Origin: a virus
Virus record (IMG/VR): IMGVR_UViG_3300042541_003180
Location: 21,312-85,311 of that record
Length of the DNA: 64,000 nucleotides
Reading direction: 5' to 3' (one strand)
Each line of letters opens with the position of its first letter. Positions within the stretch are counted from its first letter, which is position 1. The position numbers and the translations under genes are program-made. Below, piece after piece: positions 1 to 64,000 of this stretch. A model generated the notes under the pieces. It saw only the letters and a program-made list of their open reading frames with translations, was not told the origin of the DNA and did not search any database.

Positions 1-936
1 GAAATTAAAATTGTTGATTTTGGTAGACGTTCAATTTCATCAATTCGTCAAGTACTTAAATCTAAAATTATGGATTTAGGTAAAGAATCTTTGTACAAAA
101 AATATAAAGATAGAGAAGGTGAAATTTTCACTTGTGAAGTTTACCAAATTTTAAGAAAAGAAGTTATCGTAACTGATGATGAAGGTAATGAATTTGTTTT
201 ACCTAAAACAGAACAAATTCCAGGTGATTTCTTTAGAAAAGGTGATTCAATTAGAGCTATGTTACAAAGTGTCTCTATTGAAAATGGTAAACTTTATATG
301 ATTTTATCAAGAACTTCTAACAAGTTCTTAGAAAAATTATTTGAACTTGAGATACCTGAGGTATTTGACGGTTTAATTACAGTTAAAGCTGTTGTTAGAG
401 AACCTGGTTCTAAAGCAAAAGTTGCAGTTGAGTCTTATGATGATAGAATTGATCCTGTTGGAACTTGTGTAGGTGTTAAAGGAAGTAGAATTCACTCTAT
501 CGTAAGAGAGTTAAATAACGAAAACATTGATGTTATTACTTATACTACTAATAAATCGTTATACATAATGAGGGCATTAGGACAAAGTAAACCAAATGCT
601 GAGATAAATGAAGAAAATAAAACCGCAAGTGTTATTATTCCTTCTGATACCATGTCTTTAGCAATTGGTAAAGGTGGTTTAAACATTAAATTGGCTAGTA
701 AATTGACTGGATACAAAATAAATGTATTCTCTGACGTTGACCATAATGAAGATGTCTTATTAGAAGATTTCTCAGATGAAATTGACGGTTGGATTATTGA
801 TGAACTTAAAAAGGTTGGTTATGATACAGCTAAAAGTGTTTTAAAGGCGGACTTTAATTTACTTGTTAAACAAACAGATTTAGAAGAAGAAACAATAAGA
901 GAAGTTGTTAAGATTTTAAAATCTGAATTTGAATAA
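1..936 (+). CDS. nusA: Transcription termination/antitermination factor NusA (5'-truncated by window edge), Bacteroidota-like
   Basis: Frame open from base 1. S1 domain, KH motifs (REPGSKAKVAV, DPVGTCVGVKGSRI, AIGKGGLNIKLASKLTG), and C-terminal FSDEIDGWIIDELKKVGYDTAKSVL...TDLEEETI typical of Bacteroidota NusA. Confidence 0.95.
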   Translation, partial: EIKIVDFGRRSISSIRQVLKSKIMDLGKESLYKKYKDREGEIFTCEVYQILRKEVIVTDDEGNEFVLPKTEQIPGDFFRKGDSIRAMLQSVSIENGKLYMILSRTSNKFLEKLFELEIPEVFDGLITVKAVVREPGSKAKVAVESYDDRIDPVGTCVGVKGSRIHSIVRELNNENIDVITYTTNKSLYIMRALGQSKPNAEINEENKTASVIIPSDTMSLAIGKGGLNIKLASKLTGYKINVFSDVDHNEDVLLEDFSDEIDGWIIDELKKVGYDTAKSVLKADFNLLVKQTDLEEETIREVVKILKSEFE

Positions 937-967
937 AAAAAGAGACTCAATATTGAGTCTCTTTTTT
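935..967. terminator. Bidirectional intrinsic terminator
   Basis: Perfect palindrome aaaaaagagactcaatattgagtctctttttt between convergent genes. Confidence 0.85.
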
Positions 968-1550
968 ATTTTACTAAGTAAAGTGTGTAGTTATTAGATT
1001 TTGGTTTCTCATTGATAAAGTAATATTTCTCAACTTTACCATCATATTTTATTGTTTTAATAAAGGCATCTGGTACTGTTGCTCCGGTTGGTAGTTTAAT
1101 TGATTTATCTGAAAATATAATTTTTATTTCAACATCAACAATATACTTTTTAGCTAATTCTCTTTCATGTAATTCTAATAATCTCCAAGTACCTCTATTT
1201 AGGAATTGATCTTGTAAAGTACAGTTTAAATAAGTAAATGTTTTAAGTAACATTATTTTATCACAATTGAAATCTGCTGCTGGTGCACAATGACCTTTGT
1301 CATAAATATTATTCTCATAATCTTTTGAATCTGATGTTTTGTAGCCTTTTTCGGTATAGAAGTCCATACCTTGTCTTGAAACTTTACCCTCTTGACAAAG
1401 AACACGGTACTTAACTCTTAATGGTTGTTCAAATTTTTCGGAATAACTGATTTCAAAAATGTCTGTTTTAACTAACACACTATCTCTAACAACTTGAGAA
1501 TAACTCATGAACGTTGTTATAAATAATAAAATTGATAATAATTTCTTCAT
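966..1550 (-). CDS. DNA/RNA non-specific endonuclease (His-Me, NucA/EndoG type) with signal peptide
   Basis: YDKGHCAPAADF, TFTYLNCTLQDQFLNRGTWRLLE, VPDAFIK motifs. N-terminal MKKLLSILLFITTFMSYS-Q signal. Confidence 0.9.
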   Translation of the reverse strand: MKKLLSILLFITTFMSYSQVVRDSVLVKTDIFEISYSEKFEQPLRVKYRVLCQEGKVSRQGMDFYTEKGYKTSDSKDYENNIYDKGHCAPAADFNCDKIMLLKTFTYLNCTLQDQFLNRGTWRLLELHERELAKKYIVDVEIKIIFSDKSIKLPTGATVPDAFIKTIKYDGKVEKYYFINEKPKSNNYTLYLVK

Positions 1551-1574
1551 TTGTTTTATATTTTTTTAACTTAG

Positions 1575-1596
1575 TATATATTAAAATTAATATATA
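1575..1596. promoter_or_regulatory. Back-to-back TAATATATA putative late promoters
   Basis: TAATATATA on - strand 1575-1583 and on + strand 1588-1596, between divergent starts at 1550 and 1602. Confidence 0.7.
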
Positions 1597-1601
1597 AAAA
1601 T

Positions 1602-1757
1602 ATGAAGGTATTTGCTTATATTTTAATGGTGGTTTCTTTACTAATAGGTGTATTAGTTGATATGAATTTTTTCAGTGAGGTTCAATTTCCTATATTTAGT
1701 TCGTTTGTAATATTTCTAACAGCTATTTATATTTTATCTGTTAAAAAATCTAGTTAA
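1602..1757 (+). CDS. Small 2-TM membrane protein (51 aa, not in ORF track), holin-like candidate
   Basis: MKVFAYILMVVSLLIGVLVDMNFFSEVQFPIFSSFVIFLTAIYILSVKKSS. ATG 5 nt after TAATATATA. Confidence 0.6.
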   Translation: MKVFAYILMVVSLLIGVLVDMNFFSEVQFPIFSSFVIFLTAIYILSVKKSS

Positions 1758-1920
1758 CAACAACGTAAATCATAACTTTTGAGTGTTCTTTAATAAATTT
1801 AAGTTCACCATAGAAACCTTGTTCCTTGGCTTTTTGAGTGTATTTCTCATAAATTTCATCAAAATTATTATCCATAACTTTGACTTTTTCGATTCCCAGT
1901 TTTTTTAATAATAGTTCCAT
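1750..1920 (-). CDS. Small hypothetical protein (56 aa, not in ORF track)
   Basis: MELLLKKLGIEKVKVMDNNF...MIYVVVN. ATG 4 nt after AAATATATA; fills the intergenic gap. Confidence 0.6.
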   Translation of the reverse strand: MELLLKKLGIEKVKVMDNNFDEIYEKYTQKAKEQGFYGELKFIKEHSKVMIYVVVN

Positions 1921-1971
1921 TTAGTATATATTTTAAATAACAACTCCTAAAAATAATTTAATATAATTAAA

Positions 1972-2481
1972 ATGAAATTAAAAGTTTATATTTCCGGATA
2001 TGGTGCTGAAGTTACTCAGGGAACTCTAACAAATGAAAAGGTTGAACAAATTTATGAAAGTTACGACTCATTAGAAGAGTATTTTACTCAGTATATTGAT
2101 GATGATTTTAGTTGGTATGAAATTGATGATAATTTTCATTGCTATGGTGCTTATTTAGCAGAATCACTTATTCAAGTTATAGATGGTGATGGTAATACTA
2201 TTTATGAAAATCCTTGTGATGAGTTAGTTACTACTGAATTGTTAACAAATGAAATTTATTCCGATGAAGAAAATTCTGCAATTACTTGTGTATCTATCGA
2301 AAAAGGAACATTCTTTGAGGGGGATTTTGAAGTAGATAATTTTGATCCCGAACTACTTACTTTAGAAATTAAAGTATTAGAAGGTTTTAGAATTATTTAT
2401 AAAGTATTATATAATAATGATGAAATTGATGGTGATTTTGTATTCTCTACCGGAAAAGACTTTAATGTTTATATTGATTAA
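1972..2481 (+). CDS. Acidic hypothetical protein
   Basis: 169 aa ORF preceded by CAAC-N16-ATATAA. Confidence 0.7.
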   Translation: MKLKVYISGYGAEVTQGTLTNEKVEQIYESYDSLEEYFTQYIDDDFSWYEIDDNFHCYGAYLAESLIQVIDGDGNTIYENPCDELVTTELLTNEIYSDEENSAITCVSIEKGTFFEGDFEVDNFDPELLTLEIKVLEGFRIIYKVLYNNDEIDGDFVFSTGKDFNVYID

Positions 2482-3152
2482 TTTTTCTTTAAAGGTATCT
2501 CAGGATCTATATCAAAATTATCATTAAGATATGTTTTTAATTCATTTTCTATATAATGATCTGGTACAACCTTATCATCGTCTTCTTGACTCATTTTCTC
2601 ACTAATAAATGTTGTAAACTCATTTACTACTTCTGGTTTAAGTGCTTCGATTAACCTATCAGATACTACAAATGCTCTTGAAAATCTATCTTTTAAATTA
2701 ACTTCTCCTTCTGGTAACTTCATATAAGTATCGATAGTTTTCTTTAAGAAGTCTGTATATTTAGATTGTGGTTCTAAGTAAGTAAATATAGTATCAAATA
2801 TTTTATGTACAATACGTGAAGATCCAAATATAGTACCTACTACTGCTAGTACAGGAAAGAAAGGTGCTAGTGATAAAGGAATTGCAATTGGTAATAAATT
2901 AAATATATTTTTCTTTAATGTAGTTTTCTTTTTAGCATCAATTGCATCTTTAAAAATCGCTTTAAGTAAACCAAAAGTAAACTTCTCTCCTTTTGAGTGT
3001 AGATAAGCTCCTAAGTGACCTTGTTTAGATAAAGTAATTTGTTTTTTTAATTCTTGTTTATCAGTCACACCCATTTTAATAAGTTGTGCTTTTATATTTT
3101 TATCATAATTTTCAAGGATTAAAAAGTCGTTATATTTTTTCAGTTTATTCAT
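2478..3152 (-). CDS. Putative virion internal protein with CTS-like N-terminus and hydrophobic segment
   Basis: MNKLKKYNDFLILE N-terminus; central hydrophobic stretch LLPIAIPLSLAPFFPVLAVVGTIFG. Confidence 0.6.
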   Translation of the reverse strand: MNKLKKYNDFLILENYDKNIKAQLIKMGVTDKQELKKQITLSKQGHLGAYLHSKGEKFTFGLLKAIFKDAIDAKKKTTLKKNIFNLLPIAIPLSLAPFFPVLAVVGTIFGSSRIVHKIFDTIFTYLEPQSKYTDFLKKTIDTYMKLPEGEVNLKDRFSRAFVVSDRLIEALKPEVVNEFTTFISEKMSQEDDDKVVPDHYIENELKTYLNDNFDIDPEIPLKKN

Positions 3153-3192
3153 TATCTAAAAACAAAGATTAATTTTTACTATATATAAAATT

Positions 3193-4536
3193 ATGATGAC
3201 AGAAAAAACGATTTCCGATTTCTTATCAAATGAGTATAAAGAGTTTGCAATGTACTCTATTGAAGGAAGAGCAATACCATCTGTTGTTGATGGATTCAAA
3301 CCAACACAGAGAAAAATCATTCATATTTCCAATCAAATTTGGAGAAATGGTAGTGAGAAAAATATAAAAGTATTCCAGTTAGCAGGTAAGGTTGCGTCTG
3401 ATGCTTTTTACCACCACGGTAATACTTCATTAGAAAATGCTATTGTAACAATGGCACAAAAATTTAAAAATAATGCCGCCTTACTTGAAGAAGATGGACA
3501 ATTTGGTTCATTACGTTCTCCACAACCGGGTGCGGCAAGATATATTGGAACTAAATTAAGTGAGAACTTTAGATTGATTTATAAAGATTTTGACTTACTT
3601 GATTATAAAGAAGAAGAAGGTGAAACAATTGAACCAAAATACTTTTTACCAATCATTCCGACAGTTCTATTAAATGGTTCTTCAGGAATTGCAGTTGGTT
3701 TTGCTTCTAATGTTCTAAATAGAGACATTAAAAGCATTATTGATAGTTGTGTTAGAGTTATTGAAGGTAAAAAAATATCTAGTATTAAACCGTCTTTAAA
3801 TGAGTTTACAGGTGAATTCATACAAGATAAAGAAAATAGTAAAAGATGGATAATAAGAGGTCGTTTTCAAAAAGTAAATACTTCAACGGTTAAGATAAGT
3901 GAGTTACCACCTTCTATGACGTATGAAAAGTATGAAGAAATACTTGATAAACTGGTTGATAATAAAGATATAGTTTCATATGATGATAATTGTAAAGATA
4001 ATGTTGATTATACAATAAAGTTTAATAGAGCTGCTTTAGAGGGTTTAGATGATACTGCTTTAATAAAGCTTTTAAAGTTAGAAGAATCGTCAACAGAGAT
4101 ATTTACAACATTGGATGAGTTTGGTAAACTAAAAATATTTGAAACATCAGAAGAAATTATAGAATACTTTACCAAATTTAGATTAGAATACTATAATATA
4201 AGAAAACAACATACTTTGGATAAACTTAATAGAGAGTTAAAGATATTAAGTAATAGAGGTAGATTTATTAAAGCTATTCTAGATGAGAAGTTAAAAATAA
4301 ACAATGTGTCTAAAAATGAGATTATCAACGGTATTGATTCATTAGGACTAGAACAAATAGATGATTCATATGATTACTTATTAAGAATGTCAATTTACTC
4401 TTTAACAAAAGAGTTATTTGAGAAAATGAAGCAGGACTTCACTGCTAAAAAAGAAGAGATTAAGATACTAGAAGATACTGATCCAAAAGATATGTATCTC
4501 TTAGATTTAAGTGAATTAAAAAAGAAGTTTAAATAG
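3193..4536 (+). CDS. gp52: Type II DNA topoisomerase, T4 gp52-like (GyrA/ParC) subunit
   Basis: RAIPSVVDGFKPTQRK, YHHGNTSL, GQFGSL...GAARYI (catalytic RY), LLNGSSGIAVGFA, ISELPP. Confidence 0.95.
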   Translation: MMTEKTISDFLSNEYKEFAMYSIEGRAIPSVVDGFKPTQRKIIHISNQIWRNGSEKNIKVFQLAGKVASDAFYHHGNTSLENAIVTMAQKFKNNAALLEEDGQFGSLRSPQPGAARYIGTKLSENFRLIYKDFDLLDYKEEEGETIEPKYFLPIIPTVLLNGSSGIAVGFASNVLNRDIKSIIDSCVRVIEGKKISSIKPSLNEFTGEFIQDKENSKRWIIRGRFQKVNTSTVKISELPPSMTYEKYEEILDKLVDNKDIVSYDDNCKDNVDYTIKFNRAALEGLDDTALIKLLKLEESSTEIFTTLDEFGKLKIFETSEEIIEYFTKFRLEYYNIRKQHTLDKLNRELKILSNRGRFIKAILDEKLKINNVSKNEIINGIDSLGLEQIDDSYDYLLRMSIYSLTKELFEKMKQDFTAKKEEIKILEDTDPKDMYLLDLSELKKKFK

Positions 4537-4558
4537 TTGAACATTTGATTTTTTTCAC

Positions 4559-4566
4559 TATATTTG
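4559..4566 (+). promoter_or_regulatory. Bacteroidota-type -7 promoter element TAnnTTTG
   Basis: TATATTTG upstream of 4586. Same element at 8335, 16600(-), 26228, 48368, 54061(-). Confidence 0.65.
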
Positions 4567-4585
4567 TAAAAATTATATAATAGAA

Positions 4586-5740
4586 ATGAAAGAACAATTA
4601 CTAAAACTTATAAATGAAAGATCTCCTGGTGCTATACCACTTTTCTTGGTGGTTAGAGGTTCACATGCTTATGGAACTAACATAGAGACATCCGATACTG
4701 ACTTTGCAGGTGTATTTATACAACCAATGGATGATATTATGGGGTTTAAATATAAACAACAAATAAATGATGATAATAATGATATTGTAATCTATGAGAT
4801 ACGTAGATTTTTAGAATTGTTGGCTAGTAATAATCCAACAGTTTTGGAATTGCTTAATACTCCAGAAGATTGTATTATTTATAAAGATCCTATTTTTGAT
4901 TTGATATTGGAAGATAGAGACCAATTTATTACTAAAATCTGTGCAAACTCTTTTGGTGGTTATGCTAGAGCTCAAATTGGTAAAGCTAAAGGTCAAAACA
5001 AGAAACAAAACTGGGAGAAAGATAAAGTAGTTCGTAAAGACTTACTTGACTTCTGTTATGTTATTGATGGTGAGAAAACAATACCTTTTAAGAAATCGAA
5101 ATATGGTTCTGATTACAAAGGTGATTTCTTACATAAACTATTTGGTAGGAAATATGATATAAGAATGTTTGGATTAACAAATGTTCCACATGCTAAAGAC
5201 GTTTATGCGGTTTACTACAATGATAAACCAGGTTTTTACAAAGGACTTGTAAAAGTAGGTGATGAAGGTTTAGAAACACCTAATTTAGGTATTTCAAATC
5301 AGTTAAGATTGTCTTCTATACCAAAAGGTGAAGTCTCATTGTGTAACATTATTTATAATAAAGATGGTTACTCTGAACACTGTAAAGACTTTAGAGAATA
5401 TGAAGAATGGTTAGAAAAGAGAAATCTTCAAAGATGGGTTGATGTTAAGTCACACGGTCAACAAATTGACGGGAAAAACATGTTACATTGTCGTAGATTG
5501 ATGGACATGGCTCGTGAAATTGCAGAGGGTAAGGGTATACTTGTTAGAAGATCAAATGCTCAAGAGCTTCTTGCAATTAGAAGAGGTGAGGTAGATTTAC
5601 AAACTTTGATTGACCACGTTGAAAGTGAGATTAAAGAAGTAGATACTTTGTTTAAAGAATCAAATTTACCGGAAAAGGTAGATGAAAAATTTATAAATAG
5701 TTTATTAGTAAAAATTAGAAAATCAGTATATGGTATATAG
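4586..5740 (+). CDS. Pol-beta superfamily nucleotidyltransferase (YcgL/RlaP, T4 NrdC.11-like)
   Basis: RGSHAYGTNIETSDTDFAGVF motif, NNPTVLELL, DGKNMLHCRRL, LLAIRRG. Confidence 0.85.
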   Translation: MKEQLLKLINERSPGAIPLFLVVRGSHAYGTNIETSDTDFAGVFIQPMDDIMGFKYKQQINDDNNDIVIYEIRRFLELLASNNPTVLELLNTPEDCIIYKDPIFDLILEDRDQFITKICANSFGGYARAQIGKAKGQNKKQNWEKDKVVRKDLLDFCYVIDGEKTIPFKKSKYGSDYKGDFLHKLFGRKYDIRMFGLTNVPHAKDVYAVYYNDKPGFYKGLVKVGDEGLETPNLGISNQLRLSSIPKGEVSLCNIIYNKDGYSEHCKDFREYEEWLEKRNLQRWVDVKSHGQQIDGKNMLHCRRLMDMAREIAEGKGILVRRSNAQELLAIRRGEVDLQTLIDHVESEIKEVDTLFKESNLPEKVDEKFINSLLVKIRKSVYGI

Positions 5741-6362
5741 TAACGCTACGATTATAGCAATTATTTTAGGTTTCTTTGCATTAGGTTATTTATTTAATAA
5801 TCTTTTAAGAAAGATTCTTGATGTTTATAATGAAAAAAATTATAAAAAAGAAATAAATGATATTTTTCAAGGAATATTGGATAATATTTACACACATAAG
5901 ACGAGTTTTAATAGCCGTATCAATAATACTGTTAGTGTTATGACTGAATTAGAGAATCTTGGTTCGATAAATATTGTTTATTTGATGGATAGAAAGGATA
6001 TTGCGGTATTTAAAGGAGATAAATGTATTTATACATCTGATTCTGCTGAAAAGACTTTAGTGGAGGAAATTATTATGGGTGTAGAAATTTTTTATAAGCA
6101 TGAAATCAATGATGTTGTAAATGTGATGGGAATGGTTTTTTCTCGTGATGAATTTGAGAAAAAGTTTGGTGTTAAAGTAGAGGATATAAAGAAAGGTAAT
6201 TTCAGAGGGTTGAAAGAAGAAATGTCTGATATTGAAAAAATCAAAAAAAGAAATTCGGTTAAATTCAATATAGATGAAATATTAGATAGAATTAGTTCTG
6301 TTGGTATAGAAAATCTTACACCAGAAGAAAGAAACTTCTTAGATAATTATAATAATGAATAA
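5730..6362 (+). CDS. Membrane-anchored protein with C-terminal DUF6576-like module
   Basis: N-terminal TM; C-terminal IDEILDRISSVGIENLTPEERNFLD. Confidence 0.6.
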   Translation: MVYSNATIIAIILGFFALGYLFNNLLRKILDVYNEKNYKKEINDIFQGILDNIYTHKTSFNSRINNTVSVMTELENLGSINIVYLMDRKDIAVFKGDKCIYTSDSAEKTLVEEIIMGVEIFYKHEINDVVNVMGMVFSRDEFEKKFGVKVEDIKKGNFRGLKEEMSDIEKIKKRNSVKFNIDEILDRISSVGIENLTPEERNFLDNYNNE

Positions 6363-6696
6363 TCTTGAGTTAAATTCTTTTAGTTCAGACTTTGGAGATT
6401 TTAAAATAGTTTCTATTTTAAGTGACTATAGTAATCACTGGGTATTGGGTTTAACATCTGTTATACTTGAGAAAGACGAATTATACTATTACATTCAAGA
6501 AGAAAAAGAAAAGATTAGTGATGTTTCTAATATGCCACTTTATATTAAAGAAGATTGGATAAATTATAATAAACATGATTTAACTTTAGATATTATCAAT
6601 AAACATATTAAGTATTATAATAATGATGATGAAGATATGTTTAATTTATTAATGACGATACGTAGAGATTTTATTCTTAATAAGTATATAAAATAA
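6355..6696 (+). CDS. Hypothetical protein
   Basis: 113 aa ORF overlapping the upstream stop; ends RRDFILNKYIK. Confidence 0.65.
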   Translation: MNNLELNSFSSDFGDFKIVSILSDYSNHWVLGLTSVILEKDELYYYIQEEKEKISDVSNMPLYIKEDWINYNKHDLTLDIINKHIKYYNNDDEDMFNLLMTIRRDFILNKYIK

Positions 6697-6728
6697 AAAA
6701 ACCACTCATTTGAGTGGTTTTCTTTTTA
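6695..6728. terminator. Bidirectional intrinsic terminator
   Basis: aaaaaaaccactca-ttt-gagtggtttt hairpin between convergent genes. Confidence 0.8.
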
Positions 6729-6738
6729 TATTTAAAGA

Positions 6739-7305
6739 TTAAAGTGGTAATTCTTCTTCCTCTTCTTCCTCTTCTTCTTTTTGACCTTGTGCAGGTTCTT
6801 GAACTTCTCCTTGTGCAGGTTCTTGAGCTTGTCCTTCAACTGGAGTTTGAGCTTGTGGCTCTTCAAATTCTCCTTCTGGAGTTTGACCTTGTGCAGGTGC
6901 TTGAGCTTCTCCTTGTACAGGTGCTTGACCTTGTGCTTGTGGTTCAGCTTGTCCTTGAGTTTGTGCTTGTGGTTCAGTTTGAACTTGTACTTGCCCTTGT
7001 CCTTGAGTTTGAGCTTGAGTTTGACCACCCATTATTGCACCACCAGGAATTTTATCAATATCTAAAAATGTAGTAGTTACATATTTAATTATCTCTTCAG
7101 CAATATCTACGTCTCCAAAGAACTGACGTAAGTTTTTACCAGTAGTATCTTTTACTTTTTTAACATAAGCGTTTATTAAAGACTGAGGTAAATCAATCAT
7201 AGTTTTTACTTTATAAAGATCGTTAACTTGGAAAACAGATTCTTTGATAATCTCTTCTCTATTTTTTTGAATACGAAATTTTTCAAATGCTTTAACGTGT
7301 TTCAT
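6739..7305 (-). CDS. Putative head internal/scaffold-like protein with Q/A/P/E low-complexity tail
   Basis: MKHVKAFEKF N-terminus, QAQGQ/EPAQG repeats, poly-E C-terminus; TAATATATA at 7331-7339. Confidence 0.6.
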   Translation of the reverse strand: MKHVKAFEKFRIQKNREEIIKESVFQVNDLYKVKTMIDLPQSLINAYVKKVKDTTGKNLRQFFGDVDIAEEIIKYVTTTFLDIDKIPGGAIMGGQTQAQTQGQGQVQVQTEPQAQTQGQAEPQAQGQAPVQGEAQAPAQGQTPEGEFEEPQAQTPVEGQAQEPAQGEVQEPAQGQKEEEEEEEEELPL

Positions 7306-7367
7306 GTTTTTGTTTATTTTTTATATGATTTATATATTAAGTATAAAAAGTCATTTTTTGTACTTTT

Positions 7368-7877
7368 TTAGAAAACTCCTAATACTGACAATAATAAACC
7401 AACTATTACTACGGAACCACCAATTCCACCTACAACCATCTTAGTTTTTAACCTTGATAATTGTTTATCTTTTTCATCAATTACTTGTTGTCTATTGGCT
7501 AATTGTTTTTCTAATACATTATTTTTTTCCATCCAAGCAATTATCTCACCTTGTAAAGCTTTGATTTTATCATCCTTTACTATTATTTGTTGGTCTAATT
7601 TAGTTATAGTAACATCTAATCTAGCAATTACTTCATCTTTTTCATTAACTACTTTAATACACATATCTTCATAGTCTTTCATTTCTTGTGATAGTTTTTC
7701 AAATTTTTCTAATATATTTGAATTATTATTAAGTTTCATGGCTTGTGGTATAGTCATAACTATAACTTTTTGTCCAAGTGAATCTTTTTCAAATCTTGGA
7801 TATTTGATTTCTTGTGTAACTTGTGAAAACATTGTTGTGAAAATCAATGTCATTAATATTGTAAATAACTTTCTCAT
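7368..7877 (-). CDS. Signal peptide + coiled coil + C-terminal TM protein (spanin-like component)
   Basis: MRKLFTILMTLIFTTMFS-Q, long coiled coil, C-terminal MVVGGIGGSVVIVGLLLSVLGVF. Confidence 0.5.
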   Translation of the reverse strand: MRKLFTILMTLIFTTMFSQVTQEIKYPRFEKDSLGQKVIVMTIPQAMKLNNNSNILEKFEKLSQEMKDYEDMCIKVVNEKDEVIARLDVTITKLDQQIIVKDDKIKALQGEIIAWMEKNNVLEKQLANRQQVIDEKDKQLSRLKTKMVVGGIGGSVVIVGLLLSVLGVF

Positions 7878-7880
7878 ATC

Positions 7881-8294
7881 TTATTTTATATTTTTTATTA
7901 AATCTTCTAAAAGTTCATCATCAGTTAGTACTTTTGGATTATTTTTCATATCTTCAATTTCCTTTCTTGTTTCTTCCATTCCACCTTTTAATTCTGTTAA
8001 CTCGGCTTTGGCTTTTTCTGCATTTTGTTTTGCAATTAAAACATCAGCTTTTGCTTTTCCTACTTCAATTGCGAGTTTTTTGTCTTTCGCATCTTTTTGG
8101 TCATAGATTTCTTTCCAAGCGGCAACTTTTGCCTCAGCAGCTTCTTTTTCTTGTTCTAACTTTTTATATTTTTCTTCAAGTTCTTTAACTTTTTCTTTAG
8201 AAGAATCATATCCTCCTAAGTACCAAGTAAGTCCAAACCCTGTAGAAGATATTAGTAAAAATAAAATAGCAATTTTTCTAAAATCAATTTTCAT
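7881..8294 (-). CDS. N-terminal TM coiled-coil protein (i-spanin-like)
   Basis: N-terminal hydrophobic helix then K/E/A-rich coiled coil; TAATATATA at 8314-8322. Confidence 0.5.
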   Translation of the reverse strand: MKIDFRKIAILFLLISSTGFGLTWYLGGYDSSKEKVKELEEKYKKLEQEKEAAEAKVAAWKEIYDQKDAKDKKLAIEVGKAKADVLIAKQNAEKAKAELTELKGGMEETRKEIEDMKNNPKVLTDDELLEDLIKNIK

Positions 8295-8361
8295 ACTTTT
8301 ATTTATTTTTTTATATATATTAAAAAATTATATATATCTTTGTATAAAATTATAAAAAAAT

Positions 8362-8874
8362 ATGGAAATAAAAAAATTAGTATGTTTTGACTTTGATGAT
8401 ACTTTATGTAACACAGTTAAACATGACGATGGAAAAGTTATATGGAGAGATAAGTTTGGTGTTGAATATCCTCACAGAGGATGGTGGTCAAAACCAGAAA
8501 GTTTAGATATGGATATTTTTCCAGTCACGGTAAATCCTTATGTTTACCAAGAATATTTAAAAGCAGTTTCTGATCCAGATAATTATGTTATTTTGGCAAC
8601 AGGTCGTATAGAGAAATTAAGACCAGAGGTAGAGGCAATTTTAGATAATCTGAACTTAGCATTTGATGCAGTTTATTTAAACACAGGTGGTGATACTTTT
8701 ACCTTTAAAAGAAGATTATTTGAAAAAATGATTTCAAAGGTTAATCCACAAGAATTTATAATGTATGACGACCGTTACGAGCATTTAGAGGAATTTGAGA
8801 AATGGGCTAAAACAATTGACTGTCGAATTACTATAATAGACGTAAAGAACAAAACAACAAAAATATTCAAATAA
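8362..8874 (+). CDS. HAD-superfamily phosphatase (Swiss-army-knife RNA-repair-like HAD)
   Basis: CFDFDDTL, GWWSKPESL, ILATGR, MYDDRYEH motifs. Confidence 0.8.
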   Translation: MEIKKLVCFDFDDTLCNTVKHDDGKVIWRDKFGVEYPHRGWWSKPESLDMDIFPVTVNPYVYQEYLKAVSDPDNYVILATGRIEKLRPEVEAILDNLNLAFDAVYLNTGGDTFTFKRRLFEKMISKVNPQEFIMYDDRYEHLEEFEKWAKTIDCRITIIDVKNKTTKIFK

Positions 8875-8877
8875 GAT

Positions 8878-9162
8878 ATGCCAACTATTACTAAGAAAAA
8901 AACACAATCTAAAGTACAGGAGATTTTATCTAAACCTTACAAACTAATACTTCATAATGATGATTATAACTCATTTGATTGGGTTATTGAATGTCTTATG
9001 AAAGTATGTAAGCATGAATATGAACAAGCAACACAATGTGCTCATATTGTTCACAATAATGGTAAGTGTGATGTTAAGTATGGTGACTTAGAAACCATTT
9101 CAGAAATGAAGAATTTACTAAAATCGGCGGGACTCTCAGTCACTATGGAAGTGAATGAATAA
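8878..9162 (+). CDS. clpS: ATP-dependent Clp protease adaptor ClpS
   Basis: YKLILHNDDYNSFDWVIECL...EQATQCAHIVHNNGKCDVK. Confidence 0.92.
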   Translation: MPTITKKKTQSKVQEILSKPYKLILHNDDYNSFDWVIECLMKVCKHEYEQATQCAHIVHNNGKCDVKYGDLETISEMKNLLKSAGLSVTMEVNE

Positions 9163-9189
9163 AAAAAGACATCTGATGATGTCTTTTTT
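9161..9189. terminator. Bidirectional intrinsic terminator
   Basis: aaaaaaagacatc-tgat-gatgtcttttt. Confidence 0.8.
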
Positions 9190-11336
9190 TATTTACTACC
9201 ACTATTAAACCAGTTTATACCCGTACTATTAACATCATTAACAGTTTTATTTCTACCTAAAACTTTTCTTCTAACACTTAATAATTGTGAATAATCAACA
9301 GTTTCACTATATTCAAGATTTTTTAAGCAATCTTCAACATGGTTCTTAAATGTAGGATCTTTTTGTAAAGTATCTTCAACCATTTCTTTAAAATCATTTT
9401 TTGAAAATATTGAAGTTGTATTAACAATAGTCATTACACAATCATCGTGTCCTACATCAGCAGCATACCTGGTATTACCAGCAGTTGTTGTGTGTTTAAC
9501 AAATGTTGTAATCTCTCTAACAGTTTCTTCATTATTAATAGAGAATCCTTTAGAAATCATTAAATCTTGATAATCTTTAACCATCATATTTTTATTCTCA
9601 CCTACTTTTAATCCAACTTTTTCTTCAGTTGCATCTGCTCTATGTTTATATCTAAAGAAAATAGATGAACCATATTGATTATTACCATCAAAAACGTGTG
9701 GTAACTCAGCTAATAAGGTATTACCATAGTTATTTAACTCTAAAACTATTTTAACATTATCTGGATTGAAGTATTCAAAGGCTAATATGTAAAGTATTTC
9801 AGCTAATTGTTTAACTGAGATTAAATTACTTCTAAATAAACCAAATTGTTCCAATCTAATAAAGTCGGTAACTGATTTATAGGAAGCTTTCTGTGATTCA
9901 ATTAAATCCATATCTTTTTTAGATATTTTAAATATGTTCATAATAGAATAATCTTGTCCTAATCCTTCAGATATATCGACTGATATAATAACCTTCTCAG
10001 TTTTTCTATTAATAGGTAGAAATATTTCATCATCATCAACCCATCTCAAATCTTTATAGCTAAATCTTAGTTTATTTTCAAATTCAAAAATCTCTTCAAA
10101 CTTATAATTTTTCTTATTATTTAAAAGACTATCAATAATGGCTTCGTTTAATAACGATTTACTTGAGTTAATAAAACGTAATCCATATTCTTGGTTAAAC
10201 GCATCTTCACCACCAATATCTTTTACTGCTTCTTCTTTCCAAGTTGTCATCTCACCAATAGCTCTTAAAGGAACTTCAAATCCTTTTGAATCAATGAAAG
10301 TTAGATTTTTAACATCTTCATCAGTACATTGTTCATTATTAAATACTGATATAATATCTTTTTGGAAATCTGAATTGAATCCCATATGAGTTTTAGTTAT
10401 TTTCTCTGGATATCTTTGTTTAATACCTTCAAATATTTCTTCTTTAGTTACACCGTGTTCATATAATCTATGATTATTTAATCTTAGATAAGTAACAAAT
10501 CTACCGGGAACTTGATGCCAGTAAACCCTCATAGGTTTATAGTTATTTTTAAGTGGATCTCCTTCCGGTCTCTCTGCATCGGTTAACAACTTGTGGAATA
10601 AATTCATACCATTTGGTGTTGATGTAATAATAATCTTTGAGTTTTGTACTGCAGACACGGTTGGATAAGCTGCTGTATAGTAAGGTTCTATAATATTTGA
10701 TGGAATGTGTGCAAACTCATCAAGATAAAGTACGTCAATGGTAAAACCGATTGCTGGTGTTTTAGATCTTGCAGATGTTTTTATTCTACATCCATTCTCA
10801 AATGTTAGAGACTTTTGATTCCAAGTTTTAATACCTGGTTTTAAAAAGAATGGTAGTAATGAGTAGATGGATTTAATTTTATCTACAATCTCTACTGCGG
10901 TATCTCCTTTATTTGCAACAATCATTATATTCTTATCATTGCTAAATAAGATAGTATGCAACATGAAGATTGATGCTGAGATTGTTTTACCAACCTGACG
11001 AGAAGCCATTAAAATATTAAATCTACTATTAACGAAGTTATCTAATATTTCTTTTTGGTATTCTCTTAGTTTAATGTTATTTATCGAACCATCTTCAGTT
11101 TTCACTTTACAATATGTTTCTGTAAAGTAATGTACATCTAATGCACACTTAATATACTCTGCTTGTTCTTCTGGAGACATTCTAAATGAAACCCCTGCTC
11201 TTCTTAGACCTACCTCAGATTTTAACCAAGGATTTTGGTATCTTTTTATAACGATACCGTCATTGATTTTATCAGAAGCTTCATCTACCAGACGAGTGGT
11301 AAATATCATTTGTTTCTCTATTATTTCTTTTGCCAT
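9189..11336 (-). CDS. gp17: Terminase large subunit (T4 gp17-like) with insertion
   Basis: LREYQ, ASRQVGKT (Walker A), LYLDEFAHI (Walker B), ITSTPNGMN, FNQEY, SVDISEGLGQDYS, GHDDCVM. Confidence 0.95.
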   Translation of the reverse strand: MAKEIIEKQMIFTTRLVDEASDKINDGIVIKRYQNPWLKSEVGLRRAGVSFRMSPEEQAEYIKCALDVHYFTETYCKVKTEDGSINNIKLREYQKEILDNFVNSRFNILMASRQVGKTISASIFMLHTILFSNDKNIMIVANKGDTAVEIVDKIKSIYSLLPFFLKPGIKTWNQKSLTFENGCRIKTSARSKTPAIGFTIDVLYLDEFAHIPSNIIEPYYTAAYPTVSAVQNSKIIITSTPNGMNLFHKLLTDAERPEGDPLKNNYKPMRVYWHQVPGRFVTYLRLNNHRLYEHGVTKEEIFEGIKQRYPEKITKTHMGFNSDFQKDIISVFNNEQCTDEDVKNLTFIDSKGFEVPLRAIGEMTTWKEEAVKDIGGEDAFNQEYGLRFINSSKSLLNEAIIDSLLNNKKNYKFEEIFEFENKLRFSYKDLRWVDDDEIFLPINRKTEKVIISVDISEGLGQDYSIMNIFKISKKDMDLIESQKASYKSVTDFIRLEQFGLFRSNLISVKQLAEILYILAFEYFNPDNVKIVLELNNYGNTLLAELPHVFDGNNQYGSSIFFRYKHRADATEEKVGLKVGENKNMMVKDYQDLMISKGFSINNEETVREITTFVKHTTTAGNTRYAADVGHDDCVMTIVNTTSIFSKNDFKEMVEDTLQKDPTFKNHVEDCLKNLEYSETVDYSQLLSVRRKVLGRNKTVNDVNSTGINWFNSGSK

Positions 11337-11384
11337 AAATTGGACTTTACTTTTTTTATATATATTGTAAAAAACCGTTTACTT

Positions 11385-12008
11385 ATGTCAAAAAGTGAAG
11401 AACAAAGAATTAGACTACAAGATGAATTCGATCAAATCCAGTCAGAAAACTCGGAATTCGACATTTCTCTACACTTAGCCAAGCCAGAAGATTTACCTGA
11501 TTTAGGTGAAATCGAGATATATGATTATGATGCTGATTTAACTGTGGCAACACAACAATCAATGGATGTATTAGAATCATTGGTTGATTTATATCTAAGT
11601 GATATACCAAAATTAAAAGAACATTCTTATATTAGAAATAAGATGAGAGAAGACGCTATGGTTTACGCTGAAGCAATTTTCTTATCAAAGATGACTAGAA
11701 AAAACTTTCTATCTCAATTGAGACAAGTTGATAATGGTGATAACGCAGCAAGAATGCATGAAGTTGTCAATCAAACAATTGGTCAAATTAGAGAGAATGG
11801 TAAGTTTTTATCAAATCAAAGAACTGAATTAGAGAAGTTCTATAAAACATTAAGAAAAGACTTAGGTTATAACGAAATTGAAAACCCTGAAGTTAAACAA
11901 GCTGAGGCAGAAAGTCAAGCTGATACATCTACTGATGGTTTGGTTACAAATAATCGAGATCTAAATGAAATGATTAAGAATGCGATGAGTAAGAAAGATG
12001 AGAAATAA
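11385..12008 (+). CDS. Probable terminase small subunit (gp16-like); start reassigned to 11385
   Basis: ARMHEVVNQTIGQI resembles gp16-type PRxYEV; C-terminal TNNRDLNEMIK resembles STxELQKLLK. Divergent from terL across a TATATATA. Confidence 0.6.
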   Translation: MSKSEEQRIRLQDEFDQIQSENSEFDISLHLAKPEDLPDLGEIEIYDYDADLTVATQQSMDVLESLVDLYLSDIPKLKEHSYIRNKMREDAMVYAEAIFLSKMTRKNFLSQLRQVDNGDNAARMHEVVNQTIGQIRENGKFLSNQRTELEKFYKTLRKDLGYNEIENPEVKQAEAESQADTSTDGLVTNNRDLNEMIKNAMSKKDEK

Positions 12009-12039
12009 AAAAAAGACTAACATTTGTTAGTCTTTTTTT
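12006..12039. terminator. Bidirectional intrinsic terminator
   Basis: aaaaaaagactaaca-tt-tgttagtcttttttt. Confidence 0.85.
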
Positions 12040-12041
12040 AT

Positions 12042-12617
12042 TTATCTTCTACCATTTGGATTTTGTTCTTGTGCTAGTAATGTATTTAGACGATCTTGAA
12101 ACTCAGTTCTAATAGGCTCACGTGCGGCAACTTCTCCGGTTACATCACGTCTTTCTATTAGATCATAAACTTTTGTAAGTTCGGCAACCACCTGCATCGC
12201 ACTCATTTGTCTAGGTTCATAATCCCAGATTTGAGTTCTTAGATAATCTCTATTTTTAAAGTTATATAAAGGAGCTTTTTTACTTACTTCTTGTTTATAG
12301 ATTTGTAAAGTTGGATATTTCTCTTTAACTTTCTTTAAATCTTTCAATTTTGAAATAACTTTTTTTCTTTCAACATCAGTAATATCTCTCTTTCTTGAAA
12401 TATTTTCTAATGTAGTTATTAAAGTATCAATATTTGCATAAATGTCTAAAAGTCTTTCTTTGATTACCTTTGAAATGGTTCTACCACCAACAAACTGCAT
12501 TGTTAATAATCCAAGTATAGTTATAGGAAATGATAAAATAGATTTTATTATTCCTCCTAGTGATTCGTTTATTTCTTCTCCTTGAGAGAATGATTCAAAT
12601 GTTTTAATGTTTTTCAT
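12042..12617 (-). CDS. Putative virion internal protein with CTS-like N-terminus and TM segment
   Basis: MKNIKTFESFSQGEEINE-SLGGIIKSILSFPITILGLL; TAATATATA 4 nt upstream. Confidence 0.6.
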   Translation of the reverse strand: MKNIKTFESFSQGEEINESLGGIIKSILSFPITILGLLTMQFVGGRTISKVIKERLLDIYANIDTLITTLENISRKRDITDVERKKVISKLKDLKKVKEKYPTLQIYKQEVSKKAPLYNFKNRDYLRTQIWDYEPRQMSAMQVVAELTKVYDLIERRDVTGEVAAREPIRTEFQDRLNTLLAQEQNPNGRR

Positions 12618-12627
12618 ACATTATATA

Positions 12628-13545
12628 TTATTTTTTATAATTAAAATTTTCAAAGGTTCTTACAATTTTATGTAGATTTAACTCTACTTTTGTTGTAATA
12701 AATGTATTTACCTTATTGAATGTAACTTGATTTATAATCAATTCACACTCTTCCATTTTAAGTACTTCTTTTACTTTCTCTTTAACTTCATCATCACTGT
12801 TCTTAACTAAGAATTGAAGCACATCATTTACACCTTTAGCTAGTTTGACTGTATTAAGATCATCGTCATATAAAGAAACTTCATCATATTTAGTTATTTC
12901 TTCTTCTGTAAACTTCGTATCAGCGGTTTTTAAACCAATTATATGTTGGAGTACCAATCTCACTTTTTTGTGTACTATATCGTCTCTATCTCTGTTATAG
13001 AATGTTTCTGATATGTAATAGAAGTTCTTTATTTTTAATCCAAAGTCTAATAATTTTTCTTCTAACTTTTCAATTAGTGATTCATAACTTCTTTTAGAGT
13101 TTTTAGAACAAATAACATAGATGTCGTCTTGACTATTTTTAAGATGTCTAATATTTTCTAAGTGTATTGTAAAGTCACCATTATCAATTATGTCTTTACT
13201 CATAAATTCCTGCATTGAGAATGCTAAATCTGATACATCTACATTGGCATTTTTTGCTTTAATTTTAATTCTGTTTAAAAGTTCTTCACTGAACCAATAA
13301 GATTCCCCAGACATATCAAATTTGATATTATCTTTTCTATAAACACCTTTTCTTAAAAGGTTAAATTCTGATTTAGATATTCTTAACAAAGGTTTATTAG
13401 GATTTAGTTTATTAACTATCCAAACTTTACTATTCATAGTAATTAAACTGTTAAGGTCAAAGAAATGTGCATTCATTAGTGAGTTTTTGTTTTTATTACC
13501 AGAATGATCCACCTGGATGTCTGTGAGATTTTTTATCATAATCAT
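12628..13545 (-). CDS. Degenerate HAD-fold protein with CTS-like peptide at C-terminus
   Basis: FFDLNSL, YVICSK, SLYDDD (HAD-like motifs); ends IVRTFENFNYKK. True start probably near 13477 (MNAHFFD). Confidence 0.45.
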   Translation of the reverse strand: MIMIKNLTDIQVDHSGNKNKNSLMNAHFFDLNSLITMNSKVWIVNKLNPNKPLLRISKSEFNLLRKGVYRKDNIKFDMSGESYWFSEELLNRIKIKAKNANVDVSDLAFSMQEFMSKDIIDNGDFTIHLENIRHLKNSQDDIYVICSKNSKRSYESLIEKLEEKLLDFGLKIKNFYYISETFYNRDRDDIVHKKVRLVLQHIIGLKTADTKFTEEEITKYDEVSLYDDDLNTVKLAKGVNDVLQFLVKNSDDEVKEKVKEVLKMEECELIINQVTFNKVNTFITTKVELNLHKIVRTFENFNYKK

Positions 13546-13915
13546 CCTTTAAATAAACTTCCGCAGATTTACCTTTCTCGTCAAATACAAGTTTTATACT
13601 ATCTCCTGCCTTTGGTGTATCTTCTCTCCAAAATCCATTTGGATATATAGTAGTTTCTATTTTATTGCCATTATTATCAATGAATTGAATTCTTAATTTA
13701 CCCTTACTATGTCTTTCTATATCTTTTATAGTACCAGTAGATGTTTTATTTGCATAATCTATATTTTCAATATCATTACCATTTTTATCTTCTATACCAA
13801 CAAAGGTACAAGAACCAAATAATAGACCAAGTGCCGCAACCATACCGGTTGCCACTGATCTTAATCCTTCATCAATATTTTCAAAATCTTCATTATATTT
13901 TTTAATGTATTTCAT
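13496..13915 (-). CDS. CTS-like protein with internal lipoprotein-signal-like segment
   Basis: MKYIKKYNEDFENIDE-GLRSVATGMVAALGLLFGSC; TAATATATA at 13933-13941. Confidence 0.55.
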   Translation of the reverse strand: MKYIKKYNEDFENIDEGLRSVATGMVAALGLLFGSCTFVGIEDKNGNDIENIDYANKTSTGTIKDIERHSKGKLRIQFIDNNGNKIETTIYPNGFWREDTPKAGDSIKLVFDEKGKSAEVYLKDDYDKKSHRHPGGSFW

Positions 13916-13944
13916 AAAAGTTTATTTTTTTATATATATTAAAT

Positions 13945-13971
13945 AAAAAAACTCACTAAAAAGTGAGTTTT
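13945..13971. terminator. Intrinsic terminator
   Basis: aaaaaaactcact-aaaa-agtgagttttt. Confidence 0.8.
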
Positions 13972-13978
13972 TAATTTT

Positions 13979-14434
13979 TTATCTTAATAATTTTCTACTT
14001 AGTGCAAAATCATATAATACTGGTAAGTTTAAGTATTCTATAAAGTGTTTTCTCATTTCTTCCAGTGTTCTAGATCTATTTATTATACTTATTACTAAAA
14101 ATCCAAACTCTTCTTGAAACTCTAAATAACAATCACACCAAGGTCTGTTATAATGTTCTAATGTTTTCCATTCTCTTTCACCACCTGATAACCAGTATAA
14201 ACTTTTTTCTGGTGATACATTATCTGTATCTATATCTCTAGTTTCTAGTTGCCAAATTGGATCATTTGCATCACAATTTCTTAATAATAATGAAACTGCC
14301 TCACCTAAATCTGTCGTTAACTCTTTTCCTATTTCAAAGAACCATTCATTTCCTTCTCTGCTTATTATAATTGTGTTATTGTCATAAATAATTTTAGTTC
14401 CAATTTCTTTCAGTAAAGTTCTTTTTCTTTTCAT
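13979..14434 (-). CDS. Hypothetical protein
   Basis: 151 aa ORF co-oriented with neighbours. Confidence 0.65.
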   Translation of the reverse strand: MKRKRTLLKEIGTKIIYDNNTIIISREGNEWFFEIGKELTTDLGEAVSLLLRNCDANDPIWQLETRDIDTDNVSPEKSLYWLSGGEREWKTLEHYNRPWCDCYLEFQEEFGFLVISIINRSRTLEEMRKHFIEYLNLPVLYDFALSRKLLR

Positions 14435-14453
14435 AGTAATTAATTATTTTTAT

Positions 14454-14744
14454 CTAGATAGGTTTGTTTAACCCACTCTTCCAAGTTCCTTTGAAGACTC
14501 CTTTCTCCCAAATACCATTCTCCCACGTTCCATAGAATCCACCATTTTTAAATATGCCGTATTTCCAATTACCAAATTTATAAATACCTTCGTGCCAAAT
14601 TAAAGTATCTTTCTTAATTTCTACAATAGCATCTTCAACCTCAGAATCAATTAGCCAATTGAATCCCAGTTCTTTTAATTTCTTTAAAATTTCTGATTTT
14701 GTTGTGATAGATTTATCGTTATACTTAAATTCTTTAATTCCCAT
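14454..14744 (-). CDS. Small protein with G-x-[WF] short repeats
   Basis: WHEGIYKFGNWKYGIFKNGGFYGTWENGIWEKGVFKGTWKSG. Confidence 0.65.
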   Translation of the reverse strand: MGIKEFKYNDKSITTKSEILKKLKELGFNWLIDSEVEDAIVEIKKDTLIWHEGIYKFGNWKYGIFKNGGFYGTWENGIWEKGVFKGTWKSGLNKPI

Positions 14745-14859
14745 TTTGAATAATCTTTTTACGAGTATATATATTTTTTAACGTCTGACATTCTTTTTCT
14801 TTTTCTCTAATTTTTACTTAAAAATGAAGATTTTACTTTGAAAAAAAATAAAATAAATG

Positions 14860-14887
14860 AAAAAACCGAGATAGTTCTCGGTTTTTT
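14860..14887. terminator. Intrinsic terminator
   Basis: aaaaaaccgaga-tagt-tctcggtttttt. Confidence 0.8.
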
Positions 14888-15461
14888 ATAATAATTTGAA
14901 TATAACATTTACTTCAGAAGTTATTATATCAAAAGATAATTTTTCAAAATCTTCTTTACTTAGTTTATGTGACTTCCCTTCAGTTGTAAGATCTCTCATG
15001 TTTGGTAAAGGTATTTCTTCATCATCTCCATACATAAGTTTCATTTGTTCTTTATAAATAAAATAAACATCTAATATATTATAATGTTTCATAACACGAT
15101 CTACCATAAATAGTAATTGATCTTTAACATCATCAATAATAAATTTAGTTTCTTCTATACCACCTTCATCACCATGTCTAACTTGTTTCTGTACTCTAAT
15201 TCTAGCTTCTGTTTTTCTCTCACCATGTATAGTTTCACCACTATGTCCTCTTTCAAATGAGCTTTCTACAAATGATATAGTTATAGTAAAGTCATCCTGT
15301 AAATAAGTAATAGAATCCAGTATAAACTCTTTAAATTTGGATTGTTTTTCTTCTGAACCAGTTAGGTTATTTTCGGTATTGGGTTCTTGTTCTTTGATTT
15401 TATCTTTTATAAATGTTTTAACCTTATTGATAAATCCTTCGTGTGTTTGTAAATACTTCAT
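14886..15461 (-). CDS. CTS-like hypothetical protein
   Basis: MKYLQTHEGF N-terminus; loosely similar to the adjacent 15464 protein (YLQDDF/YLSDDD, C-terminal V-x-F). Confidence 0.6.
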   Translation of the reverse strand: MKYLQTHEGFINKVKTFIKDKIKEQEPNTENNLTGSEEKQSKFKEFILDSITYLQDDFTITISFVESSFERGHSGETIHGERKTEARIRVQKQVRHGDEGGIEETKFIIDDVKDQLLFMVDRVMKHYNILDVYFIYKEQMKLMYGDDEEIPLPNMRDLTTEGKSHKLSKEDFEKLSFDIITSEVNVIFKLL

Positions 15462-15463
15462 AA

Positions 15464-15961
15464 TTAATATATTTTTATAAGAAAAGTTACTTCTTCAACT
15501 TCATCATTATCTGATAATTCTTCAAACTCTTCTATTGATACTTTTTCTTCTTTTATTTTAGCTAACATTTTAACCTTATCATAAGTTTTTTCAACTAATT
15601 GTGATGTTAGTAAAATAAAATCTTTAATTTCTGATAATTTAAAACTTTCTTTTTCGGTTCTACTAATATTTACTCTAAATATAGTTTTGTATTTACCTGT
15701 AACTAATTCACCTTCTTTATTTACATAAATATCATTTTCACTAAATCCAACTAATATATTAAATCTATCATCATCTGAGAGATAAGATACTTCATTTCTA
15801 ATTAATTGTGATAAATCTTTTTTTGGAAAGTCGTCTGGTAGAGTAGGTTTTAATTCAAATAAAATACCAACTAGTTCAACAACTTCTTGAGTATCAAGAT
15901 CTTCGGGTCTAGTATATTTTATTTTACCGGAGAAGTTCTCATATAATTTTAAGTTTTTCAT
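15464..15961 (-). CDS. CTS-like hypothetical protein
   Basis: MKNLKLYENF; TATATATA 5 nt upstream of ATG. Confidence 0.6.
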   Translation of the reverse strand: MKNLKLYENFSGKIKYTRPEDLDTQEVVELVGILFELKPTLPDDFPKKDLSQLIRNEVSYLSDDDRFNILVGFSENDIYVNKEGELVTGKYKTIFRVNISRTEKESFKLSEIKDFILLTSQLVEKTYDKVKMLAKIKEEKVSIEEFEELSDNDEVEEVTFLIKIY

Positions 15962-15973
15962 ATGAGTATATAT

Positions 15974-16002
15974 AAAAAAAACCAGGTGATTTACCTGGTT
16001 TT
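15974..16002. terminator. Intrinsic terminator
   Basis: aaaaccagg-tgattta-cctggtttt. Confidence 0.75.
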
Positions 16003-16582
16003 ATAAATTATCTAAAAATTCCTTTTCTTCTTTTGTTAAAGAGTCAATACCACTTTCGTTTATTTTATCTAAGATTGTATCGATTTCTAAACTAACTTGT
16101 TTTTTAGTTTTGGATTTAACCTCGCTAACTACTTTAGTTTGTTCAACCTCTGTATTTTTTTCTTGGTTATTTCTTATATGTTCAATCTTTCTATCTAGAG
16201 AAGGCATTTTTATATCATATCCTTTTTCAATATAGAATAAATAAGAGTTTAAAGTATCATCATTCTTAGATACTTTAGGAATTACTACCGGTTTCATTCT
16301 AAATACTCTATCATACTCTTTTTTTGTTACAGGACATACTTCAGGGAAGAAGAAAAACTCTTTATCAAGTAGCTCACCTGTAAATTTATTTATATCTTGT
16401 TGTTCAACTGCTACAGTCATACCAGTTTCTTGACAAATCCATAATTTTAAGCAACGTTGATTCTTGTATTTTAAAAGAATTTCAAAATCTATTGAAAGTG
16501 TAGTTGATGCTATAAATAGTTGTCTTTGATCCATTGCCTTTAAGTTAAGACAGATTACTTTATTAATATTAAATAAACTCAT
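16001..16582 (-). CDS. Hypothetical protein with C-terminal DUF6576-like module
   Basis: Ends IDTILDKINESGIDSLTKEEKEFLDNL; TATATTTG host-type promoter at 16600-16607. Confidence 0.65.
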   Translation of the reverse strand: MSLFNINKVICLNLKAMDQRQLFIASTTLSIDFEILLKYKNQRCLKLWICQETGMTVAVEQQDINKFTGELLDKEFFFFPEVCPVTKKEYDRVFRMKPVVIPKVSKNDDTLNSYLFYIEKGYDIKMPSLDRKIEHIRNNQEKNTEVEQTKVVSEVKSKTKKQVSLEIDTILDKINESGIDSLTKEEKEFLDNL

Positions 16583-16680
16583 ACTCTATTTTATTTTTAC
16601 AAATATACTGATAATTTTTAAAATATCAAAAATTGATACTTATTATTTTATATATATACTAAAAAATTTTTTATATCATA

Positions 16681-19392
16681 ATGAGATATTTGAATAAAAG
16701 AGAGGATTTTCTTAGAGAAAAAAACTCTAACTCTATAAATAAAATCAAGTCAATAAACGAAGAAGCCGAATTTAACAGTGGACCATTTGCAAATGACGTT
16801 GGCTGGAATGACTCTTTATTGGGTCGTTTGATTAATCATATTATTAGAAAAGCAAGAATTGCTAGAAAAGTTGGACAAATTAAAAAATTAATAGAAAGGT
16901 TACAAGAACAATTTGATTATCTTGTAGATCAATCTACTGTTTTCTCGTTAGGTGATGATAGTCAATTATTATTACTTAGAATAACACTTTCTTCTTTCTT
17001 TAAAGAGTTGATATTTGCGGTTGAGAATGGACGTCCAGTATCTGAATTAATTGGATTAACAGATGGTGCAATCAAAGTGGTTAATAATGTAAAGGATTTA
17101 GATAAGAAAGATGTTTTATTAGAGGAACTTAAAAAATTTAGAGAGTTTTTAAATCAATTTAAAGATGAAGAAGGTTCTGGTGATGATAGTGGAGAGAATT
17201 CTGAAAGTGGTTCTGGTGATGCAGATGCAGAAGGTATAGTTGCAAATAGTTATGGTTTAATGGTTAAGAATTTAAAAGCACTTGCTTTAATTTTGGCTAA
17301 CTATAAAAAAGTTAATACTGGGGCATCAACTGGTACAACTGGTAAACCAAAAGTAACATATATTACTAAAAATGGTGATAAATTAAATCTAATTCAAAGT
17401 GATAATACTAAAAATCCTAAAAAATTAGATATTGCTACTATTAGAAGTAAAAACCCTAAACTAAGTACATATGCAAAAGATGATCAATCACTTCCTTCTG
17501 GAATGGTTCTTCTTATGGAGGCAGCTGATTCATTTGGTACTGGTGGTTCTGCAAATAGAGGTAAAACTGTTGTTGGTGAAGATCACCTAACACAAGCATT
17601 CAATAAATTGAAAAAGGATATTGAGGTGTTAATTTCACCTAAAGAAAAAGGTATAGCGGTTGATTATACTTTAATAAATGATATTGCAACAAATTCAAAT
17701 AATACTGATAGTAAAAAACTTATAAAAAATCTTTATAATGAAGTAAATAGATATTTGGTTGGTGATAAGAAAGCAACAATACAAGAAAAAGATAAACTTT
17801 ATAACGAGGGTATTGAAATTTTAAATGATAAAAATAAGATTGTTATTATTGCTGAAAAAATTGCTAGATTTTCAAAAAGAGCTCTTCAATTTCAGAAAGA
17901 AAATTTATATGGTGGTTTAGGAGATTTAAAAGTTCCTTTACAAACATTTGTAACTACTTTACTAGAGATAAATAAAGTACCTATAGTTACTGCTAAAAAG
18001 GAATCTTTATTTAATTACTCTTCATTTTTAGAAGCAAAAAATATATTACCTTCTGGAACACCAAATTCTAATCCTGGTGCAACTGCGGCTGTTCCTCAAG
18101 GTGGTACTGCAAGTGGTGATGCACAAGGTAAAGAAGGTGATGATGCACAAGGTAAAGAAGGTGGTGATCAAAGTAAAAAAATCTTAGAGTTTTTTAATCA
18201 AACTTGTATAGAAGTTAGAGCATTTACTGCAACTGACGAAGAGATTACTAAATTAAGAGAAGAATTAGAAACCAAGAAGAAAGAGGGTGGTGAAGTGATT
18301 ATGAGTATGGATCCTATTATTGAAATAATGAATCTTTTTATCAAAGCTTATAAATTATATACAGTTCAAACAATTACAAAAAGAAGTGAGAAGGTTGATA
18401 CAAATACATTATCTGAATATACTTCATTTGGTGGTAATTCAAGTGATGGTGGTGATAGTGGTAGAAATGGTCCTTATAGAAATAATAAATTATTTGATGC
18501 TTGGGAAGAAGGTGTTAATGAAATAAGAAAAAATCGTAAGTATCAAGTTTTCTTTACTAAGAATGCTAAGTTAAGATTACCAACTGTACCTGATCCTAAT
18601 CCTGCTAAAGCAGATGATTGGGAAATTAAAGATAATGCTGGTATTAACTTTAATAGATTTATAAATGACATATTAGATGGTGAGAAGTTGTATAAAAGTG
18701 GATCTGAAAGAGGTAAAGTTGCAGTATTTGTTGATTCATATTTTGGAGAAGGTGCAGTAACTAAAAACGGTGAGGGTGCCATGGCAACATTAGATGAGAA
18801 GGATCTTACTGATGCTGCTACATTAGAAAATTCTAAACAGAAATTGAGTTTAGAATTAGGTAAAATTAATCCTGCTCTTAAAGGAGTTGATTTAAAGGCA
18901 AACACAATTTTTACAATTACTTATAAAAACGAAGATGATGTAGTTAAACAAAGAACATTTTTAATTCATGAAGTTTCAGGTGGTAATATATATATGTCAT
19001 ATACCTTAATTAATTATTATAAAAATAAGTACTTGAATAGAATGAATGGAACTCAAAAAGATATACTCAAAGGAACATTTCCTGTGAATTTGGCAAATGA
19101 TGGTACACTAGCTCCTAAATATACTATGGTTAAGGTAAATGAGTTTGATAACATTTTCAAACCAAATAATACAATAACTGTTTCTTCAGTTGATAATGAT
19201 GGTACAGTAACTTCACCTGTATTTAAAGGTATTTCTGAGATTTATTGGTTAGTTTATACAGAAAATAAAAAGATTTATACTATTGATGATACTACTGAAC
19301 CAAAATTAGCTAATCTTATTTTACAAGCAGGTAATAAACCTTGTAAAACAACAGTTAATTCTAAATCTGGTATTCAAATTAAAAAATCATAA
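16681..19392 (+). CDS. Large putative virion internal (poly)protein with LysM-like domain
   Basis: MRYLNKREDFLRE N-terminus; LysM-like YITKNGDKL...IATIRSKNPKL...LPSGMVL; internal LFNYSSFLEA; 24-bp tandem repeat (DAQGKEG)x2 near 18118-18165. Confidence 0.55.
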   Translation: MRYLNKREDFLREKNSNSINKIKSINEEAEFNSGPFANDVGWNDSLLGRLINHIIRKARIARKVGQIKKLIERLQEQFDYLVDQSTVFSLGDDSQLLLLRITLSSFFKELIFAVENGRPVSELIGLTDGAIKVVNNVKDLDKKDVLLEELKKFREFLNQFKDEEGSGDDSGENSESGSGDADAEGIVANSYGLMVKNLKALALILANYKKVNTGASTGTTGKPKVTYITKNGDKLNLIQSDNTKNPKKLDIATIRSKNPKLSTYAKDDQSLPSGMVLLMEAADSFGTGGSANRGKTVVGEDHLTQAFNKLKKDIEVLISPKEKGIAVDYTLINDIATNSNNTDSKKLIKNLYNEVNRYLVGDKKATIQEKDKLYNEGIEILNDKNKIVIIAEKIARFSKRALQFQKENLYGGLGDLKVPLQTFVTTLLEINKVPIVTAKKESLFNYSSFLEAKNILPSGTPNSNPGATAAVPQGGTASGDAQGKEGDDAQGKEGGDQSKKILEFFNQTCIEVRAFTATDEEITKLREELETKKKEGGEVIMSMDPIIEIMNLFIKAYKLYTVQTITKRSEKVDTNTLSEYTSFGGNSSDGGDSGRNGPYRNNKLFDAWEEGVNEIRKNRKYQVFFTKNAKLRLPTVPDPNPAKADDWEIKDNAGINFNRFINDILDGEKLYKSGSERGKVAVFVDSYFGEGAVTKNGEGAMATLDEKDLTDAATLENSKQKLSLELGKINPALKGVDLKANTIFTITYKNEDDVVKQRTFLIHEVSGGNIYMSYTLINYYKNKYLNRMNGTQKDILKGTFPVNLANDGTLAPKYTMVKVNEFDNIFKPNNTITVSSVDNDGTVTSPVFKGISEIYWLVYTENKKIYTIDDTTEPKLANLILQAGNKPCKTTVNSKSGIQIKKS

Positions 19393-19922
19393 TGAGACAT
19401 TTAAAGAATTATAAGTTATTTTTAGAAGCAGATGGTATAAGTATTCCAATTGAACAAACTGATCCAGTTGATATTAAGATGAATAAACAAAGTATGGAAA
19501 CTCTTAGTAAACAACTAGCTGATTATAAAACTAAACGACCTCAAATTGATAATGTTTACAAAAACATTAAAGATTCAGTTCAATTAGAAAGAGAATTGGT
19601 TAGAATATTAGGAGATCAAGCAATTCAAAATGGTCCTGATAGAAATCCATTTCTTGTTGAATATTCAACTTTAGCTAGAATGCAAAGTGATTTATTAAAA
19701 ATGGAACAAGAAAATAAAAATTATCAAGAAGAGCTAAAATTATCTACTGATGCTACTACAAAACAAGCTGTTAATACAAAGATACAAGAGTTGGTACAGA
19801 AAGTTAATAAAACAAAGACTGATTTTACGTTCGCTGAGAAGAAGCACAAAGATAATTTAGCTAAAATTGAAAAGGATATGAAAGAAAATATCACAAAAAT
19901 ATCTAATGTTAATCAAAAATAG
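19392..19922 (+). CDS. CTS-like coiled-coil protein
   Basis: MRHLKNYKLFLE-A; translationally coupled to the upstream gene. Confidence 0.6.
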   Translation: MRHLKNYKLFLEADGISIPIEQTDPVDIKMNKQSMETLSKQLADYKTKRPQIDNVYKNIKDSVQLERELVRILGDQAIQNGPDRNPFLVEYSTLARMQSDLLKMEQENKNYQEELKLSTDATTKQAVNTKIQELVQKVNKTKTDFTFAEKKHKDNLAKIEKDMKENITKISNVNQK

Positions 19923-19944
19923 AAAAAATATGATTTTTTTCTTT

Positions 19945-19953
19945 TAATATATA
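19945..19953 (+). promoter_or_regulatory. Putative late promoter TAATATATA of tail sheath gene
   Basis: Exact motif 29 nt upstream of the sheath ATG; recurs upstream of most structural genes. Confidence 0.75.
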
Positions 19954-19981
19954 CATTAAACTAAAAAATTAAAATAAAAAT

Positions 19982-22900
19982 ATGGCAATTCAAATTGGAA
20001 AATACAAAAGACCTGGTATCTTCATCGAAGAAATTGACAAGTCAGTATTCAGCACACCTACAGTAGAAGGAATAACTAACCTTATAATAGGAGTTTCTAA
20101 AAAAGGACCTGTTAATACACCGATTAGATTAACAACGGTTAACGACTTAGAAGCGGTTTATGGTCAATTAGATAGAAACTTGGAAAGAAAAGGATCTTTT
20201 TTCCACAGAACTGTTTCTAAAATGTTAGAATCATCTCCTGTTTTTGCGATGAACGTGTTATTAACGGATGATACATTAGATGTTATTGAGTATAAATCAT
20301 TATCTTCTTCTGCACGTTATCTTAATGATATTAAAAGAGAAGGTCCTTATAGAAGATTCTTTGATACAACTGGTTTCTGGAAGAGAGATACTGAGGCTTT
20401 CATTAATCTAACAAAAAATAACTCTGGTTATGCAGAAAGAGCATTAAGCTTTACTAACTTATCAGACAGATACGTTACTGTATTTGCTGTTAAAACACAA
20501 GTTAGTGGATTTGATAGAACATTACTTGAATGGTATGGTTCTATTGAGAAACTACCACCTTATGTTAATGCTTCAGATTATGCATCTGACTATATGGTTG
20601 ACGTGGTTGTAATCGCAGGTGACTGGTCAGATTACAGAAACTTAGCTGTAGATAACAGATGGGGTCAATATTTTAATTCTGATGGTTTAATTAAAGGTGA
20701 ATTAAGAAACTTTGCAAATGATAGAAATGTTACTTTGTTAGCATATTACGAAGGATTATCATTAATTCCTTACTTTAGAGATTTAGAAGGAAGAAATATC
20801 TTTATTGAAACTACGATTAACAGAGGTACTGATACAACTGGTTTATATTGTGCATTCAATGCTGATTTAGTTGAAGAAGATTACTATACAGGTTTAGTTG
20901 ACCTTATCGGTGGTACTTTAATTGACTCTGCTAATCCATTAATAACACAACAAAAAGAAATTGATTTCTTATCATATAAAGAAACTATTATTGAATCAGT
21001 TCCATTTACTGCAACTCCTTTGGATTTACCAGGGAACGTTGTTGCATTATTTGGTACAGTATCAAATAATAATAGTGGTTTAGAAGGTCAAATGCCACAC
21101 GCTTTTGGTAATCCAAAAGAAACAGGTGTTGTTGTTCATCACTCTAATAGAACTGCTTGGTTTACAGAAGGTGCCGTAGTTGGTGTCAATCTTGCTACTG
21201 GTGCTAATGTAGATACAGATGGACATTTTAATCATACAAAAACTGGTTCAGGTACATCATCTATATTAAATGTTAAATATACTTCAACTAACTTTATTGA
21301 TAATGGATTTGATGTAAGTCCTTACGCTGTAATTGGTGGTCAGTATATTCCTGTTACATATGGTACATATTCATTTAATGTTAAATCTACTGACTTTACA
21401 TACTCTACGTCTGTAGCAACTTACTCAACAGTATTCACATTAAATACAAGTGGAGTTATCTCTAGTGTTACTAGTTATACACCAAATGTTAGACCAAGTG
21501 TATCAACATCTGATATAGTATTGGGTTATATTTCATATAATGTTATAAATGGTGGTTTCTCTGGAACGGCATCATTTCAAGAGATTACTATTGCATCAGA
21601 CCCTACACTAGAAGAATATGTTATTCCTGGTTATGGAGATGATGTATATTTCCAAGCAGGTACAACACCATACCAAGATTTAACTTATGGTACTAATTCA
21701 ACAGTACATGATTATTATGTTTATGATTTAAGTAACGAGGTTGGTTATTCACAAGGTGATGTTAGATTGGTGTTCTGGGGAACAGCAGGATCTGATGTTA
21801 AAAACTATGTACAGTTTAGAAAACTTAAAATGTTTAATAAAATTACTGAGTTTTTAGGTACTTATAAAGATCAAGCAACTATGATTATTAGTGTAGATGG
21901 TTCTGGTAAAGAAGTTAAGAAAAGTTTAGCTTCTATGACAGTTACTGAAGTAGTAACTTCTTCAACACAAAATAAATCTTTGGTATTAAAAACTGGATTA
22001 TCAAATGTTTCTTATATCTCTGGTGCAAATGGTGGTGTATTTAAAATCTATAAAAACGATAATGAGTTTATTTTAGGTAGTGATAAATTACGTACTAAAG
22101 ATGAACCTGCAAATACTAATATTGGTGTTGTTGGTAAGTATTCAACTTTCTACCAAAAATACTTTAATGGTTTAATTAGTGATGGTGATTATTTCTATGC
22201 AAATAGATTATTAACTACTGCAGATAAAGATACATTGAACGATGAGTTTGTAGATGGTGGTGGTAATTTTACAACTACTATAAATGTTACATTTGTTAAT
22301 GGTGAGGCAACTCCTGATCCTACAGTAATTAATATTACAAGTCCTTATGCAGGATATAACTATGTTGTATTTGAAACTCCAAGTGTCAGTGCTTCAACTG
22401 CAGTAAGTAATTTAGATTTACAAATTTTAGATCAAATTTTATTCCCTGTATCACTTAATAATACTACTTCATTAACAATACAACAAAATAGTGTTAATTC
22501 TTCACAGGGTGCTGTTGCTTTAGCAACTGCTTTAGGGTTTACCGGTAGTAATTTCTTCGCATATGAGGTAGCAGAGAATGTTACTTACGAAGAATTAACA
22601 GGAGTTACTATGATGTATAATACATTAGAAAGTGCTGCAATGAAGTCTTATTTACAAATGTTTGTAGATTTAGATGGTTTATTAGAAGTTTCATTTACTA
22701 GTGATGATTTAATATCAATTAATTCAATTGAACCAGTTGCTAACTATACATTTAATGTTCAATCTGAATTAAGTAACTTAAAACAAACACTTGAGATTGA
22801 ATTACCTACTGGATATACTCAAGTACAAAACAAAATATTAGTTAATGCATCAAGATATAGTGAAGTAAAAGTTGGTGATTTCTTATTAGCAGATAATAGT

Positions 22901-24148
22901 GATTTCACTCCTGCATTAGGACAAACAAACCTAAGAAACTTAACAAGAATCTTGAGTAAAAGACAATATGCTGGTGATACTAGTTTAACTGAGATTACTT
23001 GTGATGCTAAAATCTTAAAAACATCATATACTAATCCTCTAACTGGTTTATTAGATTATCAAACAACAAGATACTCAACAGTTGACCAATATACAACGAC
23101 ATATAAAGGTATTTCTTTAAAAGGATTTAGAGTTAGACAAGCTTCTTTACCTGATGGTACTGAAACTAAACAAAATCAAATCTTAAACTTGATTGCAAAA
23201 GGAACACCATTGTTCAAAGCGTTAATTAATAAAGAAGCATTTGACTTTAGATATTTAGTTGACTCATTTGGTTTAGGTTTAACTGAAAGATCAAAACAAC
23301 AATTAGTAGATATTTGTGGTGAGAGATTGAATGTATTTGGTTTCATTAATATGCCATCATTAAAATCATTCAAAAACTCTTCATCTCCAAGTTTCGTAAA
23401 CACAGAAGGAGTATTACAAGTAGATTTTATTGCTAAAGGTGGAGACCCAGAAAGTAATCCTGCATTCCTTTACTCATTCGGTGATGGAAATGGAGTATCA
23501 ACAGTTGGTTATTTCACTCCTTATGTAACAGTAAATGATAATGGTAGACCATTAGATTTTCCACCTGCTGCATATGTTGCGACAACTTATATGAGAAAAC
23601 ATACTTCTATTGTAAGTAATATTACACCTTGGACAATTGCTGCTGGTGTTACAAATGGTAGAGTTACTAATATTGCTGGTGTTGAACACGATTTCAACCC
23701 AACAGATATTGAGTTCTTAAACCAAGCACAAATGAACCCAATTGTATTGAAAAGAAACAGAGGATATGTAATTGAGACTGAGAATACTGCATTAACAATC
23801 TACAAATCAGCATTATCTTTAATCCACGTGAGAGAAGTATTAGTTGAGTTAGAAAGAGAACTTGCTGCAATGTTGCTTGATTACCAATGGAAGTTTAATA
23901 CTCCTGATGTTAGAGCTGAAATTAAATTAAGAGCTGATGTTATTTGTGAAACTTATGTAAACAAAAATGGTTTATATAACTACTTCAACAAAATGGATGA
24001 CGAGAATAATACAGTTGATATTATCGATAGTCAAATTGGAGTTCTTGATACTTATGTAGAACCAATCAAAGGTATGGGTATCATTGTAAACAATGTTACA
24101 ATTTTAAGAACTGGTGCTATTGCAGCTGGTGGTTTCATCAACGCATAA
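19982..24148 (+). CDS. gp18: Contractile tail sheath protein (gp18-like) with large central insertion
   Basis: N-terminal RPGIFIEEIDKS, GVSKKGPVNTP; C-terminal PWTIAAGVTNG, NPIVLKR, SALSLIHVRE, FNTPDVR, MDDENNT, YVEPIKG. Confidence 0.92.
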   Translation: MAIQIGKYKRPGIFIEEIDKSVFSTPTVEGITNLIIGVSKKGPVNTPIRLTTVNDLEAVYGQLDRNLERKGSFFHRTVSKMLESSPVFAMNVLLTDDTLDVIEYKSLSSSARYLNDIKREGPYRRFFDTTGFWKRDTEAFINLTKNNSGYAERALSFTNLSDRYVTVFAVKTQVSGFDRTLLEWYGSIEKLPPYVNASDYASDYMVDVVVIAGDWSDYRNLAVDNRWGQYFNSDGLIKGELRNFANDRNVTLLAYYEGLSLIPYFRDLEGRNIFIETTINRGTDTTGLYCAFNADLVEEDYYTGLVDLIGGTLIDSANPLITQQKEIDFLSYKETIIESVPFTATPLDLPGNVVALFGTVSNNNSGLEGQMPHAFGNPKETGVVVHHSNRTAWFTEGAVVGVNLATGANVDTDGHFNHTKTGSGTSSILNVKYTSTNFIDNGFDVSPYAVIGGQYIPVTYGTYSFNVKSTDFTYSTSVATYSTVFTLNTSGVISSVTSYTPNVRPSVSTSDIVLGYISYNVINGGFSGTASFQEITIASDPTLEEYVIPGYGDDVYFQAGTTPYQDLTYGTNSTVHDYYVYDLSNEVGYSQGDVRLVFWGTAGSDVKNYVQFRKLKMFNKITEFLGTYKDQATMIISVDGSGKEVKKSLASMTVTEVVTSSTQNKSLVLKTGLSNVSYISGANGGVFKIYKNDNEFILGSDKLRTKDEPANTNIGVVGKYSTFYQKYFNGLISDGDYFYANRLLTTADKDTLNDEFVDGGGNFTTTINVTFVNGEATPDPTVINITSPYAGYNYVVFETPSVSASTAVSNLDLQILDQILFPVSLNNTTSLTIQQNSVNSSQGAVALATALGFTGSNFFAYEVAENVTYEELTGVTMMYNTLESAAMKSYLQMFVDLDGLLEVSFTSDDLISINSIEPVANYTFNVQSELSNLKQTLEIELPTGYTQVQNKILVNASRYSEVKVGDFLLADNSDFTPALGQTNLRNLTRILSKRQYAGDTSLTEITCDAKILKTSYTNPLTGLLDYQTTRYSTVDQYTTTYKGISLKGFRVRQASLPDGTETKQNQILNLIAKGTPLFKALINKEAFDFRYLVDSFGLGLTERSKQQLVDICGERLNVFGFINMPSLKSFKNSSSPSFVNTEGVLQVDFIAKGGDPESNPAFLYSFGDGNGVSTVGYFTPYVTVNDNGRPLDFPPAAYVATTYMRKHTSIVSNITPWTIAAGVTNGRVTNIAGVEHDFNPTDIEFLNQAQMNPIVLKRNRGYVIETENTALTIYKSALSLIHVREVLVELERELAAMLLDYQWKFNTPDVRAEIKLRADVICETYVNKNGLYNYFNKMDDENNTVDIIDSQIGVLDTYVEPIKGMGIIVNNVTILRTGAIAAGGFINA

Positions 24149-24164
24149 TCACTTAATAAATATT

Positions 24165-24195
24165 AAAAACCCTTAGAGAAATCTAAGGGTTTTTT
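24165..24195. terminator. Intrinsic terminator
   Basis: aaaaacccttaga-gaaa-tctaagggtttttt; reverse complement of the one at 37039. Confidence 0.85.
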
Positions 24196-24275
24196 ATTTT
24201 AAACCAATTTGTTATTATTTAATATAATAGAGACATTGATTATGTCAATATATAAATAAAAAATAATAATTAATT

Positions 24276-25217
24276 ATGTCAGATACAAATAAAGATATGA
24301 GCGAAGAAGATTACTTAATGAGACACTTAGGTGATATAGAAGCTGGTAAAAAAAATACAAACACATTTTCTGATAATGTTGCGGAACCTGTTATTGAAAG
24401 TACACGAACAAGTGACTTACAATACTTAACATTTGATGTTAGAGACTTTCCTTGTGGTAAATTCTATCCTGTTGGAACTATGTTTATGGTTAGAGCTGCA
24501 CAAGTTAGAGAAATTCAAGCTTACTCTATGGTAGATGATAATAACTTCTATGATGTTGTTGAGAAGATGAATGATATGTTACAAGCTTGTGTAAGAATTA
24601 AATATACTGATGGTAGAGTTGGTTCTTTCTTAGAAGTAAAAGATCAAGATAGAATTTACTTAATCTTTTTAATTAGAGAATTAACATTCCAACAAGGTAA
24701 TTCATTATCTGCAAATGCAAAATGTACTTGTGGACAGGATGTTGCAATTGAATTAAAAAGAGAAAACTTTAGATTTCATAAAATAGATGAGAAATTGGAT
24801 AGATTCTATTCACCTGCATCAAATTCGTTCTCATTTAAAACAATTAATGGAGGTCAGTTTGAAGTTACTCCACCAAATATAGGATTACAAAAAGCATTTA
24901 CTGATTATATTATCAAAGAAAATAATGAGAAAAAAGCTCCTAATTTATCTTTCTTAAAAATCATTCCATTTATGTTAAATGGAAGAACATCTATTACTAT
25001 GGATGGTATTAAAGCAAAGTTAACAGAGTTTGAACAAATGGATGATATTTCATTCCAGTTCTTAAATGCTGCAATCGGTAAAATGACTTTTGGAATCGAA
25101 AAATTAGGTAAGATTTGTAGTTGTGGTGAGGAGGTTACCACAGAAATGCAGTTTCCCAACGGAACGTCAGGTATTTTCGTTATTCATGATGCCTTTGAAG
25201 CATATATTAAAGAATAA
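24276..25217 (+). CDS. Baseplate hub assembly protein (gp26-like)
   Basis: PCGKFYP, DRIYLIFLIRELTF, CTCG and CSCG zinc motifs; position between sheath and tube. Confidence 0.7.
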   Translation: MSDTNKDMSEEDYLMRHLGDIEAGKKNTNTFSDNVAEPVIESTRTSDLQYLTFDVRDFPCGKFYPVGTMFMVRAAQVREIQAYSMVDDNNFYDVVEKMNDMLQACVRIKYTDGRVGSFLEVKDQDRIYLIFLIRELTFQQGNSLSANAKCTCGQDVAIELKRENFRFHKIDEKLDRFYSPASNSFSFKTINGGQFEVTPPNIGLQKAFTDYIIKENNEKKAPNLSFLKIIPFMLNGRTSITMDGIKAKLTEFEQMDDISFQFLNAAIGKMTFGIEKLGKICSCGEEVTTEMQFPNGTSGIFVIHDAFEAYIKE

Positions 25218-25440
25218 ATTATTGCTTCAAAAACACTTCCATACACAAGAATCCGCAATGGATTTGTGGCCTTTTTGGATGCTTGAAGAAAACATTAAAT
25301 TAGTTAATGAAATTCTTGAAGAAGAAGATAGTAATAAGAAGAAGGAAGAAGAATCTCAAAGAGGTTCAATGCCAGATACGAGTTCTATGATGAGAAATGC
25401 TCAGAGTATGACAAACAATATGCAAATGCCAAAATTCTAA
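25186..25440 (+). CDS. Baseplate hub assembly catalyst (gp51-like); start reassigned to 25186
   Basis: MMPLKHILKNKLLLQKHFH...MDLWPFWMLEENIKLV follows the gp51 pattern; overlaps the gp26-like 3' end. Confidence 0.65.
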   Translation: MMPLKHILKNKLLLQKHFHTQESAMDLWPFWMLEENIKLVNEILEEEDSNKKKEEESQRGSMPDTSSMMRNAQSMTNNMQMPKF

Positions 25441-25443
25441 AAT

Positions 25444-25474
25444 AAAAAAAACTCATCGAAAGATGAGTTTTTTA
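25444..25474. terminator. Bidirectional intrinsic terminator
   Basis: aaaaaaactcatc-gaaa-gatgagttttttt. Confidence 0.85.
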
Positions 25475-25491
25475 TTTTTATAAAGTTCTTA

Positions 25492-26115
25492 TTAATAACC
25501 TGAAACCAACGGTGGGCTGATTGTAAAGTTGTTATCAATATACTCATCAATGAAGTAATCATATGTGAAATCTGCTAATACAGTTTCAATGATGTTATTT
25601 TGTGACCAGTCTAAGTCATAACCTTGTAATTTAGTTATTTGACAGTTTTGGAATGTTACTCTTCTTAATACAACACCTTTTTTATCGTGTTGATTAACAA
25701 TAATAGTACCAATAATATCACTCTTATAACTAAGAGCTCCATTTTGAGAGTTAAATACTAAGTCATACCAAGCTTTCATTGTATTCCAATTCTCCATAGA
25801 TCCTTGTTGATTAACATTTACCTGTACAGGTATTTGTATAGTCCCAGAAGTTTTGGTAGGAGTTGTAACGAACTCTCTTGTAGAGTATTTGAACCTTTGT
25901 TGTTTAGTGGCAACACCTTCAAACTCAGTTAAGTTTAAAGAAACTTTAGTTGCATTTTGTAACAACAAGATCGGGTCTCTACCTTGTGCTTGTAAGATAA
26001 CAGGTAATATAAATGTTATCTCAAATAGGTTTAAATATACTACTTCATCTGGTAGTGTACCTGGCCCCCCAGGTGAACCTACTCCTTGTAATTGGGTAAA
26101 GTGAGGTAATGGCAT
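25492..26115 (-). CDS. gp19: Tail tube protein (gp19-like)
   Basis: NLFEITF, MKAWYDLVFNSQNG, YKSDIIG, QHDKKG, LDWS, FTYDYF; two TAATATATA upstream (26165, 26197). Confidence 0.8.
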   Translation of the reverse strand: MPLPHFTQLQGVGSPGGPGTLPDEVVYLNLFEITFILPVILQAQGRDPILLLQNATKVSLNLTEFEGVATKQQRFKYSTREFVTTPTKTSGTIQIPVQVNVNQQGSMENWNTMKAWYDLVFNSQNGALSYKSDIIGTIIVNQHDKKGVVLRRVTFQNCQITKLQGYDLDWSQNNIIETVLADFTYDYFIDEYIDNNFTISPPLVSGY

Positions 26116-26273
26116 GTCTTTTTTAATTATTTTTTGTTTAACTTGATTAACAAATTATTAAAATTATATATTAATCTTTTGGTATTCTCTATGATGTATA
26201 TATTATAATAAAAAAGTGATTTTTTTCTAACTTTGTAGATAAATATCATATAAATAAAAAAGAATTTTTATTA

Positions 26274-27392
26274 ATGAGAGTTTTTATGATAACTGACACT
26301 CATTTCGGTATTTATCTTAATAATTTAGATAAGTGGTTGAATATGATGGAGTCAACATTTTATGAGTTTGTTATTCCTTACTTAAAAGAAAATGTAAAAG
26401 AAGGTGATGTTCTAATACACCTTGGTGATTTATTTGATAATAGAACTAGTTTACCTATTATTGTTTTAAATAAGGTAGAGAAGATACTTAGAGAACTAGC
26501 CGAAATTCTTCCTGTTCATATAATGGTTGGAAATCATGATCTTTGGAATAAAGGATCTAATGAAGTAAACTCTGTTAGATTATATGGTTATATCGATAAC
26601 ATTACAGTATATGAAGAAACGACAACATTAGATTTAGGTGGTCAAAGAATCGTTTTAATGCCTTGGGTTGAGAAACGTTTAGATATGGTAAATGAGATTA
26701 GATCTAATCAAGGAGATTATCTAATGTGTCACTCTGATTTGAATGGATGTAAAATGCACCTTAATTCAGTTGCTCATAGAAACGCTGATAAGATTGATGT
26801 AGAAGATTTTAAGTCATATAAGAGAGCTTTTTCTGGTCACATACATATTCGTCAAGAGAATAGTAATTTCACGTTTATAGGATCTTTATATCAAATGGAT
26901 AGAAATGATTATGGTGATCAAAAGGGAATAACAATGTTAGATCTATCTGATGATGAAGTTAGCTTTATTCCAAATACATATTCACCCGTATTCAGAAAAT
27001 ATAATGTTATTTCAGAAACTGATGTTGATGGATTAGATGCTTTAAGAAATTCAAAAGATTATATTGATTTGTCTATTTCAAATAACTTACTTATTAGTAA
27101 TAGAAAATTAAGAAGAAAATTAGAAGTTCTATTGGAAAATAGTGGATTCTCTTCAGTTGATTATATTGATGATATAGTTACTAAGGTTGACGAATCAGTT
27201 GACTCAACACCTGATGAAGAATTTGATGAAGAAAAATTAGACATTTCTATACAACTTGATTATGCCGATTATATAAAAGAGTATATAAATAAACAAAAGT
27301 ATGATAATGATACTTTTAGAGAAGGAGTGGTAACTGAATATGATGAGGTTATTAGAATTTATAACGAGAACTATAGTTCTAAAAAAGATTAA
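26274..27392 (+). CDS. gp47: Recombination endonuclease subunit (gp47/Mre11/SbcD)
   Basis: ITDTHFG, HLGDLFD, GNHD, MPW, FSGHIH metallophosphoesterase motifs. Confidence 0.92.
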   Translation: MRVFMITDTHFGIYLNNLDKWLNMMESTFYEFVIPYLKENVKEGDVLIHLGDLFDNRTSLPIIVLNKVEKILRELAEILPVHIMVGNHDLWNKGSNEVNSVRLYGYIDNITVYEETTTLDLGGQRIVLMPWVEKRLDMVNEIRSNQGDYLMCHSDLNGCKMHLNSVAHRNADKIDVEDFKSYKRAFSGHIHIRQENSNFTFIGSLYQMDRNDYGDQKGITMLDLSDDEVSFIPNTYSPVFRKYNVISETDVDGLDALRNSKDYIDLSISNNLLISNRKLRRKLEVLLENSGFSSVDYIDDIVTKVDESVDSTPDEEFDEEKLDISIQLDYADYIKEYINKQKYDNDTFREGVVTEYDEVIRIYNENYSSKKD

Positions 27393-27394
27393 AA

Positions 27395-27595
27395 ATGAGA
27401 GCAGAAAACGTATTTGAAAGAATTACAAATGGAATACTATACAATCGTAATTTAAAAGTTTATACAAAGGATTATTTACAAGGAATTGTAATAGAACTTG
27501 AACAACAAGAGCAGTTTGAGAAATGTATAGAACTAAATGATTTTATAAGTAAAAGATTTAGTCACGAACTAAATTACAAAAACCCTATTAAATAA
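27395..27595 (+). CDS. Small protein with UVR-like helix
   Basis: EQQEQFEKCIELNDFI. Confidence 0.55.
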   Translation: MRAENVFERITNGILYNRNLKVYTKDYLQGIVIELEQQEQFEKCIELNDFISKRFSHELNYKNPIK

Positions 27596-27605
27596 TAGGG
27601 TTTTT
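27578..27605. terminator. Bidirectional intrinsic terminator
   Basis: aaaaaccctatta-aa-taatagggttttt. Confidence 0.8.
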
Positions 27606-27609
27606 ATTT

Positions 27610-28368
27610 TTAAAATTTTATAAATAATACTTGTACTGGTATACCAAGTTGAAGAGCTATAGTAGACCTTTTGTGTCCTCCAATCAATCTATTATCATTA
27701 CCTTGATTGTCCTTTAAGTTTATAACAAAGGGCGTGGGTAAAGATATTTTACCATTATTTTTAATCAAATCATCATAAGTTATTAAGTATCGTTCAACAT
27801 CTGCTTTAATTGGACAAGTAGGTAATGCACTTTTTAGTTCTTCAATACCTTTTATACCTTTATTTTTAACTTGAAAAGAACCTTTCCATCCTCCCTTTCC
27901 AGATGTACTACCGAATATTTTTGTTAAATCTCCCATATTTCCGGTTGAATCAACATCTTTCCAAGTAACTACACTACATGATTTTATAAAATTTGATACT
28001 TCTTTTATACAAGTTGGATCACCGCCCTCTACAATACCATCTTTATCTGGAACACCAACTATATCCTTTTTAAATTCAATGTTTCCAAATCCTAAACTTT
28101 CAGGATTTTTATTTAACAATAGTTTTTTAATTTCTTCCTTATCGGTTGTTTCTTTTTTAAGATAATTTTTTACTACATAATGAAAAACACTAGGTATTTT
28201 AGCATAAACCCTATCAAAGTTATCTGGTTTAAAAAACAACTCCATATTATTTATCAACTCATGTAGTTCTGATAAAATTGTTTTATCATCTGGTGTAACC
28301 CAATCGATTTCAAATTTCATCTCATTTTCATCTAGTATGAATGATTCATATACTTTTAAATACCTCAT
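27610..28368 (-). CDS. CTS-like protein with C-terminal ParB/Srx-like domain
   Basis: MRYLKVYESFILDE; LPTPFVI...RLIGGHKRSTIALQLGIPV resembles the ParB GxHR motif. Confidence 0.55.
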   Translation of the reverse strand: MRYLKVYESFILDENEMKFEIDWVTPDDKTILSELHELINNMELFFKPDNFDRVYAKIPSVFHYVVKNYLKKETTDKEEIKKLLLNKNPESLGFGNIEFKKDIVGVPDKDGIVEGGDPTCIKEVSNFIKSCSVVTWKDVDSTGNMGDLTKIFGSTSGKGGWKGSFQVKNKGIKGIEELKSALPTCPIKADVERYLITYDDLIKNNGKISLPTPFVINLKDNQGNDNRLIGGHKRSTIALQLGIPVQVLFIKF

Positions 28369-28625
28369 AATTTTTGTAATTTTATTTTCAAATCTCCAGT
28401 TCCTTTTATAACTCTGTGATAAACTCCCATTGGTATAAAAACTTCACCTTGAATAACTTTTGGTAATTCATCATCTAATTGTACTTGCCAATCTGTTTCA
28501 CCAATAGATTCAATTATCCTATCTTCTCTATCTCTGTGCCATTGATAATCTCCAGAGTCAGTATTTTGTTTAAACTCTCTGATAAATATATTATCTGATA
28601 TTATTTCTTCTTTAAACGGTAACAT
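28365..28625 (-). CDS. Small cupin-fold protein
   Basis: WHRDREDR...FIPMGVYHRVIKG cupin His motifs. Confidence 0.7.
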   Translation of the reverse strand: MLPFKEEIISDNIFIREFKQNTDSGDYQWHRDREDRIIESIGETDWQVQLDDELPKVIQGEVFIPMGVYHRVIKGTGDLKIKLQKL

Positions 28626-29209
28626 TATAAAATCTTATTAATTTTTTCAATTGAGGATTCATCAAATATTGCCACATTTTTAGAACCTCTTTCTGCAACC
28701 ATAAATCCATCATATCCTTTTGACTTTATTTGATTGATAATTGGATCACATTCTATTATTTGCCAAGAACCATTCTTTATTAGCCAAAGATAGTTATAAA
28801 CAGTTTGTGAAAAATCTTCTAAATCAAATTCCTTTTCGGTATCATAATCAAATCCTTTGAATCCTTTACCTCTATTTGCTATAAATTTTTTACCATTTGT
28901 AGGATCTTCATATTTATCATCTATCATTTTTTGTAATATTGATTTAAGTTCTAACTCTTTCATAGTCTTTACTTGCATCGGATCACATATTTTTAGATTT
29001 GACTTTATTTTTATTTCCCAAACGGCTCCTTCTGGAAATTGTTCTCTTTCATCGAATCCTGCAAAGTTTTTTGCAAAGTCTAAATTACTTGTTAAAAATA
29101 TAGCACCTGCAAATCTTTTTCTCTTTGGTGGAAAATCTCCTTTTCTATTACCATGATATAACTTTTCTTCTATAGATTCAAATATTTTGTATTCTTTTAA
29201 GTATTTCAT
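28625..29209 (-). CDS. CTS-like protein, ADP-ribosyltransferase-fold (ART-PolyVal-like)
   Basis: MKYLKEYKIFES; LYHG, IFLTSNLDFAKNFA, GAVWEIKI, GYDGFMV, VAIFD. Confidence 0.6.
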   Translation of the reverse strand: MKYLKEYKIFESIEEKLYHGNRKGDFPPKRKRFAGAIFLTSNLDFAKNFAGFDEREQFPEGAVWEIKIKSNLKICDPMQVKTMKELELKSILQKMIDDKYEDPTNGKKFIANRGKGFKGFDYDTEKEFDLEDFSQTVYNYLWLIKNGSWQIIECDPIINQIKSKGYDGFMVAERGSKNVAIFDESSIEKINKIL

Positions 29210-29213
29210 TCTA

Positions 29214-30311
29214 TTATGTTATTTTTATTGCATCAAGCTTTGGTTTTACTATCATATAGATACCCACAGATATTACCAATGTGTCTAATACATTTAGTAT
29301 TGAACCAACGTATGGTATTTTCATAACTGCGGCTTTTATACCTTTTGTAATATCTTCTCCATTAAATCCTACCATTTTCCAAACTTCATCCATCGATTTA
29401 TCTTGTATTGAGTTAGTTAGTTCATCAAAACCACTTGCCTTTGAGACAAAATCTTTAAATTTATTTATACTACCTAAAACTTTATAAAAAATATATAACT
29501 CTAATATTTGAAATAGAAATACGAAAGATTTTCCAAATCTACTCATAGATTCTGATTTACCTGTTGTCAACCAACAAAAAAATTTATCCATTAGTTGTGA
29601 TAGTTTACTTATTCCTTGTTTCATTAAATCCTCGATTTTTGGAATCCAATTAAATGGTGGATAAGTCATTATTTTCTCACCTAATCTTTGTAAAAATGAT
29701 TTTTTTTCTTCTTCACCATTATCCTCTAATAAAAAATTATCATCTAAATAAATAAGTCCTTCATTAGTTCCTAAGTTTAATACACCTGAAAATGTTTCTG
29801 ATAATCTAGTCACTAAATCTGTTATAATTTGACCTGATGCTATATATTTTAGTAGTTCTGATATACTCGTTATATAAGATTTTAGTTTAATTAGTTTTTT
29901 ATTTTCTATAAATTCGATTAGTGGTTCTATAAATCCACTATCTTTTAACGCATGTTCTTTTATTTTCTGTTCCATTGATAAAAATTGTGTCTTAACATAA
30001 TTACCAATTTGTCCTGCTAGTGATTTTGCAAAATCTAATACATCTTTTGCTTTTTTTGCTAAATCAACTAATAGTTCACCTGCTTTAGATTTTACTGCTA
30101 AAACTCCTCTCTTACCTTTATCTACTAAATCAGAAAACCAGGATTCATTTATCATACCATAGTTAGAGTCTATTAGTATTTTCTCATTTATAGTTAAATG
30201 ACTTTCATATAATGAATTGAATATCATAGTAAAGTTAGATATATCATTACTATCAATACCCTCTAATATATTTACTTCTGAAAAATTCTCGTATGTCTTT
30301 AAGTATCTCAT
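29214..30311 (-). CDS. CTS-like helical/membrane protein
   Basis: MRYLKTYENF...ILE-G; internal INE sites; hydrophobic segments near the C-terminus. Confidence 0.55.
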   Translation of the reverse strand: MRYLKTYENFSEVNILEGIDSNDISNFTMIFNSLYESHLTINEKILIDSNYGMINESWFSDLVDKGKRGVLAVKSKAGELLVDLAKKAKDVLDFAKSLAGQIGNYVKTQFLSMEQKIKEHALKDSGFIEPLIEFIENKKLIKLKSYITSISELLKYIASGQIITDLVTRLSETFSGVLNLGTNEGLIYLDDNFLLEDNGEEEKKSFLQRLGEKIMTYPPFNWIPKIEDLMKQGISKLSQLMDKFFCWLTTGKSESMSRFGKSFVFLFQILELYIFYKVLGSINKFKDFVSKASGFDELTNSIQDKSMDEVWKMVGFNGEDITKGIKAAVMKIPYVGSILNVLDTLVISVGIYMIVKPKLDAIKIT

Positions 30312-30326
30312 ATTATTATAAATTTT

Positions 30327-30905
30327 TTACCAGAAGCCGGGGTACGTACGTCCACCCCACAGATGTCCGTATTTATTTATTCTGCATGCCCAATAACCTG
30401 CAGTAGTTTTATCTTTCTTAGTATCACACTTATGTCTTGCTGCAAATGATTTTCTTGCTTTAGGATCACTTACCTTAGCAGTTAGACCACCATGAACATC
30501 TCCAAAGGCAATCTTTTTAACATTTCCAGTTTTAGGATTTCTAACATAAACATGGTATTTCTTAGTACCACCTCTCATAGGTTTATTCAACTCTACTTCT
30601 CTACCTTTGTATTCTGCTTCGTTTAATTCTTCAATAGTTTCCATTGGTAAATCTAAAGGAACTATTTGACCTTCATATTCGGCAAATCGACCTATATCAG
30701 TTGATTCAAATAATTCGGTATCTAATTCAGATAATTCGATTTGATTTGCATCAAATAATTGTCTTGCTTCTTTAATTAGGTTAAAGTATTGATTAGATCC
30801 AGGTCTAAATACATTTTCAACAATAGGTTTATTATTATCGATGTGATATTGTAGATTTTCTGATATTCTACCAGAGAATGATTCAAATAGTTTTAAGTAC
30901 TTCAT
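30327..30905 (-). CDS. CTS-like protein with conserved basic phage domain (AEYKGREVELNKP...ARHKC...YWAC)
   Basis: MKYLKLFESF; ELNE-AEYKG; KKIAFGD, RKSFAARHKC, AGYWACR pattern common in T4-like phages. Confidence 0.65.
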   Translation of the reverse strand: MKYLKLFESFSGRISENLQYHIDNNKPIVENVFRPGSNQYFNLIKEARQLFDANQIELSELDTELFESTDIGRFAEYEGQIVPLDLPMETIEELNEAEYKGREVELNKPMRGGTKKYHVYVRNPKTGNVKKIAFGDVHGGLTAKVSDPKARKSFAARHKCDTKKDKTTAGYWACRINKYGHLWGGRTYPGFW

Positions 30906-30926
30906 ATTAAGTAAATAATTTTTTAG

Positions 30927-30964
30927 TATATATTAATTATCAAGAACTCAAAATTTAATATATA
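30927..30964. promoter_or_regulatory. Divergent TAATATATA late promoters
   Basis: - strand 30927-30935 and + strand 30956-30964. Confidence 0.7.
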
Positions 30965-30985
30965 ATCAAAACTCAATAAAATTAA

Positions 30986-33900
30986 ATGTCTAGTCACGAA
31001 AACTTATATTTCTTTAATAAACAAGGAGATGCTCTAAACTTTAGATATGATGATACAACTCAACTATTCCAAGGAGATATTCTATTTGATGAAAATTCAA
31101 ACGATACTTTTAAAACATTTGCTCTTTATACATTAGAGCGAATTGAAGCATTTGATTTTGAATCACCTGGTGATTTAGGAACTAATAAATTTCAGTTATT
31201 TAATGAGTATGGACTACATTATTATGGATGTACTAATTCATCTCAACAACAAATAACTAAAATAGAACCTGCTAATAATGATCCTGATTTTTATTCTAAA
31301 TGGATCTATGGACAGAATTTTGAGTCTAAGTTTCCCGTTGGAACTTTAATTGTATTTAATCAAAATCTATTAGAGTTTACAAATATAAATCAAACGTTTG
31401 TTGTTGTTGGAACTAAAAAGAATGCTATTTTAATTATTTCAACGGTTGATAACTCTACATTTGAAAGTACATATTATAATGATTATATAAATAATTCTTT
31501 ATATTCTGGAAAAACAATATCTGGTATTGATGCAATTGGTATTTATAACTATATTGATACAAATTATGTTAATAATTTATCACCTTGGAATGAACCTAAT
31601 TTTTATGATAAAGTTTATAAAGGTAAGAAATTAAATATTATAAACAGTAAATCAAATGATGGTACTTATACTATTAAGGGTCCTGAAATTACTGATATTA
31701 TGCATTTTGAATATTCGCTTAGTCAAGCAGTTCTACCAGTAGATTCTGATTTAATTATTGAAGTTGTTTTAGGTACAGATTTACCTAAATTATATGATGG
31801 TGGTTTGAATATAACTGGTGATAATAGAATATTAGTAAATGATTATATACATTATCCAAGGTTATTACGAGCAGGACAAGAGTTTAAAATAGTTGGTTCA
31901 GTTCTTAATGAAAACTTTTTAACAGTTGCGGATATTTATGATTTTGAATCAATTTATACTACTAAACATTATGAGTTAGACGATCAAATATACTTTCAAG
32001 GTAAATTATATCAATGTATTTTAGGTTATACACATAGTTATACTGATGATGCTACTAGATATTTAACTCCTAATGTAGATACCACTCACTGGTCTAATCC
32101 AACTTATATTAAAGTAAATGAAACTACGACTGTTGAACCTTTACTTTTTGCTCAGTTATATTTAACAAAAGAAAAGTATTATTATGATTATGGTTATACA
32201 CAATCTGCTTCGGTAACATTGGCTTCTGCTGCGGAAAAATATAAAACAGATTTAAGTATATTTAATGTTGATCTTTATTATGATAAAGGATATTTAAAAG
32301 CAGACTTAGTTTATCCTAGTAGATACGCTAGAGTTAATTTTTATCATACCTCAGTTGATCCTCTAAACACTATAGGAACAGAATACAGATCATTTGAGAG
32401 ACTTTTACAAGTAAATGAGACACTTACTCCGGAGTTCAATTATGATTACTCAGAGAACTTTAAATACAATATTGTATTTACTGATTTAGATGAATATGGT
32501 TTAAAGTTAATTATAAATAAACAAGTTTACGAAGAAGAAATTTCATATGTTTATAGTGGTATTGGTCTAGATATGCCTAGAACGATTGATAAAACACTTA
32601 GAAATTGGTTAACAAGAAATTATCTTACCTTATATAAATTAGGACTTGATGTAGAGTTGGCTTATACTTATGTTCCAAACTTAGGATTACCTATTAACTC
32701 ATTGTTTTACAACTCAATTGTGGTAAGAACGGAATATCCAAATGTTCCAGTTGATATAAGTGATGTTTTAGTTGGAACAACTGCTAATTATTTCATTGAG
32801 CACTCAAGAGTACTTTTTAATGATTTAGGACCTTCTTTGAATATAAAGATAAATAATAAGGATCATATTATACAAACATCAAACTTTTATGTATTAAATA
32901 TAAATGCTAATTTATTACCACTTAATAGTGAAGTTATTGGTGCGACTGCTGGAACATATAGTACAATATTTAGTACAGGTGATACTGCAAATATATCTGT
33001 TGGTATTGATGGAAAGGTATCATCAATTGTACTTTCATCAGTTGGTAATATTGGATATTCAATAGGTTCGACATTTAGTTTAGAATTTGGTGGTATAAAT
33101 GGTACGTCATCTATTTTATTTGAAGTTGGTGTCAACGATTTACAAATAAAGGCCGACGTTCCAAAAACATTACAATCTTGGATTGACTTATATGCAACTG
33201 ATTTATTAGAATATGGTTTTATTGTTACAAATATAAATAGTGTTTTAAAGTTTGATGTTAAACAAACAGACGTTGCTTTTGATTACACAATAAAAACTGG
33301 TAAAGTTAATTTACCTGGGTTATCAGATTATGTGATAACTAATAAAATGAGAGGTAATTTTGGTGGTTTAATTACTTCTAATGAAGTTATACTTTCTGCA
33401 ACCTCTTCATATTCATTTGAACAAGAAGGATTTGCAACTGGTATGGTATTTTCAATTAATAATACATTCTGGCCTTTAATGAATGTCGAATATAACATTC
33501 AATACTTAGATCCATTAGTACTTAATTTAAGTTATGAAGGTCCTTTCTGGGATTACAATAATACAATCTGTGATAAATCTCCATTTGTTACGATTGCATT
33601 TAATTTGGGATTTGGTCAAACTGGTTGTGGTGCTATTAGTTCCACCGGGATTGGAGGTCAATTTAATCAGTATCAATTTGATGATACTCAGTTTAATATT
33701 GTTTTCTATCCAAATACTTATCAAATAAGTGATTATGCTTCTACTACTAATTTAGTTGATATTAAATATATTCAATTATCAAACACAATTTTATCATATG
33801 GTGATAATTTGGTTGTACACGACTCTTATACTGGTACTTTCTTAATAGAAATTGAGTTGGTTGGTAATGTCGATAGTATTAAAATGGAATATAACCCAGT

Positions 33901-36900
33901 AAACAACTATGTTTATTGTTTATCTAAAAATATTGTTTGGATAGTTGATCCTTCTACAAATCTTTTACTTACGTCATTTACTTTAAGTTATGATGCTGTT
34001 GATTTACAAATAAATCCTATTAATGGTGATGTTTATATTACTTATAGTAATTTATCTCAAGTACATATTTTCTATTCTACGACATTTAATGGAGTTCTAG
34101 ATGATTATATAGTATCAACATTTGGTAATACTGGTAAAATGGCTTTTAGTGAGTTTGAACAAGATATGTATGTTGTTACAACTAATAATGTTTTAAGAAT
34201 TAATGGTACAAATAGAACTTTACTAACATCTTATAGTGTTCCTGGTGCAATTGATGTCATTGTATATGAACCAGTTAATGAGTCAATATATGTTTATGGT
34301 GCTAGTAATTTATACCAAATAGATAATGGTTCTATTAATAGTATATCTGTTACAACAGAGTCATTTAATGATATTATCTTTAATAATTTAACTGGAGATA
34401 TGAATATATCTGATTCTTCTAATCAGATTAAGAGATTAAGTTTAGATGGTACAATAGTTAATGATGTTAATATTTCTAATCACGGTTATATGGCTTTAAA
34501 TCAATATGATGGAGCTATTTATATATCATCTCAAAATACCAATTCGGTTATTGTTGTTGATTCGATTACTAACCAATTGGTATATATGAATAGTTTAATT
34601 GCACCAACGACAAAATTATGTTATAATCCTGATAGAAAATCTATATGGGTATTACAACCATCACTTAACCAATTAGTTGAGATATTAGTTGAATTAAAAA
34701 ATGAAATAACAACTGAACCTGCTGTAGTGGAAGAAGTTATAGTAGATAATTTATATGGAACGTTACATCCTTCGTTTAAAGAAAGAGATGATATGTGGTT
34801 AAAAACTAGAGATTATTTTAGAAGACCTAGAGAAAACTTTAATACGGACTATAGAGTTAAGTATTATTGGAAATGGTTCTCTGATAATATTCCTCAGTTC
34901 TTTATGTATGATTTTTCCGGAGAACAATTATCACAAACAACAACTGGTTCATACTCGTATGTTGGACCAACACCATTATCTACGGTTGTTTTAAATAAAA
35001 AATCAAACAAGGATGTTACTAAGGTTTCTCTTCCTGAGTATCAACAAACAATATTTGATAAAATTGAGTATCCATTGAGTTATATTGATGACGAACTTGA
35101 TATTTCAACCGATGTTGAACCTTTACAATTATTCATTGGGTTTAGAGCTGATAATGAGGGTGCTTTACGTTCTTTACTTCAGTTATATAAAAAAGAAGAT
35201 ATTTCTTTAAAAATTAATTCTAATAACTATAATCAAGTTTATTTAGAAACATTAGATGTAAATGGTCCTGATAAGAGAGGTATGATTTCATTAGGTCAGT
35301 ATTCTACCGCATCATTTGTAGATAGTGGATTAAAATCTGGTCAGCATATTGTTATTTATCTTAAAGACAATCAAAATAGAAGAAATCAATATATTTCTAA
35401 TAATAATGGTAGTATATTTAAAATTAGAGACGTTTATACTAGTCAAATAATAGTAGATTTCTTTAATATTACTAATGATATAATTGATACAGAGACTTCA
35501 ATAATTGTTGATTATCCAAAATCTGGTGAAACTACATATTTAGATTTCACTATTGAAGTTATTGATAAGGAAATTGGTAGATTCTTTACTTATGGTCAAA
35601 CAGAAGAAGAAGATATACGTTTTAAGATCGAATTAGGAAATGTTGGTAAGTTAATTGCACCAGATGATGTATTTATATTTAAACAATATGATATAGAAGA
35701 AGGTGGTATTGATTGGTTATATCTTAATAAGAAGAGAAAGGAGATGTTGATGATGAAACATTTAATTTATCCTTATATTGGCTCTTATAAGTCAATTATT
35801 AATGCAATTAACTTCTTTGGATATAATGATTTACAATTAAATGAATATTATAGAAATATAGATCCTAGTGCCGTTAACTTTACTAAGTTGTTTAAAGTTG
35901 AAATACCTGATATTTTTGACAATACAGTTGAAGGCTGGACTGAAAATGATTTTATCAAACATACAATGCCAAATGATAATTTTGAAGAAACTAACTTATT
36001 TAACTTAACTTACTTTATTACTGATAAAGAGGGTAATAATATTTTAAACTATACGTTAGATGAGATTATTATAAAATTACAGGGATTAAAATACTGGTTA
36101 AAGAAAAATATAATTCCGTTAACACATAAAATACTTGATATTACAGGAAGTGCATACTTTACGGGTGGTACTCAAATACAACATAGATTACACGATATAA
36201 GAATAGTTAATATTTATGATAATATGACACCTATTACATTTAAGTTAAATGAAGCTTATCTTATGCCAGTTAATAGTGGTTCTACTGTTTATAATTGTGT
36301 ATTGGATTTTTATAGTATTATACCAGATGTTGGTGCAGATAAAACTAAAACAGGTTTAGTTGTACCACCAACTCCATTTAATGGCAAAACCTTAGTTTTA
36401 CCCGACTATTTTACTGTTAAGATTAGAACTTATAAAACATATAAAGAGTGGGCACCATTCGCTACGTATGATTTGGGTGACAGAGTGACTTACTATGGTA
36501 AGTTATATGAATCTGCGACTTCTTCAAATAAAGTCAATTCTCCAAGAGAGTATGAAACGGTTACTCCTTGGTTATCTGGTGATGTGTATGATTTAACAAG
36601 TATAGTAGAGTATAATAGAAATATTTATGTATTTACTAAAAATGCAACTGCATCAACTATTACTCCTTATGCAGATAATTTTAATTGGAATCAAATTAAT
36701 AAATGGATAGAAATTGATTGGTCACCAGTTCAAACTATTTCTGAGTTTAGATCAGGTAATAATTTACTTCCTTTTAACTTTACATTGGACTCAAATATAG
36801 ATCCTTTTGTTACGGTGGAAGTTATTTCTGATAATGGTTATGGATGTGTTTATAATGATAAGAAAAACTATGAAATAAGAGGTTTAAAAGACTTAACTTT

Positions 36901-37033
36901 ACCATATAAAGATATTGAGCCGGTTGGACCATTTGAACCTATTATATTGAATACTATTCAACCAACTGTTCAACCTAAAAAGAATTTGACTTTTAATCCT
37001 GGGTTAAATACTGTGGCAATTGAATCACCTTAA
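30986..37033 (+). CDS. Large structural protein (baseplate wedge-like) with YVTN/YncE-type beta-propeller
   Basis: 2015 aa. Repeats YNPVNNYVY/INPINGDVY/YEPVNESIY/YNPDRKSIW; YPYIGSYKSIINAINFFGY baseplate-like segment; W...YDLGDRVTYYGKLYE carbohydrate-binding-like repeats. Confidence 0.6.
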   Translation: MSSHENLYFFNKQGDALNFRYDDTTQLFQGDILFDENSNDTFKTFALYTLERIEAFDFESPGDLGTNKFQLFNEYGLHYYGCTNSSQQQITKIEPANNDPDFYSKWIYGQNFESKFPVGTLIVFNQNLLEFTNINQTFVVVGTKKNAILIISTVDNSTFESTYYNDYINNSLYSGKTISGIDAIGIYNYIDTNYVNNLSPWNEPNFYDKVYKGKKLNIINSKSNDGTYTIKGPEITDIMHFEYSLSQAVLPVDSDLIIEVVLGTDLPKLYDGGLNITGDNRILVNDYIHYPRLLRAGQEFKIVGSVLNENFLTVADIYDFESIYTTKHYELDDQIYFQGKLYQCILGYTHSYTDDATRYLTPNVDTTHWSNPTYIKVNETTTVEPLLFAQLYLTKEKYYYDYGYTQSASVTLASAAEKYKTDLSIFNVDLYYDKGYLKADLVYPSRYARVNFYHTSVDPLNTIGTEYRSFERLLQVNETLTPEFNYDYSENFKYNIVFTDLDEYGLKLIINKQVYEEEISYVYSGIGLDMPRTIDKTLRNWLTRNYLTLYKLGLDVELAYTYVPNLGLPINSLFYNSIVVRTEYPNVPVDISDVLVGTTANYFIEHSRVLFNDLGPSLNIKINNKDHIIQTSNFYVLNINANLLPLNSEVIGATAGTYSTIFSTGDTANISVGIDGKVSSIVLSSVGNIGYSIGSTFSLEFGGINGTSSILFEVGVNDLQIKADVPKTLQSWIDLYATDLLEYGFIVTNINSVLKFDVKQTDVAFDYTIKTGKVNLPGLSDYVITNKMRGNFGGLITSNEVILSATSSYSFEQEGFATGMVFSINNTFWPLMNVEYNIQYLDPLVLNLSYEGPFWDYNNTICDKSPFVTIAFNLGFGQTGCGAISSTGIGGQFNQYQFDDTQFNIVFYPNTYQISDYASTTNLVDIKYIQLSNTILSYGDNLVVHDSYTGTFLIEIELVGNVDSIKMEYNPVNNYVYCLSKNIVWIVDPSTNLLLTSFTLSYDAVDLQINPINGDVYITYSNLSQVHIFYSTTFNGVLDDYIVSTFGNTGKMAFSEFEQDMYVVTTNNVLRINGTNRTLLTSYSVPGAIDVIVYEPVNESIYVYGASNLYQIDNGSINSISVTTESFNDIIFNNLTGDMNISDSSNQIKRLSLDGTIVNDVNISNHGYMALNQYDGAIYISSQNTNSVIVVDSITNQLVYMNSLIAPTTKLCYNPDRKSIWVLQPSLNQLVEILVELKNEITTEPAVVEEVIVDNLYGTLHPSFKERDDMWLKTRDYFRRPRENFNTDYRVKYYWKWFSDNIPQFFMYDFSGEQLSQTTTGSYSYVGPTPLSTVVLNKKSNKDVTKVSLPEYQQTIFDKIEYPLSYIDDELDISTDVEPLQLFIGFRADNEGALRSLLQLYKKEDISLKINSNNYNQVYLETLDVNGPDKRGMISLGQYSTASFVDSGLKSGQHIVIYLKDNQNRRNQYISNNNGSIFKIRDVYTSQIIVDFFNITNDIIDTETSIIVDYPKSGETTYLDFTIEVIDKEIGRFFTYGQTEEEDIRFKIELGNVGKLIAPDDVFIFKQYDIEEGGIDWLYLNKKRKEMLMMKHLIYPYIGSYKSIINAINFFGYNDLQLNEYYRNIDPSAVNFTKLFKVEIPDIFDNTVEGWTENDFIKHTMPNDNFEETNLFNLTYFITDKEGNNILNYTLDEIIIKLQGLKYWLKKNIIPLTHKILDITGSAYFTGGTQIQHRLHDIRIVNIYDNMTPITFKLNEAYLMPVNSGSTVYNCVLDFYSIIPDVGADKTKTGLVVPPTPFNGKTLVLPDYFTVKIRTYKTYKEWAPFATYDLGDRVTYYGKLYESATSSNKVNSPREYETVTPWLSGDVYDLTSIVEYNRNIYVFTKNATASTITPYADNFNWNQINKWIEIDWSPVQTISEFRSGNNLLPFNFTLDSNIDPFVTVEVISDNGYGCVYNDKKNYEIRGLKDLTLPYKDIEPVGPFEPIILNTIQPTVQPKKNLTFNPGLNTVAIESP

Positions 37034-37038
37034 AAAAT

Positions 37039-37068
37039 AAAACCCTTAGATTTCTCTAAGGGTTTTTT
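37039..37068. terminator. Bidirectional intrinsic terminator
   Basis: aaaacccttaga-tttc-tctaagggtttttt. Confidence 0.85.
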
Positions 37069-37069
37069 A

Positions 37070-37738
37070 TTACTTAACTTCTTCAAACTCAATTTCTGTT
37101 TGTATACTTTTAGGTTGTTCCATTGCAACATTATCATCAAAGCAAGCTACCCAGTCTTGAATGTCTGCTGCTAGATTTTTACCAATTGTATCATAGTAAT
37201 TAAAAACTTTACTAACTGCGCCAATTCTTTTAAGAATTTCAGAGAAAGTATAAGTATCTTTAGTTAATCCTTTAACTTTATGTTCTGCAATTAAGTGATA
37301 GATATAAGTTATTTCTGTTGCATTAACTAGAAATGCAAATGAATCATTATCATTATTGAAAACTTTACTGTCTTCTCTCATTGTACCTAATACTTCTGTT
37401 AGTTCAATTGCAATGAATACAGTGTTAATATCATATTCTAACTTACCTTGAATTAAATCACTTAAATATTTCCATTGTGCTCTATTTAAGTTAAAGTTAT
37501 ACTTTGTTGATTTTAGTGCATTCGTGTAATCTGCCCAAAGTTGTTGTGCATCTTTGTAAAGATTATCTTTTTCTAAATCACTTTTACCTTTACCATTATT
37601 ATTTTTGGTGAAGTCTAATACTGCTTGATACTTAGTATCTAAGTTATTCTCAAAATCCTCTCCAATATTTCTATAGTCAATATCATTCTCCGTGAAAATA
37701 ACACTTGGTTTAACTACATTTGTTTGTATATCTGACAT
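37070..37738 (-). CDS. Hypothetical protein
   Basis: 222 aa ORF. Confidence 0.7.
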   Translation of the reverse strand: MSDIQTNVVKPSVIFTENDIDYRNIGEDFENNLDTKYQAVLDFTKNNNGKGKSDLEKDNLYKDAQQLWADYTNALKSTKYNFNLNRAQWKYLSDLIQGKLEYDINTVFIAIELTEVLGTMREDSKVFNNDNDSFAFLVNATEITYIYHLIAEHKVKGLTKDTYTFSEILKRIGAVSKVFNYYDTIGKNLAADIQDWVACFDDNVAMEQPKSIQTEIEFEEVK

Positions 37739-37754
37739 ATTTATTTAATTATTT

Positions 37755-38180
37755 TTATACGATAAAATCGTTATCTTGGTCTTCTTTTTGTTCAACAAAA
37801 AGTGCTTCAACTTGATTAGCTCTACTAACTTTTTCAACTCCGTATTTTACTACGATTGATGAGAATGTATTGAAGTCAGTTCCTACTAATTTAATTTTAC
37901 CACTTTCTAAATTCATGTTGATTTTATCAATTTCTTGTTCAATTAGAATGGTTCTTGATTCTTCATCAAACGCATCCATTAAATCTTCATTGATAGTAAC
38001 TTTTAAATCTTTTTTAAGAACAAATGCGTAATCATCTGCAATCTTAGCGATTTTAATAAGTTGTTTTTGTTTTTTTACTCCGATAAATTGAAAGTCAATT
38101 TGTACAGGAAATGTTTTTTTATTAAAAACATCAAAAAAATCATTTATTGTATCCTCCGATAGCTCATAAAAATTATCCAT
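37755..38180 (-). CDS. Phage metallopeptidase-like fold, catalytic HExxH lost
   Basis: VTINEDLMDAFDEESRTILIEQEIDKI...DFNTFSSIVVKYG resembles the phage metallopeptidase pattern without His residues. Confidence 0.45.
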   Translation of the reverse strand: MDNFYELSEDTINDFFDVFNKKTFPVQIDFQFIGVKKQKQLIKIAKIADDYAFVLKKDLKVTINEDLMDAFDEESRTILIEQEIDKINMNLESGKIKLVGTDFNTFSSIVVKYGVEKVSRANQVEALFVEQKEDQDNDFIV

Positions 38181-38229
38181 ATTATATTTATATTTTTATA
38201 TTATAAAAAATAATGTGAAAAAGTTTTAC

Positions 38230-38658
38230 TTATCTGAATAAAAAATAGGTTATAGTACTTAGAAATAGTACACTTGGTATGACTTTATAATAAAGATTAT
38301 TATAAAGTTTAGGTGTCTCAATTAATGAGAAACCAATTACAATTAAATATGAGTATTTATCTACCTTTTTAATCTCATAAGTTCTAAAAAGTTCCATTAA
38401 ACCTTTTGTATTTAATAGTTTTGATACTTCAAATATATATTCTCTGATATAAGTTTCTGATATTCTATCAATATCAGATTTTTTCAGTGAGTAAGCTTCA
38501 CCAATTAATTCTTCAGGAACATTTAAAACAGTGTATAATCGTTGTGCATTATCAACTCTAATATTTAATGATCTTTCAAGTTCTAGTTTATTTTGTTTAA
38601 CTATTTTCTTATAATTTAAAAATAGTTTTAATTTTTTAAAAAATGATAATTTATTCAT
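38230..38658 (-). CDS. Hypothetical protein with C-terminal TM
   Basis: RLYTVLNVP; C-terminal VIPSVLFLSTITYFLF. Confidence 0.65.
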   Translation of the reverse strand: MNKLSFFKKLKLFLNYKKIVKQNKLELERSLNIRVDNAQRLYTVLNVPEELIGEAYSLKKSDIDRISETYIREYIFEVSKLLNTKGLMELFRTYEIKKVDKYSYLIVIGFSLIETPKLYNNLYYKVIPSVLFLSTITYFLFR

Positions 38659-38691
38659 AAATAATTATATTATTTTTTTTATAATAAGTTG

Positions 38692-41600
38692 TTATTGACT
38701 TTTTTGATCTGCACTTGCAGTACTTCTACCTTTAGATTCAATATATTCGTCAACACCACTTGTTGATTGATCTATTTTAGATAAAAGTCCTATAATTACA
38801 TCAAGTTGTTGATGAGTATCACCATATTTCGATTTAGGTTTAGCTGTTCCTCCTTTTGCTGCTACTACACCTTGTTTTTTATCACCAACAGATGGTCTCT
38901 TAGTTTTCTCATTATCAACATCTAATAATTTACTAAACACACTTGCCTTATCTTCAAGTGTTTGCATCATATCTTCAAATGCATTTTGATTCAGAGCTGC
39001 TAATACTGCCAAATTACCCGTTAATCTTCTTATTAGATTAACTTTGTCTCCATCAATACTTTTTAAAGCACCACCAAATTTTTTCAGAGAGGTTGCTAAT
39101 TTATCATAAGCTCCCGCAATTTTAACCATTCCACGTGCTGCTTGAGAAATTGGATCCATACCAATTAATGATTTAACTCCACTTAACATACCCATTCCAG
39201 TTATACTATTAGCTAGATTAACATAATCTAATACATTTTTAGATACATTACTCATATAGTTAGGATCGATAGTCTTAGAAAAGTATTTACTACCGGATGC
39301 CAATGTTTTTGCAACACCTACCATTGACAATGCAACTATATTAGTTTTTGCAATCTTTAATAATTTTGCACCGGATACTATTTCTACTATGTCCACATAT
39401 CCAGATATTGATGATTTTGTACCATCAATCCATTTTTTTGGTGGGTATGAGTTCCAAGTTGATTTACCAAGATCAAATATTGCCGCCACTGCAACCATTG
39501 ATGTTGCAATTATATTAATTTTAGCAATTTGATTTAACTTGGTATTAGATGTTATTTCTACTATGTCCACATATCCAGATATTGATGATTTTGTACCATC
39601 AATCCATTTTTCTGGTGGATAAAAATCCCAAACTGCTTTATCTACAAGTGTAAATAATTGTGCTACTCCAACAATTGCAAGTGATATGGCACCTATTCCA
39701 TAGACCATGTCATTAACTGCACTTTTATTAGACTTCCAAAAACCACTACCTTTCATAAATTCAAATACTGGTGCAAATGCTTGTAAAGAGGCACCAACAT
39801 TTTCACCCCATTCTTTAGAAGGAACTTTTGTTAAATCAAACTTGGCTATGTTTGTACCAAATTTTTCAGCGGCCGCTATTATACCATCCGATATAGTAAG
39901 TATAGCACTCTTCATATCCTCTGCAGAAACATTTGCTCCAAAGAAACCTGTATCCATAAGTGCTGCATATACTGGTGAGAATGCACTAATTGCAGTACCA
40001 ACACCTTCTGCCCACTCTTTACTTGGTCCATTTTTGAATGCTACTTTTACTCCTGCAAAGTATGTTGCTGCATCTACAATACCTCTTGATACTGTTCTTA
40101 TTGCTTTGGCAAAATCTTCTGGTCCAACTCCTCCACCAAGTAAACTCATTATTTTATTTGCTGCTAACATTGCATATACTGGTGAAAAAGCACCTAATGC
40201 TAGTGCTATACCTTCTGCCCAAGCTTTGGTAGGTCCACCTGTATAATTACCTTTTCTTAAAATAAATGAAGTATCAACTATGGTTTGTGCTATTAGTAAA
40301 ACAGCTTCACCACCTGCAATTAATGCAATCATTCCTAATCCAAGAGTTCCTAATATAAATGTACCAAGTCCTCCCATTGCCAACCCAAATGCGGTCATAC
40401 TTAATCCTACACTAAATGACCATTCATAAGATGGAAATTTGTCATACTTACCTAAACCAAGAATGTATGATGTTGCTACAATAGTAGCTGCCACTAACAT
40501 TACTGCCACTGCACCAATTGCAAGTGCTGCTAACCCTAAACCACCTGTTTCCATTATTAAGGCACCTAATACTAAAGCTGCCCCACCAAATGCAATCAAT
40601 GATAATCCAACCCCAAGTGCCCACTTCCAACTAGGATATTTATCATACTTACCTAATGCTAATATATGTGAAGAAATTGCAATTGCGGCAGCAATCATAA
40701 TAACTCCTATAATACCCAATGCTAAGTCTGCTATAGGCATTTTGCCCATAAGTATAACTGCGGGTGTCATTAATAATGTTACAATCGCTAAAGTTGCTCC
40801 AAGTAGAAGTATTTTAAGAATTAACATAAATGGTAGATCTGCTGTGCCTTGTAATATTATAGATGATAATGCTATTGCTGTGGCTAATGCAACTAATACT
40901 AATGGAATTAAATATATCTTACCTTTTCCTAGATATTTTTCAATTATTGTTATACCAATTGCCAAGTCAGTCATAAAATAAGACATTAACGCAAAAACTA
41001 AAGCTATTCCTAATACAGTTAAAAACTGCCAAAATCCGATAGGTTGTACATATGATAATACCCAAGAAGATACAGTAATTGCAGCCGCTATACCAACTAA
41101 AACTAATAACAGATCTGTTGCTTTAACACCGGTTCTTTTAAAAGCAATAACTCCTATTGCTATTTTATCCATATTAAACGCAATTACTGCAAACATAGCG
41201 GCTATTAGGATACCCGTTATGGCTTGTCCAAATGACATTGGTTTAATAAATGCAAGTATAAAGGACGATGCAGTAATTGCTAGTGCGATACCAACTAAAA
41301 CTTTTACTAACTCGAATGTACTTATATTAAGACTTTGAAATAGCACTACTCCTAATGCGATTTTATGTAAACTATATGAAATTACTGCAAACATAGCGGC
41401 GATTAATATAGCAGTAATTGATTGTCCTAGTGTCATTGGTTTAATAAATGCCAGTATAAAGGAAGACGCAGTAATTGCTAGTGATATGGCAACTAAAGAT
41501 TTTACTAACTGGAATGGACTAACATTTAGTTTTCCAAATATAATTGATGCGATGAATATATTCTCTAAGTAGTTTGAAAGTACTGCAAACATTGCTGCAA

Positions 41601-42183
41601 TTAATACCGCAGTTAATAGTTGTGTGAATCCAATTGGTTCTATAAATGCCATTATCCAAGAAGCCATTGTAACCGCAACTGCCATCATTACAATAACTAA
41701 TGATGCGTTAAATGCTTCTTTTATGGATAGATTTAGTTTTGCTATTTTTTCAAATGCAATTGCCATTAAGACTACGGCTAAACTTAGACCAACTACTGAT
41801 AAAAAGTCTATTTTACCAACTAGTTTGAATGCCAAACCAATCGCCAATACTGCAACAGCAATTAAAAGTATTGTGGTAACACCTTTTTTTATCTGCCCTT
41901 CTTTTTTTGGATCGTCAGATTCTTCAAATAGTCCAGTTTTTTTATCATTCTCTTTCTTCTTCTGCATTGAAAGAATGGTATTCTGTTGAGCAAGAATCTT
42001 TGTTGTATCTGATTTAATAGACTTTAAACTAACATTAATTTCAGTTAATTGTTTTGAGAAGTCACCACTTTGTAATGCGTTTGTAGTTGTAGTATTACTA
42101 GTACCCTTTTTATCAAGGGCTTGAGCAATCATTTCAAGTGATTGTGATAGATTATTTAAAGCATCTAATAACTGTTTGTCCAT
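38692..42183 (-). CDS. Tape-measure-like protein with hydrophobic repeats; start reassigned to 42183 (MDKQLL)
   Basis: Ala/Gly/Ile-rich, about 60-aa hydrophobic repeats and P-x-x-x-W repeats; TAATATATA 5 nt upstream of 42183. Confidence 0.65.
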   Translation of the reverse strand: MDKQLLDALNNLSQSLEMIAQALDKKGTSNTTTTNALQSGDFSKQLTEINVSLKSIKSDTTKILAQQNTILSMQKKKENDKKTGLFEESDDPKKEGQIKKGVTTILLIAVAVLAIGLAFKLVGKIDFLSVVGLSLAVVLMAIAFEKIAKLNLSIKEAFNASLVIVMMAVAVTMASWIMAFIEPIGFTQLLTAVLIAAMFAVLSNYLENIFIASIIFGKLNVSPFQLVKSLVAISLAITASSFILAFIKPMTLGQSITAILIAAMFAVISYSLHKIALGVVLFQSLNISTFELVKVLVGIALAITASSFILAFIKPMSFGQAITGILIAAMFAVIAFNMDKIAIGVIAFKRTGVKATDLLLVLVGIAAAITVSSWVLSYVQPIGFWQFLTVLGIALVFALMSYFMTDLAIGITIIEKYLGKGKIYLIPLVLVALATAIALSSIILQGTADLPFMLILKILLLGATLAIVTLLMTPAVILMGKMPIADLALGIIGVIMIAAAIAISSHILALGKYDKYPSWKWALGVGLSLIAFGGAALVLGALIMETGGLGLAALAIGAVAVMLVAATIVATSYILGLGKYDKFPSYEWSFSVGLSMTAFGLAMGGLGTFILGTLGLGMIALIAGGEAVLLIAQTIVDTSFILRKGNYTGGPTKAWAEGIALALGAFSPVYAMLAANKIMSLLGGGVGPEDFAKAIRTVSRGIVDAATYFAGVKVAFKNGPSKEWAEGVGTAISAFSPVYAALMDTGFFGANVSAEDMKSAILTISDGIIAAAEKFGTNIAKFDLTKVPSKEWGENVGASLQAFAPVFEFMKGSGFWKSNKSAVNDMVYGIGAISLAIVGVAQLFTLVDKAVWDFYPPEKWIDGTKSSISGYVDIVEITSNTKLNQIAKINIIATSMVAVAAIFDLGKSTWNSYPPKKWIDGTKSSISGYVDIVEIVSGAKLLKIAKTNIVALSMVGVAKTLASGSKYFSKTIDPNYMSNVSKNVLDYVNLANSITGMGMLSGVKSLIGMDPISQAARGMVKIAGAYDKLATSLKKFGGALKSIDGDKVNLIRRLTGNLAVLAALNQNAFEDMMQTLEDKASVFSKLLDVDNEKTKRPSVGDKKQGVVAAKGGTAKPKSKYGDTHQQLDVIIGLLSKIDQSTSGVDEYIESKGRSTASADQKSQ
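39379..39611. repeat. About 59-bp exact direct repeat within tape-measure-like gene
   Basis: tatttctactatgtccacatatccagatattgatgattttgtaccatcaatccattttt at 39379 and 39553 (174 bp = 58 aa period). Confidence 0.9.
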
Positions 42184-42274
42184 AAAAGTATATATTAAAA
42201 ATCTTAATCCTTTTAACATTTTATCTATTTTTTACTATAATAAAAAATAATATATAACTTATAAAACAAATCGT

Positions 42275-42736
42275 ATGGAAATGGGACTAAAAAAGACTTT
42301 GAAGTACTATATTCTCGGTGAATCTCTAAAGGAAATTGAAGCCAATCGTATATTGGACAAAATTTCTAAAAAGAAGTCACTTTCTGATAGAGAAAAGAGG
42401 TTTTTGGAATTGTATAATCACAAAACTGAAGAAACTCCTAAAGACCATATGTATTTGTCTAAGAATACAACTTGTGAAAGAGTTAAAACTTTAATTGATA
42501 GTGGTAAATCAGTAATTTGTGATTTACATGATAGAAATGGTAAAATTGGATTACAGATTGTAGATATAGATAATAAACATGCTGATGATGATTGTACTAT
42601 ATTTATGAGAGGTAATGAAACATATAAATTGGAAGATAGATTTTTATACAATTTAATTTACAATCAAAAATCAAATAAGTATTCTCTTCAAGAACAAGGT
42701 GAGTATTATGAAAAAATAAATCACGATAATGATTAA
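42275..42736 (+). CDS. Hypothetical protein with N-terminal DUF6576-like module
   Basis: ANRILDKISKKKSLSDREKRFL; TAATATATA at 42248-42256. Confidence 0.6.
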   Translation: MEMGLKKTLKYYILGESLKEIEANRILDKISKKKSLSDREKRFLELYNHKTEETPKDHMYLSKNTTCERVKTLIDSGKSVICDLHDRNGKIGLQIVDIDNKHADDDCTIFMRGNETYKLEDRFLYNLIYNQKSNKYSLQEQGEYYEKINHDND

Positions 42737-43007
42737 AAGATTTGAAGACTTTATAAATGAGGTAAGTGGTACAGAATTAGTAGGAAAAGAAATGGGTTCT
42801 GGTTTTGGAACTACAGAATTAGGTAATAATACAATAAGTTCTGGTGAAACTTCTGTACTTTATAGTGATTTAGATGGTAAATTTTATACAATGGATGAAT
42901 ACAATCAATTGTATCAAGATTATTTAAAATCAGGTGGCGGTCCATTAAATGGATTTAACAAAGAAAACCTAGAAGAGATGATTGTTTTTTTACAAGAGAA
43001 ACAATAA
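42729..43007 (+). CDS. Small CTS-like protein
   Basis: MIKRFEDFINE-V. Confidence 0.6.
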   Translation: MIKRFEDFINEVSGTELVGKEMGSGFGTTELGNNTISSGETSVLYSDLDGKFYTMDEYNQLYQDYLKSGGGPLNGFNKENLEEMIVFLQEKQ

Positions 43008-43048
43008 TACAATATATAATAAATTGATAAAAAAACAGAAATCAAGTT

Positions 43049-44374
43049 ATGAGTAGATTAGTTACCTTAAATGGTATTAATGATGAAGAGGTATTAAACT
43101 CTTTATTTAGTGGAGAAATATCTGTTATAGAAGATATTCAGGGAAGTAAGATTTGGGTTAATTGGAATGGTAAGGAATTTACGATTAAAACAAAATCTAT
43201 TTCAAGTGAGCCAATCAATCTTATCGATTTGGCAATGCAGAACTATTATAATCCTGCAATTAATTACTTTAATTCTTTAGATCCTAGAGTAAAAAGTTTA
43301 TTAAATAAAAAATGGTGGTTTTGTTTTGAGTATTTCCCAGACGAGCAACCTGCAAACATTCAATATGCTAGAGTTCCAAAAAATAATTTAGTTTTAACTG
43401 CTATAAACAAGTCGGGTAAATATGAGTTTGTTTTAGAAGAGTTAGATGAGTATTCAAGATTATTTGATGTTGAGATTATACCTGTAATTTTTCAAGGTAA
43501 ATTAACTGATAAAATGATTGAGGCAATAAAATACTTCTTAAATACAAGTGAAGAAGATTTGGAATATATTTTCGGTGAAAAATCATTTACATTTTTCTTT
43601 TATAAGATTTTAAATCCACTTTCTGAAGGTTCATTCTTAATGGATGATGACTTTCAAAAAAACATTGAAAAACTTATTATAAGAAATAGTGATTCTGATA
43701 TGTCATTTCAGTTATTAAATCCACTATATTCAAGATTAAGTGAGAATAATGATACTGAGTTTGTAGAAATATATACTTTAATACTAATTAATTTCTTAAA
43801 TTTTTGTCAATCAGTTAATTTGACGGACTTGAAATTAAAAGGACAAACTAAAGATGAGATTTATATTTATTTAATCTGTAAACTTTACAATATTTATATT
43901 AGTGAGGTAAAGCAAGATTTATTAGACTTTGATTTTGTTGTACCTGACTTCTTTGATAAAGATAAGTTTAAAATCAATACTGAATTAATTAAAAATAAAG
44001 TAACTAAAGAATATTTATCCGAATCTGAGAAATTAGAATATATCTTTAAAGTTATTTTAGGTTCATTCAGTAAGAAAAGAAAGAAAGCTATTGGTATATT
44101 CACTGATAATACAGTTAAGTTGTTTAATAAGTTTATTGATGATATAGAAGATCATATTGGAACCTACTTAAAACGTATTAGTGAAATTGAACTAACAAGA
44201 GCTGGATTATTAGACTTTGGTGATTTCTTTGACATTCAATATGATGTTGATGGTGAAGGAGAAGTTTATCCAGATGTTTACTCTGAGTTTGAAAAAGGAG
44301 TATCAAATGATAAAAAGAAAAAAGGAAAAGGTGGTTTTGAACCAATTTCCTCAAAACAAGAACCTACTAAATAG
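43049..44374 (+). CDS. RNA-ligase-like fold protein lacking catalytic Lys
   Basis: VIEDIQGSKI (motif I KxDG altered), FCFEYF, IPVIFQG, IEKLIIR. Confidence 0.5.
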   Translation: MSRLVTLNGINDEEVLNSLFSGEISVIEDIQGSKIWVNWNGKEFTIKTKSISSEPINLIDLAMQNYYNPAINYFNSLDPRVKSLLNKKWWFCFEYFPDEQPANIQYARVPKNNLVLTAINKSGKYEFVLEELDEYSRLFDVEIIPVIFQGKLTDKMIEAIKYFLNTSEEDLEYIFGEKSFTFFFYKILNPLSEGSFLMDDDFQKNIEKLIIRNSDSDMSFQLLNPLYSRLSENNDTEFVEIYTLILINFLNFCQSVNLTDLKLKGQTKDEIYIYLICKLYNIYISEVKQDLLDFDFVVPDFFDKDKFKINTELIKNKVTKEYLSESEKLEYIFKVILGSFSKKRKKAIGIFTDNTVKLFNKFIDDIEDHIGTYLKRISEIELTRAGLLDFGDFFDIQYDVDGEGEVYPDVYSEFEKGVSNDKKKKGKGGFEPISSKQEPTK

Positions 44375-44383
44375 TAGGTTTTT
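44361..44383 (+). terminator. Intrinsic terminator
   Basis: aacctacta-aa-tagtaggttttt. Confidence 0.7.
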
Positions 44384-44402
44384 CTGTAAAATATAAAACA
44401 CA

Positions 44403-44624
44403 ATGAACGAAATAAATTTAAAAATGAAAACGGTTAATGTTGAAACAAAAACAAGAAAAGTTAAGTGTGATTGGTCTGTAGAGTTAGTAAAAGATCTAAA
44501 CTCTTTTCATAATCTTGATGTTGAATCAGAACTAGAAAAACTTTTAGTAAATGAACTTAAAATAGCTACTAGAAAAGAAAATAGAAAGAAAAAAATTGAA
44601 AATTTAACCAAACATACTTGTTAA
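44403..44624 (+). CDS. 73-aa stand-alone fragment homologous to major capsid protein gp23 segment
   Basis: VETKTRKVKCDWSVELVKDLNSFHNLDVESELEKLLVNE parallels T4 gp23 IEAKSRQLKAAYSIELAQDLRAVHGMDADAELSGILATE (recalled). Confidence 0.7.
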   Translation: MNEINLKMKTVNVETKTRKVKCDWSVELVKDLNSFHNLDVESELEKLLVNELKIATRKENRKKKIENLTKHTC

Positions 44625-44640
44625 TTTTGATATAAAAACT

Positions 44641-45867
44641 ATGTATATTGAAAACACAATTATTAACCTAGATACCTCTGAAAACGTAACAAAACGTATA
44701 GACGAAAAATTATTCTCACTTCAATTTTTACCAGAATGTTTGTATGGAATATCTAATATAAAATCATTAGAATTTAATGGTGTTAAGCTTAAAACAAATT
44801 ATCTAATTGATATAGTACATACTTTAATTTTAAAATACTATTTTAAAAAGGAAAATCGTTTTGCTTTAAATGCAACAGTATTAAAAGATAAATATGGATA
44901 TCTTTATAATTATTATATTAATTACTTGGTTAGTAATGGAGTCTTAGTTTTAAAAACAAATTATCAAAACGGTGTTACATCACGAATTTATGCGTTAGAT
45001 GAGAATATATTTGTTGATAAGATAAAAAGATATAAGAACTTTGATAGAGTTCTTTTAAAGAAGTATAAACACAAGTTTATTGATATGATTCATATTGATG
45101 ATACTTCTAAGTCGAGTTTGATTGATCCTTTTATAAAAGAAAAGTTAGTTTCTGATTTGTTTAGTGTTAAAATTGAGTATGATAGAGCTATATTCTTTTT
45201 GGACTCATTAAAACACCAAGATATAGACATATATAATAGAAATATTTACTCTGTTGATTGTATTAATGATAAACATATATTTTATCATTTTGATTCTTAT
45301 GGTAGAATGCACACTAACTATACAATTTTAAAGTCATTTATTAGAAAGAATTGTTTATTAATAGATGGTGAAGAAACCTGTGAGATTGATATACAGAACA
45401 GTCAACCCCTGTTTTTAACTAAATTAATAGATATTAATATGGTTGATAAAAAAGAGTTTGAACTATTTAGACAATTAACAACTACTGGTACATACTATCA
45501 ATATGTTATGTATCAATTAGGAGAAACTGATAAAAAGAAGGTTAAAGAAATGACTTATAAAGTTCTTTTTGGTAGAAATATTGGTTCATCTAAAGTAGAT
45601 AAACAATTTAAGAAATTATTTCCTACAATACATCAATTTATTAAAACTTATAAAAAAGAGAATGAAGATTACCGAGTTTTGGCGTATGATTTACAAAAAG
45701 CGGAATCAAATCTAATTTTTAATACTATAATAAAAAAAATAAATCAATTTTATCCAGAGATAAAATTGATAACGATACACGATAGTATAGTTATACCTAA
45801 AAAATATCGTGAAGAAGTAAATCAAATTTTTGAAATAGAACTCAAAAGAGAGTTTAACATAAACTAA
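44641..45867 (+). CDS. Minimal family-A polymerase-fold protein
   Basis: YGRMHTN, EIDIQNSQP (motif A), KKVKEMTYKVLFG (motif B-like), LQKAES, ITIHDSIV (motif C); no exonuclease domains. Confidence 0.65.
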   Translation: MYIENTIINLDTSENVTKRIDEKLFSLQFLPECLYGISNIKSLEFNGVKLKTNYLIDIVHTLILKYYFKKENRFALNATVLKDKYGYLYNYYINYLVSNGVLVLKTNYQNGVTSRIYALDENIFVDKIKRYKNFDRVLLKKYKHKFIDMIHIDDTSKSSLIDPFIKEKLVSDLFSVKIEYDRAIFFLDSLKHQDIDIYNRNIYSVDCINDKHIFYHFDSYGRMHTNYTILKSFIRKNCLLIDGEETCEIDIQNSQPLFLTKLIDINMVDKKEFELFRQLTTTGTYYQYVMYQLGETDKKKVKEMTYKVLFGRNIGSSKVDKQFKKLFPTIHQFIKTYKKENEDYRVLAYDLQKAESNLIFNTIIKKINQFYPEIKLITIHDSIVIPKKYREEVNQIFEIELKREFNIN

Positions 45868-45883
45868 AAATAATATATAAGAT

Positions 45884-46042
45884 ATGAAGACATTTTATTT
45901 AAGAACAAAGAGCACAAAAGAAGTGATAAAAAAAACTAATTGTTACTCAATCGAAGAAGCAATCGAATACTTCTCAGAAGTCAAAAGACTTCCAAAAAGA
46001 GATTTGGTAAGTATATTTATTATTACCGAATCTGAAAATTAA
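45884..46042 (+). CDS. Small hypothetical protein (52 aa, not in ORF track)
   Basis: MKTFYLRTKSTKEVIKKTNCYSIEEAIEYFSEVKRL...; ATG 4 nt after TAATATATA. Confidence 0.65.
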   Translation: MKTFYLRTKSTKEVIKKTNCYSIEEAIEYFSEVKRLPKRDLVSIFIITESEN

Positions 46043-46052
46043 TATATAATTT

Positions 46053-46592
46053 GTGAATTTAGAAAATCCAAATATATCGTATCTTATATTGTCATCTGAT
46101 GGTTTAGATGATATGACATCTGTTCTTTATGCTAAAGATTATCAGATTCTTCCTTTACAGACTTACTATAAGGAAGCTTTTGATAATTCTGCTATGGGTT
46201 ATAGTGATGTAGATAATGATACTTTAAGAAAAGATGTTATTTTCCTATTAAATCACTTTCATCAAGAGTCTGCAATTATCAAATATAAAGGTGAGAAAAC
46301 TCCAAGAAGAATATATCGAACAGGTGCCGAGAAATTATTGGAAATAAATATGTTTAATACTGATTCTGAAAATATCTCATATTTATATAGAGGACTTTCA
46401 TTTTCGTTTGTTGAGTCAAAAAGATATTGGATACCAAAAAATAAGGATGATTTCAAAGTTGGTATGATTGTAGAGTATTTTAACAATAATCAATGGTCTC
46501 AAAAAGTTGTTGAGAATCCTAATGATGAATGGGAGAGAATGTATAAACTTCTTTTAAAATATGATAAAGTTAGAGTTCAATCTATGAATTAA
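46053..46592 (+). CDS. Hypothetical protein (GTG start)
   Basis: GTG 4 nt after TAATATATA, whose TAA is the upstream stop codon. Confidence 0.7.
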   Translation: MNLENPNISYLILSSDGLDDMTSVLYAKDYQILPLQTYYKEAFDNSAMGYSDVDNDTLRKDVIFLLNHFHQESAIIKYKGEKTPRRIYRTGAEKLLEINMFNTDSENISYLYRGLSFSFVESKRYWIPKNKDDFKVGMIVEYFNNNQWSQKVVENPNDEWERMYKLLLKYDKVRVQSMN

Positions 46593-46619
46593 AAAACCTC
46601 TCAAAATTGAGAGGTTTTT
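46591..46619. terminator. Bidirectional intrinsic terminator
   Basis: aaaaaacctctcaa-aa-ttgagaggttttt. Confidence 0.85.
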
Positions 46620-46620
46620 C

Positions 46621-47397
46621 TTATTTTATATAGAACCACATTATTTTATTTTTAAAGTTCGGTGTTTCTTTCATAAAGTATTTATCTTCATCAATTGATT
46701 TTATTACAAATAGTCCATCTTCATTAGTTCCTGACAAATCTGTCCTTAAAATAATGAACTTATCTTTTGAAACTAATTCAGATTCAATTAAAGTATAAGT
46801 TTGTGCTCTAACAAGTTGTTTATCTACATCAAAATATTTTGATATAGTTTCTGGATGTGCTAATATAGTAGTTCCTGGACCACGTCTATTTGTCGTCGCA
46901 ATATAATTTCCACACATAAGTGATTTGGATACAATTCTTCTTTGATTGTATTCATAGTTCTCTTTATCTGTTTTACTAGGATCATTAGTTAGAGTTAAAT
47001 CAAATGATGACATTCCATTTTTTAAAACAGGTTGTCCTTTTGTAAAGTTTTCCATATAGTTTATTAAATCTGTATGTAAATCTTCATATGATGTAAAAGG
47101 CGTTGCTTGTAATCTCATAGAAAATATCTTTACTCCTATAACTGGTATTGAACTTTCATCCATTTTTGGTAAATCAACTCTTTTATCCCATGCGGAATCT
47201 TCTTTTTCACCAGTCATAATATCAATGGCTAATTCACGATTTTGTGCTTTTACCTTTAATTGGTCTTCGAGTGTATTTTCTTCTACATAATCTAAATAAG
47301 ATATAGTAGCAACTGAACCACTATGTTGTTTTTCTGAGAAATTACATAAGTATTTTATTTCCTTTTTTATTTCATCTGTTGTTTTAGAAAGTATCAT
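46621..47397 (-). CDS. Protein containing gp23 major-capsid-like C-terminal-half relic
   Basis: QRRIVSKSLMCGNYIATTNRRGPGTTILAHP parallels gp23 EAVEIARQTGRGEGNFII (recalled). Confidence 0.55.
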   Translation of the reverse strand: MILSKTTDEIKKEIKYLCNFSEKQHSGSVATISYLDYVEENTLEDQLKVKAQNRELAIDIMTGEKEDSAWDKRVDLPKMDESSIPVIGVKIFSMRLQATPFTSYEDLHTDLINYMENFTKGQPVLKNGMSSFDLTLTNDPSKTDKENYEYNQRRIVSKSLMCGNYIATTNRRGPGTTILAHPETISKYFDVDKQLVRAQTYTLIESELVSKDKFIILRTDLSGTNEDGLFVIKSIDEDKYFMKETPNFKNKIMWFYIK

Positions 47398-48142
47398 ACA
47401 AGTTCTTCATTCCATTTTTTTGTACACTCATATTAACCGTTTTAACTAAATCTTCTTTTGGTAGTGTTATTAATTGGTTAAGTAATTGGAGATTTCTTTG
47501 GTAATATAACATATTGGGTGTTTCTCTACTATGATATAAATGGTAACATTTATTTTTACATTCTGTCCAACTTAAAAAGTTTTTAACTTTGTGAGATTGA
47601 AAGTCGTCTTCTGCACCCCAACCCATGAAAGATTCATTCCAACCACCTATTTTAAGAATAGCTGATTTTCTGAAGATACAAATACCTCCACATAATGGTA
47701 CTTTTTGATGATCTGTTTCTCCACGACCTGGTCTGTCAATAAGTAGCATTTGATCTAATTGATAATTTGTTTCATTGGGTTGTAAATCAACAACAGAACT
47801 GTATGGATTAACCATTTCATATTTTTCAAGTAGTTTAACTGCTTCTATAAATTCATTAGGATTCATTATTAGGTCTGAATCTGCAAAAACTATAATATCG
47901 GACTTTGCCTCTTTGGTTGCAACATTAAATGCCCAAGATTTATTATATGGTTTATCCGATTTTAAGAAAATGTGTCTTGCTTTTAAAGGAAGATGTAATA
48001 TTTTTGAGTGTGTGTCTTGTTCTATAAGTATAACATCAACATTTGCAAACCCGCTAATCCAGTCTAATACTTTTTTAAGATTATGAAATCTATCTGGACT
48101 GTGTCTATACCCTATGATATAGGTAAAAGAATGTGTATTCAT
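47384..48142 (-). CDS. Glycosyltransferase (GT2/GT7 galactosyltransferase-like)
   Basis: YNKSWAFNVA, FADSD (DxD), GGWNESFMGWGAEDD, YHLYH. Confidence 0.9.
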   Translation of the reverse strand: MNTHSFTYIIGYRHSPDRFHNLKKVLDWISGFANVDVILIEQDTHSKILHLPLKARHIFLKSDKPYNKSWAFNVATKEAKSDIIVFADSDLIMNPNEFIEAVKLLEKYEMVNPYSSVVDLQPNETNYQLDQMLLIDRPGRGETDHQKVPLCGGICIFRKSAILKIGGWNESFMGWGAEDDFQSHKVKNFLSWTECKNKCYHLYHSRETPNMLYYQRNLQLLNQLITLPKEDLVKTVNMSVQKNGMKNLYDTF

Positions 48143-48182
48143 TAATAATTATTATTTTTCTAATTATATTATATTTTACTGA

Positions 48183-48335
48183 TTAGTTTAAAGGAGATAT
48201 GTAACCTTTTTGTTGAGTAATGAATAACATTTGATTGGTTGATAATTCATTATGATTCCAACCCACTTTTTTACAGTATTCTACTAAAAACTTTTCTCTT
48301 AAAATAGATATTTCTTGTTTTGTTTTAGTTTTCAT
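48183..48335 (-). CDS. Small hypothetical protein (50 aa, not in ORF track)
   Basis: MKTKTKQEISILREKFLVEYCKKVGWNHNELSTNQMLFITQQKGYISPLN. Confidence 0.6.
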   Translation of the reverse strand: MKTKTKQEISILREKFLVEYCKKVGWNHNELSTNQMLFITQQKGYISPLN

Positions 48336-48379
48336 AACTTTGATTTTTATTTTATATATAATTTTATTATCTTTGCATC

Positions 48380-48958
48380 ATGGTATTTAAAGTAAGAGGT
48401 ATATTAGATTTCAGTCCAGAGGACAAAACTAAGAAGCACGTTAGTCAAGCTTCTTGGAAGAGAGTTGCTATGATCCGAACTGAATGTGAATTAGATAAAT
48501 ACTATGCTTGGTTCTTAAAGAAGAGATTTAGTCTTGAATTAAATAGTACCTTGAGAGGAACTCACGTTACTTTTATCAATGATAAAATGGATGCTAAAAC
48601 ATTTGATCAATTTGCACAAATATTTGATGGTAAAGAAATTGATTTCTATGTTGAAACTGAGCCAAGAAGTAATGGTGAACACTGGTGGTTAAGGGTTCAC
48701 TGTCCAGAAGCAGAAAGTATTAGAGAAGTTATGGGTTTATCAAGAGAACCATTCTATGGAATGCACCTAACATTAGGATATGCCTTAGTTAAATATCCAG
48801 AGGCTACTGCACTAAATGATAGTCCACTTGCAATTAAAGTAAGAAAAGATTATATAGAACATTCTAAATATATTTTAGAGTGTTGTAAAAAAAATGAATT
48901 ATTATCTAATGAACCAAGAAAACCTTTAAGCGAACACGAGATAATAGAGTTTAAATAA
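48380..48958 (+). CDS. 2H phosphoesterase superfamily protein
   Basis: Two HxT motifs (GTHVTFI, GMHLTLG); host-type TATCTTTG promoter at 48368-48375. Confidence 0.65.
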   Translation: MVFKVRGILDFSPEDKTKKHVSQASWKRVAMIRTECELDKYYAWFLKKRFSLELNSTLRGTHVTFINDKMDAKTFDQFAQIFDGKEIDFYVETEPRSNGEHWWLRVHCPEAESIREVMGLSREPFYGMHLTLGYALVKYPEATALNDSPLAIKVRKDYIEHSKYILECCKKNELLSNEPRKPLSEHEIIEFK

Positions 48959-48984
48959 AAAAGAGGACTTAGTCCTCTTTTTTT
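48957..48984. terminator. Bidirectional intrinsic terminator
   Basis: aaaaaagaggac-tta-gtcctcttttttt. Confidence 0.85.
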
Positions 48985-49972
48985 ATGTTCTTGATTGATA
49001 CCACATTTGTTTTGGTTCTTCTTTAGGTTCATCTAATTGTTTTGGTTCTTCTTCTTTAATTTCCTCTTTCTTAGCTACTTCTCTTGGTATATCTGCGATA
49101 TTATAACGAAACCATTTATTATTTGGATTTCTATAATCTGTAGTACCCCTAAGTGATTCTACATCATCATATAAATGATTTACTTTTATACCATATTTTA
49201 ATGCGTGAATACATCTTTGGAAGTTTCTAGAATCTCCTAATAGTGAAAATATCTTCCAAATTTCTCCTTCGACATCATCATCTATTAGACTTGGTAGTAA
49301 TTTCTTAAACCTAAATGCACTATTTCTATCTGAAAATATACCATAATAATACATATCACGATATCCCTGACCGCCCGACATATACACAGATCTTGGATTA
49401 TTTTGTGGAAGTGACAAACTAATTGCTAAATCGGCAGTATCATCATAAAGTTCTTGTAATGTGTATTGTTTTGGTGGATCTTCTTCTTCCCACTCATCTG
49501 GATTATTCCAATTTTCCAATCCATCATCCCAGTTAGATAAATTTACCTTAAATGAAAATAACGGAACATCCCATCCTGGTAAAGACGAACCCATTTTTGA
49601 TTTTGTTTCTTCTAATGGTTCAAAATAAAATTCTATTGTAAAGTATAAGTCTCTTTGTGCATCTTCCCAAAGATCAAGCATTTCTTCTACTGATATGTCT
49701 TCATATCTTGTAGTAGTATCATTTATTACTGGAGATCCAGGAGTTTTTTTATTTAAAATAAACTTTACCTTAGGTTTAGTGAACTTAGTCTTTTTGTGTA
49801 TATCACTGTAGTTTTTAACAAGTTCTATATTATAGACACCCCATTCTTTTTCTGATCCATAATCTTTTAATTTTCTACCTTTCTCTATTTTGTGAGGTAT
49901 ATTCATAAATCTTTGTCCGGCATTTCTATATATTCTCGGTGTTAGTTCTTCAAAAGTTTTAATCCATTTCAT
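48983..49972 (-). CDS. CTS-like hypothetical protein
   Basis: MKWIKTFEEL; TAATATATA 4 nt upstream. Confidence 0.6.
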   Translation of the reverse strand: MKWIKTFEELTPRIYRNAGQRFMNIPHKIEKGRKLKDYGSEKEWGVYNIELVKNYSDIHKKTKFTKPKVKFILNKKTPGSPVINDTTTRYEDISVEEMLDLWEDAQRDLYFTIEFYFEPLEETKSKMGSSLPGWDVPLFSFKVNLSNWDDGLENWNNPDEWEEEDPPKQYTLQELYDDTADLAISLSLPQNNPRSVYMSGGQGYRDMYYYGIFSDRNSAFRFKKLLPSLIDDDVEGEIWKIFSLLGDSRNFQRCIHALKYGIKVNHLYDDVESLRGTTDYRNPNNKWFRYNIADIPREVAKKEEIKEEEPKQLDEPKEEPKQMWYQSRT

Positions 49973-50038
49973 AATGTATATATTATTTTTTAAACTCGTA
50001 TTTGTATTCTTGATATAAGAAAAAAAGATTTTTAATAA

Positions 50039-50869
50039 ATGATTAAAGCAGATAAGTATTACATAGAAAATCTAAAGAGAATTTTAGAAGAAAATAATAA
50101 AGATAGAGACGCTAGACCTAAATATAAAGACGGTGTAGAAGCCAATAGTTTATTTATAACACAAGTATTTGAAGAATATGACCTATCTAAAGGAGAGTTT
50201 CCAATTACTACATTAAGAAATACTGCTATTAAAACAGGTATCAATGAAATACTTTGGATATATCAAGATCAAGACTCTAACTTAGCAACCGCACACAATC
50301 GAGATATTATGTGGTGGGACGATTGGAACATAGGTAATGGTACAATTGGTCAAAGATATGGTGCAACCGTAAGAAAATGGGATTTGTTAAATAACCTTTT
50401 AAATGGTTTAAAGAATGATCCTTTTTCAAGAAGACATATTATGAATATGTTACAAGAATCTGACTTAAAACAAACAAATGGTTTATATCCTTGTGCATAT
50501 GAAACAATGTGGTCAGTTAGAGAAGTAAACGGAGAAATGTTTTTAGATATGACTTTGAATCAAAGAAGTAACGACTACATAATGGCTGGATATATAAATA
50601 AGATTCAGTATGTTGCACTTCAAATGATGATAGCATCACATTTAGGATATAAAGTAGGTAAGTTTTGTCATTTCATTCAGAACCTACATATTTATGATAG
50701 GCATATGGATGCGGTTAAAGAAATTTTAGAAAGAGAACCTTTACAACAACAACCAACATTAGAATTAAAATCAGGTCTAGACTTTTATAGTATAGCACTT
50801 GAAGACTTCAAAATATCAAATATAAAAGGTATTCAGAAGATAAAATCAGAATTGGAAATAGCAATATGA
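50039..50869 (+). CDS. thyA: Thymidylate synthase
   Basis: FPITTLR, EILW, PFSRRH, LYPC, QRSND, GYIN, NLHIYDRH. Confidence 0.95.
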   Translation: MIKADKYYIENLKRILEENNKDRDARPKYKDGVEANSLFITQVFEEYDLSKGEFPITTLRNTAIKTGINEILWIYQDQDSNLATAHNRDIMWWDDWNIGNGTIGQRYGATVRKWDLLNNLLNGLKNDPFSRRHIMNMLQESDLKQTNGLYPCAYETMWSVREVNGEMFLDMTLNQRSNDYIMAGYINKIQYVALQMMIASHLGYKVGKFCHFIQNLHIYDRHMDAVKEILEREPLQQQPTLELKSGLDFYSIALEDFKISNIKGIQKIKSELEIAI

Positions 50870-51015
50870 GAGAATTGACATTAGAGGAAAGAAAAAATTT
50901 ATTTTGTGTTAAGTATAAAAAAAATATATCTTATGGATATGATTTAGAACATGAAGACTTGGATAGACATGATATTCCAAGAAAAGTTGAAACTAATTCA
51001 AAAAAAGATATATAA
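50866..51015 (+). CDS. Small hypothetical protein (49 aa, not in ORF track)
   Basis: MRELTLEERKNLFCVKYKK...; ATGA overlap with the thyA stop. Confidence 0.55.
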   Translation: MRELTLEERKNLFCVKYKKNISYGYDLEHEDLDRHDIPRKVETNSKKDI

Positions 51016-51037
51016 TAAAAAAATAGTTATTAAAAAT

Positions 51038-51547
51038 ATGAGTAATGTAACAAGTTTAGACTTCTCACCACAATATATTGAAGACTTAGTTGAACAAGTT
51101 AAATCTTTAGATACTACAGAGTTATCTGATGAGTTATCGAAAGAAGAACAAGAAATTCAACAAAAGGTTGAAGAACAAAAAGTTTATTTTTGGATAAGAC
51201 TTTATCTAAAAGAAGAAAGTTCAGATTTAGAAGCAGGTGATGATATTACTATCAATTGGACACCTTCTGGTGAAAAACTACCAACAAAATTTATTTGTTA
51301 TGGTAAAACTGGACTTCAAAAAGACTATGAAGAAGAAATAGTAAACTATAATTCAGAAGATGATAAGAAAGTTCTTTGTTTGATGGTGGATGAAGGTATG
51401 GTTAACTATAATGAGGATATTCCTTTTATTAGAACTTTATTTAAAGTTGGTCGTCATTATGAATATCAATTAGTTAAAAGATCTGAATTACTTTTTATCA
51501 ATGATAGAAATGGTATGATTTTAGATTACTTCGACTGCACATTTTAG
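51038..51547 (+). CDS. Hypothetical protein; start reassigned to 51038
   Basis: MSNVTSLDF after an A-rich leader and AAAC-N16-ATATAA; avoids overlap with the 50866 ORF. Confidence 0.6.
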   Translation: MSNVTSLDFSPQYIEDLVEQVKSLDTTELSDELSKEEQEIQQKVEEQKVYFWIRLYLKEESSDLEAGDDITINWTPSGEKLPTKFICYGKTGLQKDYEEEIVNYNSEDDKKVLCLMVDEGMVNYNEDIPFIRTLFKVGRHYEYQLVKRSELLFINDRNGMILDYFDCTF

Positions 51548-51548
51548 T

Positions 51549-51740
51549 ATGATAGATATATATTTTATAGAATTCTTTATTAAAAGGAAATATAATATGA
51601 GTTTAGAACAATATTTCTCGGTAAATAGACCAACTGCTTCTAAGTGGAGAAATAAAAAGTTTCCTGATAATAGACTATTTGAATTCTCTCATAGAGAGGG
51701 AACAATTGATATACATGAATTAGTTAATAAAATATACTAA
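51549..51740 (+). CDS. Small HTH-like protein
   Basis: LEQYFSVNRPTASKWRNKKFP. Confidence 0.5.
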   Translation: MIDIYFIEFFIKRKYNMSLEQYFSVNRPTASKWRNKKFPDNRLFEFSHREGTIDIHELVNKIY

Positions 51741-51774
51741 GGGATGAGAAACATTTTTATATATATAAATAAAA

Positions 51775-52371
51775 ATGTTTCTTATGAAGACATGTAAAGT
51801 TTGTAATTTAGAGTTTGATTATAATAATTTTTATAAATCTACAAATAAAGATGGGTTAAAAAATGAATGTAAAAATTGTTATAACAATAAAAGATCTGAT
51901 TATAATAAAAGGTATAAATTAGAAAATAAAGAAAAACAAATACTAGTAAAGAAGATTTATTATATCAATAACAAAGAATACCTTATGAAAAAACATACAG
52001 AGTATTTGAATAAAAGATATAAAAATGATATACTATTTAGACTACAGATTTTAAGTAGAAGTTCTATTAAAAATATTTTTATAAATAAAAATATAAAGAA
52101 GAAATCAAAAACAAAAGAAATAATAGGTTGTTCTTTTGAAGAATTAAGGACTTATTTGGAAAACAAATTTGAACCTTGGATGAATTGGGATAATCAAGGT
52201 AGATATAATGGTGAATTTGATTATGGGTGGGATATAGATCATATTATACCTTTATCTTCTGCTAAAAATGAAGAAGATATAATAAAGTTAAGTCATTATT
52301 CCAACCTACAACCACTCTGTAGTAAGGTAAATAGAGATATAAAAAAAGACATATGGACACAAACTCGATAG
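51775..52371 (+). CDS. Free-standing HNH homing endonuclease
   Basis: CKVC...CKNC zinc motif, IGCSFEEL, MNWDNQG, WDIDHIIPLS, HYSNLQPLC...N. Confidence 0.85.
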   Translation: MFLMKTCKVCNLEFDYNNFYKSTNKDGLKNECKNCYNNKRSDYNKRYKLENKEKQILVKKIYYINNKEYLMKKHTEYLNKRYKNDILFRLQILSRSSIKNIFINKNIKKKSKTKEIIGCSFEELRTYLENKFEPWMNWDNQGRYNGEFDYGWDIDHIIPLSSAKNEEDIIKLSHYSNLQPLCSKVNRDIKKDIWTQTR

Positions 52372-52862
52372 AATATTTATTATTATCTTACTTTAATGAA
52401 GTAATTTGGGTGGATGAAAATCCAGCACAATTTACTATTTCTGAAACCTATAAGGAAAATGGAACAATTAAAGTTTCTACGAAAGATGAATTCTTTCATT
52501 TACAAGATTTGTTAGTAACCTCATTAGAGGATATTAACAAATTTTTATTTGAACAAATGTTAGATTGTAATTCAACAGATATTAACTTTTATCCTAAAAA
52601 TGTTATAACTAAACTATTCAATATAAAGTCAAATAAACGACTTAAAACTGAATTACATAATCTTACCTCAAATAACTGGATAATTACTTCTAATCAAATA
52701 TATGATACTTATATGAAAGATTTGGGATATAATGTTTACTTGTCAGATCAATTTGAAAATAAAATTGTTATTGGTGAAAAAGATTCTAAATTAATAATTA
52801 ATAGAAATCTAAAAGAGTTCTATTTGGATAAATCTAAAATTAGAGTGATAAACTTAAAATAA
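52353..52862 (+). CDS. Highly degenerate gp23-capsid-like relic / hypothetical protein
   Basis: EDINKFL, NNWIITSNQI, YNVYLSDQFENKIVIGEKD follow the order of gp23 C-terminal motifs. Confidence 0.4.
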   Translation: MDTNSIEYLLLSYFNEVIWVDENPAQFTISETYKENGTIKVSTKDEFFHLQDLLVTSLEDINKFLFEQMLDCNSTDINFYPKNVITKLFNIKSNKRLKTELHNLTSNNWIITSNQIYDTYMKDLGYNVYLSDQFENKIVIGEKDSKLIINRNLKEFYLDKSKIRVINLK

Positions 52863-52890
52863 AAAGTCGAGATAATTCTCGACTTTTTTT
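52861..52890. terminator. Bidirectional intrinsic terminator
   Basis: aaaaagtcgaga-taat-tctcgacttttttt. Confidence 0.85.
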
Positions 52891-53218
52891 ATTCTTCTAA
52901 ATAAGTAATTTTTATGTTTAGTGATTTTGCTAGTTCAACTTCTGCTAGTAGTCCAGTTGATTTATCCCAACCTTCTATTTTATAAATAAACATTTCATCT
53001 GATTTATATAAAAATGATTCACAGAAATTTTTCCAAAATTGCCAATCACCAGGCATTTCTTTATATTGTAATAAGGTGTGACCATATACGATAGGTGACA
53101 TAACTATATGACCTTGTGATACAAGTTCGGCAACTTTATTACAAGTTTTATTATATCTCTCATTAACAACATCTGGGTTACTATCTGAGTAAGGTGATGC
53201 AAAGTAAATTATTTTCAT
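52889..53218 (-). CDS. DUF1937 / nucleoside 2-deoxyribosyltransferase-like protein
   Basis: IYFASPYS, MSPIVYGH, GWDKSTGLLAEVELAKSL. Confidence 0.8.
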   Translation of the reverse strand: MKIIYFASPYSDSNPDVVNERYNKTCNKVAELVSQGHIVMSPIVYGHTLLQYKEMPGDWQFWKNFCESFLYKSDEMFIYKIEGWDKSTGLLAEVELAKSLNIKITYLEE

Positions 53219-53727
53219 TATTCTATACCTAATTGTCTTAATTTAAGATCTCTTTTAACAGAATCATCAACTATAAGTTGAACTTCACTTTTATTTATCC
53301 ATTTATCTTTCATAAATTGAATAATACCTGATTTTTTTGAAGCATCTCTTCCAATTTGATCCATCGATGTGAAATCAACTGCTTTAACTTTTATTCTATA
53401 TTCAGTTACTTCTAGAACTTCTAACTCATAAGTTACTTTAAAAGATTCTGGTTTCATTTTGTTACCATCCTTATCTGTATCAGTCCAACTAAGTCCATAG
53501 TCTGGATAAATAACTTTGTGTCCTGGTTCAATTGCAATTAAATCTTTCTTAAAAGCATCAGCTTTTTCCTTTTCCTTTGAGATTTTATCTTTTTCCTTTG
53601 AGATTTTATCTTTCTCTGCTCTTATTTCTTCACATTTAGAGTAAAGTTTAACAATTCCTATTAGAGAACCTAAGAGACACAATGATAATATAAATACTGT
53701 AGTTTGTAGTATTGTAATTGTGGTCAT
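53218..53727 (-). CDS. Membrane-anchored hypothetical protein
   Basis: N-terminal TM, 21-bp tandem duplication (KDKISKE)x2, C-terminal KRDLKLRQLGIE. Confidence 0.65.
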   Translation of the reverse strand: MTTITILQTTVFILSLCLLGSLIGIVKLYSKCEEIRAEKDKISKEKDKISKEKEKADAFKKDLIAIEPGHKVIYPDYGLSWTDTDKDGNKMKPESFKVTYELEVLEVTEYRIKVKAVDFTSMDQIGRDASKKSGIIQFMKDKWINKSEVQLIVDDSVKRDLKLRQLGIE

Positions 53728-53738
53728 ATTTTAATTTA

Positions 53739-54005
53739 TTAAAGTTCGTAATACATTTCACCATAAATTGGAGATCTTCTGATTATCTCCTTAACTAATT
53801 CAAATCCAATATCTTGTAGTGCATATTGGAAAGTTTGTCCATTTTCATGTTTAGTCACGATTTCTCCTGTTGCTAAATTTCTCATATCTACTTTAGTAAA
53901 GTAAACATCAGTTCTGGTATAACCAGTGCCGTGTGTAAATACACCACTTTTACATAAATTAGAGAACATATTCTCATTTAATGAAGTTCTTATTTCATTT
54001 GCCAT
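53739..54005 (-). CDS. Hypothetical protein
   Basis: 88 aa; upstream AAAC-N17-ATATAG and TATATTTG. Confidence 0.65.
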   Translation of the reverse strand: MANEIRTSLNENMFSNLCKSGVFTHGTGYTRTDVYFTKVDMRNLATGEIVTKHENGQTFQYALQDIGFELVKEIIRRSPIYGEMYYEL

Positions 54006-54135
54006 ATTAAAAATCTTTTTTAACTATATAGTTTTTTTATCAATTTGTTTATTAATCATACAAATATACAAAAAATTATATTTTTAACATATTATTTTTA
54101 ATATATAAATCACAATTAAAATTATATTATACTAT

Positions 54136-55842
54136 ATGAAATGGATTAAACCAAGAGATCTTTTTTTAGAAGCAAAAATACGTGACGTTATTTTACCTAG
54201 ACAAGCAATGGCAGTAACAAGTAAATGGGGTGATAGATACCTTGACTATGAAGAAGTTACACCAACAGATAAGATTATACAAGGAACTTGGAAATTATCT
54301 GAGGAAGATAAAAATGAAGTATTAGGTGTTTTCTGTCAAACAGATATGACTGTTTTGTTTGAATTATTCTCAAGTTTACCAGAACAATTTGGAAACGTTT
54401 TAAATCAATCAATTAATGTTGAACTTTTTAGAGAGAATAAAGATACATATTCTAGAATATTTGAAAGTTTTGATATTAGAAAACCTAAATTAGATCAAAT
54501 ACTTGTTATGTTTAGTTCAGTTTTTAGAAAACTATCCATTCCTGATACTATGGCAACTTCTGTTATCTCTAAAGATGCTAATAATAGACCTCTCAGAGAT
54601 GAACAAGGTAATATGATTAGAATTGAAAAACAACCTGGTGATCTAATATTTAGTAATAACTTAATTAATATAAACTCATTTATTTCAGATTATAATGATT
54701 TAGTTGATAAATGTGTTGAGGTTAATGTTGAAGGTTGGTCTGATACTGATAAAATGTCTTCTTCGACACTATTTTCTGATAATAGAAACTTATCACAATT
54801 TATAAACTTCGCTTCTACTAATGAGAATCCAAATTATAAGTTAGACTTTGAAATATTCAATAAAGATATTTTCTTAAAGATTACACATAACCCACAAGAT
54901 ATTTTAAATATGTCGATTTCTAAGTTTTATTCATCTTGTCAACATTTATATAGTGGCGGTTATAGTAGGCAAGTTTTATCTAACGTATTTGATCCAAACA
55001 GTATACCTGCATTTTTGATCTTTGAAACTCCTATTTTCTGGGACGATGAAAAAATTTCTGATCACTTACCTTTATCGAGAATGATTATTAGAAATCTTGA
55101 ATCTTTTGATAATTCGGCACCTACAAAATTATATTTTGATAGAGCTTACCCAGATAGAATGCAAAATAAGATTCAAGAAATTGTTACTAAATATAGTGGT
55201 AACGTAAGTACTGCTGATAGAGGTAGAGATAGATATTTATATACACCCGATATTGATTTTAATGATAACTTAGATACACCTTATCAGGATAGATTATCAG
55301 TAACTACAGGAAGAATGATTGGTAAAAATATTAAAACTTTATATTTGAATCAAATTGGAGATTGGAAAAATGTTAAAGTAGATCCAAATGCAAAAATTAA
55401 AGAACTAATTATTGAGACTACTGAAATTCCAGAAACATTATTAACAATAAATCTTAATCTAGATTGGATTAAATTTAAGTTTATTGAGATACATACACTA
55501 AAAGATTTTGATAGAATCAAAACAACAAATATTGCATTTGATAAATGTAGATTATCTAATAATGTTCTACAAGATATAAATGCTTCTAATCCAGGTATTA
55601 CAAAACTACAAATTATTAGTTGTGATAATGTTGGTTCATTTGATTTCTCTGAGTTTAAATCACTAGAGGAATTACAAGTAATATATACTTTAGATTCAGT
55701 AGAAGATTTAAAAACAATTGTACCTGAGAACTTGAAAAAATTAGTAATCTCTGGAGATTTAGCAACAAAAGAATCTAAGTCAATCTTAGGAGCTTTAAGA
55801 TCTAAAGGAGTAAAAATAGAAATTGTAGGACCAGTAATATGA
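54136..55842 (+). CDS. CTS-like protein with SSC-motif domain and C-terminal LRR-like repeats
   Basis: MKWIKPRDLFLE-A; NMSISKFYSSCQHL...LSRMIIR...YFDRAYP; IKTLYL/IKELII/ITKLQI/LEELQV/LKKLVI repeats; TAATATATA at 54099. Confidence 0.6.
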   Translation: MKWIKPRDLFLEAKIRDVILPRQAMAVTSKWGDRYLDYEEVTPTDKIIQGTWKLSEEDKNEVLGVFCQTDMTVLFELFSSLPEQFGNVLNQSINVELFRENKDTYSRIFESFDIRKPKLDQILVMFSSVFRKLSIPDTMATSVISKDANNRPLRDEQGNMIRIEKQPGDLIFSNNLININSFISDYNDLVDKCVEVNVEGWSDTDKMSSSTLFSDNRNLSQFINFASTNENPNYKLDFEIFNKDIFLKITHNPQDILNMSISKFYSSCQHLYSGGYSRQVLSNVFDPNSIPAFLIFETPIFWDDEKISDHLPLSRMIIRNLESFDNSAPTKLYFDRAYPDRMQNKIQEIVTKYSGNVSTADRGRDRYLYTPDIDFNDNLDTPYQDRLSVTTGRMIGKNIKTLYLNQIGDWKNVKVDPNAKIKELIIETTEIPETLLTINLNLDWIKFKFIEIHTLKDFDRIKTTNIAFDKCRLSNNVLQDINASNPGITKLQIISCDNVGSFDFSEFKSLEELQVIYTLDSVEDLKTIVPENLKKLVISGDLATKESKSILGALRSKGVKIEIVGPVI

Positions 55843-63887: not shown

Positions 63888-64000
63888 TGAAACTTTTAAC
63901 AATATTAACACCATTACTATTTATAATAAATATTTTGTACTTTATTGTAAATAAAGATAGATTACAAAAAAAATCTTTTGAAAAAAATATAGAAAGTGTT
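63884..64000 (+). CDS. Membrane protein, 3'-truncated
   Basis: MMKLLTILTPLLFIINILYFIV..., ATGA overlap with the upstream stop. Confidence 0.55.
   Translation, partial: MMKLLTILTPLLFIINILYFIVNKDRLQKKSFEKNIESV

What the first reader, a model, noticed from the sequence alone, without database searches (positions are those of the whole stretch)
44403..44624. Stand-alone 73-aa mini-protein copying a conserved major capsid segment (capsid decoy?)
Seen: VETKTRKVKCDWSVELVKDLNSFHNLDVESELEKLLVNE aligns by eye with the highly conserved gp23 segment (T4 IEAKSRQLKAAYSIELAQDLRAVHGMDADAELSGILATE, recalled). It has a clean start and stop and a C-terminal RKKKIENL module. It sits among non-structural genes and lacks the exact TAATATATA motif. 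Known: several anti-phage systems (CapRel, Lit) sense major capsid protein. Inference: a repurposed capsid fragment acting as an immune decoy, an assembly regulator, or a weapon against competing phages.
Basis: partly seen in the sequence, partly recalled or inferred. Interest (0 to 1): 0.8.

Follow-up and report, generated by a model that had tools for sequence, protein, structure and literature searches.

The report
Tagged capsid-fragment mini-gene of huge phage
A giant uncultured phage keeps, as a separate selected gene, a 73-residue copy of the piece of a T4-type head-shell protein that joins shell units, ending in a short tail peptide shared with other mini-genes; its function is untested, it probably acts as a capsid-protein mimic, and my literature searches found no description of it.

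Summary
Window 44403-44624 (+) is a clean 73-codon ORF that matches Pfam Gp23 above its curated cut-off (51.7 bits, E 1.2e-13) and aligns with T4 gp23 residues 248-305.

It is not gene debris:
- At least 72 clusters of 66-75 aa, plus at least 25 more distant 55-86-aa clusters, align end to end.
- Flanking genes are the same in all 8 related loci analysed.
- dN/dS is 0.24.
- Related contigs also carry an intact 574-575-aa capsid gene.

It resembles classical T4-like capsid proteins (37-48% identity) much more than its own clade's (about 24%).

The tail (RKKKIENL) is a recurrent module. In a complete 634-kb relative, 17 of 20 motif hits lie at ORF ends (0.8 expected). Some of those ORF bodies are pieces of the capsid protein, the head protease/scaffold and DNA polymerase B.

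The segment is not the Gol peptide, so the Lit-decoy idea fails. Other decoy, assembly-regulator and anti-competitor roles remain untested.

Best reading (about 45%): a microprotein that mimics the inter-capsomer interface of gp23-type shells, with the tail as a shared docking module.

Earlier follow-ups in this scan reached the same reading on other genomes. My literature searches found no description of such genes.

The parts
44403..44624 (+). Mini-gene, 73 codons plus stop
   Evidence: ORF list and sequence. Conserved family of 66-75 aa. dN/dS 0.24 over 9 loci.
44403..44579 (+). Capsid-derived body, residues 1-59. Corresponds to T4 gp23 248-305: positively charged P-domain strands, the short acidic P-domain helix and the spine helix.
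   Evidence: Pfam Gp23 E 1.2e-13. PDB profile alignment. Structural meaning from PMC9546572. AF2 model pLDDT 85: residues 1-25 extended, helices 26-34 and 40-68.
44583..44606 (+). Tail module R61-L68 (RKKKIENL), followed by TKHTC
   Evidence: Invariant in 27 family members. The same motif ends a second mini-ORF in this contig and about 15 mini-ORFs in a 634-kb relative, 17 of 20 hits at ORF ends against 0.8 expected. Its codons differ between paralogues, but the DNA is invariant among 9 orthologues.
44361..44385 (+). Hairpin plus T-run across the stop codon of the upstream gene; likely intrinsic terminator just before the mini-gene
   Evidence: RNAalifold gives 10 pairs, none broken, 2 kept through changes on both sides. 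The scan flagged the same palindrome.
44387..44398 (+). Promoter-like A/T motif (TAAAATATAAAA) ending 5 nt before the ATG. Relatives have TAATATA(A/G)A at the same place.
   Evidence: Alignment of upstream regions. The exact motif TAATATATA is enriched 22 against 6.1 in the window and precedes the head protease gene in the relative W01. Promoter function is inferred, not shown.
42248..42256 (+). Exact TAATATATA, 18 nt before the first gene of the co-directional block 42275-45867 that contains the mini-gene
   Evidence: ORF map.
63415..63567 (+). Second tail-bearing mini-gene of this contig (50 aa, ends RKKKIKNLFNF); member of the same tail family
   Evidence: Motif scan of the contig. 16 conserved clusters of 44-64 aa. 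Counterpart in W01 at 189479-189649. Origin of its body unresolved.

Best explanation
Shown: the 73-aa product is a functional microprotein that arose from a T4-type (gp23-family) major capsid protein. It keeps only three elements: the two positively charged P-domain strands, the short acidic P-domain helix and the spine helix. In T4 the acidic helix and the positive strands form the charge contacts between neighbouring capsomers at the quasi-threefold axes. The region near that helix carries one cluster of head-length mutations.

Inferred: lacking the rest of the HK97 fold, the protein cannot build a shell. It most likely binds gp23-type capsid protein or capsomers by taking the place of this element, and so modulates or blocks lattice growth. 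This is a dominant-negative 'interface mimic', comparable to eukaryotic microProteins.

Inferred: the invariant C-terminal basic amphipathic helix (RKKKIENL; general form (I/L)RKxKIxxIF) is a separable module shared with other mini-proteins, whose bodies copy other pieces of head proteins and of DNA polymerase B. It would give all of them a common docking or anchoring function.

Not resolved: whether the target is the phage's own giant head or the heads of co-infecting classical T4-type phages.
For: Origin and identity:
- Pfam Gp23 51.7 bits against a cut-off of 24.4; PHROG 138; T4 gp23 248-305 at E 8e-9, gp24 only 0.14.

Real gene:
- 72 clusters of 66-75 aa at 63-97% identity.
- At least 25 further 55-86-aa clusters align end to end and rank above any full-length capsid protein in an unbiased scan of 1.84 billion proteins.
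- ESM Atlas holds clusters of 56, 80 and 148 members.
- dN/dS is 0.24, and the flanking genes are the same in all loci.
- The gene has its own upstream terminator with compensatory pairs and a promoter-like motif.
- It coexists with an intact 574-575-aa capsid gene on the same contigs.

Interface mimicry:
- Residues that are invariant or nearly so in the 27 close members (E27, D31, H36, D39, E41, K16, K19) fall on the acidic helix, the loop carrying D285/D287 and the positive strands of gp23. E27, D31 and D39 stay above 90% across all 47 members. PMC9546572 gives the roles of these elements.
- The AF2 model (pLDDT 85) leaves residues 1-25 extended with no partner strands, as expected for a piece that needs a partner.

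Tail as a module:
- 17 of 20 motif hits in W01 lie within 12 aa of a stop; a shuffle control expects 0.83, maximum 4. Codons vary synonymously between paralogues and nothing is shared downstream.
- Bodies match capsid protein residues 494-535 and Gp23 profile 308-356, the spine helix, the repeats of the head protease/scaffold protein at E 1e-21, and the motif-A stretch of PolB.
Against: - No binding or phenotype data exist, and no cultured phage carries the gene.
Foldseek found nothing for the isolated fragment.
- The resident capsid protein's homologous segment is 92-100% identical across lineages in which the mini-protein changes a great deal, or even loses its helix. That argues against a tight fit to the phage's own capsid protein.
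- A DNA polymerase fragment carrying the same tail does not fit a purely head-assembly role.
- The tail-coding DNA is invariant among orthologues and lies 17-60 nt before the next gene. Part of its conservation may therefore serve that gene's expression.
- dN/dS is three to four times higher than in the neighbouring genes.
Confidence: 0.45

Rival explanations
1. Immune decoy or antagonist. The fragment binds a host defence sensor that recognises this conserved capsid-protein surface and keeps it from firing.
For: Capsid proteins are known triggers of defence systems (papers listed, e.g. PMC9712102, title and abstract only; specific systems are from my own knowledge). The fragment is the most conserved gp23 stretch. 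Fast evolution relative to the resident capsid protein would suit an arms race. Other tail-ORFs copy conserved parts of other essential proteins.
Against: It is not the Gol region, so it is not a Lit decoy. It resembles classical T4-like capsid proteins, not the resident one (24% identity), so it would be a poor decoy for sensors of this phage's own capsid. A fragment that binds a sensor would be expected to trigger it rather than silence it. No defence-related neighbour was found.
Confidence: 0.12
2. The active part is the tail, with the capsid-derived body only a carrier; or the ORF mainly serves expression of the downstream 408-aa gene. Possible tail roles are docking to a sliding clamp, nucleic acid, the acidic scaffold or another common partner.
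For: The tail is the only invariant stretch and is shared by bodies of unrelated origin. The tail-coding DNA is invariant in 9 orthologues and ends 17 nt before the next ATG. The phage's PolB ends in RRLSVVMDIFGGFK, loosely the same basic-then-hydrophobic-x-x-I-F pattern. A looser form of the motif ends several long proteins.
Against: The body is itself under purifying selection (dN/dS 0.23). It keeps the capsid protein's key residues across subfamilies only 35-56% identical. The likeness to the polymerase C-terminus is too short to test. No long protein with a tail-like end has a recognisable function.
Confidence: 0.15
3. One half of a split capsid-protein paralogue. The mini-protein supplies the strands and spine helix that the nearby 258-aa capsid-like protein (46621-47397, minus strand) lacks, and together they form a gp24-like accessory shell protein.
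For: The 258-aa protein matches resident capsid protein residues 375-440 (E 0.001-0.002). Its W02 orthologue matches Gp23 profile 209-323. That region is complementary to the mini-protein's 131-183. The two genes are 2 kb apart in this window and in W01 and W02.
Against: They lie on opposite strands with three genes between them. They differ in affinity: the mini-protein is closest to classical T4-type capsid proteins, the 258-aa protein to the resident type. W01 and W02 keep the 258-aa gene while their syntenic mini-ORF has lost the helix. The structure prediction of the 258-aa protein failed (pLDDT 41), so the missing-piece idea is untested.
Confidence: 0.07
4. A decaying remnant of a duplicated or captured capsid gene with no function of its own.
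For: It covers only about 15% of a capsid protein. dN/dS is higher than in its neighbours. The syntenic ORFs in W01 and W02 are shortened.
Against: Length is conserved (73 or 69 aa) over 63-97% identity in 72 clusters. dN/dS is 0.24. Start, stop, terminator and promoter-like motif are conserved. There is no other capsid-protein homology in the flanks or in the 85-kb contig. Distant subfamilies keep the same architecture.
Confidence: 0.04

Closest known systems
T4 gp23 major capsid protein (Pfam PF07068; PDB 6uzc, 5vf3, 7vs5), residues 248-305
   Same: Clear sequence homology. The same conserved acidic helix, the loop corresponding to D285/D287 and the spine-helix residues are kept.
   Different: Only 73 aa of a protein of about 520-570 aa. 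There is no A-domain, N-arm, insertion domain or C-terminal P-domain strands, so it cannot form a shell. It carries a basic tail module that capsid proteins lack.
T4 gp24 vertex protein (capsid-protein paralogue)
   Same: A second gp23-family gene kept beside the main capsid gene.
   Different: gp24 is full length and forms pentamers. The mini-protein matches gp24 only at E 0.14 and is a fragment.
Eukaryotic microProteins (small single-domain proteins derived from larger ones that act as dominant-negative binders; from my own knowledge)
   Same: Small, evolutionarily derived from an interaction surface of a larger protein, and lacking that protein's other functional parts.
   Different: Never described for phage capsid proteins. 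Here binding is only inferred, and a shared tail module is added.
Capsid-size or assembly redirecting proteins of phage satellites (P4 Sid, SaPI CpmB/Ccm, PLE TcaP; from my own knowledge)
   Same: Small accessory proteins that act on another element's HK97-fold capsid protein to change assembly.
   Different: Sid, CpmB and TcaP are scaffolds unrelated in sequence to capsid proteins. Ccm is a full-length capsid-protein homologue. None is a fragment, and none carries this tail.
Gol peptide of T4 gp23 (trigger of the e14 Lit protease through EF-Tu)
   Same: A short, highly conserved stretch of gp23 with a biological activity of its own.
   Different: Gol lies in the first quarter of gp23 (PMC3014915) and this segment is 248-305. 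Gol is not a separate gene.
Short terminal targeting peptides of HK97-type shells (T4 capsid targeting sequence, encapsulin cargo-loading peptides; from my own knowledge); analogue for the tail only
   Same: A short terminal peptide shared by many otherwise unrelated small proteins of one system.
   Different: Sequence is unrelated as far as could be judged. Targeting by the tail is an idea, not a result.

Membership tests
Gp23-family major capsid protein (PF07068, HK97 fold) | Significant match to the family profile | tested here: met
   51.7 bits against a cut-off of 24.4, E 1.2e-13; PDB gp23 E 8e-9.
Gp23-family major capsid protein (PF07068, HK97 fold) | Complete HK97 fold (N-arm / E-loop linkers, P-domain sheet, spine helix, A-domain) able to form capsomers | tested here: not met
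   Only profile positions 131-183 of 376 are present. At 73 aa the model has one short and one long helix and an unpaired N-terminal stretch. It is a derivative, not a member in the functional sense.
Capsid-gene pseudogene remnant | Further capsid-protein homology in flanking DNA or other frames; frameshifts | tested here: not met
   Six-frame PF07068 search of the 85-kb contig finds only this ORF, with no gain in score from the upstream extension. tblastn with relatives' capsid proteins finds nothing adjacent. The flanks are conserved other genes.
Capsid-gene pseudogene remnant | Relaxed selection (dN/dS near 1), variable length | tested here: not met
   dN/dS 0.24. Length is 73 or 69 aa in nearly all of 72 clusters.
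Gol peptide / Lit trigger | Corresponds to the Gol region in the first quarter of gp23 | tested here: not met
   Aligns to gp23 248-305. Gol position from PMC3014915.
Tail-tagged mini-protein set of Mahaphage-type phages (undescribed) | Small ORF (about 35-90 aa) ending in (I/L)RKxKIxxIF within 12 residues of the stop | tested here: met
   RKKKIENL lies 5 residues from the stop. The motif is C-terminal in 17 of 20 hits in W01 against 0.83 expected. A second example lies in this contig.
Tail-tagged mini-protein set of Mahaphage-type phages (undescribed) | Body is a fragment of a larger phage protein | tested here: met
   The capsid-protein origin of this one is shown. For other members the origin was shown for roughly 6 of about 15 and is unknown for the rest.
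microProtein-type dominant-negative regulator | Binds the parent-type protein and forms non-productive complexes | not testable with these tools
   No complex prediction or experiment was available.
Sliding-clamp-binding peptide (for the tail) | The same motif at the C-terminus of the phage's replicative polymerase or other clamp clients | tested here: inconclusive
   The PolB C-terminal half ends RRLSVVMDIFGGFK, which shares only a hydrophobic-x-x-I-F pattern. No clamp client was identified among the long proteins with tail-like ends.

The most novel reading that the evidence does not exclude
Mahaphage-type huge phages encode a set of tagged 'fragment mimics'. These are microproteins that each copy a highly conserved piece of an essential phage protein (capsid protein, head protease/scaffold, DNA polymerase B) and share one tail that docks them to a common partner. 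They would be used as dominant-negative weapons against co-infecting classical T4-type phages, or as antagonists of host sensors of those proteins. The 73-aa protein would be the anti-capsid member, aimed at the inter-capsomer interface.
Probability: 0.2. Interest if true: 0.9.

Novelty: categorically new. Interest (0 to 1): 0.68.

Why it matters
If these microproteins bind gp23-type capsid proteins, they would be the first natural capsid-fragment inhibitors or tuners of phage head assembly. They would also be a prokaryotic-virus counterpart of eukaryotic microProteins. They point to the exact surface of T4-type capsids that controls capsomer joining and head size, which bears on how phages build capsids large enough for 0.6-Mb genomes. 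The shared tail suggests an unrecognised addressing system for small proteins in the largest known phages. The idea is directly testable in T4, because the fragment aligns with T4 gp23 without gaps over residues 248-305.

Tried and rejected
- Gol/Lit mimic: rejected, because the segment is gp23 248-305 and Gol lies in the first quarter.
- Frameshift fusion with the downstream 408-aa ORF at the A-run in the tail: rejected by reading, since the downstream frame has TAA at 44605-44607.
- Intron or mobile-element read-through as the origin of the shared tail: rejected. Nothing is shared downstream of the tail-ORFs and their codons differ.
- Foldseek against the PDB with the AF2 model: no match.
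- AF2 of the 258-aa capsid-like neighbour: pLDDT 41, unusable.
- RNA evidence: only contigs were available. One 151-nt contig with no mismatches, from a metatranscriptome, spans 44582-44700. DNA carry-over cannot be excluded, so expression is not shown.
- Pfam and PHROGs on ten long proteins with tail-like ends: no functional clue, apart from confirming the head protease.
- PDB sequence searches with the two flanking proteins: nothing.
- Scans of viral contigs and metagenome contigs returned only 6 and 8 loci. This was enough for dN/dS but too few for co-evolution tests.
- A common promoter motif in front of all W01 tail-ORFs: not found, 1 of 15.
- Literature searches for capsid fragments, decoys, truncated capsid paralogues and huge-phage small proteins: nothing describing such genes.

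Full report
**What is there**

Window 44403-44624 (+) is an ATG-to-TAA ORF of 73 codons. Its product matches Pfam Gp23 (PF07068) at E 1.2e-13 and 51.7 bits, against a gathering score of 24.4, with residues 1-53 on profile positions 131-183 of 376. It also matches PHROG 138, major head protein, at 1e-13. A profile of 27 family members hits T4 gp23 chains in the PDB at E 7e-9 to 8e-9 over residues 248-305, and the vertex protein gp24 only at E 0.14.

**Where the window comes from**

The window is the last 64 kb of an 85-kb IMG/VR fragment rated about 15% complete. Its nearest deposited relatives, at about 70% nucleotide identity, are the 634-735-kb 'uncultured phage' genomes LR745206 and LR7565xx. 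These are the Mahaphage clade, predicted to infect Bacteroidetes (PMC7162821).

The contig holds no full-length capsid gene. Two related partial contigs, G001 (180 kb) and G002 (191 kb), carry both the mini-gene and an intact 574-575-aa Gp23-family capsid ORF 27-30 kb away. The complete relatives W01 and W02 have a 560/571-aa capsid protein 10-20 kb from the syntenic spot. The mini-gene therefore exists beside a working capsid gene.

**It is a gene, not debris**

- The 5.8-billion-protein database holds 72 clusters (at 90% identity) of 66-75 aa, mostly 73 or 69 aa, at 63-97% identity. Some lie on contigs up to 649 kb.
- A length-unrestricted HMMER scan of 1.84 billion cluster representatives ranks further stand-alone proteins of 55-86 aa first. 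They are 35-56% identical and align end to end, tail included. Full-length or fragmentary capsid proteins come only below them and match only residues 3 to about 59.
- The ESM Atlas holds viral clusters of 56, 80 and 148 such 70-88-aa proteins.
- Across 9 loci the flanking genes are the same. Pooled Nei-Gojobori dN/dS is 0.24 (body 0.23, tail 0.27), against 0.06 and 0.08 for the two neighbours.
- A hairpin plus T-run sits across the stop of the upstream gene. It has 10 pairs, none broken, and 2 kept by changes on both sides.
- After the hairpin comes a promoter-like A/T motif 4-8 nt before the ATG: TAATATA(A/G)A in relatives, TAAAATATAAAA here.
- The exact motif TAATATATA is enriched in the window (22 sites against 6.1 expected). 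It heads the co-directional block at 42248, and in W01 it precedes the head protease/scaffold gene. Expression together with head genes is therefore plausible but not shown.
- RNA data were inconclusive.

**Which part of the capsid protein it is**

With mini residue n corresponding to gp23 residue n+246, the protein covers three elements:

- the positively charged P-domain strands;
- the short negatively charged P-domain helix;
- the spine helix.

According to the T4 head structures (PMC9546572), the acidic helix and the positive strands make the charge contacts between neighbouring capsomers at the quasi-threefold axes. The head-length mutations A268V, A275T, D285V and D287V/N cluster beside that helix. 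The gp31-bypass sites 292, 306 and 307 lie in the spine helix.

The residues that are invariant or nearly so in the 27 close members (K16, K19, E27, D31, H36, D39, E41, L44) fall on these elements. E27, D31 and D39 stay above 90% across all 47 members. AlphaFold2 with a 47-sequence alignment gives pLDDT 85. Residues 1-25 are extended without partner strands, there is a helix at 26-34, and one long helix at 40-68 runs through the tail.

The segment is not the Gol peptide, which lies in the first quarter of gp23 (PMC3014915).

**Whose capsid protein it resembles**

The mini-proteins of this window, G001 and G002 are 37-48% identical (50-58 bits) to classical T4-like capsid proteins. They are only about 24% identical (17-26 bits) to the capsid proteins of their own clade. 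One caveat applies: the classical set was chosen from the top hits.

In deposited phage genomes the only matches are gp23 genes of Aeromonas, Campylobacter, Escherichia, Prochlorococcus, Flavobacterium and other T4-like phages, plus a few metagenomic huge phages. No cultured phage has a stand-alone form.

The resident capsid protein's homologous segment is 92-100% identical among G001, G002, W01 and W02. Over the same lineages the mini-protein changes markedly. In W01 and W02 the syntenic ORF (61 and 53 aa) keeps only the strands plus the tail. A separate 67/70-aa gene at another locus keeps only the spine helix plus the tail. Both of those match only classical-type capsid proteins. The mini-gene's evolution is thus decoupled from the resident capsid protein.

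**The tail is a module**

In the close family the most conserved stretch is R61-KKKIENL-x-KH.

- The contig holds a second small ORF ending RKKKIKNLFNF (window 63415-63567), which is itself a conserved 44-64-aa family.
- In the complete 634-kb genome W01, fetched, a regular expression for the motif hits 20 times in all six-frame ORFs of at least 25 aa. 17 of these lie within 12 residues of a stop. Residue shuffling expects 3.2 and 0.83, with a maximum of 4.
- All 17 are ORFs of 25-87 aa (stop to stop; about 15 of them carry the strict form of the motif). Their tail codons differ at synonymous sites and nothing is shared downstream, so the conservation is at the peptide level.
- Several bodies are pieces of larger proteins. 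They match capsid protein residues 494-535 and Gp23 profile 308-356, the spine helix, and the repeats of the 707-aa protein encoded just upstream of the capsid gene (E 1e-21). That 707-aa protein is a head maturation protease with an acidic extension (PHROG 207, 4e-30). One body carries an 11-residue stretch 91% identical to the DNA polymerase B motif-A region of the phage's own split PolB.
- A looser form of the motif ends several long proteins of unknown function.

In the window's protein the tail lines up with the far end of the capsid protein's spine helix, and the model shows it as continuous helix. In the helix-only paralogues it follows a complete helix and a linker, so it is separable.

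Among the 9 orthologues the tail-coding DNA is invariant and ends 17 nt before the next gene. It may therefore also carry a signal for that gene.

**Interpretation**

Shown: this is a selected, independently transcribable microprotein derived from a T4-type capsid protein, and it belongs to a set of tail-tagged fragment proteins.

Inferred: it keeps both halves of the inter-capsomer charge interface but lacks the rest of the fold. It therefore most likely binds gp23-type capsid protein or capsomers at that interface and modulates or blocks lattice growth, with the tail as a common docking module. I put this at about 45%.

The target is open.

- For the phage's own head: a head-gene-type promoter motif, and other tail-ORFs derived from the phage's own protease/scaffold protein.
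- For co-infecting classical T4-type phages: much higher similarity to classical capsid proteins, evolution decoupled from the resident capsid protein, and a polymerase fragment in the same set.

Rivals are:

- a decoy or antagonist of a capsid-sensing defence (0.12);
- a function carried by the tail, or by expression of the downstream gene, with the body as carrier (0.15);
- half of a split capsid paralogue together with the 258-aa protein at 46621-47397 (0.07; the structure test failed);
- functionless remnant (0.04).

**Comparison with what is known, and novelty**

The protein is homologous to gp23 but fails the functional definition of a capsid protein. It is not gp24-like and not Gol. Conceptually the nearest things are eukaryotic microProteins and the satellite-encoded capsid-redirecting proteins, none of which is a capsid-protein fragment or carries such a tail. 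My literature searches found no description.

Earlier follow-ups of this scan reached the same core reading on other genomes (e1-5857496, e1-5806872, e1-5725538, e1-5361035). I reached the tail-family result before reading them, and I checked their main claims here.

- the comparison of evolutionary rate with the resident capsid protein;
- the terminator and promoter-like context;
- the finding that fragments are partly of classical type and partly of the phage's own type;
- an inconclusive test of the clamp-binding idea for the tail.

Noticed in passing
window 46621-47397 (-): 258-aa conserved protein (67 clusters) resembling the C-terminal half of the clade's own capsid protein. The W01 capsid protein matches it over residues 375-440 at E 0.001-0.002, and the W02 orthologue hits Gp23 profile 209-323 at E 0.002. 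It has no tail motif. AF2 failed (pLDDT 41).
   Followed up: partly
window 63415-63567 (+): Second tail-bearing mini-gene (50 aa, ends RKKKIKNLFNF). It forms a conserved family of 16 clusters of 44-64 aa. The origin of its body is unresolved; there are weak hints towards the capsid protein's C-terminus or the head protease protein.
   Followed up: partly
window 44641-45867 (+): 408-aa protein that by eye has family-A-polymerase-like motifs (DIQNSQP, HDS). It has no significant Pfam, PHROG or PDB hit, is strongly conserved (dN/dS 0.08), and starts 17 nt after the mini-gene.
   Followed up: no
window, 22 sites (e.g. 42248, 45871, 46040, 54099): TAATATATA is enriched (22 against 6.1 expected, maximum 13 in shuffles), mostly 4-31 nt before start codons. 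In W01 it precedes the head protease gene. It is probably a phage promoter element.
   Followed up: partly
window 44583-44640: The DNA encoding the tail, AGAAAGAAAAAAATTGAAAATTTA, is identical in 9 orthologues although synonymous divergence elsewhere in the gene is about 0.4. The stop codon is part of TAATTTTG, which from my own knowledge resembles a Bacteroidetes -7 promoter box.
   Followed up: no
W01 (LR745206) 232797-234344 (+) and 130568-131998 (-): The family-B DNA polymerase of the 634-kb relative is split into two ORFs about 100 kb apart: the exonuclease domain plus motif A, and the rest of the polymerase domain.
   Followed up: partly
W01 198486-200669 (+); L035 8546-10666: 707-aa protein just upstream of the capsid gene. 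It is a head maturation protease (PHROG 207, 4e-30) fused to a long repeat-rich, very acidic extension, possibly a protease-scaffold fusion.
   Followed up: partly
window 38692-42219 (-): 1175-aa protein with many repeated hydrophobic segments, judged by eye from the translation. It lies immediately upstream of the gene block that holds the mini-gene.
   Followed up: no
window 47384-48142 (-): Family-2 glycosyltransferase (Pfam 2.6e-9; PHROG galactosyl transferase 9e-19), overlapping the start of the 258-aa capsid-like gene and presumably co-transcribed with it.
   Followed up: no
W01 255010-255385 (-): Two overlapping tandem tail-ORFs (75 and 50 aa). The first is a copy of the capsid protein's C-terminal strands. 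The second looks by eye like the stretch just before them.
   Followed up: partly
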